Source: an uncultured Candidatus Saccharibacteria bacterium (lineage in GTDB: Bacteria > Patescibacteriota > Minisyncoccia > Phycocordibacterales > UBA918). From it: 64,000 nucleotides of DNA. The notes under the pieces were generated by a model that saw only the letters and a program-made list of their open reading frames with translations, had not been told where the DNA came from and made no database searches. The translations under genes and the position numbers were made by a program. This document shows positions 1-64,000 of the stretch, piece after piece. The stretch lies in NCBI GenBank assembly GCA_964493145.1, contig CAZBMV010000001.1, forward strand, positions 169,812 through 233,811. Direction: 5' to 3'. The first letter of the stretch is position 1. Every line of letters begins with the position of its first letter.

Positions 1-100
1 AAAACGTGGACAGAGTGTGAGAAGCGCGTGAAGGGGAAGCCGGCAAAGTACAAAAAAGTGTTTTCCGCCGATGAAGAGCGCGCCCTCATGAAACTCTGGG

Positions 101-1693
101 GTGCGTAGTATGCGCGGTATCATTTTTTACACAGCAGGTGTCGCATTCACGAGCGGGATTTTCTTCCGCTCGTTTTTTGATTGGGGATACGCAGGCGCAC
201 TCCTTTTTGTACTCATTGGAGTGTCACTCCTCCTCGCATGGCATTTAAACGTACGCAAACGCACATCACCTTTTTTCATTATTGCCATTGCGTTTATTGC
301 GTGTGCGTTTGGCATGTTTCGGATGGAGTACGCAGAATCTCAAGTTTCCATGTTTCGTGCATACGAAGGGGAGCAGGTGATGCTGTATGGCACCGTTCGT
401 CGTGAACCGGAATTCCGCGAACGAATGCTCCACCTCTACGTTGATCCCAACATTGAAGGTCACGACGAACTCGTGCTTGTGACAACTGATGTTTTTTCTT
501 TTACAGATGACACCATTACGTACGGCGATACCGTGCGCGTAGAAGGCACGCTCAAAAAGCCGGAACCGTTCACCGCTGATGGAGGGCGTACCTTTGATTA
601 CCGCGGGTACCTCAAAGCACGCGATGTGAACTACATGATTCAGTACGGCGAGGTGCTCGTAGAAGGGCGCGGTGCCGGATTCCTCACCGGTCTCTATGAT
701 AGGAAACACAAATTCATGGACGTCATTGAGCGTACAATTCCCGAGCCGGAGGCGGGGCTCGGAGAAGGGGTACTCCTCGGCGTAAAACGAGCACTCGGCG
801 ATTCACTTGAAGAAGTTTTTCGTGCGACTGGTATCATCCACATTGTCGTACTCTCCGGCTATAACATCATGGTTGTCGTTGAGTGTATTACGTACGTTCT
901 CGCACTGTTCTTTTTTCCGCGAACGCGCATGTTTCTCGGCATCGGCATTGTGATTCTCTTTGCGCTCCTCGTGGGATTTTCTGCGACCGTGGTGCGTGCG
1001 TCACTCATGGCAGTGCTCCTCATCATTGCGCGGAACACGGGACGAACGTACGCTGTTCTCCGTGCGCTCATGATTGCACTCGTCCTCATGCTCATGTGGA
1101 ACCCGTACCTCCTCGTCCACGATACGGGGTTTCAACTCTCGTTTCTTGCAACACTCGGACTCATTCTCTTTTCTCCTCACATTGAGGAGCGACTCACCGT
1201 GGTGCCTCGGTTTCTCGGAGTACGCATGTTTGTGACTGCAACCATCGCGGCACAACTCGCCGTCCTGCCGCTCCTCCTCTACCACACGGGGCTCGTCTCT
1301 GTCGTTTCACTTGTGGCAAACGTCCTCGTACTCCCCATGGTGCCCGTTGCCATGGGTTTCACATTTCTCACGGGGACAATCGGTAGTATTTCAGGAACAC
1401 TCGGTAGCATCATCGGGTTTTTTGCACACCTGTCACTTGAATACATTATTGTGATTGCAAAGGTATGTGCGTCGCTCCCGTTCGCGTCATTTTCAATCAC
1501 CGCATTCCCTTTTTGGATTGTGATAATTTCGTACGCACTCATGGGGATGTGCTATGCGCACATCGTCCGTGATACAAAAAAAGTTGACGAAGAAAATCCC
1601 TATGCCGACTGGGTGATAGAGGAGGAGAAAGAAAAACCCGTACGTGAATCACCGAGTGATTCACGTACGGGTTCACCGTTTCCCTTCCGATAG
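101..1693 (+). CDS. comEC: ComEC/Rec2-family competence membrane protein (DNA-uptake channel part; C-terminal MBL domain not included)
   Basis: 530-aa polytopic membrane ORF with N-terminal TM/OB-like region (..DYRGYLKARDVNYMIQYGEV..) followed by many TM helices typical of the ComEC competence domain; the MBL domain is a separate ORF at 2459..3325. Confidence 0.65.
   Translation: MRSMRGIIFYTAGVAFTSGIFFRSFFDWGYAGALLFVLIGVSLLLAWHLNVRKRTSPFFIIAIAFIACAFGMFRMEYAESQVSMFRAYEGEQVMLYGTVRREPEFRERMLHLYVDPNIEGHDELVLVTTDVFSFTDDTITYGDTVRVEGTLKKPEPFTADGGRTFDYRGYLKARDVNYMIQYGEVLVEGRGAGFLTGLYDRKHKFMDVIERTIPEPEAGLGEGVLLGVKRALGDSLEEVFRATGIIHIVVLSGYNIMVVVECITYVLALFFFPRTRMFLGIGIVILFALLVGFSATVVRASLMAVLLIIARNTGRTYAVLRALMIALVLMLMWNPYLLVHDTGFQLSFLATLGLILFSPHIEERLTVVPRFLGVRMFVTATIAAQLAVLPLLLYHTGLVSVVSLVANVLVLPMVPVAMGFTFLTGTIGSISGTLGSIIGFFAHLSLEYIIVIAKVCASLPFASFSITAFPFWIVIISYALMGMCYAHIVRDTKKVDEENPYADWVIEEEKEKPVRESPSDSRTGSPFPFR
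1625..1672 (-). terminator. rho-independent terminator of sodA embedded in the 3' end of the comEC CDS (16-bp perfect stem CCCGTACGTGAATCAC / GTGATTCACGTACGGG, 3-nt loop, T-run on minus strand)
   Basis: perfect inverted repeat read directly at 1637..1671; minus-strand downstream sequence GTTTTTCTTTCTCC. Confidence 0.6.
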
Positions 1694-1694
1694 T

Positions 1695-2291
1695 TTATCC
1701 GATTGCTTCGTACCTCTCTGCAGGAACACCCCAGTTCACGTTTGCGAGGAACGAGTCAACGTAGTTTTTCTTTTCTGCGGGGAGGTAATCAACCATGTAC
1801 GCGTGTTCCCACATGTCCATGGCGAGGATAACGGGGAGTCCGCCGAGTTGCCCGAGTTCGTGGTCAGAAACCCACGCGGTGTGCACGGTGCCACCTTTCG
1901 GGTCTGCGTAGAGAATCGTCCACCCGATACCTCTGCTCATGCCGACCTGTGTGAAGTGGATGATGAATGCGTCCACTGAACCGTACTTCTCGCACACCGC
2001 CTTTGCGAGGGATGATTCTTGATTGAGCTGCTCTGCGCCACCTTCAAACTGCGTGAAATAGTACTCATGCATGCGCATGCCGTTGAATTCAAACCCAAGC
2101 CGACGCCGGATCTCCGCAATGGCATATGCATATTTTTCTGCATCAAGCGTGGTGAGTTCTTTAATCTGCTCACGGAGAACGTTCACGTGCTTCACGTACC
2201 CCTCGTAGAGTGCGAGATGAGCTTTGATTTGTTTTTCTGAGAGACCTTGGAGCCCTCCGAGATTAAATGTTTGTGGTGTGTATGTGTGCAT
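1695..2291 (-). CDS. sodA: Fe/Mn superoxide dismutase
   Basis: 198 aa; hallmark Fe/Mn-SOD motifs (..HHxKHH-like N-terminus, DMWEHAYMVDY metal-binding signature). Confidence 0.9.
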   Translation of the reverse strand: MHTYTPQTFNLGGLQGLSEKQIKAHLALYEGYVKHVNVLREQIKELTTLDAEKYAYAIAEIRRRLGFEFNGMRMHEYYFTQFEGGAEQLNQESSLAKAVCEKYGSVDAFIIHFTQVGMSRGIGWTILYADPKGGTVHTAWVSDHELGQLGGLPVILAMDMWEHAYMVDYLPAEKKNYVDSFLANVNWGVPAERYEAIG

Positions 2292-2377
2292 AAAAAAAGC
2301 TAAATACTATAAACTATAAAGTTATAGATGAACTGGCGTAGTATACCATTTTAGAGTTGCGCTAACACATCCTCCAA

Positions 2378-2399
2378 CTATTCCAGTTAACTGGAATAG
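2378..2399. promoter_or_regulatory. perfect 22-bp palindrome CTATTCCAGTTAACTGGAATAG in the divergent sodA / MBL-hydrolase intergenic region (candidate operator)
   Basis: sequence is its own reverse complement; lies between two divergently transcribed genes. Confidence 0.4.
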
Positions 2400-2458
2400 T
2401 GAGAGAGGATACTGGCTGTGTGAATAGGATACTGCGTGTCGTGAGGTAGAATGGAAAA

Positions 2459-3325
2459 ATGGAAAAAGTGCGATTGCCACTCATTGCGGGGATGCTTTCT
2501 GTTTTCTTTCTCGCTACATACACTGTGTTCGATTCGATTACCTCTACGGATGAGGGTGCTCTCCATGTCACCTTTCTTGATGTCGGGCAGGGGGACGCGA
2601 CCTTGATTGAGTCACCTTCGGGGGCGCAGGTTCTCGTTGATGGTGGAGCGGACAGTCGTGTTCTCTCGGCGCTCGGTGGCGTCATGGGATTTTTTGATCG
2701 CGACATTGACATGATTGTTGCAACGCATCCCGATCAGGACCACATCGGTGGGCTCATTGATGTGCTCATTCGCTACGACGTGAAGGCGGTACTCATGACT
2801 GAAAATATGAACGACACTCCCGTGTACGACGCTTTTGTTCGCGCGGTTGCGGAAGAGGGCGCGGCGGTGTACTACGCGCGTGCGGGACAAACGTACGATC
2901 TCGGTAGCGGTCCTGCAGGGAGTACGACGCTTACAATCCTTTTTCCAGACTACGATCCGACAAATCTTGAGAGCAATACCGCATCCATTGTGGCGCGACT
3001 TATGTACGGTGCAGGCGGGTACCTCCTCACCGGCGACTCCCCGAGCGAAATAGAAGAATATCTCGTTCATAAACTCGGCTCACGTCTTCGGAGCGACGTA
3101 CTCAAGGTTGGTCATCATGGGTCGCGGACCTCTTCATCAGAGGCGTTTGTGACCGCGGTTCAACCAACGTACGCGATTGTTTCTGCGGGGAAGGACAATT
3201 CGTACGGACACCCACACAGTGAGGTAATTGATCGCTTGATCTTACATGGCAGTACACAAAAAAATACCGCCGATCTTGGCAGTATTTTTTTAGAGAGTGA
3301 TGGGGTCTCTCTTTGGTTTAGATAA
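2459..3325 (+). CDS. MBL-fold metallo-hydrolase, ComEC C-terminal-domain-like, with N-terminal membrane anchor
   Basis: 288 aa; N-terminal hydrophobic helix; HxHxDH-type motif (HPDQDHIGG), GDATLIE, GHHGS motifs of the ComEC-type metallo-beta-lactamase domain. Confidence 0.75.
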   Translation: MEKVRLPLIAGMLSVFFLATYTVFDSITSTDEGALHVTFLDVGQGDATLIESPSGAQVLVDGGADSRVLSALGGVMGFFDRDIDMIVATHPDQDHIGGLIDVLIRYDVKAVLMTENMNDTPVYDAFVRAVAEEGAAVYYARAGQTYDLGSGPAGSTTLTILFPDYDPTNLESNTASIVARLMYGAGGYLLTGDSPSEIEEYLVHKLGSRLRSDVLKVGHHGSRTSSSEAFVTAVQPTYAIVSAGKDNSYGHPHSEVIDRLILHGSTQKNTADLGSIFLESDGVSLWFR

Positions 3326-3560
3326 GCCCCGCTTTTTTGAGTGTTTCGTAAGCGCCATTTTTTGCGATGGTGCGTAGCGCTTTTGTTGAGACGTTGACGA
3401 GTACGGTTTTTCCAAGTTCAGGTACAAAGATACGGCGCTTCTGAAGGTTCGGCTGACGGCGCACCTTTCCACAAGGATTGAATTGTGTCGCACGCGTACG
3501 GTTGCTGTAGCGACCGCCCACCTGAGACTTTTTTCCGGTTATTTCACACTGCTTTGCCAT
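3318..3560 (-). CDS. rpmB: 50S ribosomal protein L28
   Basis: MAKQCEITGKKSQVGGRYSNRTRATQFNP.. typical L28; the ORF-track upstream extension (to 3614) lacks support, start taken at the conserved MAKQ. Confidence 0.85.
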   Translation of the reverse strand: MAKQCEITGKKSQVGGRYSNRTRATQFNPCGKVRRQPNLQKRRIFVPELGKTVLVNVSTKALRTIAKNGAYETLKKAGLI

Positions 3561-3666
3561 ATGTGTTGATTTATGTGACGCCAATACTAGCACGCTCCAC
3601 CAAAAAAGCAACAAATTTCAGAAGGAGTACAAAATCAATTGTGCGAACAGGTGACAATCTTGTACA

Positions 3667-4311
3667 ATGGTTCGTATGCTTGAAATCACCACACTCGCAA
3701 TTCTCATTCTTTCCATTGTGCTCCACGAGGTGGCGCACGGGTACGCTGCAAATTGGCTCGGCGATCCCACTGCACGCCTCGCGGGGCGCTTGAGTGCAAA
3801 TCCGCTTCCGCACATAGATCCCGTTGGTTCGGTCCTCATTCCCGCCGCACTCTACATCATGCATGCACCGTTTCTCTTCGGGTGGGCGAGGCCGGTTCCG
3901 TACAACCCATACAATCTTCGGAACCAGAAATGGGGAGAGGCGATGGTCGCCGCCGCTGGCCCGCTCGCGAACCTGTTTCTTGCCGGTGTTTTTGCAATTC
4001 TCATACGATTTTCAGACGTATTTAACTTTACAGAGACATTTACTGAAATGCTTGGGTATGTCGTGTTCATCAATGTGCTCCTCGCACTCTTCAATGCAAT
4101 ACCATTTCCACCGCTCGATGGTTCAAAAATCATCACCCCGTTCCTCCCGTTTGGACTTGAGACGAGGTACCGTGCACTCGCAGGATACATGGAAAATCTT
4201 GGATTTGTTGCACTTTTCCTTTGCGTATTTATCTTCATGCAAATTCTCTGGAAGCCTTTTTCCACACTTGTTTTCCTTGTGTACCAATTTTTGCTTACCT
4301 TCCCGAATTAG
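3667..4311 (+). CDS. site-2 protease family (peptidase M50) zinc metalloprotease, membrane embedded
   Basis: 214 aa, multiple TM helices, HEVAHG (HExxH) motif inside first TM segment and downstream LDG motif. Confidence 0.7.
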   Translation: MVRMLEITTLAILILSIVLHEVAHGYAANWLGDPTARLAGRLSANPLPHIDPVGSVLIPAALYIMHAPFLFGWARPVPYNPYNLRNQKWGEAMVAAAGPLANLFLAGVFAILIRFSDVFNFTETFTEMLGYVVFINVLLALFNAIPFPPLDGSKIITPFLPFGLETRYRALAGYMENLGFVALFLCVFIFMQILWKPFSTLVFLVYQFLLTFPN

Positions 4312-4546
4312 ACACCGACTTGCGCTGTTTCAAAAATTGTGTTACCGTCCATCCAGTAATCAGTAATGAACTATGCCTGAGGCATACCCCCTCGTGGTCG
4401 GATGGGAAGGGCCTCGGGCATACGCAGCGCCCCTTCCGGCCATTTACGGCCACCGCGTTTTCTCCCTTTACGCGGTGGCCCTTTTTTATTGTTGTGCGTG
4501 TCAAAACAAAAAGACCGTAGCGGATGCCACGGTCTTTTTGTGTGTA

Positions 4547-5269
4547 CTATGACGAGCAGGTTGGTGGCGTTGCCGCAGCTTTCGCCATTGCGGAGTCCAT
4601 AATGCGAAGTGCAAAGACGAATATAATGAAGAGGAAGAGGAGGAATGAAAGTGGGGGAAGGGGTACGAACGACACAAACCCGAAAAATTCGGGAAGGTGT
4701 GGCCAGTCACCCATATCCGCCCACCCCTTGTATTTTACCGATCCAAAGTGTATCAAGGTAACGATGAGCGCTACATACCCGAGTCGTTGTGTTGCGCGCC
4801 ACGCCACTTTCGGCATGAATTGTGCAACACTCTTGAGAGAGGTGACGGCGACTAGGAGAAAGAGAATGAGCGCGAGAGTCCCCGTCATGAGGAAAAGCAT
4901 TGCATTCAAGGTGAGCGTTTCTCCGTGGAAGAATTTTGGGTAGTACGCCGGTGTGAGTGTCGCGAGACCCCAAAAGACGTGAACGACGATAACACCAAAC
5001 CCTACCATACCGTAGTATTTACGAAGTGTCGTACCGTTCCCAAATACTCGCGGGACAAGTCGTGCAAGCGGCCCCATCGCGTACGATAATGAGAGTAAGA
5101 ACGTCCCGGCAACCGCGAGACCTGCAAAGGATATCTTGTACGCGACATCACCAAAGGGCATACCCCACCTCCGTGCCCAGAGGTATCCTGCTGAAAGTAT
5201 GAACACAAGTACTCCTGCAAGGATAGCGTGTGCCCAGAGTGTCCATTCACGTTGTTGATTGGTTTCCAT
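4547..5269 (-). CDS. polytopic membrane protein, possibly ferric-reductase-like (MsrQ/YedZ-like) heme-binding TM domain
   Basis: 240 aa, ~6 TM helices; His residues positioned in TM helices (VIVVHVFWGL, LIVTLIHFGSV) resembling bis-heme FRD-type domains; assignment tentative. Confidence 0.45.
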   Translation of the reverse strand: METNQQREWTLWAHAILAGVLVFILSAGYLWARRWGMPFGDVAYKISFAGLAVAGTFLLSLSYAMGPLARLVPRVFGNGTTLRKYYGMVGFGVIVVHVFWGLATLTPAYYPKFFHGETLTLNAMLFLMTGTLALILFLLVAVTSLKSVAQFMPKVAWRATQRLGYVALIVTLIHFGSVKYKGWADMGDWPHLPEFFGFVSFVPLPPLSFLLFLFIIFVFALRIMDSAMAKAAATPPTCSS

Positions 5270-5270
5270 A

Positions 5271-6734
5271 CTAATTTGTTACGTTACTCCTTTTAATTTT
5301 ACGCATCCACACAATGGTGACGGTGAGCAGGATGATGATAGTGAGTGCTTTGAGCGGATGAGCGATGAGGAAGAGTGGCCCCGGTCCGGTAGGGAACTTC
5401 GGTAATGAAGCGAAGTCAGCCCATGCGGCGAAGCGACCGATAGCATTAAAGAGGGGCGCTTGTGCGGTCGTGATTGCAAGAAGAAATACGAGATTTGGCT
5501 TTCCAATGTCACGGAAAAGACGCCCACCAAAAACGAGAAAGATGAGGAGCCAAAAGATGCCCGCGTGTGCCCACGATGCCGGACTGAGGTGAAAATTCTC
5601 AAGTCCGCGCGGAGTGCCCTTGTTTGGAGCCGTACCCGGGTACGCGTTTGGATCGGGGTATGGGCCAACATGGTTTCCGAATTCGCCGCCGTTTGGTTGG
5701 TTGTACGAAACGGTTACATCGGAATTAGTTGTGTATTTGAGTCCAATGTATGGTCCCATCAGGATGAAGAAGAAGAGAAATCCCCAAAGAAATATGAGCG
5801 AACCCCGTACGAAGTCAAAATGCATTTCAGTGTTTTGGCGTTTCCCAAAGATACCGAAGAGTGCGAGCCATCCGAGGACGAGATACGCAAAGTAAATGAA
5901 TGCGGGGACAACCCACGCCAAGCTGTGGGTTTGAAAGAGAAGAAAAATAACAAACCCGACAGTTGTCGCCGCAAGCGAGAATTTCCCAAAATGCTCCATC
6001 AGTTTCACAAATACGTCACTCGTGCCGATAGACTTCACAACCATGATTGCCATGAGAAATCCGATGGAAAAGAACCCGATGTGTGTGTGAAATTGGACCA
6101 AACCAGCAGGCGAAACAGCTCTGTGCTGAATTGCGAACTGAATGAGTATGATGATACCGAGAAAGATGGCGAGGAGGAGGAATGTAATGTAGACACGTAT
6201 CGTATTCCACGGAACGGCGACATCGGACAAGATATCCATTCGCGAAGTATCTCCGGATGAATTCGTTGTTGTGAGGAATGGAATGGAAACACCGCTTGCG
6301 AGGAATGCGATGAGTGCGGTTGTTGCAAAAAACGAAAGTTCAAGAATGAACGCGAGGCCACCGAAGAGGGAGAGGTAGTACGTTCCGAATACTCCGAGTG
6401 AGAGGGTAAATGGGTCCACAACCATGTAGTGGATTACCATAAGTGTCACATAGAGCGGAATGGTAACAAATGAACTCCATATAACCCACTGTTTAAAGCA
6501 TCGTTTGAGGGGAAGCGCAGGTACGAGGAGCGCGTTAATGAGGATAATGAGAGACCACCACGCTGCGTGCGCGTGAAGTACCTTGAGGTATCCGGGGACA
6601 ATGTGACCGGGGACGATGTACCCCCAGACTCCCGTGAGGCCGAGTATCGGTGCCCCGAGGAGGATTGCAACGAGCGAAGCGCAGAAAAGCGGGACGCTGA
6701 GACCGAGAGTGTGCGAACGTTCTTGTGTTTCCAT
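5271..6734 (-). CDS. large polytopic membrane protein, unknown function (probable operon with 4547..5269)
   Basis: 487 aa, >10 hydrophobic helices, 1-nt spacing to downstream membrane ORF; no recognisable catalytic motifs. Confidence 0.5.
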   Translation of the reverse strand: METQERSHTLGLSVPLFCASLVAILLGAPILGLTGVWGYIVPGHIVPGYLKVLHAHAAWWSLIILINALLVPALPLKRCFKQWVIWSSFVTIPLYVTLMVIHYMVVDPFTLSLGVFGTYYLSLFGGLAFILELSFFATTALIAFLASGVSIPFLTTTNSSGDTSRMDILSDVAVPWNTIRVYITFLLLAIFLGIIILIQFAIQHRAVSPAGLVQFHTHIGFFSIGFLMAIMVVKSIGTSDVFVKLMEHFGKFSLAATTVGFVIFLLFQTHSLAWVVPAFIYFAYLVLGWLALFGIFGKRQNTEMHFDFVRGSLIFLWGFLFFFILMGPYIGLKYTTNSDVTVSYNQPNGGEFGNHVGPYPDPNAYPGTAPNKGTPRGLENFHLSPASWAHAGIFWLLIFLVFGGRLFRDIGKPNLVFLLAITTAQAPLFNAIGRFAAWADFASLPKFPTGPGPLFLIAHPLKALTIIILLTVTIVWMRKIKRSNVTN

Positions 6735-6861
6735 ACGTATAATGTGGTGCTCTTAAAATATGTAATAAACGGCTGGTAGTAGCCAACCTTGTTGCCTACA
6801 AGTGTATCATGAACCACTTGCATATTTTGGTATCTAATAGTAGAGTGTGCGGACAAATTTT

Positions 6862-7278
6862 ATGGCAACAATTAATCAGTTAACGAAAAAGGGAAGAAAG
6901 AATCCTGGATCGCGCACAAAGACGGGTGCGCTTCGTTCCGGTTTTAATTCAATTACGAACCGTCCGAATTCGTACAGTTCTCCCTTTAAGCGCGGTGTAT
7001 GTACTCGCGTAACCACGAAGACTCCTCGCAAGCCGAACTCAGCCATTCGTAAAATTGCGCGCGTTCGCCTTACCAATCACCAGGAAATTACCGCGTACAT
7101 CCCAGGTATCGGGCACTCACTTCAGGAACACTCGGTGGTTTTGGTGCGTGGCGGCCGCGTGAAGGACATCGGTGTTAACTACACCATCGTCCGCGGTAAG
7201 TACGACGCAACCGGCGTAGACAAGCGTATGCGTGGACGATCACGTTACGGCGCAAAGAAGCCGAAGGGAGGAAAATAG
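6862..7278 (+). CDS. rpsL: 30S ribosomal protein S12
   Basis: [13 protein letters not shown]...PNSAIRK...VRGGRVKD typical S12; start at conserved MATINQ (ORF track begins 15 nt earlier). Confidence 0.95.
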
Positions 7279-7521
7279 ATCTTGGAAATTTGGTTCTGAG
7301 TCACAACTCGGAACCCTGTTTCTCAGATATATAATTTGAGAGAGGACAATAGTTTATATCCGCTATAGATCATTGCATGGAACATATGCGGAGAATGAGT
7401 TTGGCGTAGCCAACACTCTCAAAACAAGCAAACGACAGGAATTCTACCTGACCTCATTTAGACGAAACGGAGGTTGGTCTAGAAATTTCTAATCCATTAT
7501 TCATTCATAAGAAATTTTACA

Positions 7522-7995
7522 ATGCGACGACCAATCAAAAGACGACCAACGGTAACAAAAGATGAACGGTATGATTCAGTGAACGTATCGCGCCTCGTTA
7601 ATTACGTCATGGTTCGTGGACAGAAGGAAACCGCACGAAAAATAGTGTACGCGGCATTTGAAGAAATTAAGAACGCGAAGGAAGGCGGGGGTGACCCGGT
7701 AGAGATTTTTGAGACAGCAATCAGGAACGCTGGCCCACAGATGGAGGTTCGTTCACGACGAGTTGGCGGTGCGAACTACCAGGTCCCACGCGAGGTACGC
7801 CCGGAACGACGTCTCGCACTCGCGCTCCGATGGATTATCACCGCGGCACGAGGTCAGAAGGGAAAGCCGATGTTCAAAGCGCTCGCAGACGAAATAATGC
7901 TCGCCGCAAAGGAACAGGGTGCGGCGGTAAAGAAGAAGGACGATACGCACAGGATGGCGGAGGCGAACCGCGCATTTGCCCACTTCGCGTGGTGA
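7522..7995 (+). CDS. rpsG: 30S ribosomal protein S7
   Basis: 157 aa, [32 protein letters not shown] typical S7. Confidence 0.95.
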
Positions 7996-8241
7996 CCCAA
8001 AATCAAGGAGCGCAACGACTATGATTTTGGAGTCCGTCTAAAAATTCTATCTCTAATGAATTTTTAGACGAACGCGCTCTCAAAATTCAAAGAACTAAAC
8101 ATTTCAAAAAAGCCGCTCATCGTACACATGTACGACTCGCGGCTTTTTTGCTACCTGCCTCGTATCTCATTCAAATGTGCGTTTCTACACCATCTTTGTG
8201 CACGTGGTACAATTTCCCCATACAAGATAAATCACACAACC

Positions 8242-8664
8242 ATGCAGGAAGGATTACCGCACGAACGTAACGAGGAGACGCAGACACCGCAATTTGAAAA
8301 AGTTGAATCACTGCGCGATGTGTCTGAGAAGGTCGCTGAGTGGGGTGATCGTTTTGCGCGCATGTTGGAAAAACGGGGAGAGAGAATAGACCATGTCGGG
8401 ACGGTCATTGGAGAATTTGTTGCGTTTATAAAAGAACGCAATGATGAGTTTGTACGTGGTGCGGAACTAACGGGGGACTCTGAAACGGAACTTATCGTTT
8501 CGCGTATGGCAAGATTTAACGAGCGGCACATTGCCGAGATGGAAGAGGTATTGGATCTTATAGAAAACGATCCTGCGTCACTTGAAAACTTTATGAAGAC
8601 GTATCCCGCAGTCCGCGGAGTGATGGAGTGGGCACAGACGTTCATCACCGATACCGAAAAATAG
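8242..8664 (+). CDS. hypothetical acidic cytoplasmic protein
   Basis: ORF 8128..8664; likely start MQEGLPHE; no recognisable domain. Confidence 0.4.
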   Translation: MQEGLPHERNEETQTPQFEKVESLRDVSEKVAEWGDRFARMLEKRGERIDHVGTVIGEFVAFIKERNDEFVRGAELTGDSETELIVSRMARFNERHIAEMEEVLDLIENDPASLENFMKTYPAVRGVMEWAQTFITDTEK

Positions 8665-8742
8665 TTGCTTTTTTACAAAAACATTGTATAGTATAAAAAG
8701 AAGCCCTGCACACGGCAAGGGTCATTTTGAAGGAGGTACGAT

Positions 8743-9387
8743 ATGAAGGTGCATAAATTGTTGAGTTTGCTCGGATATGAAAATCCCGAACATGTCCTTG
8801 TGATGCTTGGTGAAGCTGAGGTGAAAGCGAAGCTTCTCGAGATACTTTCAGTACTTGAAGCTCTTTCTTTTCCTCACGAAGCGCGTGCTGTCAAGGAGTA
8901 CTTCAACCTTGAAGGAAATGGTCCAAAATCTTTGGATAAAATTGCTAAAGGTTTCGAGAGGCCAGTTACGCGCCTTCGTGTTACGCAGAGGATTTGTAAG
9001 GGTCTTGGCATGATGCGTTGTGATCCACAGCGTCTCATACTCTTGTCCGCGTACGAGGATTCATGTGGGAATCGAGACAGTCCTGAGATCCGGGCCTTAT
9101 TAGGCAAGATTAATAGAATTACCAAAGAACTTGAAAGGATGAATAAGGTTAATGGGATTTGCAAGAATTTGCCACCTGAAGCGTACCCTAAACACCCACG
9201 TTCGGTCTGTGCACTCGGTTTGAGTCGACAAGCGTTAGAAATCTTGCGCTATGCCGAGATTTACAGTATCGATGATCTTGTTCTGAGAAATGAAGAGGAA
9301 ATCTTATCGCTAGATCGTATGGGGCTGAAGCGTCTTGCTGAAATCAAGAAAGCGCTCGCTTCCCGTGGTTTGTTCTTACGAGCATGA
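8743..9387 (+). CDS. hypothetical DNA-binding protein: sigma-70 region-4-like HTH followed by RNA polymerase alpha C-terminal-domain-like HhH
   Basis: NLEGNGPKSLDKIAKGFERPVTRLRVTQRICKGL resembles sigma region 4.2; C-terminus LGLSRQALEILRYAEIYSIDDLVLRNEEEILSLDRMGLKRLAEIKKALASRGL matches the alphaCTD pattern (L.LS.R..N.L....I..I.DL......ELL....GKKS..EI...L...GL). Confidence 0.5.
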   Translation: MKVHKLLSLLGYENPEHVLVMLGEAEVKAKLLEILSVLEALSFPHEARAVKEYFNLEGNGPKSLDKIAKGFERPVTRLRVTQRICKGLGMMRCDPQRLILLSAYEDSCGNRDSPEIRALLGKINRITKELERMNKVNGICKNLPPEAYPKHPRSVCALGLSRQALEILRYAEIYSIDDLVLRNEEEILSLDRMGLKRLAEIKKALASRGLFLRA

Positions 9388-9409
9388 TTTACCTGTGATC
9401 CTCTCAAAG

Positions 9410-9445
9410 AGGCGCGACATCAATCGCGTCTCTTTTTTATTTCGT
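9410..9445 (+). terminator. rho-independent terminator after 8743..9387 (AGAGGCGCGAcatcaaTCGCGTCTCT + T-run)
   Basis: inverted repeat followed by TTTTTTATTT. Confidence 0.6.
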
Positions 9446-9593
9446 TTGCCCTGTACTGCGCTAGAAAAAGTCGGTTACCTAATCCTTCACAACACCAGTT
9501 CATTTATATATTGCAAAATGCGAATTTTGTGATATAATACGAAAAGTTTGAAGTTCTCATTTCAATCGCGAATTAAAGAATCAGGAGGATAAT

Positions 9594-9914
9594 ATGGCGA
9601 AACAGAAAGGTATTTGTGCTGGCGGGAAAGTGACAGGAAGCCACACAACAGTTGTTCCGGCAGCAAAGAAGGTGGTGGAAATCGCACATAAGTGCGATTG
9701 TGTTACAAAAATCGTCCTCGGATACATCAAGGCAGGACTTCCTTCAGCAAAAGGTCTTCGGAAGGTGAAGGTGTCGGAAAAAGAAGCGTGTCTTCTTTTC
9801 TCAGTGCGCGACAATACGACGCACCAAGAGATTTACGTCTACGGGAATAACCTTGTGCAGGCAAAAGAAGAAATAATGCACAATGTCCAAAAAGCGGGGT
9901 TTAAAATTCATTGA
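9594..9914 (+). CDS. hypothetical protein (106 aa) with strong Shine-Dalgarno
   Basis: AGGAGG 7 nt upstream of ATG; no recognisable domain. Confidence 0.45.
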   Translation: MAKQKGICAGGKVTGSHTTVVPAAKKVVEIAHKCDCVTKIVLGYIKAGLPSAKGLRKVKVSEKEACLLFSVRDNTTHQEIYVYGNNLVQAKEEIMHNVQKAGFKIH

Positions 9915-9953
9915 GTAGCAACCGGTGGTGACGTTTTTGTCACCACCGGTTTT

Positions 9954-10952
9954 TTAGTACCGCGGACGGCGACCATATCGTCGCGCAATGCGATAGATGA
10001 GAAATACGATACCGATGAGAAACACGAGCTCAATGAGAGCCGGTTGCCCGAGCGCGTGAGAGACAACCCAAAGTACAAACGTCCACAGGAGTGAAAGGAT
10101 GGACGCGACACTCGTGACAAATGCGCCGAGAATGCTCTGTTGCGTTTCAATCCTAGAGCGCGTTATGGTTGCGGCATCATTTCCTCCCACCGCACTCGTT
10201 GTTGCGATGCTTCCATTCGCCTTGCTGCCTATCGCCTCATTGCGCTCACGACGATACTCATCAAGCGCTGTTTTTGCATTCTCAATCTTGTCGGTCGCAT
10301 TTCCGAGAAGTGTGTCTGTCGTTCCTGCGGCAAGGTAGCGTTCAAGCCCGCGCTCCGGTTCGGTCAGAGACGTTTCAGATTTTGTTTTTACTTCAGCAGG
10401 TGCTTCCTCCACCTCTTCTTTTTCCGGTTCTACTCTCGTAGCGGTTTGCGCGACGAGAGGATTGCTCCCACGCTCCCTCTCATCTTCATCCGAGACACCG
10501 TCGTTGTCGTCGTCAGTGTCGGTCATGTTTCCCACACCGTCTCTGTCGGTATCGGTATCAATGGAGAGCGAATCGTCAATTGTTATTCCCGCGACATCAA
10601 GGGGCTGCGTTCCACCGCCGATGATATGGAGTGTCGCATCGGTTACCTGCGCGGTGATTGCATGCTCACCTTCCGTCGGTACCCAATCCACCCACGCCTC
10701 AACGAGTCGTCCCGAGAGTGCGCGTATCTCAGATGAACCGATACGCTTGCCGTTGTCGGCAAAACGAACGGTTCCGGTGAGGTCGTGCGGTGTGTTGTTG
10801 CGTACCGCTACGTATATACGCGTGGGGACACCGGTAAACACCGGTTCGGAAGAATACCAGAGGCCTTGTACGAATCCCGCATTGAGTTCACTTGAAAAAG
10901 CGAGCGCAGGGAAGAATAGTAAAAGCGCGAAAAGAAAAAAGGTCTGTCGCAT
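9954..10952 (-). CDS. secreted, C-terminally membrane-anchored protein with Asp-rich calcium-binding (thrombospondin-type-3-like) repeats
   Basis: signal peptide MRQTFFLFALLLFFPALAFS; DTDTDRDGVGNMTDTDDDNDGVSDEDE repeats; C-terminal hydrophobic anchor + RRYGRRPRY. Confidence 0.55.
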   Translation of the reverse strand: MRQTFFLFALLLFFPALAFSSELNAGFVQGLWYSSEPVFTGVPTRIYVAVRNNTPHDLTGTVRFADNGKRIGSSEIRALSGRLVEAWVDWVPTEGEHAITAQVTDATLHIIGGGTQPLDVAGITIDDSLSIDTDTDRDGVGNMTDTDDDNDGVSDEDERERGSNPLVAQTATRVEPEKEEVEEAPAEVKTKSETSLTEPERGLERYLAAGTTDTLLGNATDKIENAKTALDEYRRERNEAIGSKANGSIATTSAVGGNDAATITRSRIETQQSILGAFVTSVASILSLLWTFVLWVVSHALGQPALIELVFLIGIVFLIYRIARRYGRRPRY

Positions 10953-11021
10953 ATCTCTATTATCTCATACGGAAAAAAGAAAACACCTCGGAATATTCCG
11001 AGGTGCGTGGTATGTGTCGTG

Positions 11022-11408
11022 TTACATCATGAGCCCTCTCCCGAATGGGCTCTTTTGTATATCCAGCGCTTCTTTGGGGAGCGGCTTAATCCACCGTTCC
11101 CAGTGCTTTTTGACCGGGAGTAGCACCGCTTTGTTTTTACAGTTGACTCCGCGAGCAAATTTTTCACCGTCCTTCCACCAATATGTTTGCCCGGATGTAT
11201 CGTGGGGGCACGGTGAGTTTGCGGTGAAAAGCAAGTCCTTTCCGACCGTGATGAGCACGATTGTCTCGTGTCGTCCGACCCCCCTGATCTCAAGAATCCA
11301 CGAGTGGTCGTTTATCTGCTCCCACGGGGAGTCATTTTTATTCACCTGTGCTGTTGTAACTCCTGAAATGAAAAAGAACGTCAGAAAAACAAAAAAGCGC
11401 CAACTCAT
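11022..11408 (-). CDS. small secreted hypothetical protein
   Basis: 128 aa, N-terminal signal peptide MSWRFFVFLTFFFISGVTTA. Confidence 0.45.
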   Translation of the reverse strand: MSWRFFVFLTFFFISGVTTAQVNKNDSPWEQINDHSWILEIRGVGRHETIVLITVGKDLLFTANSPCPHDTSGQTYWWKDGEKFARGVNCKNKAVLLPVKKHWERWIKPLPKEALDIQKSPFGRGLMM

Positions 11409-11666
11409 GGCAACCCCTCCTTAAGTTATCACGGACAATGCAATCTGCATTATACCATATTTTATATAGTTTTCAAACCAAGACCTTTTGCGCGCAATAC
11501 AATTGCTTCGTGAGAATAAATATCGTATAGTATCCGCCATTAGGCCGCATCGGCCTTTTCTTTTCTTGTCTTGGCGGTTTTCCGCACGCGAAAAGGGGAG
11601 ATCAATCAAAACGTATTATTCATTTTGGTTTTATTAATAACATTCTGATTTCAGAACATATCCAAG

Positions 11667-11730
11667 ATTCTGGTCTCAGTATTTAACATTGACATTCTGG
11701 TTTCAGAATTCATTATTTAAGATTCATATT
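11667..11730 (+). promoter_or_regulatory. conserved promoter/leader element (copy 1, upstream of fusA) with TTGACA and TTCTG-N4-CAGAA palindromes; SD-less leader
   Basis: ~85% identical over ~65 nt to the sequence directly upstream of rplT (40124..40188, opposite strand), including the context of the start codon. Confidence 0.55.
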
Positions 11731-13905
11731 ATGGCCCGGGCATTTCCATTACATAAACTTCGCAACTTCGGTATCGTCGCGCACGTGGACGCAGGAAAGA
11801 CGACGACGTCTGAGCGTGTTCTCTTTTACACCGGCATGAGCCACAAAATTGGCGAGGTGCACGATGGCGCTACGGTGACCGACTGGATGGAACAGGAACG
11901 TGAACGCGGTATCACGATTACCGCCGCCGCGATCTCATGCAACTGGACACCATCCCTCATTGCCGATCGCAACAATGATGAACTCAAGTACACGTTCAAC
12001 ATTATTGATACCCCCGGACACATTGACTTCACCGCAGAGGTAAAGCGCTCAATGCGCGTGCTTGACGGCGCAGTCGTCGTCTTTGACGGCGTTGCGGGCG
12101 TAGAGCCACAATCAGAGACCAACTGGCGTTACGCAGACGAGGCGAACGTGCCACGTATCTGCTACATCAACAAGATGGACCGTACCGGTGCCGACTTTGA
12201 GCGTTCGTACGCGTCAATTCTCGCACGTCTCTCACCAAAGGCGGTTCGGTTTCAGATTCCATGGGGATCGGAAGACCAACTCAAGGGTGTGATTGACCTC
12301 CTCAAGATGAAGGCGTACACCTTTGAAGGTGAAATGGGAATGAAGGTTACCGAACATGAGATTCCCGAAGAACTCAAGGCAACTGCAGAAAAATACCACG
12401 CAGAACTCGTTGAGCGGATTGTTGAGCACGATGATGTACAGATGAATGCGTACCTTGAGGGTACGATTCCGAGTTACGAAGAACTCAAAGCAACGCTTCG
12501 CAAGGCGGTTATTGCGAACCAGATTTTCCCCGTTATGACCGGTTCATCTCTCAAGAATGTCGGAGTTCAACTTATTCTTGATGCCGTCGTCGATTACCTT
12601 CCGTCACCCGTTGACCTTCCTCCGGTGAAGGGGACAAATCCCGATACCGACGCAGAGGAGACTCGTGAAGCATCCGACGACGCACCGTTCTGTGCTCTCG
12701 CATTCAAACTTCAAACCGACCCATTCGTTGGTCAGCTCACCTTCTTCCGCGTGTACTCCGGTACGGTGAAAGCGGGAAGTTACATTTACAACGCAACGAC
12801 AGGCGAGAAGGAGCGTCTCGGTCGCATTGTGCGCCTCATGGCAGACAAGCGAACAGAGATTGAAGAGGTGTACGCAGGCGAAATTGCAGCGGGGGTGGGA
12901 CTTAAGGATGTGAAAACTTCACATACGCTCTGCGCTGAAGATAAACCAATCATTCTTGAACAGATCACCTTCCCCGAACCGGTGGTGTCAATGCGTATTG
13001 AGCCAAAGACAAAGAACGACCAGGAGAAGATGGGTATGGCAATGAAGAAGCTCTCAGATGAGGACCCAACGTTCAAGGTATCAACAGACGAAGAGACGCT
13101 CGAGACTATCATTTCAGGTATGGGTGAACTTCACCTTGAGATCATCGTTGATCGCATGAAGCGTGAGTTCGGCGTTGAGGCAAATGTTGGCAAACCACAG
13201 GTGGCGTACCGTGAGACCATTCAACGTCCTGCTGAGGCGGAGTACAAGTACATTAAGCAGTCAGGAGGTAAGGGTCAGTACGGTCACGTGAAGATTCGCA
13301 TTAAGCCGATGGAACCGCTTGAACTTGAAGAAGGAAAATCAATTCCAAAGAACATCACCCGTGAGGAACACTTTGAGTTCGTGAACAACATCAAGGGAGG
13401 TGTTATCCCGAACGAGTACATTCCTGCGGTCATGAAGGGGTGTAAGGAGGCGATGGCACGAGGATTTGTTGCCGGCTACAAAATGGAAGATATCAGTGTA
13501 GAACTCTACGACGGTACGTACCACGAAGTGGACTCATCCGAAATCGCCTTTAAGCTTGCCGCCATTCACGCGTTCAAAGAAGCAGCAAAACAGGCGGGTG
13601 CGGTGCTCCTTGAACCAATTATGAAGGTTGAGGTTACGACACCGGAGAAGTTCATGGGTGACGTGAACGGCAACATTAGTTCAAAGCGAGGACTCGTGGA
13701 GGGTATGGACGATCGTGGTATGGCGAAAGTCGTTCACGCGAAAGTTCCGCTTTCAGAAATGTTCGGGTACACGACTGCACTTCGCTCTATGACCGAAGGA
13801 CGTGCGTCCATGACGATGGAATTTGATCACTACGATGTCGTCCCACCAAACGTCGCCGCAGAAATTAAAAAAATGCGTGGCGTAAAGGAGGTTGAGGAAG
13901 AATAA
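11731..13905 (+). CDS. fusA: elongation factor G
   Basis: MARAFPLHKLRNFGIVAHVDAGKTTTSERVLFYTG.. canonical EF-G; start at MARAF (ORF track starts 42 nt earlier). Confidence 0.95.
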   Translation: MARAFPLHKLRNFGIVAHVDAGKTTTSERVLFYTGMSHKIGEVHDGATVTDWMEQERERGITITAAAISCNWTPSLIADRNNDELKYTFNIIDTPGHIDFTAEVKRSMRVLDGAVVVFDGVAGVEPQSETNWRYADEANVPRICYINKMDRTGADFERSYASILARLSPKAVRFQIPWGSEDQLKGVIDLLKMKAYTFEGEMGMKVTEHEIPEELKATAEKYHAELVERIVEHDDVQMNAYLEGTIPSYEELKATLRKAVIANQIFPVMTGSSLKNVGVQLILDAVVDYLPSPVDLPPVKGTNPDTDAEETREASDDAPFCALAFKLQTDPFVGQLTFFRVYSGTVKAGSYIYNATTGEKERLGRIVRLMADKRTEIEEVYAGEIAAGVGLKDVKTSHTLCAEDKPIILEQITFPEPVVSMRIEPKTKNDQEKMGMAMKKLSDEDPTFKVSTDEETLETIISGMGELHLEIIVDRMKREFGVEANVGKPQVAYRETIQRPAEAEYKYIKQSGGKGQYGHVKIRIKPMEPLELEEGKSIPKNITREEHFEFVNNIKGGVIPNEYIPAVMKGCKEAMARGFVAGYKMEDISVELYDGTYHEVDSSEIAFKLAAIHAFKEAAKQAGAVLLEPIMKVEVTTPEKFMGDVNGNISSKRGLVEGMDDRGMAKVVHAKVPLSEMFGYTTALRSMTEGRASMTMEFDHYDVVPPNVAAEIKKMRGVKEVEEE

Positions 13906-13931
13906 AGAAAGGTATAAGCAAAAACAAAAAA

Positions 13932-13956
13932 AGAGTGTCGCAAGACACTCTTTTTA
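13932..13956 (+). terminator. rho-independent terminator of fusA (AGAGTGTCgcaaGACACTCT + TTTTT)
   Basis: hairpin + T-run read directly. Confidence 0.65.
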
Positions 13957-14110
13957 CTAGTTCGTCCAGAATGCCCCGTACCGTTAGGGCGGGGATGAAT
14001 GGACATGAAAGTGGTAATGGCGGAGCCATTTCTCCTGCTAGCAAAAACGCCCCGGTTCCGCCCGCGTAATGCCCCGAGCGTGAGCTCGGGGGTAGCGAGG
14101 CGGACGTTTT

Positions 14111-14158
14111 TACATACTCACAAATCATTCGTTTAAACGAATGATTTGTGAGTATGTA
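14111..14158. repeat. 48-bp perfect palindrome (24-bp arms, no spacer) TACATACTCACAAATCATTCGTTTAAACGAATGATTTGTGAGTATGTA
   Basis: self-complementary; shares 14-bp core TTCGTTTAAACGAA with a second palindrome at 54608..54629. Confidence 0.8.
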
Positions 14159-14160
14159 TT

Positions 14161-14188
14161 ATAAAAAACACCCGCGCGAAGCGCGGGT
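14161..14188 (-). terminator. rho-independent terminator of 14203..14601 gene (CCCGCGCgaaGCGCGGG + T-run on minus strand)
   Basis: hairpin followed by TTTTTTAT on minus strand. Confidence 0.6.
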
Positions 14189-14202
14189 GTTCGGTGTATT
14201 AC

Positions 14203-14601
14203 CTAGTGGTGTTCCATATGGTGCTTGTGCTTGAGGAGCGTCCCCTTAATGCTGAAGACCACCTCAACGCGACTGTACTCACTGATTCTGCAAACCTCTG
14301 GCAAAAACATGACATTCTTTGTACCTTGTGGCAGGTACCTGCCGGCCATTCCTACGAGTCTTCGTTTACACAATTTTTCCAAATCGTGGATGGTGTCTCG
14401 TGTGAGACTCATACTCGGAAGATCGTCAACATTAAACGATTTGCCACTTTCAGTGCTTACTCGCAAGCGAACAGCCACTTCTGAAATATTTAGATTTACA
14501 TCATGTTGGTGTAGTGGTGACGTGGGTTCAACCCACACCTGAACGAAGTTGATGTTATCCAAGAACATGCGTCCAAGGAACGGAACAGCATTGGTATTCA
14601 T
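14203..14601 (-). CDS. hypothetical protein (132 aa, His-rich C-terminus)
   Basis: ORF with GAAAGGA SD-like upstream; no recognisable domain. Confidence 0.4.
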   Translation of the reverse strand: MNTNAVPFLGRMFLDNINFVQVWVEPTSPLHQHDVNLNISEVAVRLRVSTESGKSFNVDDLPSMSLTRDTIHDLEKLCKRRLVGMAGRYLPQGTKNVMFLPEVCRISEYSRVEVVFSIKGTLLKHKHHMEHH

Positions 14602-14697
14602 TCAAAATTTCCTTTCAAGGTTACAAATCTGCGCATACCATACCACACGGAAACATAAAGAAAAGCCCTGCGTACACGCAGGGCTTCCAAAAAGAAC

Positions 14698-15183
14698 TCA
14701 ATCGTTTGCACCGTCCTCATGTCGCTGGTGCCTCCGCCAGAGCTCACGTACCTCGGCGACGAGAATATCCGGTTTGAGCGAATGTTCCGTAATGTCGCGG
14801 ACAAGGCCATCGGGACCGAAGAGGTCTCGGTGACCGATGCAGAAGAGAACCAGAGGCGGGGTAATGCCGGTATGGGCAGGTGAAAATTCAAGTTCAAAAA
14901 CACATTTTGCATCATGGGCAGTCAGTTCCGGAAGAAATTCCGTGATGATGTTTTGCGTGTTTTCAACGATGAAATTGATAATATCGCCGATACCCTTTCC
15001 CGAGGCGTGGTACTCATCCCACGTGGTGAAGATTTTTGCCGGTGTCGCAATGAAGTGTTTGAGGGGGAGCGCGCTCCTCCTCCGCACCATTGCAACCGTT
15101 TGGCTTTCTTGCCATACACGAATCTTAAAATCTGCGTGATTCATGTGCCCCAAAGGAGCAACGTCGTTTTCTTTGGACTGCAT
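14698..15183 (-). CDS. hypothetical protein (~161 aa)
   Basis: ORF 14698..15240; internal ATG (MQSKEND) preceded by strong AGGAGGA SD chosen as start. Confidence 0.4.
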   Translation of the reverse strand: MQSKENDVAPLGHMNHADFKIRVWQESQTVAMVRRRSALPLKHFIATPAKIFTTWDEYHASGKGIGDIINFIVENTQNIITEFLPELTAHDAKCVFELEFSPAHTGITPPLVLFCIGHRDLFGPDGLVRDITEHSLKPDILVAEVRELWRRHQRHEDGAND

Positions 15184-15303
15184 ACGTCCTCCTAAAAAAG
15201 AACCACTCATGCCAACCATGAGTATGTGCACACAATACAAAATCGTGCTCTCCTCGTCAAAGAAAAAGACCCGCCGAAGCAGGTCTTTGTGTGTGACGAA
15301 CGT

Positions 15304-15771
15304 TCAGTGAACCCTCGTGATGGTGAGCTCCACGACGCGAAGCAACTTCCCGTCAGGAGTTGCGCTCCGTGGGTCTGACACGAACTTGTGTCCTCGTGAC
15401 GTATCAATATACTTCGTGATACGGAACTGAAAACAGTACCCGTTCTCCACGACCGTCGCCTTTGCGTTGAGGTCGCCCCCAACCGCACCTCCGAGAAGGG
15501 TAGCAACACGACCGAGGAGATCAAAATCGTTCGTGGTGCGTAGAAACTCACGGCGTCTGTTGCGGTCGTCAACTTCGTTTCCGCATTCTCCACGCACATC
15601 AGTGTGCACGTGGAGGATGCCGTACGAACCGCTTGCGGTTCCGAGCCCGTAGTGTACCGGCTGTGTAAAACTCTCCACCAGCACACTATGGAACATGTCC
15701 TCCATGAGCGCATGTCGTACGCAATCAAGAAAAACCTTCTTGTTTTCTTTTGCTATTTTTTCAATGCCCAC
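15304..15771 (-). CDS. hypothetical protein (155 aa), GTG start, translationally coupled to upstream ORF
   Basis: AAGGAG in the last codons of 15772..16050 ORF positioned 7 nt before GTG. Confidence 0.4.
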   Translation of the reverse strand: MGIEKIAKENKKVFLDCVRHALMEDMFHSVLVESFTQPVHYGLGTASGSYGILHVHTDVRGECGNEVDDRNRRREFLRTTNDFDLLGRVATLLGGAVGGDLNAKATVVENGYCFQFRITKYIDTSRGHKFVSDPRSATPDGKLLRVVELTITRVH

Positions 15772-16050
15772 TCAAAACTCCTTTCGTTTTAAAGACCAAT
15801 ACTTCTCGGCGGAAATTTCCACCGAAGCCGCTCTAATTAACCAGATAAGATGTTGTTTGTCAACAGGAGCATTATCTTGCAAAAAATATACCGTTCTTGT
15901 ACTATTGCGGTCACCGCACCAGAGTCTTCGTGATTTTGGTTGAGGGAGTTTTTGCTCTTTTTGACATGCAACTCCTCGGCACATAGAGGTAAGGCGGCGT
16001 TCTCGCGCCCTTTCCCCTGCGTACCACAGGAGTGCTTCTTTTATTTTCAT
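15772..16050 (-). CDS. hypothetical protein (92 aa)
   Basis: ORF only; no SD, no recognisable domain. Confidence 0.3.
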   Translation of the reverse strand: MKIKEALLWYAGERARERRLTSMCRGVACQKEQKLPQPKSRRLWCGDRNSTRTVYFLQDNAPVDKQHLIWLIRAASVEISAEKYWSLKRKEF

Positions 16051-16102
16051 ATAAAGGGAGTCGCCGTGTGCGGAATATTATTACTAGTATCATAGTACCA
16101 AG

Positions 16103-16175
16103 CACTTAGTACTTAGTTTTTCTAAAGTGAAAAACCACTAAGTACTTAGTACTAAGAACTAACTAACTAATTTTA
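16103..16175 (+). promoter_or_regulatory. cluster of palindromic heptamers ACTTAGT/ACTAAGT (TTAGTACTAA motifs) immediately upstream of tuf
   Basis: CACTTAGTACTTAGT...CACTAAGTACTTAGTACTAAG read directly, within 75 nt of tuf ATG. Confidence 0.4.
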
Positions 16176-16177
16176 TT

Positions 16178-17368
16178 ATGGCAGATTTTGATCGTTCAAA
16201 GCCGCACGTAAACGTCGGTACCATTGGTCACGTTGACCACGGAAAGACGACGCTCACCGCGGCGATTCTCAACGTACTCCATGCCAAGGGCAACGGGTAC
16301 GGTGCAACAACCAAGGGTGTCGATGAAATCGACAAGGCTCCGGAGGAGAAGGCCCGCGGTATTACCATTTCACTCTCGCACTCTGAGTACGAGACACCAA
16401 ACCGTCACTACGCACACATTGACGCGCCGGGTCACGCCGACTACATCAAGAACATGATTACGGGTGCCGCACAGATGGACGGCGCAGTACTCGTCGTTGC
16501 CGCAACGGACGGCGCGATGCCTCAGACTCGTGAACACGTGCTCCTCGCAAAGCAGGTGGGTGTGCCACGCATTATTGTATTCCTCAACAAGTGCGACATG
16601 GTTGAAGACGAGGAAATGATTATGCTCGTTGAAGAGGAACTTCGTGAGCTTCTCACGAAGAACGGCTTCGATGGCGCAAATGCACCTATCATCAAGGGTT
16701 CAGGTCTCAAGGCGCTTGAGGATCCTTCATCAGAGTGGGGTCAGAAGGTTCTTGATCTCGTAGATGCAATGGACACGTACTTCCCGCTTCCGGAACGTGA
16801 TCTTGATAAGCCATTCCTTATGCCTATTGAGGACATCTTCTCAATTGAAGGTCGTGGTACGGTAGTTACCGGTCGCGTAGAGCGCGGTATCCTTAAGGTT
16901 GGTGATGAAGTTGAGATTGTCGGTATCAAGGATACTGCAGTCACGACGGTGACCGGCGTTGAGATGTTCAACAAATCACTTGATCAAGCACAGGCGGGAG
17001 ACAACGCAGGTATTCTCCTCCGCGGTACAAAGAAGGAAGACGTTCACCGTGGACAGGTACTCGCAAAGAAGGGTTCGGTAACACCTCACACAGAGTTTGA
17101 AGCGGAGGTGTACGTTCTCTCAAAGGATGAAGGAGGTCGTCACACACCATTCTTCACCGGATACAAGCCACAGTTCTACGTTCGTACAACAGACGTAACG
17201 GGAGATGTGACGCTCGCAGAGGGTGTAGAGATGGTTATGCCGGGCGATAATGCAAAGTTCAAAGTCAAACTCGTTGCACCTGTTGCACTTGAAGAGAAAC
17301 AGAACTTCGCGATTCGTGAGGGCGGTCGTACCGTTGGTGCGGGCGTTGTTACAAAGATCATTGCGTAG
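16178..17368 (+). CDS. tuf: elongation factor Tu
   Basis: 396 aa; [26 protein letters not shown] motifs. Confidence 0.97.
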
Positions 17369-17401
17369 TCATAAGTCAATTAGTTAGAAACACGAAGCAC
17401 C

Positions 17402-17767
17402 ATGACAACAAAATCATCAGCCGAGCCAAAAAAGGCTAAGCGGGCGAGTGCCCAAGGAGACGCCCAAAAACTTCGGATTCGTGTTCGTGCGTACGAGCAC
17501 AAGATTCTTGATACGTCGGTGAAGCAGATTATTGACACCGCGATGCGTTTTGACGCAAAGGTTGTCGGTCCCATTCCGCTTCCAACCGAAATCAAGAAGT
17601 ACACTGTGAACCGCTCAACATTCGTTCATAAGGATGCGCGAGAACAGTTTGAGATGAGAATGCACAAGCGGGTCATAGACATCCTAAACCCGGGCGCAAA
17701 AGTTATTGAGGCACTCACCAATCTCTCACTCCCTTCAGGAGTCAGTATTGATGTGAAGATGGTCTAA
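17402..17767 (+). CDS. rpsJ: 30S ribosomal protein S10
   Basis: C-terminal ~100 aa typical S10 (..KLRIRVRAYEHKILD..PIPLPTEIKKYTVNRS..). Confidence 0.93.
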   Translation: MTTKSSAEPKKAKRASAQGDAQKLRIRVRAYEHKILDTSVKQIIDTAMRFDAKVVGPIPLPTEIKKYTVNRSTFVHKDAREQFEMRMHKRVIDILNPGAKVIEALTNLSLPSGVSIDVKMV

Positions 17768-17795
17768 CCGACCACGTACGTTGTCAGGTTCTACA

Positions 17796-17826
17796 AACCG
17801 CGCGCCCTACGGGCGCGCGGTTTTCG
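17796..17826 (+). terminator. hairpin (AAACCGCGCGCCCtacGGGCGCGCGGTTT) + short T-run after rpsJ
   Basis: read directly. Confidence 0.5.
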
Positions 17827-18339
17827 TATAAAAAGAAACCGCACATGTTTATGTGCGGCGGTGTTCACCATTTGTTACTTCTTCTGCATGGCGTGCGCAA
17901 TCGCGCCCTCATATTCCGGCTCTTTTTATCAAGCGGGTATGGTGTTCTTCCTCTTTTTCCATTCGCTTTCCTCATTATAGTTCCGACGTGGCGAGATGCG
18001 GGCAGTCCGGCAGACAGTACGAATGTGAGCAAGAAGGAGTGAAACAGCGGTCGTCGAGGCATATCGTTTCTCCGTGTGAACAATCCGCGCATGTTATAGC
18101 AGAGAATATGTCATTGGGAAAGGGTGGGGTTATTCAACATATTGCATTTCCAATCATTTCCTGTATACTCACGCGAGCTTTTTAAGACCTACGTACCCGT
18201 ACAAGGCCGGACCTTGTACGGAGACCAATGGGCACAAAACCGCGATTTTTACCTGCGGACCTTGTGTCTGCGTATGTGAAAATCGCGGTTTTGTTTTTAC
18301 CTCGGTCATAAAAGCATTTATTAGTTAGTTTCAAGATAA

Positions 18340-18960
18340 GTGAAATTTATTTTAGGAACGAAGGAGCGCATGACTCAAGTGTTTGATACACGAGGTGTTG
18401 CGCACCCCGTCACGATTCTCCGTGTCACTCCTGCAAAAGTCACGCAGGTTCGCACGAAGGAGAAAGACGGGTACGAGGCCGTACAGATTGCTTCCGGTGC
18501 TCAGAAGAGCCACCGTGTGACCAAGGCACAAATAGGTCACTTGGGCGGAGCGTACCAAAATGTTGTGGAATTCAGGCCGCGAACAGGTACGGATGAATCT
18601 GTGTCAGGGTTCACGAAGGACGCATCACTTGACGTCTCTGTCTTTGCAGAAGGGGACTCGGTTTCTGTCTCTGCAATTTCAAAGGGTAAGGGTTTTCAGG
18701 GTTGTGTGAAACGCCATGGTTTCGCCGGAGGCCGTGCAAGTCACGGTAACAAAGACATGCTCCGCGCACCGGGTTCTATCGGTGCCACGGGCGCACAGCG
18801 CGTCTTCAAGGGGCTCCGCATGGCGGGGCGCATGGGGGGCGAGCGCATCACGGTGAAAAATTTAACGGTTGTCGCAGTCAACAAGGATGAAAACATCCTC
18901 CTTGTGTCGGGTGCGGTGCCGGGTCGACGAGGAACATTAGTAGAGGTTCGTAGCGTATAA
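18340..18960 (+). CDS. rplC: 50S ribosomal protein L3
   Basis: 206 aa typical L3. Confidence 0.93.
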   Translation: MKFILGTKERMTQVFDTRGVAHPVTILRVTPAKVTQVRTKEKDGYEAVQIASGAQKSHRVTKAQIGHLGGAYQNVVEFRPRTGTDESVSGFTKDASLDVSVFAEGDSVSVSAISKGKGFQGCVKRHGFAGGRASHGNKDMLRAPGSIGATGAQRVFKGLRMAGRMGGERITVKNLTVVAVNKDENILLVSGAVPGRRGTLVEVRSV

Positions 18961-18965
18961 ACAAC

Positions 18966-19673
18966 ATGAGTACAAAACTTGAAGCGAATGTCTATTCGCA
19001 AGAAGGGAACGAGGTTGCAACAATTGCACTTCCGGAGAACGTATTTGGTGTGGAGTGGAACGCTGACCTCGTACACGATGTCGTCGTCTCTATGCAGGGA
19101 AACGCGCGCTCAAATACCGCGCACACGAAGAACCGCAGTGAAGTCCGTGGCGGAGGTAAGAAACCATGGAAGCAAAAGGGAACGGGACGCGCACGTCACG
19201 GTTCAACACGCTCACCTATTTGGGTTGGCGGCGGTGTCGCACACGGCCCTCGCAATGAACGTGACTACTCACGTAAAATCAACAAGAACACGAAAGCGAA
19301 AGCACTTGCATCGGTACTCTCACACAAGTTTACCGAGGGTCGTGTCATCTTCGTTGATGCACTCACGTTCAAGGAACCAAAGACCGCTGATGCACGAAAG
19401 GTACTCACGGCGTTTGGAAAAATTGAGGGTGTGAAAGATATCAGCACGAAGCGAGCAAACGCAGCACTCATTGTCCTCTCCGGTCGTGACAGTGGTGCCG
19501 AACTCAGCTTCCGCAACATGGGGAACGTTCACGTGGTGAATGTAAAAGATGTAAACCCCGTTGCTTTACTCACGTATAAGTATGTCGTAGTCGCAAAACC
19601 TGAGGAATCACTCAAGGCACTCGTTGCCCGCGTGAGCACCAAAACGGCACGTAAGGCTATGACCCAGTCATAA
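18966..19673 (+). CDS. rplD: 50S ribosomal protein L4
   Basis: 235 aa; ..GGGKKPWKQKGTGRARHGS.. Confidence 0.93.
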   Translation: MSTKLEANVYSQEGNEVATIALPENVFGVEWNADLVHDVVVSMQGNARSNTAHTKNRSEVRGGGKKPWKQKGTGRARHGSTRSPIWVGGGVAHGPRNERDYSRKINKNTKAKALASVLSHKFTEGRVIFVDALTFKEPKTADARKVLTAFGKIEGVKDISTKRANAALIVLSGRDSGAELSFRNMGNVHVVNVKDVNPVALLTYKYVVVAKPEESLKALVARVSTKTARKAMTQS

Positions 19674-19674
19674 T

Positions 19675-20046
19675 ATGGGATTGTTTGGAACAAAAAAGAC
19701 TGACGCCACCACAGCATCTGAGGTGGTTCGCATGGCACAGGCACCGAAGGGTCCTGTTGCACCACGGAACATAGGTTCAGTTATCATGAAACCGCGCATT
19801 ACCGAAAAGGCGGCGCTCCTCGGAGAACAGAACGTGTACACGTTTGAAGTTCAAAAGGGTGCGACGAAGTTTGAGGTGCGCGATGCAGTAAAGGCACTCT
19901 ACAATGTGACACCGGTAAAGGTGCACATGGTACACAAGCGTCCTCGCCATTTCATGTCGCGTTCACGCGGTCGAGACATGATGGAACACGGATTACAAAA
20001 AGCGTACGTCTACTTGAAAAAGGGCGACCGCATTGAACTTGTCTAG
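19675..20046 (+). CDS. rplW: 50S ribosomal protein L23 (with N-terminal extension)
   Basis: core ..KPRITEKAALLGEQNVYTFEV.. typical L23. Confidence 0.9.
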   Translation: MGLFGTKKTDATTASEVVRMAQAPKGPVAPRNIGSVIMKPRITEKAALLGEQNVYTFEVQKGATKFEVRDAVKALYNVTPVKVHMVHKRPRHFMSRSRGRDMMEHGLQKAYVYLKKGDRIELV

Positions 20047-20181
20047 TAATACTTATGAGTGAAACGAATTAGTAGCACTTGACCCAGTGAAATACACAGC
20101 AAAGCTGTGTAGCGAGCAGAGCTCGCATTTCACCGGGTGTAAGAATTTCTAGTTCATCTCCATTCACAAGAAATATCTAAC

Positions 20182-21045
20182 ATGAAAAAATACAAACCAA
20201 CATCAGCAGGACGTCGCGGCATGACTGTTGTGTCATACGGCGAAGTTTTGACGAGTACAGCAAATGCGCCCCTCAAGCGTCTCACGAAGGGAGCGCGAAG
20301 CACGGGTGGACGTAACAGCCAAGGTCGTGTTACCAACTTTTACCGTGGCGGTGGACACAAGCGAACGTACCGAACGGTTGACTTCACGTACAACAAAAAG
20401 GACATTCCTGCAGTGGTAGAGTCCGTTGAGTACGATCCGTTTCGCTCAGGGTTCATCGCGCTTGTCCTCTACAAGGATGGTGAACGACGCTACGTACTCG
20501 CACCGAAGGGACTTGTGAAGGGGAGTGAATTTGTTGTTTCTGAAACAGCGAAAATCCAAGTTGGAAATCGTCTTCCCCTTAAAAACATCCCCGTCGGTAC
20601 GTTTGTGTTCAACGTTGAACTCAAGCCCGGTGCCGGCGCACGCATTGCACGTGGCGCAGGAACGTACGTAGAGGTTGTCGCGCAGGATGCCGAATACACA
20701 CTCATCAAACTTCCTTCATCGGAAATTCGTCGGGTACTCGGCACTGCATGGGCAACGATTGGTGCGGTCTCAAATGAAGAGTACCGTCTCATTACCTTGG
20801 GTAAGGCGGGGCGTGCACGCCACCGCGGTCTTCGTCCGAAGACGCGAGGAAGTGCGAGAAACGCCGTTGACCACCCATACGGAGGAGGTGAGGGTCGCGC
20901 ACCACGGGGACACAAGCACGCACGAACGATGCAGGGTCGTCCGACCGGAAAAGGTCAGAAGACACGTCGTCCGAAGAAGTATTCAAACGTCTTTATCGTT
21001 ACTCGCCGAAAGCCAGGAAAACTCATGGCGAATTCGGGCAAATAG
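20182..21045 (+). CDS. rplB: 50S ribosomal protein L2
   Basis: 287 aa typical L2. Confidence 0.95.
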   Translation: MKKYKPTSAGRRGMTVVSYGEVLTSTANAPLKRLTKGARSTGGRNSQGRVTNFYRGGGHKRTYRTVDFTYNKKDIPAVVESVEYDPFRSGFIALVLYKDGERRYVLAPKGLVKGSEFVVSETAKIQVGNRLPLKNIPVGTFVFNVELKPGAGARIARGAGTYVEVVAQDAEYTLIKLPSSEIRRVLGTAWATIGAVSNEEYRLITLGKAGRARHRGLRPKTRGSARNAVDHPYGGGEGRAPRGHKHARTMQGRPTGKGQKTRRPKKYSNVFIVTRRKPGKLMANSGK

Positions 21046-21076
21046 GCAAATAACAGAGAGTATACTTTGGAATACA

Positions 21077-21106
21077 AAACCCGCGGCCGTAGGCCGCGGG
21101 TTTTGC
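21077..21106 (+). terminator. hairpin AAACCCGCGGCCgtagGCCGCGGGTTT + TTTT after rplB
   Basis: read directly. Confidence 0.55.
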
Positions 21107-21130
21107 GTTGTAGAGCACACGGTGGTGCTG

Positions 21131-21159
21131 TTGACTTATTTTTGGACTTCGCGTACTAT
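21131..21159 (+). promoter_or_regulatory. sigma70-like promoter TTGACT-N17-TACTAT inside the S10 operon, upstream of rpsS
   Basis: read directly. Confidence 0.45.
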
Positions 21160-21317
21160 AGCCCTCGTTCAGAACCCTCGCGACAGAAACTCCTCTGGGA
21201 TCTGTCGCAAGAAGTTGTGAGTATTTCGTGTGGCACTGGCCGTTACCTGTTGCAACACGAGGTTCTCACCACAGTTTAGGTGGTAACCCGTATGCGCACA
21301 CGCGCTTTTTAATTCAT

Positions 21318-21659
21318 ATGTCACGATCACTTTACAAAGGGCCATATATTAATGAAAAAATCCTGAAGAAGATTCAGGGCAAGAAGCCTGAGAACACGGG
21401 CGAAATTAAGGTGTGGGACCGAGCATCGGTCATTTCTCCGGAAATGGTCGGATTTACCTTTGGTGTCCACAATGGAAAAGCCCACGTTGCAGTCTTTGTG
21501 ACTGAAGAAATGGTCGGACACCGCCTTGGTGAATTTTCTCCGACGAAGAAGTTCCTTCGCCATGGAGGAAAGATGCAAAAGGAGCTTGAGACAAAGCGAA
21601 AGGAAGCTGAAGTTGCAGCAGCAAAGGCGGCAAAGGCATCTCCCGCTGATAAAAAGTAG
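21318..21659 (+). CDS. rpsS: 30S ribosomal protein S19 (Lys/Ala-rich C-terminal extension)
   Basis: [16 protein letters not shown].. typical S19; ORF track begins 90 nt earlier. Confidence 0.9.
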
Positions 21660-21674
21660 TCACCCTGTGAAATT

Positions 21675-21998
21675 ATGAAAGCAATACTCAAAAATTATCG
21701 TCAGTCACCGCGCAAGGTTCGTCTCATCGCCGATGTTGTGCGTGGAAAGAAAGTTGAAAAGGCGCTTGAAACGCTCTCGTTCATGAACAAGCGCGCCGCT
21801 GTCCCATTTACAAAACTCATCAAGTCAGCCGTTGCGAATGCACAGTCACAGGGCATTGACACCAAGTCGCTCATTGTGAAGACGGTCGCGGTTGACAAGG
21901 GGACTGTCCTCAAGCGGTTTATGCCACGCGCCCGAGGTTCTGCGGCACGTATCAACAAGCGCAACAGCCACCTCAAGGTTGAACTCGGCACTAAGTAA
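21675..21998 (+). CDS. rplV: 50S ribosomal protein L22
   Basis: 107 aa typical L22. Confidence 0.92.
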   Translation: MKAILKNYRQSPRKVRLIADVVRGKKVEKALETLSFMNKRAAVPFTKLIKSAVANAQSQGIDTKSLIVKTVAVDKGTVLKRFMPRARGSAARINKRNSHLKVELGTK

Positions 21999-22038
21999 TC
22001 CATTCATTATTATTGTTTTTGAATTTTAGATTAACTAT

Positions 22039-22764
22039 ATGACACACGTCGCACACCCATACGTTCAGCGCCTCGGAGTCATTCGTGAGTGGAAGTCACG
22101 ATGGTTTGCCGGTGACCCAAAGAAGTATCGCGAGTATATCCGTACCGATGGTGCCGTTCGCGCATTTCTCGCAAAGAAACTTCGCAACCTCCACGTTTCA
22201 AATGTTGAAATTGAGCGCAACGAGAAGATTTTTCGTGTCATCATCAGCACGTCACGACCAGGCCTCATCATTGGCCGAAGCGGTGAGGGTGCAACGAAAC
22301 TCCGCAAAGAAATTGACATGCTTCTCCGAACACTCAAACTCACCGAGAAGCCGGAGATTAAGATTGATATTGAAGAGGTACGCTCACCAGAATCCAGCGC
22401 ATCAATCGTCGGACAGATGGTTGTAGAGGGACTTGAGAAGCGTATGCCGTTCCGTCGTGTCATGAAGCAGACAGCTGAAAAGGTAATGGCGAATCGCGAC
22501 GTAAAGGGCGTGCGCATCATCAGTTCAGGTCGTCTCGGTGGCGCAGAAATGGCACGCAAGGAGGAAATTAAAAAAGGACGCATTCCGCTCCAGACACTCC
22601 GCGCAGACATTGATTTTGCGCGTGAGAAGGCAATTCTCCCGTATGGTTCAATTGGCGTAAAGGTATGGATTTACCGTGGCGATATTTTTGCAGACCGTCG
22701 AGCGAAGGCAGAGGAAAAGGGTGGCGAGTCAAAGGAGCGACGAGCACCTCGTAATCGTGGGTAA
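22039..22764 (+). CDS. rpsC: 30S ribosomal protein S3
   Basis: 241 aa; KH domain + S3 C-terminal domain. Confidence 0.93.
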   Translation: MTHVAHPYVQRLGVIREWKSRWFAGDPKKYREYIRTDGAVRAFLAKKLRNLHVSNVEIERNEKIFRVIISTSRPGLIIGRSGEGATKLRKEIDMLLRTLKLTEKPEIKIDIEEVRSPESSASIVGQMVVEGLEKRMPFRRVMKQTAEKVMANRDVKGVRIISSGRLGGAEMARKEEIKKGRIPLQTLRADIDFAREKAILPYGSIGVKVWIYRGDIFADRRAKAEEKGGESKERRAPRNRG

Positions 22765-22771
22765 TTAATTT

Positions 22772-23212
22772 TTGCATATGTTGTTTCCTAAGAAAGTTAA
22801 ACACAGAAAGTGGCAAACGGGACGTAAGCACCCTGATCGCCTTAAGGCACCCGAGACACGCGGTACTGAAGTTTCCTTTGGCTCATTCGGCCTCAAAGCA
22901 CAGTCACAGTCACGCGTGAAGAGTAACCAAATAGAAGCGGCACGCCGTGTTATCTCACGAACGCTCGGTAAGACGGGTAAAATCTGGATTCGTATTTTCC
23001 CTGATAAGCCCGTAACGAAGAAGGCGGCAGAGGTTCCGATGGGAAAGGGCAAGGGTGATCCGGACCACTTCATCTTTGAGGTGCGCCCCGGTCGCATCCT
23101 CTTTGAGGTTGATGGTGTGCCCGAGGCGACAGCGCGCGAGGCGTTCCGTAAGGCAACCGCAAAACTTCCGGTAAAGGCGAAGGTCGTTAGTCGTGAAGAA
23201 ACGCGCGTGTAA
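22772..23212 (+). CDS. rplP: 50S ribosomal protein L16
   Basis: ..KKVKHRKWQTGRK.. typical L16. Confidence 0.93.
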   Translation: MHMLFPKKVKHRKWQTGRKHPDRLKAPETRGTEVSFGSFGLKAQSQSRVKSNQIEAARRVISRTLGKTGKIWIRIFPDKPVTKKAAEVPMGKGKGDPDHFIFEVRPGRILFEVDGVPEATAREAFRKATAKLPVKAKVVSREETRV

Positions 23213-23412
23213 TGAGTATGCATATGTCTGAAATACAAAAAAAGAATGATGCTGACCTCGTAAAATTTATCAGCGAGAAGCGCACCGAACTTCACAAACT
23301 CCGATTCGGACTCACGGGAAGCGGCATGCGCAACACACACGCAATCAGGAATGTCCGTCGTGAGATTGCGCAGGCACTCACCGAACTTAGTACACGGAGT
23401 AACAACGCATAA
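23212..23412 (+). CDS. rpmC: 50S ribosomal protein L29
   Basis: 66 aa typical L29 (start may be 12 nt downstream at MSEIQ). Confidence 0.85.
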   Translation: MSMHMSEIQKKNDADLVKFISEKRTELHKLRFGLTGSGMRNTHAIRNVRREIAQALTELSTRSNNA

Positions 23413-23431
23413 GGAGCACTGATACATTATT

Positions 23432-23695
23432 ATGACAACAGAACACACAACAAACGAGACAACAAAGGGCGGACGCGTTCTCCGCGGTACCGTTGTTTCT
23501 ACGAAGATGCAGGACACCATCACGGTCGCTGTTGAGCGCTACGTTATGCACCCGAAGTACAAGAAGTTCATGCGTCGTACCAAGAAGTACCTGGTGGACG
23601 ACAAGGGCAACACCGCAAAAGACGGGGAAAAGGTCGAAATTCGCGAGACAAGACCCATCTCAAAGCGCAAACATTTTGAGCTCGTTAAGGGGTAA
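23432..23695 (+). CDS. rpsQ: 30S ribosomal protein S17
   Basis: 87 aa typical S17. Confidence 0.9.
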   Translation: MTTEHTTNETTKGGRVLRGTVVSTKMQDTITVAVERYVMHPKYKKFMRRTKKYLVDDKGNTAKDGEKVEIRETRPISKRKHFELVKG

Positions 23696-23713
23696 TCACC
23701 TAAATACACACGT

Positions 23714-24085
23714 ATGATTCAAGATCGTTCAATCGTTAAGATAACAGACAACTCAGGCGGTAAGATTGGCCGCGTATTCAAGGTGCTCGGCGGTTCAAAG
23801 AAGCGATATGCGGAGCTAGGCGAACTTGTTGTACTTTCAATTCAAACCGCAGAACCGCGAAAGCAGGTGAAGAAGAAGGATGTCGTGTACGGTGTGGTTG
23901 TTCGACAGGTGAAGCCATTTCGTCGCAAGGACGGTTCATACGTCAGTTTTGACGATAACGCCGTCGTGTTGGTCGACAAGGAAAAGAAGGAGCCAAAGGC
24001 GAACCGCGTATTCGGCCCTATTCCACGCGAACTTGCAGAAGCCGGATACCAGAAAATCGTCTCACTCGCACCTGAGGTCGTGTAA
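23714..24085 (+). CDS. rplN: 50S ribosomal protein L14
   Basis: 123 aa typical L14. Confidence 0.95.
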   Translation: MIQDRSIVKITDNSGGKIGRVFKVLGGSKKRYAELGELVVLSIQTAEPRKQVKKKDVVYGVVVRQVKPFRRKDGSYVSFDDNAVVLVDKEKKEPKANRVFGPIPRELAEAGYQKIVSLAPEVV

Positions 24086-24105
24086 TCACCACTAATTTTT
24101 TGTAT

Positions 24106-24426
24106 ATGAAGATTAAGAAAGGAGATACTGTCATTGTGACGACAGGAAAAGATAAAGGAAAAGAGGGTGCTGTCGTACGCAGTTTCCCAAAGCAGAACAA
24201 GGTTCTCATTGAAGGTGTCGGTGTGGTGCATCGCCATCAGAAGTCAAAGCGACGCGGTTCACAGGGGCAGATTGTTGAAAAGCCAATGCCAATTTCTGTT
24301 TCAAACGTTGCCCTCAAGGATGCAAAGACGGGTAAACCGACACGCGTCGGCTACATGATTGAAGGCGAGGGGAAGAATGCAAAAAAAGTTCGTGTTGCAC
24401 GCGCGTCGGGTGAGAAGATCAAATAG
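24106..24426 (+). CDS. rplX: 50S ribosomal protein L24
   Basis: MKIKKGDTVIVTTGKDKGKEG typical L24 (KOW). Confidence 0.92.
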   Translation: MKIKKGDTVIVTTGKDKGKEGAVVRSFPKQNKVLIEGVGVVHRHQKSKRRGSQGQIVEKPMPISVSNVALKDAKTGKPTRVGYMIEGEGKNAKKVRVARASGEKIK

Positions 24427-24441
24427 TAATTTTGTAATCAT

Positions 24442-25014
24442 TTGATCCATATGAAAACAATGAAAGAAACAGTACAGGGCACCTACGAAGCACTAAAGGG
24501 TACGTTTGGGTACACGAACAAGATGCAGGCACCTCGGATTGAAAAGGTGGTTATTTCTACGGGTACGGGTAAGATTCAGGACAAACAGAAAATCAAACTC
24601 ATTGAAGACCGTCTCGCGCGCATTACCGGACAAAAGGCGATTGCACGTCCTGCGAAGAAATCTATTGCGTCATTCAAACTTCGTGAGGGCGACGTCATCG
24701 GTTTCCAAGCGACACTCCGTGGCCAGCGAATGAATGATTTCCTCTTCAAACTCATCCACCTCGCACTCCCGCAAACTCGTGACTTCCGCGGGCTCAAGGT
24801 TGACGCGATAGACGAAATGGGAAACTACACCATCGGTATTCGTGAGCACACCATTTTCCCTGAAACGGCTGACGAAGAAATTAAAGATGTGTTCGGACTT
24901 TCGGTGACCATTGTGACGACCGCAAAGACTCGCAAAGAGGCAGAGGCATTCCTTCGCCACATAGGTCTTCCACTAAAGGCGGATACGGTGAACAAAACCA
25001 AGACAAAAAAATAA
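24442..25014 (+). CDS. rplE: 50S ribosomal protein L5
   Basis: 190 aa; ..MQAPRIEKVVISTGTGK.. typical L5. Confidence 0.93.
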   Translation: MIHMKTMKETVQGTYEALKGTFGYTNKMQAPRIEKVVISTGTGKIQDKQKIKLIEDRLARITGQKAIARPAKKSIASFKLREGDVIGFQATLRGQRMNDFLFKLIHLALPQTRDFRGLKVDAIDEMGNYTIGIREHTIFPETADEEIKDVFGLSVTIVTTAKTRKEAEAFLRHIGLPLKADTVNKTKTKK

Positions 25015-25094
25015 CCAGGAAAAAATAAGTGAGTACGAAAAACTGTACAAATAGGCAACACTATTGTTGCCCACAGATGTGCTATTTTGAGGTG

Positions 25095-25122
25095 TTGAAA
25101 CGCTTAAGCAAGGTTCTATAAT
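25095..25122 (+). promoter_or_regulatory. strong sigma70-like promoter TTGAAA-N16-TATAAT driving the inserted secreted-protein gene
   Basis: read directly. Confidence 0.55.
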
Positions 25123-25157
25123 ACCATAAGTAAGGTATTATTTCTAATTAATTTTTT

Positions 25158-26162
25158 ATGAAAAGCACAGTATCTGGATTTTTCTGTACATTTGCTATAG
25201 CGATGCTTTTTGCATTACCAACTCAAATACAAGCGCAAACGGTTGCGACACCAACAATTGAAGAACTACGACAGCAAATCGCTGATTTGACTAGAATACT
25301 TAACCATCTTCTCTCAAATCAGTCCAAACAATCAAATTCAAGTGCTACGATTTCTACCACACAGGGTAATATGTGTAATTATGCACGCTCTATTACAAAA
25401 ACTCTCGCACAAGGAATGGTTGACCCACAAGTGACAATTCTTCAAAAATTTCTTAATCTGTCTGGCATACCTGTGGCAGTAAGTGGGCAGGGTTCGTCTG
25501 GGAATGAGACAAACTACTTTGGTCAAGGAACGAAATACGCTGTGCAATTGTGGCAAACAAAAAACAATGTGGTTTCCAGTGGTACACCTGAAACCACTGG
25601 CTATGGTGTTGTCGGTATGAGGACAAGGACAGCAATGCAAACGGTAAGTTGTAATACAGTTCCACAAAATGATAATGACATCGTGTGTACCACAGATGCA
25701 CGACGTTGCCCAGATGGTTCATACGTCTCGCGCGTCGCACCTACGTGTGAGTTCGCTGCATGTCCTGCAATTCCAACAGCATCAATCACAAGCAACCTTA
25801 CTGCAACAGTAAATAAAGCAAAGATTATTTCAGGTACCGCTACAAATGTTAACTCAGTTTACATGGTCATAACTAGGCCAAACGGAAGTGTTATTAATAC
25901 CGACATTGCGGTAGCAAATGGCTTGTGGTCGTATAACTATCCAGCAAGTACGTTTACTGTTGCAGGTAATTACCTTATAACTATTCGCGCTAATACGTAC
26001 AACGGTACCATACTCACTACTGGTACGTTAGTAGTAAGTAGTGATGACATCGTGTGTACCACAGATGCACGACGTTGCCCAGATGGTTCATACGTCTCGC
26101 GCGTCGCACCTACGTGTGAGTTCGCTGCATGTCCTGCAGGTTCCGGTAGTTCCGGTTGGTAA
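25158..26162 (+). CDS. secreted protein with peptidoglycan-binding (PG_binding_1-like) domain, Ig-like region and two identical Cys-rich modules
   Basis: signal peptide MKSTVSGFFCTFAIAMLFALPTQIQAQ; ..TILQKFLNLSGIPVAVSGQGSSGNETNYFGQGTKYAVQLWQ.. PG-binding-like; DDIVCTTDARRCPDGSYVSRVAPTCEFAACPA repeated twice. Confidence 0.6.
   Translation: MKSTVSGFFCTFAIAMLFALPTQIQAQTVATPTIEELRQQIADLTRILNHLLSNQSKQSNSSATISTTQGNMCNYARSITKTLAQGMVDPQVTILQKFLNLSGIPVAVSGQGSSGNETNYFGQGTKYAVQLWQTKNNVVSSGTPETTGYGVVGMRTRTAMQTVSCNTVPQNDNDIVCTTDARRCPDGSYVSRVAPTCEFAACPAIPTASITSNLTATVNKAKIISGTATNVNSVYMVITRPNGSVINTDIAVANGLWSYNYPASTFTVAGNYLITIRANTYNGTILTTGTLVVSSDDIVCTTDARRCPDGSYVSRVAPTCEFAACPAGSGSSGW
25675..25769 (+). repeat. 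95-bp exact direct repeat copy 1 (second copy 26044..26138) encoding the Cys-rich module
   Basis: identical nucleotide strings read directly; 369-bp period. Confidence 0.85.
26044..26138 (+). repeat. 95-bp exact direct repeat copy 2
   Basis: identical to 25675..25769. Confidence 0.85.
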
Positions 26163-26541
26163 TTACGGTATATTCTGAGGATGTAATAAAATGTTCCCAA
26201 ATGGGTTGTCTGTTGAACGTATGTCATCTACACGTGACTCTGTTCAGTGTATGTAACAGGAGCAATTAATTCTGAGCGTAGCCAATTATTATTTAGCGAC
26301 TAGTGCAAATAACTCTACAGTACTTTGACTTTGTTCTCGTTTTCACGTATATTTTCACCCGTAGCGATATTCGCATACTCTCGTGTATCCCATAGGGAAA
26401 CTTGAGACGCGCCGATCCACCTTCCCCTTACGGGGAACGATGGTAAGCGAGTTTTTCTGAGTATTGCGTAAGGAGAGAACGGTCACCACATCTTGGTGAG
26501 ACCACTTTCATTCCGATGGTAACGCTTCCTTTATCAACCAT

Positions 26542-26760
26542 ATGCCCGTTTTCATACGGGCTAACGTACAAACTGTGGCAAGAAAATCAGTGAAGTTACG
26601 AGCGGTTCGTCCGCCAAAGTTCAAGAGCCAAGTCGTGCGCCGATGCTTCAAGTGCGGTCGAAAGCGTGGGTACATGCGAGATTTTGACATGTGCAGAATC
26701 TGTTTCCGTGAGGCGGCTCACGAAGGACACATACCAGGCATTAAGAAATCATCATGGTAA
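26542..26760 (+). CDS. rpsZ: 30S ribosomal protein S14 type Z (zinc-binding short form)
   Basis: ..KFKSQVVRRCFKCGRKRGYMRDFDMCRICFREAAHEGHIPGIKKSSW; CxxC...CxxC; true start may be in-frame GTG at 26575. Confidence 0.85.
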   Translation: MPVFIRANVQTVARKSVKLRAVRPPKFKSQVVRRCFKCGRKRGYMRDFDMCRICFREAAHEGHIPGIKKSSW

Positions 26761-27149
26761 ACGATCCGGTAGGAGATTTCATCATCCAGCTTAAGAATGC
26801 AGGGATGGTAGGGAAAAAGTCAGTGAGTATTCCGTACTCAAAGCTGAAGCACGCTATTGCGAATAAGCTTGTGGAAGCGGGTTTCATTGCAAGCGCGGAA
26901 AAGTACGGCAAGAAGGTAAAGAAAACGCTTGATGTCGTTCTCAAGTACGAGAATGACGGTACGCACGCAATCAGAGGCGTGAAGCGGGTTTCAAAGCCGG
27001 GTCGACGTCTGTACGTGGGGGTTGCGGAAATTTTCCCCGTGAAATTCGGAAAAGGAAAGCGCATTCTCTCAACGCCGGTAGGAATCCTCACCGGTGAAGA
27101 AGCTCGCGAGAAGAATGTCGGTGGCGAGGAACTATTCATCATTTGGTAA
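26754..27149 (+). CDS. rpsH: 30S ribosomal protein S8
   Basis: 131 aa typical S8. Confidence 0.93.
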   Translation: MVNDPVGDFIIQLKNAGMVGKKSVSIPYSKLKHAIANKLVEAGFIASAEKYGKKVKKTLDVVLKYENDGTHAIRGVKRVSKPGRRLYVGVAEIFPVKFGKGKRILSTPVGILTGEEAREKNVGGEELFIIW

Positions 27150-27159
27150 TGCAACAATT

Positions 27160-27696
27160 ATGAGCAGATTAGGAAAACAACCAATTCATATTCCCGCACA
27201 AGTTGAGGTGACCTGTACAGATGGCACGCTCACGGTGAAGGGACCGAAGGGTGAACTCACGCGACAGGTTACGGGGGATATTTCTATTGTCGTTGAAAAC
27301 GGCGTTGTCACCGTCACGAAAAACAAGGATACACGAGAGTCTCGCGCACTTTGGGGAACGTACGCCGCACACCTCCTCAACATGGTTGAGGGTGTTACAC
27401 AGGGGTTCACAAAAATTCTTGAGGTAGAGGGTGTCGGGTACAAGGCGGATGCGCAGAACGGCAAGATAAAACTTTCTGTGGGGTTTTCTCACCCCGTTGA
27501 ACTCGTCGCACCGAAGGGTGTGGAGGTTAAGACCGAGAGTGGCGTCATTACCGTGAGCGGCATTGATAAGGAAGCCGTCGGACAATTTGCCGCAGACATC
27601 AGAAAAATGAAGAAGCCGGAGCCATACAAGGGCAAGGGTATCCGTTACCGTGGCGAGTACATTATCAGAAAGCAGGGTAAGAAGGGTGCTGCGTAA
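27160..27696 (+). CDS. rplF: 50S ribosomal protein L6
   Basis: MSRLGKQPIHIPAQVEV.. typical L6 (ORF track starts 66 nt earlier). Confidence 0.92.
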   Translation: MSRLGKQPIHIPAQVEVTCTDGTLTVKGPKGELTRQVTGDISIVVENGVVTVTKNKDTRESRALWGTYAAHLLNMVEGVTQGFTKILEVEGVGYKADAQNGKIKLSVGFSHPVELVAPKGVEVKTESGVITVSGIDKEAVGQFAADIRKMKKPEPYKGKGIRYRGEYIIRKQGKKGAA

Positions 27697-27717
27697 TCGC
27701 GCGCTTAGAAACGTACT

Positions 27718-28068
27718 ATGAGTATCACATCACAAAAAGTAGTAAAGCGAACTCGCCGTCACGCGCGCATCCGTTCCAGAGTGCACGGTACCGCAGAACG
27801 TCCACGCCTCGCTATCTATCGGAGCAACCGCTTCATCTACGCGCAACTCATCAACGACGAGACGGGAACAACGGTTGCCTCTCTTGATACGCGTAAGGTA
27901 AAGGGGGACACTGCGCTCACTCGCGCAAAGGAAGCGGGGAAACTGCTCGCGGGAGAGGCAAAGAAGAAGGGAATTACGAGCGTTGTCTTTGACCGTGGCG
28001 GTTTCCAGTACCAGGGTGCCGTCGTTGCACTTGCCGAAGGTGCACGTGAAGGAGGACTTACATTTTAG
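27718..28068 (+). CDS. rplR: 50S ribosomal protein L18
   Basis: 116 aa typical L18. Confidence 0.92.
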   Translation: MSITSQKVVKRTRRHARIRSRVHGTAERPRLAIYRSNRFIYAQLINDETGTTVASLDTRKVKGDTALTRAKEAGKLLAGEAKKKGITSVVFDRGGFQYQGAVVALAEGAREGGLTF

Positions 28069-28087
28069 TCAGCATTTATAAATATAC

Positions 28088-28741
28088 ATGAACGAAAAAA
28101 ATCAGCAGGAAGCTACAATTGAGACAGAAGTCTCTACAGAGGTAGTCGGAGAAAATACCGACACTACCGCCGATGCACCTGTCCGTGATTCTGAAGTGAC
28201 CGTGCCGAAAGGTGACGCACGTACCACATCAGCGGATGGTGGACGTGGCGGTGATGCACGAAGGAACCCACGTCGCGCACGCCGTGCCCCACGCAGAGAG
28301 GAGCGTGTCCGTTCTGAATTTGATCAGAAAATCATCAGTATCCGTCGCGTGACGCGTGTGATGGCGGGAGGCCGACGATTCAGTTTCAGCGTCGCCATCG
28401 TCATTGGGAACAGGAAAGGAAAAGTGGGCGTCGGTCTCGGAAAAGCGGGCGATACGCAACTTGCGATAGAGAAAGCGGTGCGGAGCGCACGAAAAAATTT
28501 GATTGAAATTCCACTCAATAAGCACCAGCACATTCCACACGACGTGCACACAAAACTTGCATCAAGTGAGGTCATGATTATGCCCGCACCGGGCCGCGGA
28601 CTCGTCGCCGGAAGTTCGGTGAGAACCGTACTTGAACTCGGAGGCGTGAAGGACGTGACCGCGAAGATTTTTTCACGAAGCAAAAACAAACTCAACAACG
28701 CCCGTGCGGCGATTGCGGCACTTAAGAAACTCAAAGGCTAG
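28088..28741 (+). CDS. rpsE: 30S ribosomal protein S5 (with acidic/basic N-terminal extension)
   Basis: core ..RVTRVMAGGRRFSFSVAIVIGNRKGKVGVGLGKA.. typical S5. Confidence 0.92.
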   Translation: MNEKNQQEATIETEVSTEVVGENTDTTADAPVRDSEVTVPKGDARTTSADGGRGGDARRNPRRARRAPRREERVRSEFDQKIISIRRVTRVMAGGRRFSFSVAIVIGNRKGKVGVGLGKAGDTQLAIEKAVRSARKNLIEIPLNKHQHIPHDVHTKLASSEVMIMPAPGRGLVAGSSVRTVLELGGVKDVTAKIFSRSKNKLNNARAAIAALKKLKG

Positions 28742-28873
28742 TAATTTTACAAGAATTAATGTAACGTGCAGAGTGGCATTTGAGAGTCAGTTCGTCATTT
28801 TGAGGCGCTGGGAAGCGCACAAAATGACGGCTAAGATTTTCTAAACTCACTACGTTCGTAACAAAATCTAAGC

Positions 28874-29323
28874 ATGCAACTTCATCAATTACAACCGAAT
28901 ACGATTCGCAAGACCATCAAGCGCATTGGCCGTGGTGGAAAGCGTGGGAAAACGTCCGGTAAGGGAGGAAAGGGTCAGACCGCACGCGCGGGTAATCGTC
29001 CTCGTCCGGAAATGCGTGACATTATTAAGCGCCTTCCAAAACTTCGCGGTTTCGGAAAGAATCGCGCACGTACGGTACATAGCGAGCGTGTGCTCCACAC
29101 TGTGGTGAACCTCAGTGTGATTGAAGCCACATTTGACGCGGGAGATACCGTCTCACCACAGTCGCTCCTCGCAAAAGGCGTTGTCTCGCTTTCACGAGGA
29201 AAGATGCAGCCTGTAAAGGTTCTCGGTACAGGTACTCTGACCAAAAAAATAACCCTTTCGGGTTGTACGTACTCAGGATCAGTAAAGGAAAAGATTGAAA
29301 AGGCGGGCGGACAGGTTATTTAG
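28874..29323 (+). CDS. rplO: 50S ribosomal protein L15
   Basis: 149 aa typical L15; no L30 gene fits in the 133-bp rpsE-rplO spacer. Confidence 0.92.
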   Translation: MQLHQLQPNTIRKTIKRIGRGGKRGKTSGKGGKGQTARAGNRPRPEMRDIIKRLPKLRGFGKNRARTVHSERVLHTVVNLSVIEATFDAGDTVSPQSLLAKGVVSLSRGKMQPVKVLGTGTLTKKITLSGCTYSGSVKEKIEKAGGQVI

Positions 29324-29404
29324 AAGGAACACCCGCCTCGTTGAGGCGGATGTTCCTTTGTAGTACTATTGTAAGGCTCAGTTAAAAGGCATAACTCTAA
29401 CGGA

Positions 29405-30676
29405 ATGGATACTTTTCTTCAAAAACTAAAGATTATTGCAACAGAAAAAGCGATTCGCGACCGCGTGCTCTTTGTACTCTTCGCGCTCGTCATATTCCGT
29501 GTACTCACCGCGGTACCTATTCCGGGCGTAGACATAAACGTACTCAACCAGTTCTTTTCAAATAACCAGTTCCTCGGTCTCCTCAACATCTTCTCGGGAG
29601 GTGGACTCACCAACCTCTCCATCGTGATGCTTGGCGTAGGACCATTCATTACCGCGTCCATCATCATGCAACTCATGACGGTCATGTCACCCAAACTCAA
29701 GGCGATGTACTCGGAAGAGGGAGAAACGGGTCGTGCGCGCTTTACCCAGTACTCACGTCAGCTGACGCTCCCACTCGCCATTCTTCAGGCGTTTGGTTTC
29801 CTCTCGCTCCTCAAGTCGCAGGGGGTCATCACAGGCCTCTCGCCATTTGAGTTCATGCTCAACATCATTATTGTCGTTGCGGGGTCAATGCTCCTCCTCT
29901 GGCTCGGGGAACTCGTGACCGAGTACGGCATCGGAAACGGTGTGTCCATCATCATCTTCGCGGGTATCGTCGCGACACTTCCCGCGTCACTCTCGCAACT
30001 CCTCTTCAGTTTTGACGCGTCACAGATCCCGCTCTTCGCCGGCTTTACGCTCGCGGCGATCGCCATCATTTACGGTGTCGTCGTCATGACACAGGCGGAA
30101 CGTCAGGTCCCGATTACGTACGCAAAGCAGGTGCGCGGCGGGAAGACGTACGGTGGCACGACGAGTTACCTCCCACTGCGACTCAACCAGGCCGGCGTGA
30201 TTCCAATCATTTTCGCGCTTTCTATCATCCTGTTCCCGCAGATGGTTCTCAACATTCTTGCTTCGTTTAACGTACCTCACGTAGCGCTCTGGTCTGAAAA
30301 AGTCATGGCGTTCTTCAACAATCAGGAGCTGTACGCCGTGGTGTACTTCGTCCTCGTCATTCTCTTCACATTCTTCTACACCGCAGTCACCTTTGACCCA
30401 GACGCAATGTCCAAAAATCTTCAGCGGAACGGAGCGTTCATTCCAGGTATCCGTCCGGGAGGTCATACGTCAGAGCACCTCGCAAAACTCATTACGAGGC
30501 TCACACTCGCCGGTGCCCTCTTCCTCGGTGTCATTGCCGTTTTGCCAATCGCGATGCAGATTCTCACCCACGTGACGACGCTCGCCATCGGCGGTACCGC
30601 ACTCCTCATTGCAGTGTCGGTGGTCATTGACCTCGTTCGCCGCGTTGATTCGCAGGTGTCATTACGGCAATACTAA
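29405..30676 (+). CDS. secY: preprotein translocase subunit SecY
   Basis: 423 aa, 10 TM helices, typical SecY. Confidence 0.95.
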   Translation: MDTFLQKLKIIATEKAIRDRVLFVLFALVIFRVLTAVPIPGVDINVLNQFFSNNQFLGLLNIFSGGGLTNLSIVMLGVGPFITASIIMQLMTVMSPKLKAMYSEEGETGRARFTQYSRQLTLPLAILQAFGFLSLLKSQGVITGLSPFEFMLNIIIVVAGSMLLLWLGELVTEYGIGNGVSIIIFAGIVATLPASLSQLLFSFDASQIPLFAGFTLAAIAIIYGVVVMTQAERQVPITYAKQVRGGKTYGGTTSYLPLRLNQAGVIPIIFALSIILFPQMVLNILASFNVPHVALWSEKVMAFFNNQELYAVVYFVLVILFTFFYTAVTFDPDAMSKNLQRNGAFIPGIRPGGHTSEHLAKLITRLTLAGALFLGVIAVLPIAMQILTHVTTLAIGGTALLIAVSVVIDLVRRVDSQVSLRQY

Positions 30677-30707
30677 CAAAAACTAAAATCACAAAAAAGA
30701 ACACACA

Positions 30708-30742
30708 AACCCGCGCGGCCAAAGGCCGCGCGGGTTTGTGTT
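30708..30742 (+). terminator. rho-independent terminator after secY (AAACCCGCGCGGCCaaaGGCCGCGCGGGTTT + GTGTT)
   Basis: read directly. Confidence 0.6.
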
Positions 30743-30830
30743 ATGCGGTATTTATCCACCGCACCGACTCCACCCCCCCCCGCAAGACAGGGTACACTGT
30801 ACGTATAGTTTAATCACACGAGTACATTTT

Positions 30831-31490
30831 ATGAAAAACACGCTCTTTCGCACCACGTTCGTTACCATCGCCTCATTCGTCGTGGTCATCACCGTCGTCT
30901 CCGCGTGGACTGCGCCAACTGCAGCGCCACCGAGCGGTAATGTAAGCGCCCCCGTGAACGTCAGTGGCACATCACAAGTTAAGTCGGGTGGCCTTGGCGT
31001 TGGTTCGTTCAATGTTACAGCGGGTTCGCAGTTTAACGGAACCGTGAACATTGGTTCGTTGGGTACGAGTAAACAAGTTTGTCTCAACGGCGCATGTATT
31101 ACTGCATGGCCGAATGGAGGTGGTGTCGGCGACAATCTCGGCAATCACATTGCGCTACAAAACCTCAATATGAACAATAGAGCAATTACCAATTTACCTC
31201 TTCCTGTGAATGGAGGTGATGCGACGAACAAAACGTACGTAGATGGGAGAGTTTCTAATATTTCAATAACAAACTATAATCAACTCCCCTCGGGGGCGGT
31301 TGCGGGTTACTGCGCTGAAATCGGTGGAATTAATCCGATGCCACCGCCAACGAGGGCACCAGCCACAAAGAGAAGGGGTGTTTATTGTGAATGTCCTTCG
31401 GGATGGGCACGAATAATGACAGGTCATGAAAGAGGTGGGGCGGCCGAGGATTCTTATGAACATTCTTACTATTCCTGTATTAAAAACTGA
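30831..31490 (+). CDS. N-terminally membrane-anchored/secreted hypothetical protein (Gly/Asn/Thr-rich, Cys-containing C-terminus)
   Basis: start at MKNTLFRTTFVTIASFVVVITVVSA (TM/signal); ORF track begins 93 nt earlier. Confidence 0.5.
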   Translation: MKNTLFRTTFVTIASFVVVITVVSAWTAPTAAPPSGNVSAPVNVSGTSQVKSGGLGVGSFNVTAGSQFNGTVNIGSLGTSKQVCLNGACITAWPNGGGVGDNLGNHIALQNLNMNNRAITNLPLPVNGGDATNKTYVDGRVSNISITNYNQLPSGAVAGYCAEIGGINPMPPPTRAPATKRRGVYCECPSGWARIMTGHERGGAAEDSYEHSYYSCIKN

Positions 31491-31527
31491 AGGTAAAAAA
31501 GACCGTTTAGGCCACATTAATTAATGT

Positions 31528-31851
31528 ATGTTCCCCACACTCCTCCCACTCTTCACAAAGTATCCACGCCTCGCGCCATACAGTTGCATCGCTGTCTTCA
31601 TCCTTGGTACGCTATTATGGGTTACCGTGTTTGAGAGTAATCTCCCACGATATAGTGATATACAATCAATAGAGACGAAAACATGTAATGAAGAGTGCGA
31701 ACAAATGAAACAACTCGCGCTCCTGGAGTCACTCAAAGGAGAACCCACCGCTACGAAAGAAGAAATCATTGCCACACTGGAAAGTCTTATGTCCGTAGAA
31801 AATACCCTCACAGAAGAGGAAGTTCTCGCAACGTTAGAGAAGCTCCGTTAA
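31528..31851 (+). CDS. small hypothetical membrane protein with coiled-coil tail
   Basis: 107 aa; one TM helix; no SD. Confidence 0.3.
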   Translation: MFPTLLPLFTKYPRLAPYSCIAVFILGTLLWVTVFESNLPRYSDIQSIETKTCNEECEQMKQLALLESLKGEPTATKEEIIATLESLMSVENTLTEEEVLATLEKLR

Positions 31852-31862
31852 ATTATAAACAT

Positions 31863-33203
31863 ATGAGACACATTACTCGACGTTCCGTACTTTCCACGCT
31901 CGGTGCGGTCTTTCTTGTAGCTTGGATCTTATCGCTTTTCGCGTTACATACCCCAAAAGCGGAATCAAGCCCGTCTGATAACCTCTCCGGCTTTGCATGG
32001 AGTGAGACAATCGGGTGGATTTCTATGAATTCCACAAATGATGGCTCTACGAATTCGTACGGTGTCAACGTGGCGAGTGACGGCACAATATCCGGTTATG
32101 CATGGTCGGACAACATTGGGTGGGTCAGTTTTAACGAAACGACAGGATGCCCCGCCGGAGCGTGCAGACCAAATTTCAATAAGACAACCGGTGAGGTTAC
32201 CGGCTGGGTACGTGCACTTAGCGCACCCGCAGCAGGAGCGAATGCCGGTGGGTGGGATGGTTGGATTTCACTTAGTTGCTCAAACACTGGTTCGTGCCCG
32301 ATCTCAAACTACAAGGTTTCGGTATCAGGATGTTCTTGGAGTGGTTGGGCATGGGGTTCTGATGTTGTTGGATGGGTGAACTTCGGTGGGGACGGTGGTA
32401 CGGTTATTGGTACTGGCGATGCGTGTGGCGGTCCCGCTCTCACCCTCTCCGCATCCCCAATTTCCATTAACGCTGGCAATTCCTCAACCATTCAATGGAC
32501 GGTGACCGGCACCGCAGACTCGTGCTGGGCATCGGGGGGATGGACCGGCTGGAAAACATTTTCAGGAACTGATAACGAGATTGTTTCGCCGCTCATCACC
32601 ACCACGTACAACCTTGAGTGTTGGGATTCCGGTGTCTCAAGCGGGCAGAAGAGCGTAACGGTGAACGTTGTGCCGTACGCATGCACCTCAATCCCCGCAA
32701 ACACAACGATGTGCCCGAACGACGACAGCGGACTCACGGGGAATACGGGAGCGACCCTCATCGCAACGCCCTCCTCGTGTACCATACCGACAGCGTGCGA
32801 GTACTACTGCTCAATCGGGTTCAAGAACCAAGGCAGTACGTGCATCCCCACACAGTGTAACGATGGCATAGACAATGACGGGGACACATTTACCGACGGT
32901 GGAGACCCAGGGTGCACAAGTATTGCTGACGATAATGAAACGAACGTTGTGGGAGCGCCAACCATCTCTGCGAATCCTCGGTACGTTGAGGTGGGTCAGC
33001 AAACCACACTCACGTGGGACACAAACGGCAACAGCGGGTGCACACTCACCGCGAACGACACCATCGTACCTGCCGTGGATCCAAATCTTGTCACCATGCA
33101 TAATCCATCCATCAATGCACGAACGACGTACACGCTCATATGCCCACCTTACGATCCGGCATCAGTCATGGTGGAGGTTGTTCCACGTCAATTTGAGTCG
33201 TAG
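31863..33203 (+). CDS. secreted Trp-rich repeat protein with Ig-like domains and a MopE-like putative metal-binding motif
   Basis: start MRHITRRSVLSTLGAVFLVAWILSLFA (signal/TM); three W..IGW(I/V)S(F/M)N repeats; CNDGIDNDGDTFTDGGDPGC motif; two beta-sandwich-like Cys/Trp modules. Confidence 0.55.
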   Translation: MRHITRRSVLSTLGAVFLVAWILSLFALHTPKAESSPSDNLSGFAWSETIGWISMNSTNDGSTNSYGVNVASDGTISGYAWSDNIGWVSFNETTGCPAGACRPNFNKTTGEVTGWVRALSAPAAGANAGGWDGWISLSCSNTGSCPISNYKVSVSGCSWSGWAWGSDVVGWVNFGGDGGTVIGTGDACGGPALTLSASPISINAGNSSTIQWTVTGTADSCWASGGWTGWKTFSGTDNEIVSPLITTTYNLECWDSGVSSGQKSVTVNVVPYACTSIPANTTMCPNDDSGLTGNTGATLIATPSSCTIPTACEYYCSIGFKNQGSTCIPTQCNDGIDNDGDTFTDGGDPGCTSIADDNETNVVGAPTISANPRYVEVGQQTTLTWDTNGNSGCTLTANDTIVPAVDPNLVTMHNPSINARTTYTLICPPYDPASVMVEVVPRQFES

Positions 33204-33264
33204 TTTTTTTATCTCGTACTCAAAACGTGTTCACATAATCCATTTTTCACGCAAACAGGTGTAT

Positions 33265-33891
33265 TTAATGCTTAAACGAAAAACCGAGAGGGACTCTACT
33301 TATTACTTGCTTCCAGTTCGTTGAGGTGAGCCACTTTTTGTACGTATCAAAGATGGTAAGTGCGACCGTCTGCGGGCTATGGCGAGACGTATCTATGACG
33401 AGGTCAAAGTGCTCAATGCTGTATGGATTGACTCCGTAGAGTTTTTTAAAGCGAGTGCGTTCATTTCGCATGCGCTCTTCCACCTGGTCGGCGACATCGG
33501 ACATCGCAATCCCGCCCTCACCCGCATCACTCCGAAGCGTGTTGAAATTTGCATCTTTGAATATGCGTGCGATTGCGACATCACTATCAAGATCAAGGTA
33601 CACTTTAAACGATTCCGGTATCCAGTAGAATGCGAGTCGTGAATCAATAACGATATCTTTCTCATCGCGCAAGTTGCGAAGATCCTCGTCAATCCTATGG
33701 TCTACATCCGGATGTGTTTCCGCCCACGCATTGAATTCTTCAAGGGACATTTTTTTCTTACGGATGAGTGTCCGCACCGATTCACCGGATGAGTACCGTG
33801 TGTACCCGAGCATTTCCGCCACGCGGTCAGCGGTTGATGATTTCCCGCTCCCCGGCTTCCCTGTAAGCGTGATAATGTGCGGTCGTTTCAT
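33265..33891 (-). CDS. P-loop NMP kinase, archaeal-type cytidylate-kinase-like (paralog 1)
   Basis: HIITLTGKPGSGKSSTADRVAEMLGY.. Walker A immediately after start, ~208 aa. Confidence 0.6.
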   Translation of the reverse strand: MKRPHIITLTGKPGSGKSSTADRVAEMLGYTRYSSGESVRTLIRKKKMSLEEFNAWAETHPDVDHRIDEDLRNLRDEKDIVIDSRLAFYWIPESFKVYLDLDSDVAIARIFKDANFNTLRSDAGEGGIAMSDVADQVEERMRNERTRFKKLYGVNPYSIEHFDLVIDTSRHSPQTVALTIFDTYKKWLTSTNWKQVISRVPLGFSFKH

Positions 33892-34008
33892 GCATTCAAG
33901 TGTACCACAGAGAGAGGGGTGCACAGAACTACTGGTTCGTCGCAGAATGCCTCGGGGCCCTGCCCCGAGGATGAATGCGACATGAAAACGTATCGTCGGC
34001 GGATGTTT

Positions 34009-34596
34009 TTACTCCTCAAGCCACGCCATATACGCGGCATAAATTGCTCCGGTTACCTCGTCGGGGGTTTTCCCATCCGTGTCAATCGTGAGCGTGTAGC
34101 GTGTTTCGTCGTAGGGGTTTACATCATAGAGGCGCGTGTACCGTTCAATGTGGTTCTGGACTCGCTTTCGTGTTTTTGAAAACGCTTCCTCAAGTGTTGC
34201 CATTGTTTCGCCGCTTCTCGCACGTGTTGGTGAGTTCGTATCGTTGAAGATACGTTCCGCTGAACGTTCGGGTGTGATGAGGAGGTAGACTGAAAATCCG
34301 CTCGGGACAAAATGGAATGCGAGGTGGGAATCAACGATGTAGTTGTCCTCCTCTGCCTCAATGCGTTCAAGTTGCTCGTCAATGAGGCGGTCAAGAGATG
34401 CGTCACGCGCGATGAGTTCATTGAATTCCTCCAGCGTGAAATTCCGCTCATGCGCCATTTGGCGTACGAAATCACCGGTGGAAAATGTTTTGTACCCTAA
34501 CGTGTCGGCGAGGAGGCGCTTGACGGTTGATTTGCCGCTTCCGGGGAGACCCCCGAGCGTAATAATGTGCTTTTTGAGATGTGTGTGTGCGTGCAT
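34009..34596 (-). CDS. P-loop NMP kinase, archaeal-type cytidylate-kinase-like (paralog 2)
   Basis: HIITLGGLPGSGKSTVKRLLADTLGY..; paralogous to 33265..33891. Confidence 0.6.
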   Translation of the reverse strand: MHAHTHLKKHIITLGGLPGSGKSTVKRLLADTLGYKTFSTGDFVRQMAHERNFTLEEFNELIARDASLDRLIDEQLERIEAEEDNYIVDSHLAFHFVPSGFSVYLLITPERSAERIFNDTNSPTRARSGETMATLEEAFSKTRKRVQNHIERYTRLYDVNPYDETRYTLTIDTDGKTPDEVTGAIYAAYMAWLEE

Positions 34597-34699
34597 GCAG
34601 GGTACAATACCACAATTTTTTCGGAGAAAAAATTGTGGTGTAAACCGAATCACAGTCATGGTACTATGGACACATTACTCAGAAGGAGAAACAACAAAA

Positions 34700-35296
34700 A
34701 TGCAACCATTCACCATACTCTTCATTGGCCCTCAGGGGAGCGGAAAGGGGACCCAAATAGAACTTCTCACGAAACTTTTTCGTGATGCAGACCCTTCTCG
34801 CAGGGTGATTGATGTTCAGACCGGTCGCCGTTTTCGCGCATTGGCGACAAAGGGTGAGGGGTTCACCGAACGCAAGGTTGGTGAGACCGTTGATTCGGGG
34901 ATTCTCCAACCTCTCTTTCTCTCCGTGCTACTCTGGGGGGATGCGTTTCGTGAGCATGCCGACCCCGATTGCCACATACTCATAGACGGGTTTCCCCGCA
35001 CGAGAGCAGAAGCGGATGTCTTTGAAAGCGCGCTCTCCTTTTATAAACGTGACCACCTCGTTGTTATCAATTTGGAGGCGAGCGAAGACATTGTCCGCGA
35101 GCGCATGAAGAAACGTGCACGTTCCGACGACACCGATGCGTCAATTGAAGCACGGCTCGCGTGGTACCGAGAAGAGACTATCCCCGTACTCGCCTACTAC
35201 AGAAATCGGCCACATACAACGGTTGTTGACTGCGATGGCACCGCCTCAATCTCGGAGGTGTTTGAGCATGTAAAGGGCGCACTCGGACTTGCGTGA
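34700..35296 (+). CDS. adk: adenylate kinase
   Basis: MQPFTILFIGPQGSGKGTQ.. with AGAAGGAGA SD; the longer ORF-track reading (from 34343) is antisense overlap with the kinase paralog. Confidence 0.88.
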   Translation: MQPFTILFIGPQGSGKGTQIELLTKLFRDADPSRRVIDVQTGRRFRALATKGEGFTERKVGETVDSGILQPLFLSVLLWGDAFREHADPDCHILIDGFPRTRAEADVFESALSFYKRDHLVVINLEASEDIVRERMKKRARSDDTDASIEARLAWYREETIPVLAYYRNRPHTTVVDCDGTASISEVFEHVKGALGLA

Positions 35297-35375
35297 ACAG
35301 CGCGGGTACGTATTTTTTGTTTTAGTATCCAGCAGTACACTCCGATCTCAGTATTACCATTTTAAATTTCTACGT

Positions 35376-36149
35376 ATGGCACTCATCAAGACCGAAAAAG
35401 AAATAGAATTGCTGCACACGGGAGGGAAAATTCTTGCGCGAATCCTCCGCGAGCTTTCTGCGTACGTGAAGCCGGGGGTGACGACTGAGGATATCAATGA
35501 TTACGCGATAAAACTCACCGAAGAGTACGGTGTTGAGCCGGTTCTCTTAGGGTACCACCCCGAATTCGCACCACACCCGTACCCCGCGGCGCTCTGTACC
35601 TCGGTGAATAATACAGTACAGCACGGTATACCTCGTGAGGATGAAGTGCTCAAAGAGGGGGACATTATCAATCTGGATATGACGATTGGGTACAGGGGGA
35701 TGATTGTTGACTCGGGCGTGACAATCCCCGTGGGAAAGATTGATGAACGTTCACAAAAGCTCATAAACGTGACCAAGGAAGCACTCGCAATAGGCGTAAA
35801 GCAAGCGAAGGCGGGAAACCACATTGGCGATATTGGCCACGCGATTGAGACGTTTGTGAAATCACGTGGATTCAGTGTCGTGGAAGCACTCTGCGGTCAT
35901 GGCGTAGGGCACGCGGTGCACGAAGAACCGCAAATTCCGAATTTCGGTCGTGCCGGCACCGGACCGCGGATTGAGATTGGCAACGTGTTCGCCATTGAGC
36001 CTATTGTGAATGCGGGTAAAAAGGACGTTACCTTTGATGACGAGGGAGACGGGTACAGTGTCTACACAAAAGATGGTTCACGGAGCGCACACTTTGAACA
36101 CACGGTCGTCGTCACGAAGAGCGGCCCCGTGGTCGTGACGAAGGAGTAG
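35376..36149 (+). CDS. map: type I methionine aminopeptidase
   Basis: MALIKTEKEIELLHTGGKILARIL.. typical MAP1; metal ligands D..D..H..E..E present. Confidence 0.9.
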   Translation: MALIKTEKEIELLHTGGKILARILRELSAYVKPGVTTEDINDYAIKLTEEYGVEPVLLGYHPEFAPHPYPAALCTSVNNTVQHGIPREDEVLKEGDIINLDMTIGYRGMIVDSGVTIPVGKIDERSQKLINVTKEALAIGVKQAKAGNHIGDIGHAIETFVKSRGFSVVEALCGHGVGHAVHEEPQIPNFGRAGTGPRIEIGNVFAIEPIVNAGKKDVTFDDEGDGYSVYTKDGSRSAHFEHTVVVTKSGPVVVTKE

Positions 36150-36236
36150 GACTGCGCGGTATTCACTTGAATTACAGCCGTAGTACGGTATACTCACCGG
36201 ATATTTTTATCAAATTCATACGTACCCACGTTTTCT

Positions 36237-36842
36237 ATGGAAAGAAAGCCACATCAAGAACGAACATTCATTATTCTGAAGCCCGACACCGTTCAGCGTT
36301 CACTCATCGGTGAAGTTATAGGCAGGTTTGAGCGTACGGGGCTCAAGTTCACGGCAATAAAGATGTTTGTGCCAACTCGTGAGCAACTTTTGACGCACTA
36401 CAACAAGAATGAAGAATGGTTCTTGAAGAAGGGGAGCCGCATCATTGAGGATTTGAAGTCGCAGGGGCTTCCTGTTGAGAAGGATGCGATGGCGTACGGG
36501 CGTGCAATCATTGACACGATTGTGGACTACATGACCGCCGCACCCGTCGTCGGTATGATCCTTGAGGGAAATCAGGCGGTTGCCGTGGTCACGAAACTCG
36601 TCGGGACGACAGAGCCGTCAACATCCGATGTGGGAACCATTCGCGGTGATTTTACCGTTGACTCGTACTCGCACTCTTCGTATGAAAATAGGGCGGTACG
36701 TAACCTCATTCACTGTTCAGAGTCACCGGAAGAAGCGGAACGCGAAATCAAGGTGTGGTTCACCGATGAAGAAATCATGAAGTACGTCACCGCACAGGAA
36801 CGGATTATGTATGACGTCAATTTTGACGGCCAAAACGAATAA
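36237..36842 (+). CDS. ndk: nucleoside diphosphate kinase (with ~27-aa internal insertion and C-terminal extension)
   Basis: ERTFIILKPDTVQRSLIGEVIGRFERTGLKFTAIKM..NLIHCSES (catalytic His) typical NDK. Confidence 0.85.
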   Translation: MERKPHQERTFIILKPDTVQRSLIGEVIGRFERTGLKFTAIKMFVPTREQLLTHYNKNEEWFLKKGSRIIEDLKSQGLPVEKDAMAYGRAIIDTIVDYMTAAPVVGMILEGNQAVAVVTKLVGTTEPSTSDVGTIRGDFTVDSYSHSSYENRAVRNLIHCSESPEEAEREIKVWFTDEEIMKYVTAQERIMYDVNFDGQNE

Positions 36843-37157
36843 AACATCACAAAATAAGCAATCTGCGTTCACTTTCACTCCTCTACGCTGCACATCTGCA
36901 ATTTCGTAGCGTTCTTATGTGAAGGAGAAGAGAGTTGTACACAGAGGATAGAATGCGCGCACCTGTAGGGTGCGCGCATTCTGTTATACTTGAATATGGA
37001 GCCACGGTTACGCATGTTCTTGCTTATTCAAGATCAAGGGATGCTTGTAGTCACGGGTACAGATGAGAACTCGACGCGACGAGATTTCAGAAGTGCCTGG
37101 AAAGAGCGCCCACCTGAATTTTATTCAGGATACATGCCCCGTTGCTCCCTAAAGGAA

Positions 37158-37188
37158 CGCACCTCGTGTGCGTTTTTTTTAGACATGA
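37158..37188 (+). terminator. strong rho-independent terminator (ACGCACctcgtGTGCGT + TTTTTTT); second of three consecutive plus-strand terminators (36953..36984, 37158..37188, 37205..37235)
   Basis: read directly. Confidence 0.6.
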
Positions 37189-37435
37189 TTCTTGATAATA
37201 CCAAAACCGTCGCCTGTTTGAGCGACGGTTTTATGATTTCGGCCCCCGAAAAGTTTCTTTAGCCCCCGTATATTGAATACGTCTCACATTTCCTCACACG
37301 TGCTCCTCGTCTCTGAGGCTCCAGGACCCGCTCTCACAATGCGGTGCTGAGTGAGATGTGTAGATCAACAATCCGTGACGAGAAAGGATTGTTGTTCCTA
37401 ACGAGAGAGAATTACGGTGTGCTACCATAGAACGT

Positions 37436-37807
37436 ATGACATTTCGTATCGTATTGCTGTTTTCAGTCCTCGTTACCATCGCTCTCGTGCACGTGGTGGC
37501 GCTTGAGTTTTTCCTTTACTGGAAGTATCTGTGGCTTGATATTCCGATGCACGTTCTCGGTGGTGTTGCGTGTGCACTCTTTTTTTCAATCCTCCCCTTT
37601 TTTGGCATACGGATGAGCGAGCGCTACGGCACGGTACAGTGGTACCTCGCCTTCACACTCGTCGTTGGCGTTGCGTGGGAACTGTTTGAAGCTGTCGCGG
37701 GTATTTCATTAGGGGAACCCGGATTTATGTTTGATACCGCCACTGACCTCAGCATGGACGTACTCGGTGCGTGTATCGGTTTTGTACTTGTGAAAAAAGG
37801 ACTATGA
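37436..37807 (+). CDS. small polytopic membrane protein, unknown function
   Basis: 123 aa, 4 predicted TM helices. Confidence 0.45.
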   Translation: MTFRIVLLFSVLVTIALVHVVALEFFLYWKYLWLDIPMHVLGGVACALFFSILPFFGIRMSERYGTVQWYLAFTLVVGVAWELFEAVAGISLGEPGFMFDTATDLSMDVLGACIGFVLVKKGL

Positions 37808-39162
37808 TGACCGTCTCTTTTCATGGCGGGGTGGGGAATGTAACGGGAGCGAACTTCCTCTTTGACACCGGTGCAATAAAATTCCTCGTTGATTGCGGAC
37901 TCATTCAGGGAGACCGGTTTGCGCCGGCAAAAAATTGCGATGCCTTCGCGTATGACCCACACTCCGTCTCGTACCTTCTCGTTACCCACGCCCACGCCGA
38001 CCACATTGGGCGGATTCCCAAGCTCGTCCGTGACGGATTTTCCGGCACGATTTACTCAACGCCTCCGACGAGAGATCTCGCCGCCGTCATGCTCCAAGAT
38101 GCGTACAAGGTGATGCTCTATGAAGAGGAACGGTACGGCACGCCTCGCTGCTACGAGCAAGAGGATATCACTCGTGCACTCGCACTTTGGAAAACACACC
38201 TCTACCACACGCCCATTACGCTCGGTGACGACGTCACCGCCACCTTTACCGACGCGGGGCACATCCTCGGCTCAGCGATGATTACCTTTGAGCGAAATGG
38301 AAAAAAGTTCCTCTGTACGGGCGACATAGGGAACACCCCCCAGCCACTCCTCAATCCGCCTGAGGTCGTGGAGGGGTATGACTACCTCCTCATGGAGAGC
38401 GTGTACGGCGACCGTTCGCACGAGGAGGTGCGCGAACGCACGGACCTCCTCCGTATGTACATTGAGGAAACGACGAAGAAGCGCGGTACGCTCATCATCC
38501 CCGCCTTCTCGCTTGAGCGAACGCAGGGCATGCTCTATGAAATCAACAACCTCTTTGAGCGCGAGGGGCTCACCCCTATCTCCGTGTTCCTTGATTCGCC
38601 ACTCGCGATTGCGGTTACCGATATTTACCGCCGGTACACCGAGTACCTCAAAGATTCGGTTCGTATACAAATTGAACAGGGAGATGACATCTTTGATTTT
38701 CCAAAACTCTCCTTCACTCGTTCGGTGAAAGATTCTTCAGAAATTGGGGATGTTTCGGGGCCTAAGATCATCATCGCCGGTTCCGGCATGAGCCACGGCG
38801 GTCGCATTTTGGAGCATGAGCGAACGTACCTTGAAGATTCAAAGACAACACTCCTCCTCGTCGGGTACCAAACGGTCGGAAGTCTCGGACGTCTCTTAAA
38901 TGACGGAGCAAAGAAAGTGAGGATATTGGATACGGACGTGAAGGTGCGAGCGAAAATAGCGCGCATACGCGGGTACTCGGGGCACGCTGACAGAGACCAA
39001 CTCATAACATTTGTAGAGAGGGGCGGTGCGCAGGCGAAGCAAATTTTTGTCGCCATGGGCGAAGAGCGGTCCTCACTTTTTCTCGTTCAACGGCTCCGTG
39101 ACTACCTCGGTCAGAATGCGGTTGCACCACACGAAGGAGAAATGATAGAGGTTGATTTTTAG
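37804..39162 (+). CDS. MBL-fold / beta-CASP family RNA-metabolising hydrolase (RNase J/CPSF-like)
   Basis: HAHADHIGRIP (HxHxDH), beta-CASP-like central region, ~452 aa. Confidence 0.7.
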   Translation: MMTVSFHGGVGNVTGANFLFDTGAIKFLVDCGLIQGDRFAPAKNCDAFAYDPHSVSYLLVTHAHADHIGRIPKLVRDGFSGTIYSTPPTRDLAAVMLQDAYKVMLYEEERYGTPRCYEQEDITRALALWKTHLYHTPITLGDDVTATFTDAGHILGSAMITFERNGKKFLCTGDIGNTPQPLLNPPEVVEGYDYLLMESVYGDRSHEEVRERTDLLRMYIEETTKKRGTLIIPAFSLERTQGMLYEINNLFEREGLTPISVFLDSPLAIAVTDIYRRYTEYLKDSVRIQIEQGDDIFDFPKLSFTRSVKDSSEIGDVSGPKIIIAGSGMSHGGRILEHERTYLEDSKTTLLLVGYQTVGSLGRLLNDGAKKVRILDTDVKVRAKIARIRGYSGHADRDQLITFVERGGAQAKQIFVAMGEERSSLFLVQRLRDYLGQNAVAPHEGEMIEVDF

Positions 39163-39221
39163 AACCCACCTCACAAGAAAAAGAGCCGATGTAATCGGCT
39201 CTATGTGTCAGAGTGACACGT

Positions 39222-39635
39222 CTACTTGCGTCCCTTTTTGCGACTTCTGAAATCAGCCCAGCGGGCTTTTTGGGAGGAGTGCGGAACGTAGAGATCCACG
39301 TCGTCTTCCGATTGCTCCTCATGCAGTATGTGCAAATCGTGCTCTCCGTCGTGTGCGAAGGTGAGTATGTTTGACGTGTTGTACACGGCAACGTCACCAC
39401 CTTCGTCCTCCATCGTTTCTCCACTCTCTTCTTCATCACCGTTTGCCATAGTGGCCTTCAGTGGTCCAAGGTGGTCTTCCTGAAGGAAGTCCAACTTGTC
39501 AATGTGAAGCGGGTCCCTGATGACCTGATCCGCGGGGACGTACTCGCCGCTATCGCGGTCAATGAGCATGCCACCGCAATCCAGACACCCCCACGCCATC
39601 CCCTCTTCCAGCACCGTTTCAGTTCCTGCTGTCAT
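39222..39635 (-). CDS. hypothetical acidic protein with CxxC zinc-ribbon-like N-terminus
   Basis: WGCLDCGG motif; highly acidic; start uncertain. Confidence 0.35.
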   Translation of the reverse strand: MTAGTETVLEEGMAWGCLDCGGMLIDRDSGEYVPADQVIRDPLHIDKLDFLQEDHLGPLKATMANGDEEESGETMEDEGGDVAVYNTSNILTFAHDGEHDLHILHEEQSEDDVDLYVPHSSQKARWADFRSRKKGRK

Positions 39636-39778
39636 GGTGTGACCTCCTCTATGATTTAGGTTGAAGAACAAACGAAATGCTACCGATGAGTATGGCATCT
39701 CCTGAGAATGATTTCAACTGCTGTCGTTGAAAAGAAAACACCCCGATGCCGTTGGCATCGGGGTGTTTTCGTTAAAAT

Positions 39779-40123
39779 TTATCCGACTTTTGAGAGGAAA
39801 CGTGCGAATGCCTCGGGACGCTCATCGGCAATGAGCGAGAGCATCTTGCGGTTGAGAAGAATGTTCTTCGTCTTGAGGTCCTTCATGAATACGCTGTACT
39901 TGAGACCTGCCGCTTTGAGACCTGCATTAAGACGGGTCGTCCAAAGTCTGCGGAAGTCATTCTTTTTGTCCTTGCGGTGTGCAAAAGAGTGAAGTTGCGC
40001 GTGGTGAATTGCCTCAATCGCTTGCTTCTTTTTCTTTGAGCGACCGAAACGGTACCCCTTTACCTGTGAGAGTATCTTACGACGGCGTTTCATTGCCATC
40101 ACTCCTCCTTTTACTCGTGCCAT
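39779..40123 (-). CDS. rplT: 50S ribosomal protein L20
   Basis: MARVKGGVMAMKRRRKIL.. typical L20. Confidence 0.92.
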   Translation of the reverse strand: MARVKGGVMAMKRRRKILSQVKGYRFGRSKKKKQAIEAIHHAQLHSFAHRKDKKNDFRRLWTTRLNAGLKAAGLKYSVFMKDLKTKNILLNRKMLSLIADERPEAFARFLSKVG

Positions 40124-40188
40124 AAAATAATCTTAAATGTTAAATTCTGAAACCAGAATGTGAATGTTAAATACTAAGACCAGAATGA
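40124..40188 (-). promoter_or_regulatory. conserved promoter/leader element copy 2 (upstream of rplT, between rpmI and rplT)
   Basis: reverse complement is ~85% identical to 11667..11730 upstream of fusA, including TTCTGGTTTCAGAA palindrome. Confidence 0.55.
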
Positions 40189-40211
40189 ATGTAATGAATA
40201 CAAAGTGAAAT

Positions 40212-40400
40212 TTATGCATTCAAGAGAAAACGGTTCTTGTTGCGTGACGTTGTGCTGAGCACCTGTGTGCGACGACGTTCCTGGCGGGTACGACCGGACT
40301 GCTTCGCATTGAAGTGGTTTCGTCCCGGTTTGCGCGCAATGAGCTTGCCGTTCTTGGTCACCTTGATGCGCTTAGTGTAAGACTTATTTGTTTTAATCAT
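40212..40400 (-). CDS. rpmI: 50S ribosomal protein L35
   Basis: 62 aa basic protein, MIKTNKSYTKRIKVTKNGK.. L35-like. Confidence 0.85.
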   Translation of the reverse strand: MIKTNKSYTKRIKVTKNGKLIARKPGRNHFNAKQSGRTRQERRRTQVLSTTSRNKNRFLLNA

Positions 40401-40423
40401 AATTGTGTGTAAATGACTGTCGC

Positions 40424-40954
40424 TCAGCCTCCTTTCTTTCCGGATACTCGCTCCAGTGTTGTACTAAAACCCTTTGGACTCCTCTTTATTTCGTCGGCTA
40501 TTTTATACTCTGCGGGTATTATTTTCAAGAACCGTTCAAGTCGTTCTTTAAGGAATGACTCCTCCATGCCCTTGTAGCGTCCCCAGAGAAAGAGGTCAAC
40601 CTTCACCCGATGACCTTCCGTGAGCCATTCGGCGGCACGTTTCGCTTTCAGGTTTAGGTCGTGGTCGCCCGTACCGATCTTCACCTGAACGCTTTTGGTC
40701 TCGGTGACGTGTGATTTTGCTTTTATTTCCTTCGCCTTTTTGTTGATTTCGTACTGGTACTTTCCGTAATCCATTATCTTCGCAACGGGGGGCTGTGCCG
40801 TTGGAGAGATTTCAATGAGGTCAAGATTCGCTTCTTCCGCTAACTTTAGCGCATCTGCGGTAGGGAGAACACCAAGATTCTCGCCCTCTGCGCCAATGAC
40901 TCGGAGCTCTTTTGCTCGTATTGATCGGTTGATACGTACGTTGTCGTCTTTCAA
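40424..40954 (-). CDS. infC: translation initiation factor IF-3 (probable non-AUG TTG start)
   Basis: (M)KDDNVRINRSIRAKELRVIGAEGENLGVL.. typical IF-3; the ORF-track 268-aa reading is an upstream extension. Confidence 0.85.
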   Translation of the reverse strand: MKDDNVRINRSIRAKELRVIGAEGENLGVLPTADALKLAEEANLDLIEISPTAQPPVAKIMDYGKYQYEINKKAKEIKAKSHVTETKSVQVKIGTGDHDLNLKAKRAAEWLTEGHRVKVDLFLWGRYKGMEESFLKERLERFLKIIPAEYKIADEIKRSPKGFSTTLERVSGKKGG

Positions 40955-41095
40955 GGTTATAGAAACTATGCAAAAAGAGAGCAACGACAACGTCGTTAAC
41001 CCTCTCGGATACCGAAAATGTACCACATGTGATGGAAAAGAGCAATAAACCACAGGTTCTCGCAATGCATGACGGGAATGGTATACTATGTGCAC

Positions 41096-41494
41096 ATGAC
41101 ACGACGAAAGGTGACAGGAGAACAATCGGAAAGGCGCGGGAACCCGTTCATGTTTGCGGGTGGTGTTGTTGGTGCCGGCATTGTGGTCATGGGACTCGCC
41201 ATTCTCATCGGAAAATCCGACAGTGGGCAAATCAATGTCGCCGCGACGATACAGGAATCAAACCAGGCGCAATCGGAAAGTGGTGGTGAACAGGTGAGCT
41301 CAGTACCTCAAGCCTTTCAAAATATGCCGAACGGAGGTCTCGTACCTCAAGAGAATCAGGTGAACACACCTCCGGCGCCTGAACCGAGTGAGGCAACCGT
41401 AATTGACGACACGGCGAGCACGACACAAACTGAAGGAGATGATGTCGTTGGACAGGAAACAGAAACCTCCGAAACGGAATCAACTGATTTGTAA
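41096..41494 (+). CDS. small membrane-anchored hypothetical protein with acidic low-complexity tail
   Basis: one TM helix (FMFAGGVVGAGIVVMGLAILIG) then Q/E/T-rich tail. Confidence 0.35.
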   Translation: MTRRKVTGEQSERRGNPFMFAGGVVGAGIVVMGLAILIGKSDSGQINVAATIQESNQAQSESGGEQVSSVPQAFQNMPNGGLVPQENQVNTPPAPEPSEATVIDDTASTTQTEGDDVVGQETETSETESTDL

Positions 41495-41561
41495 AACGAG
41501 ACGAGTAGCTCCGTGGATTTCTAACGCATGTATTTGTGCTCGTGCGGTATAATGCAGTTAA

Positions 41562-43922
41562 ATGCACACGCACATTGAAACATTTCTTCGCGCGGCGAAC
41601 TATCTTTCCGCAATACAAATCTATCTCAAGGACAATTTTTTTCTTGAGAAACCACTCCGACCCGAACACATAAAGGAGCGTCTCCTCGGACACTGGGGAA
41701 CGTGTCCGGGTATCAATTTCGTATACGCGCACCTCAATAGACTTATTAAAGCGCACGATGCCAACATGATGCTCGTCGTTGGTCCCGGGCACGGGTTCCC
41801 CGCCATTCAGGCAAATCTCTTTCTTGAAGGTACGCTCACGAAGTACTACAAGGATGTTCCCCGTAATGCAAAAGGACTCGCGTACATGGCGAAGCAGTTC
41901 AGTTGGCCGTACGGTTTCCCCTCGCACAGTAATCCCGGTGCCCCTGGGGTCATCCTTGAGGGTGGGGAACTCGGATACGCACTCTCTACGTCGTATGGTG
42001 CTGTTCTTGATAATCCAGACCTTATCGTCACCGCACTCATTGGAGACGGGGAAGCGGAGACCGGACCAACAGCAACTGCATGGCACGTAAACAAACTCAT
42101 TGATCCCGCAAAGAATGGTGCGGTGCTCCCCATTCTCCACCTCAACGGGTACAAAATTTCCGGTCCGACCATCATGGGACGTATGACTGATGAAGATCTC
42201 GTGAGTCTCTTTCGTGGGTACGGGTACGAGCCGTACATTGTTGACGCGTACGTAGAGGCAGACATTCATGAAAAAATGATTACGACGCTTGATGCAACAC
42301 TTGAACGCATCAGATCTATACAGCGTGACGCACGAGAAGGAACGGGTGATTCATACCCGCGGTTCCCCATGATCATCCTCCGTACTCCCAAGGGGTGGGG
42401 GAGTATCAAGGAACTTCACGGCCGTCGCATAGAAGACAACTGCCTGTCGCACCAGGTTATCGCCGACATGGCGCGAACGGATGCGGAAGAACTCGTCGCG
42501 CTTGAGGCGTGGCTCCGCTCGTACGCGTTCAATGAGATTTTTGATGGAAAGAAATTTCATGATGAGGTGGAGGCGCTCATTCCAGCGGAGCACCGCCGTC
42601 TCGGTTCAAATCCGCACAGTTTTGGCGGAGCGCCACACTACAAACCGCTCGTCATTCCGAATGTCAACGACTACACGAACAAGGGCACCTGTCGTCCTGA
42701 AGGAGGGAACTGCGGTGAGGAGAGTAGTATGAATGCCGTCGCACAATTCCTCCGCGATACACTGAAGGTAAACGAGGGTACACGAAACATTCGCGTCTTC
42801 TCTCCCGATGAGACCTACTCAAACAAACTGGATCCGATTTTTGAGGTGACGAAGCGCTCATTCATGCTCTCGCGCATGGAGTGGGACCGTGACATGGGAC
42901 GCGACGGGCGGGTGATTGAGATGCTCTCCGAGCACACGCTTCAAGGGCTCATGCAGGGGTACGTGCTCACGGGGCGCCACGCAGTGTTCGCTTCGTACGA
43001 AGCATTCATGCAAATTGTTGCGAGCATGGCCGACCAGTACGCGAAGTTTCTCTCAATCGCGCGTACCATACCGTGGCGCGGTGACGTTCCCTCACTCAAC
43101 TACATCCTCACCTCGGGTGCGTGGCGACAGGAGCACAACGGATTTTCTCACCAGAACCCAGGCTTCATTGATGACATGCTCCAGCGCCAAGGGCACTTCG
43201 TGAACGTTTACTTTCCCTCTGACATGAACACCGCACTCAAGGTCATGGAGCGCTCCCTCAGTTCAAAAAACGAGATGAATATCATGGTGCTTGAGAAGCG
43301 ACCCGTCCCGTGCTGGCGAACGCTCGCCGAGGCGGAGAAAGACGTCGCTGATGGAATTTCCATTTGGGACTTTGTGAGTGACAATGACCCGCACATCGTC
43401 TTCAGCGCCGCAGGAGACTACCTCACCAAAGAGACGCTCGCCGCCATTACCATTGTGCGCGAGGAGATTAAAACGATGCGTATGCGTTTCGTGAATATCG
43501 TGTCACTCTCCGCGTACGGTCTCGGGAGTACGACGTCAAACATCGCCGCACGCGACATAGACTACTACTTCACGAAGGATCGACACGTGGTCATCAACTT
43601 CCACGGGTACCCGCAAACCATCAAGCAGGTGCTCTTTGACTACGGGTGCGATGCGTCGCGGTTTACCATTCACGGGTACGAGGAGCAGGGCTCAACGACG
43701 ACGCCATTTGACATGTTCGTCCGCAACAAAACCGACCGATACCACCTCGCTATGGAAGCGTTTGCGGTTGCGGAAAACGAGGGGCTCATCACCGTAAAGG
43801 AAAAAGAGAGACTCACCGCCAAGTACACCGAAATGCTCGTGAAGCATCGCATGCACGTTGCCGAAAACGGCACCGACCCGCAGGGGATAACAGATTGGAA
43901 ATGGACACCACGCTCATCGTAA
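41562..43922 (+). CDS. xfp: xylulose-5-phosphate/fructose-6-phosphate phosphoketolase
   Basis: 786 aa; ..GHWGTCPGINFVYAHLNRLIKAHDANMMLVVGPGHG.. typical XFP. Confidence 0.92.
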   Translation: MHTHIETFLRAANYLSAIQIYLKDNFFLEKPLRPEHIKERLLGHWGTCPGINFVYAHLNRLIKAHDANMMLVVGPGHGFPAIQANLFLEGTLTKYYKDVPRNAKGLAYMAKQFSWPYGFPSHSNPGAPGVILEGGELGYALSTSYGAVLDNPDLIVTALIGDGEAETGPTATAWHVNKLIDPAKNGAVLPILHLNGYKISGPTIMGRMTDEDLVSLFRGYGYEPYIVDAYVEADIHEKMITTLDATLERIRSIQRDAREGTGDSYPRFPMIILRTPKGWGSIKELHGRRIEDNCLSHQVIADMARTDAEELVALEAWLRSYAFNEIFDGKKFHDEVEALIPAEHRRLGSNPHSFGGAPHYKPLVIPNVNDYTNKGTCRPEGGNCGEESSMNAVAQFLRDTLKVNEGTRNIRVFSPDETYSNKLDPIFEVTKRSFMLSRMEWDRDMGRDGRVIEMLSEHTLQGLMQGYVLTGRHAVFASYEAFMQIVASMADQYAKFLSIARTIPWRGDVPSLNYILTSGAWRQEHNGFSHQNPGFIDDMLQRQGHFVNVYFPSDMNTALKVMERSLSSKNEMNIMVLEKRPVPCWRTLAEAEKDVADGISIWDFVSDNDPHIVFSAAGDYLTKETLAAITIVREEIKTMRMRFVNIVSLSAYGLGSTTSNIAARDIDYYFTKDRHVVINFHGYPQTIKQVLFDYGCDASRFTIHGYEEQGSTTTPFDMFVRNKTDRYHLAMEAFAVAENEGLITVKEKERLTAKYTEMLVKHRMHVAENGTDPQGITDWKWTPRSS

Positions 43923-45067
43923 ATCCGGGGAGTTCTTCAAAAAAGTACGCACTTTACAAAGGTGGTACCGAGATTTTTTCCGTGCTCTTTGAAAAGACGG
44001 AAAATGGGTTCGCGCAGTGTGTTGAGGTGAACAATGTGCGCCAAGCGTGTGAGGGGGTTACGGCTGGAAAATACGACGACGCACTCGTGTTTGCATTGGA
44101 GCAAGCACGTACGCTCGGTGTACTTGATAGTTACGCACGCATACAGCGTGTCGGAATGCGCATTGTTGCCCCGGGGACTTTTTTTACCGTACACCGCACC
44201 ATTGATACTGCGTACGTACGCAACTTGACCGCCCTTCGTGATGCGGCACCACTCCACATTCCGCACCAACTTTCCGAACTCACCCTACTGCGTAACATAC
44301 TTCCACACGCACGTGCGGTTGGTGTCTCTGATAGCGCTTTTCATGCAACAATGCCACCCCACGCACGCAGGTACAGTCTCCCAAAAAAAGATGCTGAAGC
44401 GTACGACCTCTACCGGTTTGGATACCACGGGCTCTCGCTCTCATCGGTGGTGAGGCAGTTGGGGGGTGAAATGGGGAGAGTGCCCGAACGAATCATTGTG
44501 TGTCACATAGGGAGTGGGGTGAGTGTTACCGCCATTAAAGACGGACGGAGCATTGATACAACTATGGGCTTTGCGCCAACGAGTGGACTCATGATGGGCG
44601 CACGTGCCGGCGAGGTAGACCCATCAGCGTTTACGTACCTCTTCAGGCGACAGGGGAATGACATGGATCGTACCGAACGGGCGGTGAGCGAAGATGGAGG
44701 TATCAAAGGGATGCTCGGGAGTGGGGACCTCCGCATTGCACTGGACAGAGCTTCGCGTGGCGACCATGAAGCGGTGGTTGCCGTCAACATGTTCGTTCAT
44801 GGGATCAGGAAGGCGATTGGCGCTATGTCTGCCGTTTTGGGTGGAATGGATATGCTCGTTCTCACCGGCACTGCTCCCGAACGAAATCCATATGTTCGTG
44901 CGCTCGTTACCACTGACCTCGCGTTTCTTGGGATAACGATTGATGAGGAAAAAAATGAAAAACTCGGTGAACGAGCGGGAATTTTCAGTGACTTCACGGG
45001 TGTTACTGCGCGTGTCATTCACACGGATGAGCAGTATGAGATTGCGGCAATCGCCACCGTGCTTTAG
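43895..45067 (+). CDS. ackA: acetate kinase
   Basis: ..LIVNPGSSSKKYALY.. and conserved acetate/propionate kinase motifs; overlaps xfp stop. Confidence 0.9.
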   Translation: MEMDTTLIVNPGSSSKKYALYKGGTEIFSVLFEKTENGFAQCVEVNNVRQACEGVTAGKYDDALVFALEQARTLGVLDSYARIQRVGMRIVAPGTFFTVHRTIDTAYVRNLTALRDAAPLHIPHQLSELTLLRNILPHARAVGVSDSAFHATMPPHARRYSLPKKDAEAYDLYRFGYHGLSLSSVVRQLGGEMGRVPERIIVCHIGSGVSVTAIKDGRSIDTTMGFAPTSGLMMGARAGEVDPSAFTYLFRRQGNDMDRTERAVSEDGGIKGMLGSGDLRIALDRASRGDHEAVVAVNMFVHGIRKAIGAMSAVLGGMDMLVLTGTAPERNPYVRALVTTDLAFLGITIDEEKNEKLGERAGIFSDFTGVTARVIHTDEQYEIAAIATVL

Positions 45068-45199
45068 GATTCATTTTAAACCCCATCTACTGTGTTGCAT
45101 TCGTTGTTCAAACACTTGTCGTATATTGAATACGCCTCGTGTTCTCGCTCCTCCGCGCCTCGCATCTTGGGTTTTGAAATGAGTTCTAGAGAGAACGTT

Positions 45200-45598
45200 T
45201 TAGTTTTTTGCACAAGGTACACACCTGCACCCACGCTTGTTGATGTGCTCGTCAAAGTACTCTTTGCCGTAGTCGTAGGTCACCTCGTCTCCAGGCATGA
45301 TTGTCCGCTTCGCAAAAATGCGGATTTTTTCTTCCTCTTCATCAGTTTCGGCTTCCGCGTTCGGCCGACAGGAGTGGTTGATGTACCGTGCGAGATTTTC
45401 TCTCCCACGACCATCAATGACAGTAGCGTCCGAGAGAATGAAGAGGTATTTCCCCCCGCGCACATCCGCCTCATCGTGCGTAATGTGCTCACCGGTGTAC
45501 TCAATGATAAAGTCACCGCGTACAAATTTCTTGCGCGCAAAGAGTCCGAGACCGGCACTGCTCCGCTTCACCTCAACCGCTACTCCGTTGTATTTCAT
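45200..45598 (-). CDS. SET-domain protein (putative lysine methyltransferase)
   Basis: GLGLFARKKFVRGDFIIEYTGE, NHSCRPN, GDEVTYDYG and post-SET CRCVPC motifs. Confidence 0.75.
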   Translation of the reverse strand: MKYNGVAVEVKRSSAGLGLFARKKFVRGDFIIEYTGEHITHDEADVRGGKYLFILSDATVIDGRGRENLARYINHSCRPNAEAETDEEEEKIRIFAKRTIMPGDEVTYDYGKEYFDEHINKRGCRCVPCAKN

Positions 45599-45685
45599 AC
45601 GCGAGAGTATAGCAAAAACTTTTTGTTCTGTACGAAGGAAATGCATTGCACTGTGTAGAAAGTGACGGTTACTCTGATATTATGA

Positions 45686-46981
45686 GTGTGTATGCAGACG
45701 CACACATATAGTACGTCGGGGACGTTCCCCGCAATCGGTACGGGTATAATTCTCCTCGTCGTGTTTGCGGTAGTTCTGAATAGTGGTTGGATTTCGTACG
45801 ACCGCATGCGTGAAGCGTTCATTGTTGCAACTCTCCTCACCATCGCACTCCTTGCTCTCGTCGTGCGCTTTTTTTTCACGACGCGCGAGTATACGCACCA
45901 AGTTGCGCAGAGTATTGCGAAAGAAATGTTCACACACTCTCAGGAACTATCCACCGAAATGTACCGAAACAGTCCGGTGCCCTACATCATCATAGATGAG
46001 AGGGGTAACATTGAATCAGCCAACCTTGCCGCGGTGCGCCTTTTTAATGTGACATTGGATGCGCTCAATGGACTTGATTTGTTCCACTTCATTGAATCTG
46101 AAAACGAGCGAACGATGGAACTTATTCCCGAATACTACAAAAAGGGGCGCGTGGTAAACGATGTTGAAGTACACGTTCGTCGTCCGGACGGCGTATCACG
46201 TTGGGCAACGCTCTCACTCTTTCCGTTCAAGGATAATCATAGGCAACGTAAGGGGCTTCTCACACTCGTTGATATCACGAAGCAGAAAATGGTTGATAAG
46301 GCAAAAACGGAGTTTGTCTCGCTCGCATCTCACCAACTCAGAACGCCGATTTCCGCGATGCGTTGGAACATTGAACTCCTCATGACCGCTACGGGCGCCG
46401 AACTCACCGAAACGCAACGTTCGTACGTTGAGAAAGTGAGCGGGGGGCTCAAGCGGATGGATGCGCTCGTTGAAGATTTTCTCAGTGCGTCAAAACTTGA
46501 ACTTGGAACGCTCGTTGCGCAAAAGAAAGAATTTGATCTCGCTGAGTTTTTTGCGAGCGTCCTTGAGGAGTACACGGTCACCGCTGAGAAACGAAACATT
46601 CGTATTGTCACCAATTGGAACACCGTTCAGGGGATGTACCTATCAGACGCGCACCTCCTCAACATGGCGGTGAGCAACATTCTCGGTAACGCCATAAAGT
46701 ACACAAAGGAAGGTGGTGAGGTGCGTGCAATCGCAGAGTACACCGAAAAGGGGTTCATTATTCAAATTTCCGACACTGGTATCGGTATTCCCGAAGATGA
46801 GCAGGATATGATTTTCTCAAAACTTTTTCGCGCCTCAAACGCTCAGACGAAAGAAACAGACGGTACGGGTTTGGGATTATACATCGTGAGAGAGGCGATA
46901 CGTATCCTCGGTGGAAATGTCACGTTTACCTCACAAACGGGCGTAGGGACGACATTCACCATAGCGTTGCCAGCCGTGTGA
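45686..46981 (+). CDS. sensor histidine kinase (TM + PAS-like + HisKA + HATPase_c)
   Basis: FVSLASHQLRTPISAMRWNIELL (H-box), N/G1/G2 boxes (NAIKYT, DTGIGI, GTGLGL). Confidence 0.85.
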   Translation: MCMQTHTYSTSGTFPAIGTGIILLVVFAVVLNSGWISYDRMREAFIVATLLTIALLALVVRFFFTTREYTHQVAQSIAKEMFTHSQELSTEMYRNSPVPYIIIDERGNIESANLAAVRLFNVTLDALNGLDLFHFIESENERTMELIPEYYKKGRVVNDVEVHVRRPDGVSRWATLSLFPFKDNHRQRKGLLTLVDITKQKMVDKAKTEFVSLASHQLRTPISAMRWNIELLMTATGAELTETQRSYVEKVSGGLKRMDALVEDFLSASKLELGTLVAQKKEFDLAEFFASVLEEYTVTAEKRNIRIVTNWNTVQGMYLSDAHLLNMAVSNILGNAIKYTKEGGEVRAIAEYTEKGFIIQISDTGIGIPEDEQDMIFSKLFRASNAQTKETDGTGLGLYIVREAIRILGGNVTFTSQTGVGTTFTIALPAV

Positions 46982-47016
46982 TTTAGCGTATGCTTATACA
47001 AAACTAAAATATCACC

Positions 47017-47394
47017 ATGAACACCACACCAAAAAAAGTCCTCGTTGTTGAAGATGAACCGGATTTGCGAGAAGCGTTAAAGACGATTCTCACACAAGAA
47101 GGGTACGAGGTCGCTGTCGCAGAAAACGGTGAAGAAGGGCTCGCACGAGCACTTGAAACGAAGCCGAACCTCATTCTCCTTGACGTCGTAATGCCGAAAA
47201 TGGATGGACTCACCGTTCTCAAAACATTACGCGAAGATGAGTGGGGGAAAAAGGCAAAGGTCATCGTCATGACCGCACTTGATGACATGGAAAAAGTTGC
47301 CGAAGTGGTTGAGGCAGGAGGCAATGGCTACTTCGTGAAATCACAGACACCGCTCAATGTCATCGTGAGTAAGGTAAGGGAAACGCTCGCGTAG
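47017..47394 (+). CDS. single-domain response regulator (CheY-like receiver only)
   Basis: VLVVEDEPDL..LILLDVVMPKMDG.. receiver domain; no output domain. Confidence 0.85.
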   Translation: MNTTPKKVLVVEDEPDLREALKTILTQEGYEVAVAENGEEGLARALETKPNLILLDVVMPKMDGLTVLKTLREDEWGKKAKVIVMTALDDMEKVAEVVEAGGNGYFVKSQTPLNVIVSKVRETLA

Positions 47395-47446
47395 GAGGCG
47401 ATAAAGACAACACAAAACCCGCGCAAGGCGGGTGTGTGTTGTTTTG

Positions 47447-47840
47447 TGGAGGTGCGGAGATTTGAACTCCGGTCCGAGAGTGGCCGTACGTACGAATCTA
47501 CAGTGCGTAGTTCTCCTTTACATTTAGACCGTGAATCGTAAAGGTGAACGAACATATTCACAGTCGAGTTTCCAAGAAATTCCGCACACTACGGAAACGA
47601 GGTAGTGTGCCACAGTCTGATGTTTATTTCACTACGACAACCGTATCAGACGTAGGGTTGTGTAGCGTCGCGCGAGCGAGCGTATAGTTACGCTACAGCT
47701 GGTGCGAATCCGAACGCGTGAGCGTAAGGACTTGGTACGCTATTCTTTGCACGTACTAGTGAATGAATTTTAAGGAAGTTCCATTCAACTTCCGCACTGC
47801 ACGTACCGTGCGGGGCAAACCGTCTAAGCCTGTCACCCCC
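47447..47840 (-). ncRNA. ssrA: tmRNA (SsrA)
   Basis: minus-strand 5' GGGGGUGACAGGCUUAGACGG.. pairs with 3' ..GCACCUCCA (G3-U wobble); tRNA-like T-arm GGAGUUCAAAUCUCC; directly adjacent to smpB; candidate tag reading frame ends ..AHAFGFAPAVA-stop. Confidence 0.7.
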
Positions 47841-47889
47841 GACATTCCATGTACAAAAAATTGTGTACATGAGATGTCGGGAAGGACAG

Positions 47890-48333
47890 TTACCGGTGCT
47901 TCATTTCGCGCTCAATGTCGCGCTTCACATCACGTGCCTTGATACTCTGACGTTTGTCCGCCTTTTTTTTACCGCGCGCAATCGCAATCTGGAGCTTTAA
48001 TTTTGAACCTTTATTATACCACTTAATAGGGACTATTGTCAATCCTTGCCGCTCGCTCTTCTGCTCAAGTTCCCGAATCTCTTTTTGTGTGAGGAGGAGT
48101 TTTCGTGTACGCTCCGGGTCGTACTCTCTTGCATTCGCCTTTTGGTACGCGGGGATAGACGCACCGGTGAGGAACGCCTCATTACCGCGAATGATGACGT
48201 GCGCACCATCAAGTTTCCCCTGTCCGCTACGGAGAGACTTCACCTCGGTACCAAGGAGAGATACGCCCGCATCGTACGTTTCAAGGATTTCAAAATTGAG
48301 AGTCGCTTTTTTATGTCGCGCAAGTTCCGCCAT
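47890..48333 (-). CDS. smpB: SsrA-binding protein SmpB
   Basis: ..ATLNFEILETYDAGVSLLGTEVKSLR..KLLLTQKEI.. typical SmpB; start at MAELARHKK. Confidence 0.88.
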   Translation of the reverse strand: MAELARHKKATLNFEILETYDAGVSLLGTEVKSLRSGQGKLDGAHVIIRGNEAFLTGASIPAYQKANAREYDPERTRKLLLTQKEIRELEQKSERQGLTIVPIKWYNKGSKLKLQIAIARGKKKADKRQSIKARDVKRDIEREMKHR

Positions 48334-48407
48334 AAAAAATACTATAGCACGAAACAGCGGTCCGCTATCTCTCGCAAACATCGTCGTTTTATGTATAATG
48401 CTCGGGT

Positions 48408-50477
48408 ATGTCAACACCACACGAAGAGCCAAAAAATACAGAGCACCAGGGTGCCCCCGAAGGTGGGAATCAAGGAAAGCGTGGAAAGCAAAAGAAGCGT
48501 ACGCCACACCTCAAAATGCCGGAGAAGTTGCCTGTGGGCCCCGGAAATTTTTGGAACAACATTCTCTCTACGGTACTCTTTCTCATTGCGCTCTCGTTCC
48601 TGTACTCGTACGCAACCGACACGACGGGGAAGCCGGAAGAGTACTCCATCTCGCAAATTGCCGAGCAGGTGAAGCGCGAAGAGGTGCGTGAAATTGTCGT
48701 GAAGGGGACGACGCTTGAGGTGTACTACAACGACGAAACGCGTACGCAGGGGATTTCAAAAAAGGAAAACGACGCGGCGATTACCGAGACACTCACAAAC
48801 CTCGGCGTGACCGTTGATCAGGTGTCTCGCGTTGCCATTAACGTACAGAATGAGACCGGGTTCAAGTACTGGCTCTCAAACCTTGCACCGTTTCTCTTCC
48901 CACTCATTCTCCTCGGGTTCATTATCTGGTTCTTCACGCGCTCGGTGCGCGGTGCGGGGATGCAGGCACTCAACTTCGGTTCTTCAAAGGCGCGAATTAT
49001 TGATCCGAACGACCAGACGCAGAAGGTGACCTTTAAGGACGTGGCGGGAGCAAAGGAGGCGAAGCAGGAACTTGAAGAAATCGTTGACTTCCTCAAGAAT
49101 CCGAAAAAGTTCTTGGACATCGGTGCGCAGATTCCGAAGGGGGTCATGATGATGGGGGCTCCTGGGACAGGGAAGACACTCCTCGCGCGCGCTGTTGCCG
49201 GAGAGGCGGGAGTGCCATTCTTCTCAATCTCCGGTTCGGAATTTGTTGAAATGTTTGTCGGCGTCGGTGCGTCTCGTGTACGAGACCTTTTCCAGATGGC
49301 GAAGAAGGCCGCCCCCGCAATTATCTTCGTTGATGAGATTGACGCGGTCGGACGTGTGCGCGGTACGGGTGTCGGTGGCGGTAATGATGAGCGTGAGCAG
49401 ACTCTCAACCAGATTCTCGTTGAAATGGACGGATTTGAGCCAAATGAAAAGGTGGTCGTCATGGCGGCGACGAACCGTCCCGACGTGCTTGATCCAGCCC
49501 TCCTTCGCCCCGGACGATTTGATAGACGTGTCACCATTGACCTCCCCGACAGGAACGACCGCAAGGAAATTCTTGAGGTGCACGCGCGAAAGAAGCCACT
49601 TCAGGAAGACGTGAATCTGGATATCATTGCACAGCGCACGCCGGGGTTCTCCGGAGCCGACCTCTACTCACTTATGAACGAGGGAGCAATTCTCGCCGCA
49701 CGTGAGGACAGGAAGAAGGTTGGGCAGTTTGACCTCATCCGTTCCATTGAGAAGGTAATGCTCGGCCCGGAACGTAAGAGCCACGTACTCTCAAGACGTG
49801 AGCGTGAGATAACTGCGTACCACGAAGCGGGTCACGCGCTCGTCGCATCGGTTCTCCCGTACGCAGACCCCGTGCAGAAGATTTCCATCATCTCACGTGG
49901 TCGCGCGGCAGGGTATACACTCAAACTCCCCGATGAGGATAGACGCATGCAGTCGCGAAAGGAATTCTTTGACGACATCGCGATGACACTCGGCGGGTAC
50001 GTAACGGAAGAAATGATTTTTGATGACCTCACCACCGGTCCGTCAAACGACCTTCAGGTTATTGCAAATCTCGCGCGCGACATGGTGACGAAGTACGGCA
50101 TGAGCGAAAAGTTTGGCCCTGTGGCTCTTGAGGGAACGGGTGGACGACTCATCGGTGGTGGTCTCTCCGAAGACCGTGGCTACTCACTTGAGGTTGCAAA
50201 GCAGATTGATGACGAGGTACGCCACATCGTAGATACCGCAAAGGAACGCGCACGTGAGATTCTCACGAAGCATCGCAAAGCGCTTGATGCCGTCGCACAC
50301 CGCCTCCTTGAGGTGGAAACACTTGAACGGGAAGAGTACGAAGCGATACTCAAGGTGCAGGGAGTGGAGATAGAGGACGCGTACAAGGAGATGCGTGAGA
50401 AAGAGGAACGCATTGGCGACCCTTCAAAATCACTTGAACTTGATGGAGGAAACATCGCCGTTGACGGAGGGAAGTAA
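48408..50477 (+). CDS. ftsH: ATP-dependent zinc metalloprotease FtsH
   Basis: AAA Walker A/B ([27 protein letters not shown]), SRH, HEAGHAL zinc motif. Confidence 0.93.
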
Positions 50478-50493
50478 CGAAATACAAAAGAAG

Positions 50494-50552
50494 AAAACCG
50501 CGTGGCCTCGGCCACGCGGTTTTTATAAAAAAAGACCACCGATGCGGTGGTC
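50494..50552. terminator. back-to-back terminator hairpins (ftsH plus-strand; 50567..51031 gene minus-strand)
   Basis: AAAACCGCGTGGCCtcgGCCACGCGGTTTT and GACCACCGatgCGGTGGTC with flanking T/A runs. Confidence 0.55.
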
Positions 50553-50566
50553 TTAAAAAGGGAATT

Positions 50567-51031
50567 TTAGTGCCCGTGTAGGGTGCCGAAGATGCGTTGG
50601 AGTTCACTCCACGGAATGAGAATATTCTCTCTCGTCACAAAACGTCGTGCGCGTTCGTGGGTCAATTCCAATTCCGGGTCAGCGTCCCCGTTCTCATTGA
50701 GGATGTTGATTGCATCTTCAAGGAGGATGAGTGCCGGAAGCGAAAAATCATCACGGAGTTCACCGAGTACGTGGTGACGCTTCAGCAGTTGAGCGTGTGC
50801 ACAGTAGAAGACAATTGCGTCGGGCTTTTCGTAGTCAAACTCTCCATGGGCGTCGCGCTCGTATCCGAGCTCATACATTCCCGTGTATCGACTGAACGTG
50901 AGTTGAGAATGGTCGCCACACCATGTGCGTGAAAAACAGTGAAGAAGGCGCATATTTTCTTGCCAAATTACTCTGTCACCACGTGATGCTCGTTCAAGGT
51001 ACGTGAGAAAGCCAGGATGGATTGTAAACAT
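50567..51031 (-). CDS. hypothetical protein (154 aa)
   Basis: ORF only. Confidence 0.4.
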   Translation of the reverse strand: MFTIHPGFLTYLERASRGDRVIWQENMRLLHCFSRTWCGDHSQLTFSRYTGMYELGYERDAHGEFDYEKPDAIVFYCAHAQLLKRHHVLGELRDDFSLPALILLEDAINILNENGDADPELELTHERARRFVTRENILIPWSELQRIFGTLHGH

Positions 51032-51103
51032 GAATCCTCCGACAGTGAGGTTGTAAGGAACCTGCTAGGGGGAGTTTAACACAAAGCGCCTATAAAAAAA
51101 GCA

Positions 51104-51784
51104 TTAGCGGAGGCGATCCTCACCGACAACGCGCCCGTCTTCCATGCGAATGATGCGATTGCAGTACTTTGTGTACTCATCCTCGTGCGTCACCATGACG
51201 ATGGTTTGCCCTTTCTTGTTGAGAGCCCCGAGGAGGTCGATGACTGCGTTTCCGGAAATAGTATCAAGATTTGCGGTCGGTTCATCGGCAAAGATAATTT
51301 TTGGATTTCCGGCGATGGCTCGTGCAATCGCGACGCGCTGCTGCTCACCACCGGAGAGTTGCGAGGGGAGATTACTGTCTTTTTCCGGAAGCCCGACTGC
51401 ATCAAGGGCGCTCTGTGCAGTATAGCGCGCCTCATCCCATGAACGCCCCTTCATGAGAAGTGGCACCATAATGTTTTCAAGCGCGCTGAGATCTGGCACG
51501 AGCGCGTAGTCCTGAAACACGTAGCCCAATGTATTGAGACGAAATTCTGTCTGTGCGCGCTCGGGAAGTTCTTGGATGTTTACTCCATCAATGGTGATTG
51601 TTCCCGAGGTCGGATGGTCGAGAACCGAAAGTTGGTACATGAGTGTTGATTTGCCTGCCCCTGACTTTCCCATGATGGCAATAAATTCGCCCTGCGATAC
51701 CGAAAGAGAAATGCCACGAAGCACCTGCGTCATGAGCGTTCCCTCACCGAATGCTCGTTCTACGTTGTGTGCAGTAATAAGTTC
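51104..51784 (-). CDS. ABC transporter ATP-binding protein (MacB/LolD-type)
   Basis: Walker A GKSGAGKST, signature LSGGEQQRVAIARA, Walker B IIFADEPT. Confidence 0.88.
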   Translation of the reverse strand, partial: ELITAHNVERAFGEGTLMTQVLRGISLSVSQGEFIAIMGKSGAGKSTLMYQLSVLDHPTSGTITIDGVNIQELPERAQTEFRLNTLGYVFQDYALVPDLSALENIMVPLLMKGRSWDEARYTAQSALDAVGLPEKDSNLPSQLSGGEQQRVAIARAIAGNPKIIFADEPTANLDTISGNAVIDLLGALNKKGQTIVMVTHEDEYTKYCNRIIRMEDGRVVGEDRLR

Positions 51785-51788
51785 CATA

Positions 51789-53036
51789 CTATTTTCTACC
51801 GAGGATTGAGTTAAGGGTGTTCTGTCTCGTAATGAGCCACGCGGGGAGGAACCCGGCAATGAGTGTCGTAATGAAGAGTGTGACAAATTTGTAAAAAGTG
51901 GAAAGGGGATCGGCGACTAAGATGCCGTCACTGAAGGGGAAGTGAATTGGATTTGCATCAAAGTATGGTATGAGCACTGCGTACGTGAGAATGGCACCGA
52001 TTGCAGAACCCACGAGTGCGTAGAACGCCGCTTGGAGCACGTAGGCGATTTCAATTGCACGTTCGTCAATACCGATACCTTTTAAAATACCAATGTGTCG
52101 TCTGCGTGAGATCGCATTCACAAAAATGATAATGAAAATGGTAATGGAGGCAACGACGATGCCGATAGAGCCGATGAAGGTTCCTAAAAGGTTGAAGGTA
52201 TTTTTGATGTCGGTGAGAAACTTCGGGACACCTTCTTCAAATGTCTGAATTTTTGCGAACGTATCAAGGTTGCTCCGCACGAGTGACTCTTTAATTTTTG
52301 CATTATCCTCCGGCTGTGCGAGGCGGGTGACGATGAGGTCTGCGTTTTGGTCAATGCGACCGAAGAGGCGACGAAACTCGCGTTCGGGGATGTACGTGTT
52401 GAGGTTGATGTCGTCCACCTTTGACTGCAGGACACCCTTCACGGTGAATTCTTTTGATACCTTGCCTGCAGTAAGGCGGACTGAGTCGCCGGGGTGCACG
52501 TCCTCAATTGTCTCAAAGATGTCACCGTAGAGCTCTGCGAACTGACTCAGGTAGTACGCACCGATGAGAATGTACCCCTCTTCGTTCGGGTCAAGGTACT
52601 CTCCCTCAACGACGTAGTCGGAGAGGTACGTCATGCGGTCTTCGGCGACGACATCAATGCCGGTCACCTTTACCGCGGCGATATCGCGCTCTCCACCGAG
52701 GTCCTTGCGTTCTTTGTAGTTTGCTTCCAGTTCACCTCCACCGCTGTAGCGAACGGAGTACGTGGTAATTTCCGGGTACACAGAAAGTTCGCGGAGCATC
52801 GCACGGGTATCAAGGATGTGGTCTTCGCCGTCCTTCGCGGAAATGGTGAGGTCACCGTACGCGTTCTCCCTGACGGCGCGCTCTGCACCAACGATGAGCC
52901 CGACGAGCACGCCGGAGACCGCAATGAGATTGAGGAAGGTGAACATCATCACGAAGATGATGAGGAGTGTCGTCCACGTACTCGCACGCTGTATTTGGCG
53001 GAGTCCGAGGAGAAGCCCGATACGAAAGGTGCGCAT
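51789..53036 (-). CDS. ABC transporter permease, FtsX/MacB-like
   Basis: 415 aa; N-terminal TM, large periplasmic domain, 3 C-terminal TM helices. Confidence 0.8.
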   Translation of the reverse strand: MRTFRIGLLLGLRQIQRASTWTTLLIIFVMMFTFLNLIAVSGVLVGLIVGAERAVRENAYGDLTISAKDGEDHILDTRAMLRELSVYPEITTYSVRYSGGGELEANYKERKDLGGERDIAAVKVTGIDVVAEDRMTYLSDYVVEGEYLDPNEEGYILIGAYYLSQFAELYGDIFETIEDVHPGDSVRLTAGKVSKEFTVKGVLQSKVDDINLNTYIPEREFRRLFGRIDQNADLIVTRLAQPEDNAKIKESLVRSNLDTFAKIQTFEEGVPKFLTDIKNTFNLLGTFIGSIGIVVASITIFIIIFVNAISRRRHIGILKGIGIDERAIEIAYVLQAAFYALVGSAIGAILTYAVLIPYFDANPIHFPFSDGILVADPLSTFYKFVTLFITTLIAGFLPAWLITRQNTLNSILGRK

Positions 53037-53042
53037 ACGTGA

Positions 53043-54554
53043 TTATGGTGCGACGACAGAATCGCCCTCATTAAGTCCCTCAATGTGCGCGTAGCCGTCA
53101 TTGCCCTGCATGACAACGGTGACCGGTACCGAGCGTGTTTTCTTCTCATCGGGGACGAGTACGGAATACGTACCGTCGTCAGCCTCAACGAGAAATCGTT
53201 TTGGAATGCGAAGGACGTCTTCGTGTTTTTCAATAATGATATTGATGTCGGCGTTGAGTCCACCGCGCACCCACGGCTTTGGATCATCAAGGATAAGCGT
53301 CGTTTCAAAGTACGAAACGCCGGCAATCTCAGTCGCAACAGGTGAAATGTGGATAATGGTTGCGGTGAGGGGTTCTGTTGGCGCCGCGTCAAACACGACG
53401 TCCGCCTTTTGCCCCACAGCGATTTTCGTAATATTTATCTCGGGAATAATCGCCTCAATCTCAAAGTACCCTTCGGACACCATGGTGAGCACCGGCTCGG
53501 TAGTGACGATTTCTCCGGGTGCGAGATCAAGGTGGGTGACGGTACCGTCAAACGGCGCTCTTAAAATGTGATCTTGTATCTGCGCACCGATTGAAGCAAG
53601 TTGCGCTTCCGCCTGCGTGACTTGCGCTTCTTTGCGGATTACCGACTCCTCCCGTGGATTTGCGATTGTGAGTGTTGCGGTCTTTTCGGCGAGTTCAAGC
53701 GCCTGTGTTGCCGCATGGATTGCGTTTTCACGTGTGGTGACGGCGAGGTCGTAGGCGTTTTTGTTGGTAACGTATGACGTGCTTTCGGTGTTCGGTATCG
53801 CAATGTGCCACACCGATCCGCCGTACGAGACTCCATCCTCAAATTGGATTGAGAGACCACACGCGCCCATGGGAGCCGGTGACTCCGTGTACGCGGTGTA
53901 GGTACCACCTTCAAGTCCGGAGAGTCGGTACGAGTAACCGGATTTTGCGCCCGAGCCGAACACATCAAGAATGTACGTACCTTCCCCGCACGTGTACGTA
54001 CCGTACACTGATGGAGGCGTGTCCGCATTGCTTTTATCCTTAGGGCGTGCAACGAGGTCTGTTGAGAGGAGTGCACGGTATGCGGTCGCCACCTTTTCAT
54101 TTTGCTCGCGGGTAATACGCGAGAGGTCATCCTTCGCTATTTCCACCTTAGTCGTTTCAATCGCACGCTCTTCCGGTCTGATGCCGGTGATGAGTTCCGC
54201 TTGGTCCGCTTTCGCGATGACGAGTGCGCCGTACGCGTTTTGGTACTGCGCGCTGAGGTTGTCGTGCGCGAGTTCTGCGAGGACAGTATCCTTCTTTACG
54301 AAAGCACCCTCCGCAACCGAGAGCGACTTGAGTACTCCGGTGATAGGGAAACTCAGGTCAGCATTCCGGGTTGCGTCCACGGTACCGGAGACGGTGATGC
54401 TCGTCGCGACCGTTCCATTTTCCACTTTCCCCAAAGTCCACTCAGGCTCACCGTTCTTTGAGCGGACAATGGTAACTACGATAATAAAAATTATGACCGC
54501 CGATACGGTGGTGAGTATTTTCCTCTTCCGGAGGAACGTGATGATCTTTTGCAT
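53043..54554 (-). CDS. efflux periplasmic adaptor (HlyD/MacA family) with large inserted domain
   Basis: N-terminal TM anchor, coiled-coil and beta-barrel regions; start at MQKIITFL; the ORF-track 5' extension runs through a tRNA gene. Confidence 0.7.
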   Translation of the reverse strand: MQKIITFLRKRKILTTVSAVIIFIIVVTIVRSKNGEPEWTLGKVENGTVATSITVSGTVDATRNADLSFPITGVLKSLSVAEGAFVKKDTVLAELAHDNLSAQYQNAYGALVIAKADQAELITGIRPEERAIETTKVEIAKDDLSRITREQNEKVATAYRALLSTDLVARPKDKSNADTPPSVYGTYTCGEGTYILDVFGSGAKSGYSYRLSGLEGGTYTAYTESPAPMGACGLSIQFEDGVSYGGSVWHIAIPNTESTSYVTNKNAYDLAVTTRENAIHAATQALELAEKTATLTIANPREESVIRKEAQVTQAEAQLASIGAQIQDHILRAPFDGTVTHLDLAPGEIVTTEPVLTMVSEGYFEIEAIIPEINITKIAVGQKADVVFDAAPTEPLTATIIHISPVATEIAGVSYFETTLILDDPKPWVRGGLNADINIIIEKHEDVLRIPKRFLVEADDGTYSVLVPDEKKTRSVPVTVVMQGNDGYAHIEGLNEGDSVVAP

Positions 54555-54607
54555 ACAATGATTATAACAATAAAAGAAGCAAAACGAGAATTTAAGCCAA
54601 TCTTCCG

Positions 54608-54629
54608 TTCGTTCGTTTAAACGAACGAA
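54608..54629. repeat. 22-bp perfect palindrome TTCGTTCGTTTAAACGAACGAA upstream of the adaptor/ABC efflux operon
   Basis: self-complementary; core TTCGTTTAAACGAA identical to core of 14111..14158 palindrome (coordinates may be off by 1). Confidence 0.7.
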
Positions 54630-54642
54630 ATCAAGTGGTGTT

Positions 54643-54746
54643 TTTGTCCGTCCTCTTGGACTCGAACAAAGGACCACCGAGGTATATAAAATTAAAAAAT
54701 CCTTTGTCCGCCCGCTTGGACTTGAACCAAGGACCACCGAGGTATA
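54643..54746 (-). repeat. two tandem degenerate copies (~45-58 nt each) of the 3' half (anticodon loop to acceptor end) of the adjacent tRNA
   Basis: TATACCTCgGtGGTCCTTtGTTCGAGTCCAAGAGGACGGACAAA and TATACCTCgGtGGTCCTTGGTTCaAGTCCAAGcGGgCGGACAAA vs tRNA 3' half. Confidence 0.75.
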
Positions 54747-54762
54747 GAAATTCAAATTTTTG

Positions 54763-54836
54763 TCCGTCCTCTTGGACTCGAACCAAGGACCGCAGAGGTA
54801 TAAGCTCTGTGCTCTAACCAACTGAGCTAAGGACGG
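54763..54836 (-). tRNA. tRNA with anticodon UAU (formally Ile, AUA-reading); 74 nt, C1-G72, no encoded CCA
   Basis: cloverleaf by eye: CCGTCCT-TA-GCTC-AGTTGGTTA-GAGC-A-CAGAG-CTTATAC-CTCTG-CGGTC-CTTGG-TTCGAGT-CCAAG-AGGACGG-A. Confidence 0.55.
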
Positions 54837-54993
54837 ACAAAAATTTTAATTTATACAAGTTTCTCTCGCTCGGTTATGAAAATAAACTTTTTCATAACGC
54901 TCGCTCGTTCACTTGTAAGCCGAACACCTGCATGATTTTCTCACACAGGCGGACACAAAAACTATAGCGTAGTGTTTCTTCAAAAACAACAGG

Positions 54994-55027
54994 ATACGAG
55001 AAAAGGCCGACGCACAGCGTCGGCCTT
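54994..55027 (-). terminator. minus-strand rho-independent terminator (AAGGCCGACGcacagCGTCGGCCTT + TTTTCTCGT)
   Basis: read directly. Confidence 0.55.
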
Positions 55028-55169
55028 CCCAGATACAGGATCACCCCCTTTCGTTATCAGGTTTCTTCGCAGAGAAATATTTTTTGATCACGATGGCACC
55101 TCCTGTATGCTGGTTGAGAGGGAACTGCTACGTATCAGCGTAGTATTTCAACTCTCTGAAGTCAAGGAA

Positions 55170-55209
55170 AAAGCAATGAAAAAAGCCGACCAGTGTCATA
55201 TAGTCGGCT
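55170..55209 (-). terminator. minus-strand rho-independent terminator (AGCCGAC..GTCGGCT + TTTTTTCATT)
   Basis: read directly. Confidence 0.55.
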
Positions 55210-55227
55210 TCGTAATCTTTCGCTCGT

Positions 55228-55404
55228 TCAGGCGTGTGCCATCGCTTTTTCCCTCGCCTGAGCGTGCCGCTCGGGAAGCATAAGCCGGTGGCAGTGCCTC
55301 CTGTCGGCAAGCTCCGGCGTATTGGGAGATGGTGGCTTCTGCTGCTTTTTGTGAATGAGAAGAAAAAGAGCGAGTTGCCAAAGATCATTTCCGTGATACT
55401 CCAT
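55228..55404 (-). CDS. small hypothetical protein (58 aa) with one hydrophobic helix, strong SD
   Basis: AAGGAGG 5 nt upstream of ATG; MEYHGNDLWQLALFLLIHKKQQKPPSP.. Confidence 0.35.
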   Translation of the reverse strand: MEYHGNDLWQLALFLLIHKKQQKPPSPNTPELADRRHCHRLMLPERHAQAREKAMAHA

Positions 55405-55478
55405 GACAACCTCCTTTGAGATTGTGTCCACATGGGCACAGCTCAATAATGCTAGTGTTTTTGGTGTGTGTCAAGGTA

Positions 55479-55510
55479 AGAGAAAAGGCCGAGATGCGCG
55501 CATCTCGGCC
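55479..55510 (-). terminator. minus-strand rho-independent terminator (GGCCGAGATGcgcgCATCTCGGCC + TTTTCTCTT)
   Basis: 10-bp perfect stem read directly. Confidence 0.6.
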
Positions 55511-55770
55511 TTGGTTGATGTATGTACATGTGCCACGTGCACAGGTCTTTTGACCTGTGTCCTAGATCACCTAGGGCGGTTTTCTTATGGGCATGGCGTC
55601 TCCTTGGCGAAGAACAGATGCCGGGGTCGCCCCCCGAAACTTCCGGTGGCGACCCCGCGGCGACCGCGGCACCTCTTATCACGGTGACGACGGGGTGCGG
55701 GCGCGCTCCACCGACGGTGGCGGATGCGGGCCCGAGGTGCCAGTGTTGCGGGCTTGGCTACCGGTGCCGA

Positions 55771-55845
55771 TTAGGCGCCGATAACCTGGCCGATGTTGAT
55801 GCCGATGAAGTTGGTTTCCAGACTCTCGTCGTGAATCTTCTTCAC
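55771..55845 (-). CDS. tiny ORF (24 aa, GTG start, GGAGGG SD): MKKIHDESLETNFIGINIGQVIGA
   Basis: SD-like GGAGGG 6 nt upstream of GTG; followed by ~250-nt GC-rich region and a terminator. Confidence 0.25.
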   Translation of the reverse strand: MKKIHDESLETNFIGINIGQVIGA

Positions 55846-55974
55846 TGCAACCCTCCAAGAATGTATCCACATGGACACCCTTTCATGGTACCATATCCAA
55901 AATTTCTGTCAATAGCAAAAAATGTGTTGAAATGTATGGGTTTTAAAGCCGGCGCCCGAAGGGCGCCGGCTTCA

Positions 55975-58227
55975 CTACTCCATGTGGAGTGTCTCAGTGA
56001 GACGAAGTGCTTTTGCACGAATAGGTGCGTGGTGCGAAAGTTCGGGGTCATACTCTACGAGCGTGTGTGCCTCATCACGCGCCGCCTCTACTAATTTGAT
56101 GTTTTTGATTGCCTCCATGCCGAGGTCGGTGAGTCCCGATTGCCGAGCGCCGTAGAGTTCACCCGAACCGCGGAAGGCGAGATCGTACTCGGCGAGGTCA
56201 AAGCCACTCTTCGCGGTTGTGAGGGCGGTGAGGCGCTCTTTCGTCTTCTCACTTTTACTCTCCGTTACGACGAAGCAGTACGGCTGGTGCGTACCGCGGA
56301 TCACGCGCCCGCGGAGTTGGTGGAGCTGTGCGAGCCCGAAGCGTTCCGCACCTTCTATGATGATGTCGGTTGCATTGGGGACGTTGACGCCGACCTCAAC
56401 GACAGACGTTGCGACGAGGATGTCGGTTTCGTGTCGCGCGAAGGCGTCCATGACTTTTTCCTTTTCCGTCGGTTTCATTTTGCTATGCAAAATTGCAATG
56501 CGGTGTTTCGGGAATACGTGTTCCTTGAGGCGCTTCGCCTCGGCAATGACCGATTTCGCATTCACCGCCGTTTCTTTTTCCGGGTCGGGTTCTTCTATGC
56601 GCGGGCAAATGACGTACGCCTGTCTCCCCTCGGCAAGTTCTCGCCGTACGTGCTCGTACATGGCGTCTTCTTTTCCTTTAGTGACAATCGTCGTGATGAC
56701 CGGCTTTCGTCCCTTCGGCATTTCATCAAGGAGCGTGATGTCCAAATCACCATATATGGTGAGCGCAAGGGTGCGGGGAATGGGCGTTGCGGTCATGGAG
56801 AGGAGGTGTGGCATTCGCGCGTCCTTTTTTGCGAGCGCTTTTCGCTGGTTGGTGCCGAAGCGATGCTGTTCGTCAATAATGACGAGCGCGAGGTGCTTGA
56901 ATTCGACCGATTTGTACATGAGTGCGTGCGTGCCGATGAGGATAGGTATCTCACCATTCTTCACCCACTTTACGAGTTGCGCTTTTGATATCTTCGTTGC
57001 TTTCGTTGGATCGGTTTTTGAGGGGAACTTCATGCACCCGCTTCCCGTAATGAGACCGATTTGGATAGGGAGGTGCTTGAAGTACTGAATGAACGACTCA
57101 AAGTGTTGCTTTGCAAGGATTTCTGTAGGAGCCATGTAGGCAACCTGGAGGTTTCCAAATTCTAAATTATCCACTGAGTTGCCCGAGGAAAGACCTCGGG
57201 CAAGGTTTTGTTGTTGTGGGCGGGAGGTTGCTGTTGCGTACGCAACTGTCGCGGCGACGGCTGTCTTGCCACTTCCGACGTCTCCCTCAAGGAGTCGCGA
57301 CATGGGGCACTCACCGTTCACGTCCTTAAAGATGTTTGCGATGGCTTTTTTTTGCGCGTTCGTGAGTGGAAAAGGGAACCGTTCCGTGAATGCAGAAATG
57401 TGTGTGGGGTTGGTCTCAAATGTGTAACTTTGTGCGCCACGAATATGAGCGCGCGAAAGCGCTTGCGCCACCTGAATGTAGAAGACCTCCTCAAAGGCGA
57501 AGCGCTTTCGCGCGCTCATCGCATGATCCGCCTTCTTCGGCGTGTGAATCCACTGGAGTGCGGTGCGGAGCGTGGGGAGGTTGTACCGTTTCAACATACT
57601 CTCGGAGAGCGGATCGTCCATGCGCTCAAGGATTCCATACTCAAAACATTTCAGTATCGTGTGGTAGAACCACTTTGAGGTAATGCCCTTCGTCTCCCGA
57701 TACACGGGATAGATGGTCTCGTCGTGCGCACCGGTACCTTTGAAGATTGAATCGTGCCTATCTATGGGAAGCGTATCAAGTTTCTCCACTTCCGGATTAG
57801 CGATGTAGAGTTTTCCTTCGCTCCCCGTCACCTTGCCGACGAGCTTGACGTACATACCGTCGGTGAGCATTTTTGCGAGGTACGGTTGGTTGAACCACAT
57901 GATTTTGATGCGCGCGGAACCGTCTTCTATCCACCCTTCAGCAATAGGCACCTTACTTCGCCATGCCTTCCGCGTCTTGAGTCCCCCCAATTGACCAAAC
58001 ACGATTGCATCTTGCCCCTTTGTGAGGCCGCCGACCGACTGAATGTCACTTACGTCTTCGTAGCGCTGAGGAAGGTGATAGAGGAGGTTTTCAATGGTTA
58101 CGATGCCAAGCCGAATGAGCGCTTTTTGGTGGGTGGCATCAATGCGGAAATGTTTTGTGAGGGGATCAGAGGGGTGCACCCCATTAAACGGTCGCTTTGA
58201 ATGTTTGTAATCCCGTTCTTGTTGCAT
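55975..58227 (-). CDS. recG: ATP-dependent DNA helicase RecG
   Basis: 750 aa; wedge domain, helicase motifs (GDVGSGKT, DEQHRFG), typical RecG C-terminus. Confidence 0.9.
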   Translation of the reverse strand: MQQERDYKHSKRPFNGVHPSDPLTKHFRIDATHQKALIRLGIVTIENLLYHLPQRYEDVSDIQSVGGLTKGQDAIVFGQLGGLKTRKAWRSKVPIAEGWIEDGSARIKIMWFNQPYLAKMLTDGMYVKLVGKVTGSEGKLYIANPEVEKLDTLPIDRHDSIFKGTGAHDETIYPVYRETKGITSKWFYHTILKCFEYGILERMDDPLSESMLKRYNLPTLRTALQWIHTPKKADHAMSARKRFAFEEVFYIQVAQALSRAHIRGAQSYTFETNPTHISAFTERFPFPLTNAQKKAIANIFKDVNGECPMSRLLEGDVGSGKTAVAATVAYATATSRPQQQNLARGLSSGNSVDNLEFGNLQVAYMAPTEILAKQHFESFIQYFKHLPIQIGLITGSGCMKFPSKTDPTKATKISKAQLVKWVKNGEIPILIGTHALMYKSVEFKHLALVIIDEQHRFGTNQRKALAKKDARMPHLLSMTATPIPRTLALTIYGDLDITLLDEMPKGRKPVITTIVTKGKEDAMYEHVRRELAEGRQAYVICPRIEEPDPEKETAVNAKSVIAEAKRLKEHVFPKHRIAILHSKMKPTEKEKVMDAFARHETDILVATSVVEVGVNVPNATDIIIEGAERFGLAQLHQLRGRVIRGTHQPYCFVVTESKSEKTKERLTALTTAKSGFDLAEYDLAFRGSGELYGARQSGLTDLGMEAIKNIKLVEAARDEAHTLVEYDPELSHHAPIRAKALRLTETLHME

Positions 58228-58317
58228 GCGAAATCATATCTGCCCGTTTAACGGGACAGGTCATTCATAATAGTAACAGAAACATTGTATACTGTTAGTT
58301 CATTCACTTCGTACATC

Positions 58318-59475
58318 ATGAAAAAAGAAAAACAGCAAAAGAGAGATTACGCAAAGATGGCACTCGCGCTCCACAAAAAAATGCATGGGAAACTTGAAGT
58401 TGTCTCCAAGAGAAAATTGGTGACACGGGATGACTGGAGCACCATGTACACGCCGGGGGTTGGTGCGGTGTCGTCTCACTTGGCAACCCACCCGAAGGAG
58501 GTTCGCGAGTACACGATGAAGCGAAACACAGTCGCGGTTATCAGCGACGGCTCCGCGGTCTTGGGGCTCGGGAACATCGGCCCCATTGCGGCGCTCCCCG
58601 TCATGGAGGGGAAGTGCGCCATCCTCAAGGAGATGGCGGGAGTGGACGGTTTTCCGATTGTGCTTGATACGCAGGATACCGAAGAAATTATCAAAACCGT
58701 CATCAACATCGCACCCGGCTTCGGTGGTATTAACCTTGAGGATATCAGCGCGCCACGATGCTTTGAGATTGAGGAGCGACTGAAGGAAAAACTAACAATG
58801 CCGCTCATGCACGATGATCAGCACGGAACAGCTATCGTCGTACTCGCGGGGCTCCTCAATGCCGCGAAGGTGGTGAAGAAAAAATTTGAAACACTGAAGG
58901 TCGTTGTCGTTGGCGCGGGCGCCGCGGGACGGGCAATCACACTCCTCCTCATAAAGGCGGGAATTGGAAACATCATCGTGACTGACAGCACGGGGATCAT
59001 TTATCGTGGAAGGAAGGGTATGGCGGAATACAAGAACAATCTTGCGAAGGTAACAAATCCTGAGAACAAGAGGGGAGTGGTTGCCGATGCGGTCACGGGA
59101 GCCGATGTCATTATTGGTGTGTCGGGACCGGGGACCATCACACGTGCGCACGTGGAAGCGATGGCGAAAGATGCGATTGTATTCGCGCTCGCAAATCCGA
59201 TTCCGGAAATTAAGCCCGACGACGCACGTGCCGCAGGTGCGCGCATCATTGCGACCGGCCGCTCCGACTATCCGAACCAGGTCAACAACTCACTCGCCTT
59301 CCCGGGTATTTTCCGTGGCGCGCTTGATCGGAACGTCGCAAAAATTACCGACGACATGAAACTCGCGGCGGCAAAAAAAATCGCCGGCCTCGTGAAGAAA
59401 CCGACGGTGGACGAAATCGTTCCAAAAGTGACAGTGTCCGGACTCGTGAAAGCGGTCGCGAGCGTTATACGGTAA
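58318..59475 (+). CDS. NAD(P)-dependent malic enzyme (malate dehydrogenase, oxaloacetate-decarboxylating)
   Basis: ..YTPGVG..AVISDGSAVLGLGNIGP..; Rossmann VVVGAGAAGRAI; ~385 aa. Confidence 0.85.
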   Translation: MKKEKQQKRDYAKMALALHKKMHGKLEVVSKRKLVTRDDWSTMYTPGVGAVSSHLATHPKEVREYTMKRNTVAVISDGSAVLGLGNIGPIAALPVMEGKCAILKEMAGVDGFPIVLDTQDTEEIIKTVINIAPGFGGINLEDISAPRCFEIEERLKEKLTMPLMHDDQHGTAIVVLAGLLNAAKVVKKKFETLKVVVVGAGAAGRAITLLLIKAGIGNIIVTDSTGIIYRGRKGMAEYKNNLAKVTNPENKRGVVADAVTGADVIIGVSGPGTITRAHVEAMAKDAIVFALANPIPEIKPDDARAAGARIIATGRSDYPNQVNNSLAFPGIFRGALDRNVAKITDDMKLAAAKKIAGLVKKPTVDEIVPKVTVSGLVKAVASVIR

Positions 59476-59532
59476 TATTTTCTCCACGAAAAATGCCCCG
59501 TGTGGGGCATTTTTCGTGGAGAGCCATTCTCA

Positions 59533-59850
59533 CTACACAATATGTAGTACGTGGAGAAGGAAGTACCCACAAAGTGCGATTGTTGAAAGGAGCGCTGCGT
59601 AGAATGCCTGCCATACCGCACGGGAGGCACCGGCATTTTTCGTGAACGGATACGTCACGATGGTGGTGACAATAAAGAGTGCACACGAGAGGTAACTCTT
59701 TCCAAGCCAGTGGTGCGAAAATGTATTCTTCAGCCAATTCTTGAGCGGTGCCCATTCTTCACCAACGATGGTGAGGAGTGCGACGAGTATTGAGACGGCA
59801 ATCGTGCCGTATGCGGTCGCGATGATGAGACGGGTGAGTTTGTCGTTCAT
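59533..59850 (-). CDS. small hypothetical membrane protein
   Basis: 105 aa, 3 predicted TM helices. Confidence 0.4.
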   Translation of the reverse strand: MNDKLTRLIIATAYGTIAVSILVALLTIVGEEWAPLKNWLKNTFSHHWLGKSYLSCALFIVTTIVTYPFTKNAGASRAVWQAFYAALLSTIALCGYFLLHVLHIV

Positions 59851-59862
59851 GGTGATGAAAAA

Positions 59863-60312
59863 TTAACGGACGGCGCCGGAGATGATAATGCCGGATGCGG
59901 TAATGAAGACTCCGAGGACGAGCACGAGTGCACCGAGGAATGCGAGCGCCCGCTTGAGCATGGGATTCTCAGCACGACGGAGCACGTGCACGCCGAGCGC
60001 GAAGACGACAACAAGGAACGGCATGAGAATGAATACGTGCTCCTTTGCTTCCATAAAGAAGGAGTGTGCCCACGGGTACTCGCTCGCGAGGATGCGCGGT
60101 TTCACCGCAGTGCCGTAGTGGACGACGTAGTAGTACGCACCGGTCACCCATGAGGTGAAGAGGAGTACGACCGAGACCCACGCCGCTCTGATGATGAGTG
60201 TGTAGGGTGGAGTTCTACGAATGAGTTGCATGTACGCGAGGTGAAGCGCAATGAGGCCCGAGAGTCCGATGATGACGTGGGACACGAGCATTGAGGAAAG
60301 TAACGGAGACAT
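59863..60312 (-). CDS. hypothetical membrane protein
   Basis: 149 aa, 4 predicted TM helices. Confidence 0.45.
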   Translation of the reverse strand: MSPLLSSMLVSHVIIGLSGLIALHLAYMQLIRRTPPYTLIIRAAWVSVVLLFTSWVTGAYYYVVHYGTAVKPRILASEYPWAHSFFMEAKEHVFILMPFLVVVFALGVHVLRRAENPMLKRALAFLGALVLVLGVFITASGIIISGAVR

Positions 60313-60314
60313 AC

Positions 60315-60818
60315 TTATGCGGTTTTATGTGGTACGTACTTTGCGTGAATGGCGCGAAGTACGAAGTAAATAATGACGATTGACGCGACGTACGTGAGTA
60401 CGACGCCCCATACGGGGTAGGCGTTGCCGCGGAGGACTCCCAAGATGAGCGCCGCGTACCATGAGGTGAGCGCAATGGCGCTCCCCCAGAGGAGCGGAAT
60501 GGCGCGGAGTTGAATGAGCGCGGCATTCAGTGCAATGATTGCGACGATACTGAGTTTCACCCAGAACTGTGGCGAGTAGAACCACTCATTGTTCTCGGCG
60601 ATACGCGCGAGAATGAGGAAGCCAAACCCTGAGAGAATGAGGACGTAAAATGCGATGCGGAGCACGTTATAACTAATTTGCATCGTCTTTCCTTCATCGG
60701 GGTCCATGACTCCGTCTCGTAGTGCATTAATAAAGAATATTTCTATGAAGGTCGCTCCACCGACACCAACCGCTGTCCCGATGATGTGGGTGAGGACCAG
60801 AAAATCGTACATTGACAT
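60315..60818 (-). CDS. hypothetical membrane protein (~167 aa)
   Basis: start at MSMYDFLVLTHIIG; ORF-track 5' extension (to 61175) lies in GC-rich non-coding-looking DNA. Confidence 0.45.
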   Translation of the reverse strand: MSMYDFLVLTHIIGTAVGVGGATFIEIFFINALRDGVMDPDEGKTMQISYNVLRIAFYVLILSGFGFLILARIAENNEWFYSPQFWVKLSIVAIIALNAALIQLRAIPLLWGSAIALTSWYAALILGVLRGNAYPVWGVVLTYVASIVIIYFVLRAIHAKYVPHKTA

Positions 60819-61354
60819 ACGTATGTATTGTGCGCTTCTGAAAACCGCTCCGCAATGAGTGCGTGTGCATAGAAACCAAGAGAACCCGCACACGTGCGGG
60901 TTCTCTTGTGGTTTGGCGGTGAGTGTATCACCTTTGCGCGAACCCACTTCGCACGCGCCGAGCGCGTGGTGGCTCGGGACTAATGCGTACGCTCCGATTG
61001 CGTGGTCTGCTCCGCCACTTCGTCCTCCAAAAACTCCGAAAGGTCGCAAAGTATCTATTGCTCCCAATCTCCGCTTTCTCCGTCCTTGTGGCGGCCCGAG
61101 GCGCTCCCGTAGCGAACCTGCGTGGTATCTATAGCGTCCGCTCACACTTCGCCGCGCCTCGCACTGGCCGCTCACATTCGTTCGCGATGCCTGCTCGGTG
61201 CGGCTTCGTGTTCGCTCGGCGACTTCGGTGGAGTTCGTTGTGCCTCTAAAAGGCGGATTGTGCCAAACTCACGAATGGCACAAGCAAATCATATTGCGCT
61301 TGCCCCAAACCCTCCCATGCGCGCGCAAGCCCGTCCGCTACGCGGACGACTCCC

Positions 61355-61789
61355 TCAACAAGACATTGAGTATGTTACGTAAACAAAAAGCAACACGTAG
61401 AATCCCAGAAACAGCCATGGTAGTTTCTTTTCCACCACAGTCAATTTCGCATAAACTTTTTTGTCTTTGCCATTCTTTAGTTTCTGCCACTCGTCTGTGT
61501 AAACTTTCCACGGTAGCTTTTCTTCCATTTCGTGAATTACAGCATATTTTGCTGAATTCAAACTGCGATAATTTTTGATAATTGATGCCCATACTACGCA
61601 AAGCAGCCCACCAAAAAGAGCGATGAGTAGATGAACTGGCGAAAAATCACTTTGAGTCGCCAAAAAAGCGAAGATAATAGAGTTGGCAGACAGAAAGATT
61701 TTATTCGCACCCTCTCGTCGAGCACTGATTCTGTCGGCCATCTCTACGGCCAGCTTGTATTGCTCAAATAAAATATCCTTATCTTGCAT
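61355..61789 (-). CDS. small 2-3 TM protein, SLATT-like candidate membrane effector
   Basis: 144 aa: N-terminal helix, two adjacent TM helices, C-terminal TM; 2-nt spacing to upstream TIR-like gene. Confidence 0.5.
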   Translation of the reverse strand: MQDKDILFEQYKLAVEMADRISARREGANKIFLSANSIIFAFLATQSDFSPVHLLIALFGGLLCVVWASIIKNYRSLNSAKYAVIHEMEEKLPWKVYTDEWQKLKNGKDKKVYAKLTVVEKKLPWLFLGFYVLLFVYVTYSMSC

Positions 61790-61791
61790 GT

Positions 61792-62202
61792 TTAGTCCAA
61801 TTCACGGATTGCTGAAATGATAGGACTTGCGTTCCATCCGACTATCTTATCTGCATTATCTTTCACAACAGTTGATGTCTTCTCGCTACCCCAAGGCTGT
61901 ATAGCAAGAATCGGTTTTGGATTGGTAAAACCGCTGTTTGCCAATTGAATTTCTTTGTTTATCCATTTGCTGTATGTGGAGTAAACTCCTGCCAAGATGA
62001 CTATCACATCACAGAACTGCATGCGCTCTTTGATCGCCGCCAGTAACTCTTTGTCGGTACCAGCTTTATGAATCGGGTCGTCCTTCGGTACGGAGTAATT
62101 TCGATATGAGAAACGGGAATCACCATCAAGCATTTTAACCAACTTGTCGTATGCGTCGCCGTATGCCCATGAGTGACTGATGAAGATGTTGTAGGTTTTC
62201 AT
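61792..62202 (-). CDS. TIR-like domain protein (DUF1863 / Thoeris ThsB-like)
   Basis: MKTYNIFISHSWAYGDAYDKLVKMLD.. N-terminal FISHSW motif, flavodoxin-like alternation, 136 aa. Confidence 0.7.
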   Translation of the reverse strand: MKTYNIFISHSWAYGDAYDKLVKMLDGDSRFSYRNYSVPKDDPIHKAGTDKELLAAIKERMQFCDVIVILAGVYSTYSKWINKEIQLANSGFTNPKPILAIQPWGSEKTSTVVKDNADKIVGWNASPIISAIRELD

Positions 62203-62203
62203 A

Positions 62204-62503
62204 TTAGTTTTTGTGTTGCTCGTTAAATTTAGGGCCTTCTTTTTTAATTATCTGTTTTTCTACTTGTAGCGCCCGCGGCTTATCTTTAACTTGGGCGATT
62301 TTGAATTTGGTTCCACCAGGGATGTGGTCTTTCTTGAACTTTAGATGATCTGTAAGACGTTGTTGGACATTCCCGCGACCTGCGACACCCGTGTATAGAT
62401 TTTTTCCAGCGCCATTTGTAATTTCATACACAATCGCCTTGTTTTTTGGTACGTTTCCTACGTTGGTCTTATTGAATTTCTGAGGACGATTGAACTTTGG
62501 CAT
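62204..62503 (-). CDS. small GIY-YIG nuclease-domain protein
   Basis: start MPKFNRP; KAIVYEITNGAGKNLYTGVAGRGNVQQRLTDHLKFKK = GIY / YIG / R..H..motifs; ORF-track 5' extension not supported. Confidence 0.65.
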   Translation of the reverse strand: MPKFNRPQKFNKTNVGNVPKNKAIVYEITNGAGKNLYTGVAGRGNVQQRLTDHLKFKKDHIPGGTKFKIAQVKDKPRALQVEKQIIKKEGPKFNEQHKN

Positions 62504-62535
62504 GGTATTTATGTTAGCGAATAAATATGTGGATA

Positions 62536-62573
62536 AAGTATACTTGCTCCTGCATGATGTTTCAAGTATACTC
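62536..62573. promoter_or_regulatory. two 10-bp palindromes AAGTATACTT 28 bp apart in the divergent GIY-YIG / LexA-like promoter region (candidate operators)
   Basis: AAAGTATACTTG...CAAGTATACTCA read directly. Confidence 0.5.
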
Positions 62574-62608
62574 AAATTGTATTTGAAAGAGATTTGAAAG
62601 TCAACCAT

Positions 62609-63274
62609 ATGATAACCCCAAAACAGAAGCAAATATACGACTTCATTGTTTCGTATTCCAAAGAGCACGGTTCCTCGCCCTCTTTGGAGGAGATTGCAGG
62701 CCATTTTGACTTTCTACAATACCCGTCATCGGCGCACTACCATGTTAAGAAGCTCCAAAGTGAGGGGTATTTGGAGCGCGAATCAAACCGACCACGTTCT
62801 ATTGGTATCTACGCGGATAAAACGGTCAAGACACCGATCTTTAGGAAAACTGGAATGGACGCGGTGCGAGTCCCGGTACTCGGTGCGGCAAACGCCGGAC
62901 CAGCAACACTCTTTGCGGAAGAGAATGTAGCCGGTTACTTAAAAGTGTCTCGTAGTACGCTCAATCGCCGCGACGGCGTTTTCGCGTTGCGCGTTGAGGG
63001 CGACTCTATGAACTGTGCAAAGATTGATGGAAAGAATCTTGAAGAAGGCGACTTCGTGCTAATTGACTCAACGTACCGAACGCCAAGAAATGGAGATTAT
63101 GTGCTTTCCGTTATTGACGATTGTGCGAATCTAAAGAAATTTCAAAGAGATCCGAAGACTGGGAATGTCATGCTTGTTTCTGAATCAAAAAATCCCAAAC
63201 ATAAGCCAATATATGTTTCGAGTGATGACGATTATATGGTCAATGGAAAGATCATTAAAGTGATAAAGAAATAA
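62609..63274 (+). CDS. LexA-family repressor (winged-HTH + S24 self-cleaving peptidase domain)
   Basis: N-terminal wHTH (..SLEEIAGHF..); Ala-Gly cleavage-site region (VLGAANAGPATLF), catalytic GDSM serine and downstream Lys (LKKF). Confidence 0.8.
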   Translation: MITPKQKQIYDFIVSYSKEHGSSPSLEEIAGHFDFLQYPSSAHYHVKKLQSEGYLERESNRPRSIGIYADKTVKTPIFRKTGMDAVRVPVLGAANAGPATLFAEENVAGYLKVSRSTLNRRDGVFALRVEGDSMNCAKIDGKNLEEGDFVLIDSTYRTPRNGDYVLSVIDDCANLKKFQRDPKTGNVMLVSESKNPKHKPIYVSSDDDYMVNGKIIKVIKK

Positions 63275-63288
63275 TGTATAATAAAATT

Positions 63289-64000
63289 ATGGGCAAGAAC
63301 AATTTTTCAATAAATACCATCTTGCACGGTGATGCTGTGGAGATGATGAAAAAAATTCCAGACAATTCTGTTGATTTGGTGGTAACTTCACCTCCATATG
63401 ATACCCTCAGGAATTATACAGGGGACCTTACATTCGATCTGCATGAGACAGGTGTTCAAATTAAGAGAATTTTGAAAGACGGGGGCATCGCTGCTGTGGT
63501 TATACAAGATCAAACTAAAGATTTTGCAAAATCGCTAACCTCATTCCGAATGATTGTCGATTGGGTTGATAATGTTGGTTTACGTCTTTTTGAAAATGTC
63601 ATTTATCGCAAACATGGTACAGAGGGTGCTTGGTGGACGAAGCGTTTCCGTGTAGACCACGAATACATGCCAATTTTCCTAAAAGGTGCACGTCCTCAAT
63701 ATTTTGACAAAGAACCACTGAAAATACCCTCCAAGCATGGAGGAAAGGTTATGACAGGAAGCGGTAATAGAAGGACGGACGGGACGACCACAAAGACAAT
63801 TACCAGACCAATAAACGCCATGAAGTGCCGAGGAACAGTTTGGGATTATTTAATGGCGGGAGATAAAGATCCGCTCAAGCGACAACATCCGGCAGTCTTT
63901 CCAGATAAAATACCGTATGATTTTATTCAGTGTTTTTGTCCTCCAGATGGTGTCGTATTAGATCCGTTTGGTGGTTGTGGTTCTACTGCTGTTGCAGCAA
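63289..64000 (+). CDS. DNA methyltransferase, beta-class N6-adenine/N4-cytosine (partial, runs off window end)
   Basis: VVTSPPYDT (motif IV) precedes LDPFGGCGST (motif I) = beta-class amino-MTase order; no stop before 64000. Confidence 0.8.
   Translation, partial: MGKNNFSINTILHGDAVEMMKKIPDNSVDLVVTSPPYDTLRNYTGDLTFDLHETGVQIKRILKDGGIAAVVIQDQTKDFAKSLTSFRMIVDWVDNVGLRLFENVIYRKHGTEGAWWTKRFRVDHEYMPIFLKGARPQYFDKEPLKIPSKHGGKVMTGSGNRRTDGTTTKTITRPINAMKCRGTVWDYLMAGDKDPLKRQHPAVFPDKIPYDFIQCFCPPDGVVLDPFGGCGSTAVAA

Follow-up and report, generated by a model that had tools for sequence, protein, structure and literature searches.

A probable lineage-specific array of three mini-genes between recG and tRNA-Ile(UAU) in Ca. 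Kaiserbacteria

The 1.1 kb that separate recG from tRNA-Ile(UAU) probably hold a lineage-specific array of Ca. Kaiserbacteria (Paceibacteria, CPR), in which three autonomous and presumably strongly expressed mini-genes precede the promoter and leader of the tRNA. The mini-genes stand in a row, each forming its own predicted transcription unit, and all units lie on the minus strand of the window (the whole stretch of 64,000 nt that was analysed), to which every coordinate given here refers (Table 1). In this reading each unit has its own intrinsic terminator, strong Shine-Dalgarno (SD) sequence and sigma-70 promoter close to consensus, and a 5' element would stabilise its RNA; promoters and transcript ends are throughout predictions from sequence. 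Unit 1 would encode a short peptide, here of 24 aa, and unit 2 a genuine orphan microprotein of 58 aa; unit 3 would yield a small, very conserved RNA that, in the sublineage of the window, also carries a candidate 16-codon ORF. The GC-rich tail of unit 1 would be a fast-turning-over stack of stable hairpins and not a ligand sensor.

Table 1. Features of the recG to tRNA-Ile(UAU) interval
Feature	Position	Strand	Details
recG intrinsic terminator	55945..55973	-	14-bp stem, -28.4 kcal/mol; identical in L096
Unit 1 promoter	55885..55912	-	TTGACA-16-TGgTACCAT
Unit 1 5'-terminal hairpin	55863..55878	-	GUGUCC-AUGU-GGAUAC
ORF1, 24 aa, GTG start (MKKIHDESLETNFIGINIGQVIGA)	55771..55845	-	SD GGAGGG at 55851-55856
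GC-rich (64%) hypervariable hairpin stack, 3' UTR of unit 1	55513..55770	-	
Second SD and 7-codon mini-ORF MPIRKPP	SD 55599-55605; mini-ORF 55571-55594	-	Inside the GC-rich stack
Unit 1 terminator	55485..55512	-	12-bp stem, -21.1 kcal/mol
Unit 2 promoter	55446..55474	-	TTGACA-17-CATTAT; -35 element kept in L088 and L096
Unit 2 5' hairpin	55424..55439	-	GUGCCC-AUGU-GGACAC; paralogue of the unit 1 hairpin
p58, orphan 58-aa protein gene	55228..55404	-	SD AAGGAGG at 55410-55416
Unit 2 terminator	55182..55211	-	11-bp stem, -16.0 kcal/mol
Unit 3 promoter	55137..55165	-	TTGACT-17-TACGCT, read from sequence
p16, candidate 16-codon ORF (MIKKYFSAKKPDNERG)	55041..55091	-	SD AGGAGG at 55099-55104
GAAAGGGGGUGAUCC, 15-nt complement of the canonical 16S rRNA 3' tail	55038..55052	-	STAB-SD-like
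Unit 3 terminator	~55000..55030	-	14-bp stem, -24.9 kcal/mol
tRNA-Ile promoter and leader	54837..54989	-	TTGTTT-17-TATAGT at 54961-54989; hairpin 54873-54898
tRNA-Ile(UAU)	54762..54836	-	

Results

The first-pass annotation had considered no long ORF credible in this interval and had described three minus-strand terminators that divide it into short transcription units, a 24-codon GTG ORF and a 58-aa ORF, each with an SD, and a GC-rich segment ahead of a terminator. All of this was confirmed. The open frames of both strands are without a Pfam match, both ORFs and their SDs are present, and the terminators of the three units each consist of a GC-rich hairpin followed by a U-tract, with stems at z ~-5.3 to -5.5 compared to shuffles. 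Ten terminator-like sites were found in a scan versus 2.2 expected by chance, and promoter signals were likewise commoner than chance in the same scan. A promoter scan together with reading of the sequence placed a near-consensus promoter ahead of each of the three units. These promoters, the 5' hairpin common to units 1 and 2, and the third unit with its 16-codon ORF and 16S complement are additions to the first-pass annotation. The unit 1 promoter is kept in L088, L096, L001, L091, L095, L099 and L100, and the unit 3 promoter recurs as TTGACy-17-TACGCT in L088, L001, L003, L095, L099 and L100; the unit 3 terminator shows two compensatory pair changes in L096.

The order of recG and then tRNA-Ile is conserved among relatives, with an interval of 187 nt to 2.5 kb, and the unit layout of the window was read in 16 of them (L001/L086, L002, L003, L015, L019, L025, L029, L036, L038, L088, L091, L093, L095, L096, L099 and L100). 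The closest relative is L088, whose RecG is 89% identical.

The 58-aa ORF of unit 2, p58, has an ortholog in L096 with 86% amino-acid identity. The two genes show 26 synonymous and 10 nonsynonymous differences, which corresponds to an omega of 0.034, and 26 of the 37 differences fall on third codon positions, while the other two frames give omega >1. Judged from this single informative pair, p58 is a real gene, and purifying selection on it is strong. In L088 the diverged copy lacks the start codon, and gene callers overlooked p58 in the relatives. Searches of Pfam, NCBIfam and PHROGs and of database collections with 5.8 billion and 1.84 billion proteins gave no homolog. A type I toxin-like profile had been suggested for this ORF, but the hydrophobic run (LWQLALFLLI) comprises only ~11 residues and is too short for it; AF2 predicts a helix at residues 7-17 only, with low confidence. 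For an antisense RNA, as in type I toxin loci, no conserved promoter was found; one weak plus-strand promoter-like site (55176-55204, 9/12 matches) sits in the loop of the unit 2 terminator, and the corresponding loop in L096 differs. A type I toxin is not supported.

Units 1 and 2 share paralogous 5' hairpins. Across 8 homologous hairpins, 91% of the cells are paired compared to 80% in shuffles, a value that none of 500 shuffles reached, and compensatory changes occur in five of the seven pairs. The U-G pairs fall on the sense strand. The CAUGUG centre is invariant, and the invariant AUGU or ACGU loop suggests a specific recognition.

ORFs of 24-63 aa occupy the position of ORF1 in at least 15 relatives, and every locus keeps the SD and the start codon. 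Between close pairs, all indels are multiples of 3 and preserve the reading frame; in the region 3' of ORF1, similar kinds of pairs have gap totals of 2, 21, 69 and 187 nt. The pN/pS of ORF1 is ~1 (range 0.5-1.3). Its amino-acid sequence, as far as these alignments tell, drifts almost neutrally, with translation signals and frame retained, and due to this nearly unconstrained sequence the peptide itself may have no function. Conserved motifs mark the two ends of the peptides (MKK..TESFD or MxHGPP at the N-terminus, GAGTT at the C-terminus), whereas the part between them varies. Tandem duplicated units are present in L093 and in the window.

The GC-rich segment that follows ORF1 is unique in the window: the stretch from 55541 is the only one of 200 nt with >65.5% GC, at a window mean of 50.2%. 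It folds better than shuffles (z -4.5 without the terminator, -6.2 for the whole of unit 1), and the GC-rich parts of 9 loci have fold z-scores of -1.6 to -5.2. Only ~105 of its 258 nt align to the closest relatives, with ~70% identity compared to 80-96% in neighbouring segments. The RNAalifold covariation term is unfavourable (+3.8), and neither alignment nor RNAalifold nor a comparison between subfamilies revealed a conserved fold or sequence of the interior. At the gathering thresholds of Rfam 15 the tRNA was the sole match in the region, and all other matches at E up to 10 were far below the gathering scores. Among relatives, ~135 to ~780 nt lie between the ORF1 stop and the terminator, and the homologous GC-rich unit is followed elsewhere by a tRNA, a nitroreductase-like ORF or another sRNA. 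We propose that the hairpin stack would serve, within the 3' UTR, as an exonuclease barrier and possibly gives rise to a 3'-derived RNA starting at the internal SD.

We regard it as unlikely that unit 1 is essentially non-coding or has a dual function, with a highly expressed, hairpin-rich RNA that matters in itself, e.g. as a sponge for an RNA-binding protein or RNase or as the source of a 3'-derived sRNA from the internal SD; translation of ORF1 would then do no more than stabilise or unfold the RNA. Such a role would fit the pN/pS of ORF1, the negative fold z-scores, the ACGU or AUGU loops that several unit 1 hairpins share with the 5' hairpin, and the combination of internal SD and mini-ORF, which was seen in 10 of the 11 loci inspected, with 1-26 codons (1-11 in nine). 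However, the ORF1 indels are in frame, the interior is without conserved sequence or structure, and L088 has no internal SD.

Unit 3, a predicted RNA of ~150 nt, is the best-conserved piece of the interval. It is 95.5% identical to its counterpart in L088 and 82.6% to that in L096, compared to 86.0% and 76.4% for recG. Three of the four pairs of L001-type loci are 95-99% identical (88.0% for L001/L091), two L001-type pairs are without indels across 172 nt, and at least 13 loci have a variant of unit 3 beside recG or tRNA-Ile. The RNA contains a 15-nt complement of the 16S rRNA 3' tail, a complementarity that we infer from the near-universal 16S 3' end and from the SDs used by local genes. This match is an outlier, since no match at the other 211 GGRGG sites of the window exceeds 9 nt, and the motif of L003 matches the tail at 16 of 16 positions (AAGGAGGTGATCCAGC). 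No start codon follows at a distance suited to initiation, which makes the motif SD-like but non-initiating if the 16S tail is taken as universal. In the L001, L003, L091 and L093 types it is located 12-15 nt after the predicted transcript start; in the window type it stands ~95 nt away from that start and not at the 5' end itself. The UGA stop of p16 sits within the motif. Since p16 was found only in window-type loci (L088, L096), it is no more than a candidate coding sequence.

Most likely, by analogy with the cry3A STAB-SD, the 15-nt complement recruits the 30S subunit, and this recruitment would shield the unit 3 RNA from 5'-to-3' decay. We consider it quite unlikely that unit 3 is instead a trans-acting RNA that pairs over 15-16 nt with the 16S 3' tail (anti-SD and flank) and either regulates or sequesters free 30S subunits or assists or monitors 16S 3' maturation. 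If true, this would amount to a class of ribosome-targeting small RNAs in ultra-small CPR bacteria, beyond a self-stabilising element.

Discussion

Three further readings were weighed against the proposed array of mini-genes. Rapid amino-acid change in a maintained frame, conserved termini around a variable middle and the duplicated tandem units (L093, window) are features that ORF1 would share with diversifying secreted peptides, either bacteriocin-like or for host interaction, exported by the HlyD/FtsX/ABC system just past the tRNA. Genes for a HlyD-family protein, FtsX and an ABC ATPase indeed adjoin the tRNA in the window; adaptor and FtsX genes follow in L088, L091, L096 and L097, and an adaptor gene follows in L093. 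We nevertheless hold this to be very unlikely, as the ORF1 peptide has neither a signal peptide nor a double-glycine leader, no maturation enzymes are encoded near ORF1, the exporter genes are absent beside the units of L025, L029 and L099, and pN/pS is not significantly >1.

The first-pass annotation had recognised the architecture of a riboswitch or attenuator, in which the GC-rich RNA and its terminator control the downstream 58-aa ORF. The order of structured RNA, terminator and SD-ATG, the fold that beats shuffles, and an upstream ORF1 that resembles a leader peptide in its unconstrained sequence and kept translation signals all suit this proposal. Against it stand the lack of an Rfam match at E up to 10, the hypervariability of the segment, which shows large indels already at a RecG identity of 89%, its lack of a conserved fold, and the variable distance from ORF1 stop to terminator. 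Moreover, a conserved TTGACA promoter follows directly on the unit 1 terminator, ahead of p58, and in most relatives unit 1 is not followed by p58. A control of p58 by the GC-rich RNA is therefore extremely unlikely.

The alternative that had been offered, small-protein or sRNA genes of a decayed mobile element at the tRNA hotspot, stands in its first part only. That the region is the remnant of such an element with decaying small ORFs is scarcely credible: two extra tRNA-Ile 3'-half copies, an interval of highly variable size among relatives and, in L038, a long reverse-strand open frame between recG and unit 1 (a transposase by appearance only) speak for it, but the tRNA-half scars sit on the 3' side of the tRNA, beyond the region, no integrase is present, phage and plasmid collections hold nothing similar to the region, many relatives share the synteny of the units, purifying selection acts on p58 and unit 3, and the expression signals are intact in every unit.

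CPR (Patescibacteria) genomes are small, with ~1 Mb, and densely packed, and for this reason 1.1 kb without an annotated gene stand out. Gene callers overlook these conserved expression units and, in relatives, predict spurious antisense ORFs over the GC-rich part. The array adds an orphan microprotein under strong selection, a fast-evolving cassette of peptide and hairpins that duplicates in tandem, and a small RNA whose complementarity to the 16S 3' tail is exceptionally long. The families are new, none of them being in Pfam or Rfam, while their kinds are already known. If the small RNA engages the 30S subunit, it would bear on how organisms with minimal regulatory repertoires control translation or RNA stability; otherwise the analysis provides a useful correction of the annotation and a clear refutation of the riboswitch call.

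Like other bacterial microprotein (sORF) genes, p58 combines a strong SD with a promoter and a terminator of its own and a dN/dS of ~0.03, but in contrast to the usual ones it is without a database homolog and was missed by gene callers in relatives. Type I toxin-antitoxin loci, too, are intergenic islands in which a small ORF has a terminator of its own; unlike those, the locus encodes no hydrophobic segment of transmembrane length, and no conserved antisense RNA signals were found. With leader-peptide attenuators (trp, his, thr) and riboswitches unit 1 has in common the succession of short ORF, structured RNA and terminator. Here, however, neither the geometry nor an alternative pairing is conserved, a promoter follows the terminator, no regulated gene lies downstream, and Rfam gives no match.

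The E. coli ompA and B. subtilis aprE leaders are 5'-terminal stem-loop stabilisers, and the hairpins of units 1 and 2 resemble them in their location at the extreme 5' end of the predicted transcripts, but differ from known 5' stabilisers in their invariant loop. The stable hairpins at the 3' end are comparable to 'retroregulator' hairpins such as the cry1Aa terminator (PMC4113751). Compared to known 3' stabilisers, the stack is hypervariable and, with 135-780 nt, of unusual length.

The STAB-SD of cry3A was reportedly the subject of work by Agaisse and Lereclus in 1996 and by Mathy et al. in 2007. As in this 5' mRNA stabiliser of Bacillus thuringiensis, whose mechanism has been reviewed (PMC4113751), unit 3 carries an SD-like, non-initiating sequence (GAAAGGAGG core) complementary to the 16S 3' end, which in the L001 type is also placed 12-15 nt from the predicted 5' end. 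The complementarity is, however, much longer than in cry3A (15-16 nt, reaching GGUGAUCC(AGC)), it heads a non-coding RNA of ~100 nt instead of a long mRNA, and in the window the motif follows a 16-codon ORF whose stop lies within it.

Results

Locus and relatives

The 1.1-kb interval between recG and tRNA-Ile(UAU) consists of three mini-genes in a row, each of them autonomous (units 1, 2 and 3), and is not a cis-regulatory leader. Judged by its sequence, the window belongs to a CPR organism near Candidatus Kaiserbacteria/Paceibacteria, its RecG being 83% identical to that of L001, a Kaiserbacteria MAG. An exact-protein look-up gave no record for this RecG or for p58, the 58-aa product of unit 2. 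When the region was compared by blastn with 80 recG loci, similarity was confined to the tRNA, and tblastn of the peptides found no matches. Closer relatives were obtained as contigs via RecG homologs, with RecG identities to the window of 89% (L088, which is P0002, an ENA metagenome contig), 82% (L096), 80% (L093) and 78-83% (L091, L095, L099 and L100). The gene order from recG to tRNA-Ile is kept in the clade while the interval varies in size from 187 nt to 2.5 kb, and many relatives show the same unit layout when their intervals are inspected by reading. Apart from six chance matches, a metagenome scan with the unit 1 promoter pattern returned only L086, which belongs to the organism of L001.

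Features in the window and in contigs of relatives
Feature	Sequence	Position	Strand	Remark
recG	window	58227..55975	minus	
recG 3' end, palindrome CTCCACATGGAG	window	55978-55989		final codons (..LHME*)
Long open frame antisense to GC-rich stretch	window	55522-56094	plus	overlaps recG end
Interval, 1.1 kb	window	between recG and tRNA-Ile(UAU)	minus	
GC-rich tail of unit 1	window	55513..55770	minus	
tRNA-Ile promoter TTGTTT-17-TATAGT and leader with hairpin	window	54837..54989	minus	common to relatives
tRNA-Ile(UAU)	window	54836..54762	minus	
Two extra tRNA 3'-half copies	window	after tRNA-Ile(UAU)	minus	tandem, starting in anticodon loop; with the tRNA 54640-54836
Perfect 22-nt palindrome TTCGTTCGTTTAAACGAACGAA	window	54608-54631		between tRNA-half copies and HlyD-family gene
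HlyD-family/FtsX/ABC transporter operon	window	beyond tRNA 3'-half copies	minus	
tmRNA, standard	window	47444-47840	minus	tag AKNSVPSPYAHAFGFAPAVA, identical in L086
Annotated equivalent of antisense frame	L088	6136-6747	minus	
Annotated equivalent of antisense frame	L095	4172-4579	minus	
Annotated equivalent of antisense frame	L100	4986-5543	minus	
tRNA half copies	L096	3530-3680		
tRNA half copies	L001	9050-9300		
Three tandem unit-1-like promoters, then unit 3 and tRNA	L093	6215-7760		complete 1.04-Mb relative
Long open frame between recG and unit-1-like gene	L038	4100-5050	reverse	

Expression signals and the small ORFs

The three minus-strand terminators of the first-pass annotation were confirmed: their folding energies are -21.1, -16.0 and -24.9 kcal/mol, with z between about -5.3 and -5.5, and a U-run follows each. 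Also confirmed were the 24-codon GTG ORF of unit 1 (ORF1) and the 58-codon ATG ORF, both led by strong SDs. Overlooked at that stage were a near-consensus predicted promoter in front of every one of the three units, a 5' hairpin common to units 1 and 2, and, in a third unit, 15 nt complementary to the 3' tail of 16S rRNA.

Promoter, 5'-terminal hairpin, SD and start codon of unit 1 are kept among relatives. The hairpin element GTGYCCATGTGGAYAC was first taken for the operator of a dimeric transcription factor. Since its stems covary (compensatory changes in 5/7 pairs), the CAUGUG centre is invariant and U-G pairs are present in the sense strand, we now read it as a hairpin of the RNA, the loop of which would be recognised, and not as a protein operator. 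Of the cells, 91% are paired; shuffles give 80% and slid controls 23-59%.

ORF1 has 24 aa in the window and 25-63 aa in other loci, with N-terminal motifs MKK..TESFD or MxHGPP and small-residue, G-A-G-T-T-like C-terminal tails. Conservation was proposed as a check on the small ORFs, and for ORF1 it points to the frame more than to the sequence. All indels among close pairs are multiples of three, while in the adjoining 3' region the same kinds of pairs have gap totals of 2, 21, 69 and 187 nt; pN/pS is about 0.5-1.3, and the peptide sequence is therefore almost unconstrained. A non-coding or dual-function unit 1 appears unlikely to us, and a diversifying exported peptide less likely still. Stop-codon read-through was rejected, as the 61-codon open frame that follows the stop in the window is closed in L001.

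In L093 each of the three tandem unit-1-like promoters is preceded by a palindrome, ATGTTCGACGT-N3-ACGTCGAACAT, plus an AT-rich block; units thus duplicate in tandem. The long reverse-strand frame of L038 resembles, by appearance only, an IS-type transposase or integrase.

For p58 the same check, made against one ortholog, came out in favour of a gene. A conserved -35 element lies immediately past the unit 1 terminator, and the ortholog in L096 shares 86% amino-acid identity but only 79% nucleotide identity. The 26 synonymous and 10 nonsynonymous differences give an omega of 0.034, third codon positions hold 26 of the 37 differences, and the other two frames have omega >1; p58 is therefore a real protein gene. 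In L088 the frame is still open, but diverged and without its ATG, and gene callers left p58 uncalled in both L088 and L096. No homologs were found in Pfam, NCBIfam, PHROGs, a set of 5.8 billion proteins or 1.84 billion representatives. AF2 on the single sequence predicted two helices at low confidence, and the hydrophobic run is below the length for a membrane helix.

Unit 3 and its complement to the 16S rRNA tail

Nothing else in the interval is as well conserved as unit 3, which is 95.5% identical to L088 (recG 86.0%) and 82.6% to L096 (recG 76.4%). Units of the L001 type share 95-99% identity in three of four pairs compared (L001/L091, 88.0%), and two of the pairs have zero indels over 172 nt. 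The hallmark is (C)GAAAGGRGGUGAUCC(AGC), and in L003 AAGGAGGTGATCCAGC complements the 3' end of the canonical 16S sequence exactly. In the window the match to this canonical end spans 15 nt and is an outlier, the remaining 211 GGRGG sites matching over at most 9 nt. Further copies of the motif occur near recG or tRNA-Ile in L005, L020, L038 and L093, and compensatory changes were seen in the unit 3 terminator of L096 and in the downstream hairpins of the L001, L003 and L093 types.

No start codon is present at initiation distance past the motif. A 16-17-codon ORF ending at the motif's internal UGA is restricted to window-type loci (window, L088 and L096), so that it was dismissed as a general feature and as an RF2-like frameshift site, the +1 frame moreover crossing the terminator. 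A coding frame past the motif in L001-type units was rejected too, since a 1-nt indel interrupts it in L003. With its 15-16-nt complement to the 16S tail, unit 3 might act in trans on 30S subunits, which we regard as distinctly unlikely.

The GC-rich tail of unit 1

The tail contains the only 200-nt stretch of the window above 65.5% GC (mean 50.2%), and it folds better than shuffles. It is hypervariable, with about 105 of 258 nt alignable to L088 or L096 at ~70% identity, and between subfamilies unit 1 shares no sequence except the promoter and terminator flank. In each genome stable hairpins are stacked along the tail (z -1.6 to -5.2). An internal SD with a mini-ORF was found in 10 of 11 loci inspected, the mini-ORFs having 1-26 codons and nine of them 1-11; in L088 the internal SD is absent. 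L001, L019, L025, L029 and L036 have CCTTTCACTTTTTATATTTT as the 3' flank just past the terminator of unit 1; it is kept across subfamilies with unlike interiors and exceeds the length needed for a plain U-tract.

A pseudogene origin was discarded: no open frame of the stretch has a Pfam match, in line with the earlier view that no long ORF is credible here, and tblastx favoured no frame. The antisense frames, likewise without Pfam match and lying over hypervariable DNA, are for these reasons probably spurious, and as called genes they would hide the real small ones. A REP/MITE origin was rejected in the absence of further copies within the window. Decay of a mobile element, the second explanation offered at first, fails: the hairpins bear no resemblance to phage or plasmid DNA, and the idea is contradicted by the synteny of the units, by selection on them and by where the tRNA-half scars lie. 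The riboswitch or attenuator proposed from the layout is refuted, since every testable defining feature failed, Rfam being empty at the gathering thresholds and also with E relaxed to 10, and RNAalifold finding no conserved fold in the tail.

Surroundings of the tRNA

The middle tRNA copy of the window matches the allele that L001 and L096 have as their tRNA, and the 3'-half copy of L096 matches the window's allele. Half copies also lie upstream of the tRNA in L002, L013 and L038. In several relatives a 5'-half copy (anticodon loop CTTACAA) precedes the full gene by ~80 nt, and at eight loci the T-arm is present in at least two copies. The half copies look like the outcome of site-specific recombination that recurred in the anticodon loop. 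The palindrome TTCGTTCGTTTAAACGAACGAA could be a terminator or operator. At the end of recG, the palindrome CTCCACATGGAG has the core CCAYRTGG, which the unit 1 and unit 2 hairpins share; it is kept in several relatives and may be a coincidence.

Discussion

We consider it rather probable that units 1 and 2 are small-protein genes, which would carry RNA-stabilising 5' and 3' elements, and that unit 3 gives rise to a stable small RNA or mini-mRNA, which would be shielded by a STAB-SD-like element. For a streamlined CPR genome, a conserved 16S-complementary RNA and an orphan microprotein deserve a check in metatranscriptomes. Literature on non-coding RNAs and small proteins of CPR bacteria, and on sRNAs that sequester 30S subunits, offered nothing specific. 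The closest known element to the unit 3 motif is the STAB-SD of cry3A, which is SD-like in sequence, lies close to the 5' end, binds a 30S subunit and blocks RNase J1 (PMC4113751). The families are new and unannotated, their kinds known: one microprotein gene, an sRNA that has an SD-like stabiliser, and hairpin stabilisers at 5' and 3' ends.

Follow-up and report, generated by a model that had tools for sequence, protein, structure and literature searches.

A predicted Thoeris-type pair of TIR and 8xMP membrane protein genes beside lexA in a Patescibacteria bacterium

Thoeris has recently been defined by a pattern in which one TIR clade is paired with many effectors (Yirmiya et al., December 2025, bioRxiv 10.64898/2025.12.03.692087). 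That preprint lists about 100 TIRs paired with a putative effector called '3TM' (Table S1 and Fig. 1C); these TIRs share a cluster with the validated ThsBs of types IV, VII, and VIII, and the tested members of this clade make signals rather than depleting NAD+ (bioRxiv 10.64898/2025.12.03.692087). In type IV Thoeris, the TIR protein is paired with a caspase-like protease and the signal is N7-cADPR; an E79Q substitution in a type IV TIR (PsTIR) abolishes defense. Types V (ThsF, DUF2270, 3 TM) and VII (ThsH, SLATT) use small oligomeric membrane effectors that are predicted to bind cADPR isomers in positively charged pockets and to breach the membrane.

In the stretch of DNA analyzed here (the window, 64,000 nucleotides), a candidate anti-phage module adjoins the SOS repressor gene lexA in a tiny-genome Patescibacteria bacterium. 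Three minus-strand genes encode a small membrane protein (61355 to 61789, 144 aa), a TIR protein (61792 to 62202, 136 aa), and a GIY-YIG nuclease (62204 to 62503, 99 aa), with gaps of only 2 nt at 61789/61792 and 1 nt at 62202/62204. On the plus strand, lexA (62609 to 63274, with an alternative start at 62594) is followed by a DNA methyltransferase gene. The GIY-YIG frame also has a long form, 62204 to 62704 on the minus strand, in which an internal ATG gives the 99-aa protein. An earlier, sequence-only reading had placed these open reading frames at the same coordinates and stressed the 1- to 2-nt packing of the three minus-strand genes, and the list of open reading frames bears it out on both counts. 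Four of its five domain calls (GIY-YIG, ThsB-type TIR, LexA, and beta-class DNA methyltransferase) likewise hold, with Pfam or NCBIfam scores above the curated cut-offs. It was also right to see a CPR-like genome, all genes having their nearest homologues in Saccharibacteria, Niyogibacteria, Parcubacteria, or Pacebacteria MAGs, and a defense-type locus, in which a divergent true LexA and an RM-type methyltransferase accompany a ThsB-like TIR and its small multi-TM partner. GC content across the region is 0.40 to 0.47, compared with about 0.52 to 0.54 outside it. We consider it probable that these genes form one arm of a lexA-centered defense island with a Thoeris-type TIR-8xMP core that works by the mechanism proposed below. 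The pair itself is a predicted Thoeris type already listed as putative, and the lexA-centered island is the less expected part.

The TIR protein is a ThsB-type, TIR-only protein (Pfam ThsB_TIR, PF08937; E 1.2e-13, 51.8 bits against a cut-off of 21.2) that also matches the PADLOC ThsB model (E 1.1e-11); we propose that it senses phage and makes an NAD-derived signal. Its predicted catalytic glutamate, E84 in the motif KWINKEI, aligns with E79 of PsTIR and with the corresponding Glu of BcThsB. The closest validated ThsB is the type IV protein of E. coli 328 (52% identity), which has the same catalytic Glu, followed by type VII (42%) and type VIII (34%) proteins; the type IV effector is a protease, whereas the gene next to the TIR here encodes a membrane protein. 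Most of the 13 '3TM' TIRs that we compared share 40 to 67% identity with the window TIR, and one shares 33%.

The 144-aa protein belongs to the 8xMP family, also known as RipA (Pfam PF24838; E 7.3e-38, 129.9 bits against a cut-off of 30), and it covers profile positions 1 to 135 of 136. We propose it as the effector. The family is large, with 4253 cluster representatives, and some of the 602 homologues found for this protein carry the NCBI name "RipA family octameric membrane protein." An alignment-based AlphaFold2 monomer model (pLDDT 82.9) is a confident helical hairpin with three long helices (residues 3 to 45, 51 to 90, and 110 to 143), and in a hydropathy scan two segments are strongly hydrophobic and a third, at about residues 30 to 46, is less so; hence the membrane character proposed for this protein is upheld. 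The cytoplasmic N terminus contains the conserved motif EQYKLAVEMADRISARRxxAN, whose charged residues are invariant in the homologue alignment. We found no PDB relative by sequence or fold. The label "SLATT-like" given earlier is wrong: five SLATT profiles (PF18181, PF18183, PF18184, PF18186, and PF18160) were checked, and no SLATT model matched at an E value of 1 or below in Pfam, nor did any in PADLOC. A profile comparison of the 8xMP alignment with SLATT_1/DUF4231 gave an hhalign probability of 0.6%, using a single sequence as the template, so that a very remote homology is still compatible with this value. The proposed effector thus differs in family from those of types V and VII, as it lacks a Pfam match to DUF2270 as well as to SLATT, but by analogy the functional logic would be the same.

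The family takes its name from a Francisella virulence factor. Francisella RipA, of about 18 kDa, is located in the inner membrane; it has been studied for intracellular growth and has an envelope- and LpxA-related phenotype. It shares with the window protein the curated family PF24838 and the NCBI family name, a tie made through the common family profile; in contrast to the window protein, it has no reported TIR partner, and its known phenotype relates to the envelope and LpxA and not to defense.

Across genomes, a TIR gene is adjacent to 8xMP at approximately 40 of 71 assessable 8xMP loci (38 detected with a TIR HMM built here, plus L045 and L064 detected by Pfam). These loci span phyla and include archaeal MAGs (L034, L053, and L077), and the pair is present at L001 to L005. 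At about 31 of the 71 loci there is no adjacent TIR, and the partner is a caspase, pentapeptide, radical SAM, or patatin protein, or none. Conversely, among the 80 metagenomic proteins most closely related to the window TIR, the adjacent gene encodes 8xMP in 36, a caspase-like protein in 30, SLATT_1 in 1, and an ApeA-HEPN protein in 1; the 30 caspase neighbors correspond to the layout of type IV Thoeris, and one locus (L095) has both a caspase and 8xMP. This swapping of effectors around relatives of the window TIR is the pattern by which Thoeris is defined (bioRxiv 10.64898/2025.12.03.692087). The pair combines a ThsB TIR carrying the catalytic Glu, an adjacent conserved effector gene, and a TIR clade with effector swapping. 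Judging from gene neighborhoods, the conserved functional unit is predicted to be the two-gene pair of TIR and 8xMP.

The sequence-only reading had seen a three-gene combination that matches no canonical described system. The three-gene part does not stand: pair conservation and the similarity of the TIR to type IV and '3TM' TIRs instead make the pair a member of a predicted Thoeris type. The claim that no such system is described is right only in part, as TIR plus '3TM' already figures as a putative Thoeris configuration (bioRxiv 10.64898/2025.12.03.692087). As in that configuration, a TIR-only ThsB of cluster 2734565194 adjoins a small three-TM protein. The preprint, however, leaves the effector family unnamed, with no mention of RipA, 8xMP, or PF24838 in text or tables, and its description includes no lexA, GIY-YIG, or RM coupling. 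From the TIR similarity and the helix count, we infer that the '3TM' effector is 8xMP. The TIR-8xMP pairs are known here from sequence, and the '3TM' class is a prediction that falls outside the systems tested in the preprint (bioRxiv 10.64898/2025.12.03.692087). If TIR-8xMP defends, a very large and as yet unassigned membrane protein family would join the Thoeris effector repertoire, and RipA-like proteins would gain a functional hypothesis.

The GIY-YIG protein, whose gene opens the transcription unit, is small and very basic (Pfam GIY-YIG; E 8.3e-8, 32.9 bits against a cut-off of 22.6; 22 K+R versus 7 D+E) and belongs to a narrow family of 51 clusters of 97 to 111 aa. The earlier reading joined it with the other two proteins in one system, and an obligatory three-component system could be imagined in which a TIR signal activates both the nuclease and a SLATT-type pore under LexA control resembling that of CapH/CapP on CBASS. 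Consistent with this, the genes lie 1 to 2 nt apart, and the trio recurs in at least nine other contigs (L007, L086, L088 to L090, L092, L094, L096, and L162), including two in which lexA is not adjacent (L094 and L096). The co-occurrence is not obligatory, however. At L199 to L201, a GIY-YIG gene (80% identity) stands divergent from lexA with unrelated genes behind it and neither TIR nor 8xMP, and TIR-8xMP lacks GIY-YIG at most loci, including Niyogibacteria (L001), L006, L114, Rhodothermales (L005), and all non-Patescibacteria loci. A protein of 99 aa is also too small for a signal-sensing domain, and the SLATT match that such a pore calls for is missing. We therefore regard an obligatory three-component system as very unlikely. 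By its distribution, GIY-YIG is a lexA-locus gene that tracks lexA and lies outside the core of the TIR system; it is probably a small SOS-type nuclease merely cotranscribed with the pair.

For the TIR-8xMP pair, we propose a mechanism modeled on the validated Thoeris types IV, V, and VII. The TIR protein would sense phage infection, and its E84 would turn NAD+ into a cyclic-ADPR-type signal. This signal may bind an oligomeric 8xMP ring at its conserved cytoplasmic face, which is rich in Arg and Lys (K12, R20, R24, R25, and K81), and the ring would then open or disrupt the membrane, stopping growth ahead of phage maturation. Alternatively, no signaling immunity would be involved: the TIR could be an NAD+-depleting or toxic effector tethered or regulated by 8xMP, or the pair could be an SOS-induced growth arrest or lysis module with a yneA-like role. 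8xMP has no recognized nucleotide-binding domain or other known ligand-binding domain, and members of its family are also found where there is no TIR. A place divergent from lexA is, moreover, the classical site of Gram-positive SOS cell division inhibitors, as in B. subtilis, where the division inhibitor gene yneA is divergent from lexA, and the cassette promoters overlap the lexA control region. Against a nonsignaling role, the TIR falls in a clade whose tested members (types IV, VII, and VIII) signal, the swapping of caspase and 8xMP within that one clade fits a diffusible signal, and the presence of CBASS in the same slot of a sister genome points to phage defense. On balance, we find a nonsignaling role unlikely and favor a Thoeris-type pair.

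The lexA gene encodes a complete repressor with an HTH domain and an S24 autopeptidase domain (TIGR00498, 115.8 bits against a cut-off of 110.95; Peptidase_S24, 73.4 bits; LexA_DNA_bind, 44.0 bits). The Ala-Gly cleavage site (ANAGPA), the Ser in GDSM, and the Lys in NLKKF can all be read from its sequence. A promoter scan identified two tandem sigma-70-like promoters directed into GIY-YIG, TIR, and 8xMP (62537 to 62604, minus strand; 10/12 matches each): TTGACT-17-TACAAT at 62604 to 62576 and TTGAAA-17-TATACT at 62565 to 62537. The spacer of the first contains a direct repeat, TTTGAAAG-N3-TTTGAAAG (62582 to 62600), as a candidate operator. This promoter and its spacer repeat are kept in two close relatives, L166 and L169, and the -10 element of the second is kept in L169 only (AGTATACT; L166 has ATAGTAAT). 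A conserved regulatory block that contains the direct repeat overlaps both promoters. No palindromic LexA box was identified at the locus, and the direct repeat occurs once in the 64-kb window, which leaves no SOS regulon usable for validating the candidate operator.

A junction motif, TTATCCACA (62528 to 62536, minus strand), is identical to a DnaA-box consensus and lies where the conserved lexA regulatory region gives way to the variable cassette. It is found as TTATCCMCA in the window and at L007, L086, L088 to L092, L001, L006, L166, L169, and L199, and it is missing where lexA is not adjacent (L094 and L096); with two copies in the 64-kb window, the motif is not significant on its own. 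The lexA-proximal region of roughly 85 nt and its outward promoter are conserved among loci whatever cassette occupies the slot, L166 and L169 included. Because the promoters for all three minus-strand genes sit inside this region, repression by LexA and induction by DNA damage are plausible. LexA-like genes stand beside TIR-8xMP in three arrangements overall, which include divergent LexA fusions (L006, L007, L088, and L114) and codirectional LexA-like genes ahead of the pair (L095 and L102). The link with lexA is confined to Patescibacteria relatives, and TIR relatives at about 60% identity occur without lexA. The comparison with CapH/CapP made in the sequence-only reading does not extend to the regulator itself: only the S24 LexA was found, with no metallopeptidase gene within 61000 to 64000. 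CapH/CapP and BrxR/WYL control resemble the locus in that a repressor gene lies beside defense genes and, by analogy, derepression would follow damage or infection; they differ in that the repressor here is a bona fide LexA, neither an HTH-metallopeptidase pair nor a WYL protein. To our knowledge, the regulation of defense in CPR bacteria is essentially unknown, and the lexA context makes it possible to test SOS-wired immunity directly in these organisms.

Downstream of lexA lies a beta-class N4/N6 DNA methyltransferase gene that is cut by the window edge (63274 to 64000, plus strand; Pfam N6_N4_Mtase, PF01555; E 3.8e-22, 79.8 bits against a cut-off of 26.7). It has the motifs SPPY (motif IV) near the N terminus and FGGCGS near the cut end, and it matches the PADLOC type II and orphan methyltransferase models (E about 1e-29). 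In the sequence TAATG, the lexA stop codon overlaps the methyltransferase ATG, indicating translational coupling. Among relatives, lexA is coupled or fused to three unrelated methyltransferase classes, and a restriction endonuclease with a C protein, or an HNH or Bsp6I-like restriction endonuclease, is found beside the lexA-linked methyltransferase. As in M.SsoII-type methyltransferases with an N-terminal HTH or C-protein control, a DNA-binding repressor is joined to or cotranscribed with the methyltransferase; unlike in those systems, the repressor is a complete, self-cleaving LexA (HTH plus S24) and is found with three methyltransferase classes. The literature that we searched contained no description of a complete LexA fused or coupled to an RM methyltransferase. 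Such fusions suggest feedback between self-restriction damage and methylation.

On the other side of lexA, the content of the slot varies among close relatives. With LexA at least 90% identical, the slot holds patatin and CD-NTase genes (CBASS) in L169 and a pair of metallo-beta-lactamase-fold (MBL-fold) genes in L166. One explanation is that lexA is a mere neighbor, a gene in the conserved flanks of a recombination hotspot, with no LexA regulation of either the TIR cassette or the methyltransferase. The different cassettes found with the same LexA fit this explanation, as do the long inverted repeats that enclose the island in L166 and L169, the lexA loci without any defense genes (L191 to L198), and a LexA box that is not demonstrated. 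Position alone, however, hardly explains the repeated independent linkage: every slot cassette starts 5 to 24 nt past the conserved lexA block, which holds the only good outward promoters, lexA is joined to methyltransferases of three unrelated classes, and codirectional LexA-like genes precede TIR-8xMP at L095 and L102. We consider mere proximity possible but doubtful, and we prefer a lexA-centered island. The fixed-promoter, swappable-cassette layout is a possible handle for finding new Patescibacteria defense genes, examples being the unannotated proteins of 229, 161, and 235 aa encoded in this slot.

The distal flank of the island (60913 to 61241, minus strand) is homologous, by blastn and alignment, to a long inverted-repeat arm that bounds the lexA island of close relatives; the identity is 78% across 247 nt for L169/L170 and 82% across 91 nt for L166/L167. 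Its core is a GC-rich hairpin element, CCACGCGC-TCG-GCGCGTG (60931 to 61006, minus strand; nhmmer E 5.7e-22). In two relatives, inverted repeats of 210 to 250 nt enclose the whole island: L169 has arms of 247 nt with 100% complementarity, and L166 has arms of about 210 nt, of which the inner 100 nt match at 99%. Tentatively, lexA may be the hub of an inverted-repeat-bounded island in this Patescibacteria lineage, in which one SOS repressor with a fixed bidirectional promoter block is cotranslated with or covalently fused to the methyltransferase of an interchangeable RM module on one side and drives an interchangeable abortive infection cassette on the other (TIR-8xMP here, CBASS or the MBL-fold pair in sister genomes). 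If so, DNA damage, whether from phage attack or from self-restriction, would increase protective methylation and at the same time arm the suicide module, and the terminal inverted repeats of 210 to 250 nt would make the unit invertible or mobilizable.

An ORF listing placed every open reading frame of the sequence-only reading at its coordinates, and profile searches matched its GIY-YIG, TIR-like, LexA-like, and beta-class methyltransferase calls. The minus strand encodes a GIY-YIG protein (62204-62503; E = 8.3e-8), a TIR protein (61792-62202; ThsB_TIR E = 1.2e-13, PADLOC ThsB E = 1.1e-11), and a 144-aa membrane protein, with spacers of 2 nt and 1 nt between the three genes. The divergent gene at 62609-63274 contains LexA_DNA_bind (44.0 bits) and Peptidase_S24 (73.4 bits) domains and scores 115.8 bits against TIGR00498 lexA, for which the cutoff is 110.95 bits. 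Its stop codon overlaps the start (TAATG) of a beta-class methyltransferase gene that is cut by the window end (63274-64000; N6_N4_Mtase E = 3.8e-22). GC content across the region is 0.40 to 0.47, down from approximately 0.53. The 144-aa protein had been read as SLATT-like; it matches no SLATT model at E ≤ 1 and belongs instead, over its full length, to PF24838, the "octameric membrane protein family 8xMP" (E = 7.3e-38), whose members carry the NCBI name "RipA family octameric membrane protein." As a whole, the earlier observation is confirmed, and its interpretation is right in part.

Comparison of homologous loci identifies TIR plus 8xMP as the conserved unit. In contigs of Niyogibacteria and in one Rhodothermales genome, a ThsB_TIR gene immediately precedes close 8xMP homologs. 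Genomes were scanned for loci encoding 8xMP; at least 590 were found, and the best 78 distinct ones were analyzed, 71 of which have sufficient upstream sequence for judging neighbors. Within this assessable set, a TIR of the window clade adjoins 8xMP in 11 of 71 loci and a more distant ThsB_TIR, with Pfam confirmation, in 27 of 71; two further TIR neighbors were recognized by Pfam (L045 and L064). TIR-8xMP loci come from a wide range of bacterial phyla and from three archaeal MAGs. The remaining assessable loci have another partner or none. Where TIR is missing, the gene upstream of 8xMP may encode a caspase-like C14 protein (L017, L078, and L085), a long pentapeptide-repeat protein (L036 and L068), a radical SAM protein (L024), or a patatin (L056). 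These recurrent non-TIR partners, chiefly the caspase-like C14 and pentapeptide proteins, suggest that the 8xMP family serves several systems. The window TIR's closest 80 metagenomic relatives include 36 with an 8xMP neighbor and 30 with a caspase-like one, the latter being the type IV Thoeris layout of TIR plus caspase-like protein; SLATT_1/DUF4231 and ApeA-HEPN each occur in one locus, and extra TIRs occur in several. Yirmiya et al. (bioRxiv 10.64898/2025.12.03.692087) define new Thoeris types by just this signature, one TIR clade combined with alternative effectors.

Table S1 of that preprint lists approximately 100 TIRs with "3TM" as "putative associated effector," and these TIRs share a cluster with the validated ThsBs of types IV (E. 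coli 328), VII (SLATT), and VIII (CMP hydrolase) (bioRxiv 10.64898/2025.12.03.692087). Compared with 13 "3TM" TIRs, the window TIR shares 40 to 67% identity with most of them (33% with one); it is 52%, 42%, and 34% identical to the validated ThsBs of types IV, VII, and VIII, respectively. In alignment, its Glu84 corresponds to the catalytic Glu, the residue whose replacement in PsTIR (E79Q) abolishes type IV defense. Because 8xMP is the sole three-helix membrane neighbor seen in this TIR clade, we infer by elimination that "3TM" is 8xMP. RipA, 8xMP, and PF24838 are mentioned nowhere in the preprint, and the "3TM" class is not among the 30 operons tested there (bioRxiv 10.64898/2025.12.03.692087). 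The window system fits best within a predicted, unvalidated Thoeris configuration consisting of TIR and a 3-TM 8xMP effector. The proposal that it is not a canonical described system is half right: the pairing of TIR with a "3TM" effector is already on record as a putative class.

In an alignment of 8xMP homologs (A1), an N-terminal cytoplasmic motif is invariant (Y11 K12 ... E16 M17 A18 D19 R20. S22. R24 R25 ... N29), as are W67, Y74, L77, N78, and K81 past the second helix. A single-sequence AF2 model of the protein was poor (pLDDT 61), and an alignment-based model was used instead; this second model reached a confident pLDDT of 82.9, with helices spanning residues 3-45, 51-90, 98-103, and 110-143. 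Neither the protein nor the A1 profile matched any PDB sequence, and a search by fold likewise found no related solved structure. SLATT identity was rejected upon profile comparison with a single template sequence, the SLATT_1 protein of a related TIR locus (probability, 0.6%), and "SLATT-like" can at most denote an analogous role. By an exhaustive profile search, of which the best 150 matches were listed, the family numbers 4253 representatives (clustered at 50% identity). Nothing relevant on 8xMP or on an octameric RipA emerged from the literature. By analogy with ThsF and ThsH, a cADPR-type ligand would gate 8xMP at basic pockets between protomers. Homologs of 8xMP are also encoded on 13 IMG/VR viral or prophage contigs (L171 to L183), and the window TIR matches a phage protein family, phrog_6988 (PHROG 6988, function unassigned there; E = 1.2e-33), both of which are consistent with prophage carriage.

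The lexA-linked context is a less expected result than the TIR-8xMP pair. The new setting is a lexA-centered island with exchangeable modules and, in two sister genomes, inverted-repeat borders, and the importance of the locus comes mainly from this context and from the function hypothesis for a very large membrane-protein family. The contigs compared encode LexA proteins in the 90% cluster of the window LexA, and their gene content differs on both sides of lexA. In the window, the slot divergent from lexA holds GIY-YIG, TIR, and 8xMP, with the beta-class methyltransferase downstream of lexA. In L169 and L170 (L169:713-6504), the slot holds patatin, an SMODS CD-NTase (CBASS), and a 235-aa protein, and downstream are a C5 methylase, a SacI-like restriction endonuclease, and a C protein; in L166 and L167 (L166:6374-10908), the slot holds an MBL-fold protein and a 161-aa protein, followed downstream of lexA by a different C5 methylase, a restriction endonuclease, and a C protein. 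The window, L166, and L169 share a conserved block of approximately 85 nt that runs from TGTGGATAA up to the lexA ATG and in all three includes an outward promoter, TTGACT-17-TACAAT. A second outward promoter, TTGAAA-17-TATACT, was called in the window; its -10 is kept in L169 and lost in L166. The first start codon of each cassette lies 5 to 24 nt past the conserved promoter block; different cassettes are thus plugged into one shared expression site overlapping the control region of lexA itself.

This geometry and the repeated linkage suggest that LexA controls the cassette. No conserved palindrome qualified as a LexA box. The perfect palindrome TCAAAT-N3-ATTTGA and the AGTATACT palindromes were rejected as candidate operators, being either unconserved in L166 and L169 or mere -10 boxes. 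One direct repeat, TTTGAAAG-N3-TTTGAAAG, falls within both the main outward promoter's spacer and the lexA leader, and it is conserved along with LexA type; since it occurs once in the 64-kb window, it is not checkable against a regulon. At the border of the lexA block and the cassette (window 62528-62536, minus strand), a motif identical to the DnaA-box consensus, TTATCCACA/TTATCCCCA, is also present in L007, L086, L088 to L092, L001, L006, L166, L169, and L199 and is missing from L094 and L096, which have no adjacent lexA. The motif may serve as an operator, mark a recombination junction, or act as a DnaA site.

The GIY-YIG protein is 99 aa long and very basic (22 K+R), and its family is narrow (51 clusters, 97 to 111 aa). 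The three-gene cassette of the sequence-only reading does recur, with GIY-YIG ahead of TIR-8xMP in at least nine contigs besides the window, but GIY-YIG is not a core component of the TIR system. Family members at 80% identity are divergent from lexA and followed by unrelated genes, either an unannotated 229-aa protein plus NUDIX (L199 and L200) or small ORFs (L201), and TIR-8xMP pairs adjacent to lexA occur without GIY-YIG in L001, L006, and L114. By this distribution, the gene tracks the lexA locus rather than the TIR system; its role could be that of an SOS nuclease or in cassette turnover. A tblastn search found no GIY-YIG remnants in L001 or L006. At the GIY-YIG position, between lexA and the TIR gene, L001 has a short, extremely basic ORF (7400-7550, ~49 aa), and L006 has an extremely basic ORF of ~78 aa (2700-2940) with an HH...H pattern resembling mini-HNH. 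A further GIY-YIG member, in L202, has mobile-element-like surroundings.

The 330-nt stretch past the 8xMP gene (~60913-61241) is homologous to sequence at the outer cassette edge of L169 and of L166, where it reappears inverted past the restriction-modification module; thus, in these two sister genomes the whole lexA island is bracketed by long terminal inverted repeats. The arms in L169 (123-369 and 6563-6809) are 247 nt long and 100% complementary, and those in L166 (5882-6092 and 10916-11129) are ~210 nt long, reaching 99% over their inner 100 nt. The window contains the left arm alone; its right-hand counterpart would be located past position 64000, and exact look-ups with the window's TIR and 8xMP proteins gave no match that extends the contig further. 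Internal hairpins occur in each arm, which resembles a MITE-like element. No long inverted repeats were found around other Patescibacteria lexA islands, and no tRNA, tmRNA, or Rfam element was found at the island border. Just beyond the repeat arm, at 60877-60908, is a 32-nt near-perfect palindrome, AGAGAACCCGCACGTGTGCGGGTTCTCT, a hairpin with only subthreshold Rfam leader-like matches.

In other Patescibacteria, a complete LexA (HTH plus S24) and a DNA methyltransferase are encoded in one ORF, with methyltransferases of three unrelated classes. These minus-strand fusions join LexA to N6_N4 (beta; L007:897-2258 and L114:2472-3815), C5 (L006:1017-2591), or N6_Mtase plus TaqI_C (gamma; L088:1177-3681 and L092:1176-3680) domains, and their neighbor is an HNH or Bsp6I-like restriction endonuclease. 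Approximately 10 of the best 120 LexA homologs carry methyltransferase domains. The literature searched yielded no description of LexA-methyltransferase fusions or lexA-anchored defense slots. In L001, lexA is followed by Vsr-Dcm, and one lexA locus (L191) is without defense genes. In another Patescibacteria lineage (L184 to L190; lexA at 5001-5594 in L184), a DpnI-type methyl-directed restriction enzyme follows lexA after 14 nt, and after it come a DpnII fragment and RhuM. Two compound operons are co-directional, one with LexA-like, DUF2188, TIR, and 8xMP genes (L102:2956-4963) and the other with LexA-like, TIR-like (123 aa), caspase C14, TIR, and 8xMP genes (L095:2025-5404); in the latter, a ParB-methyltransferase gene is divergent from the operon.
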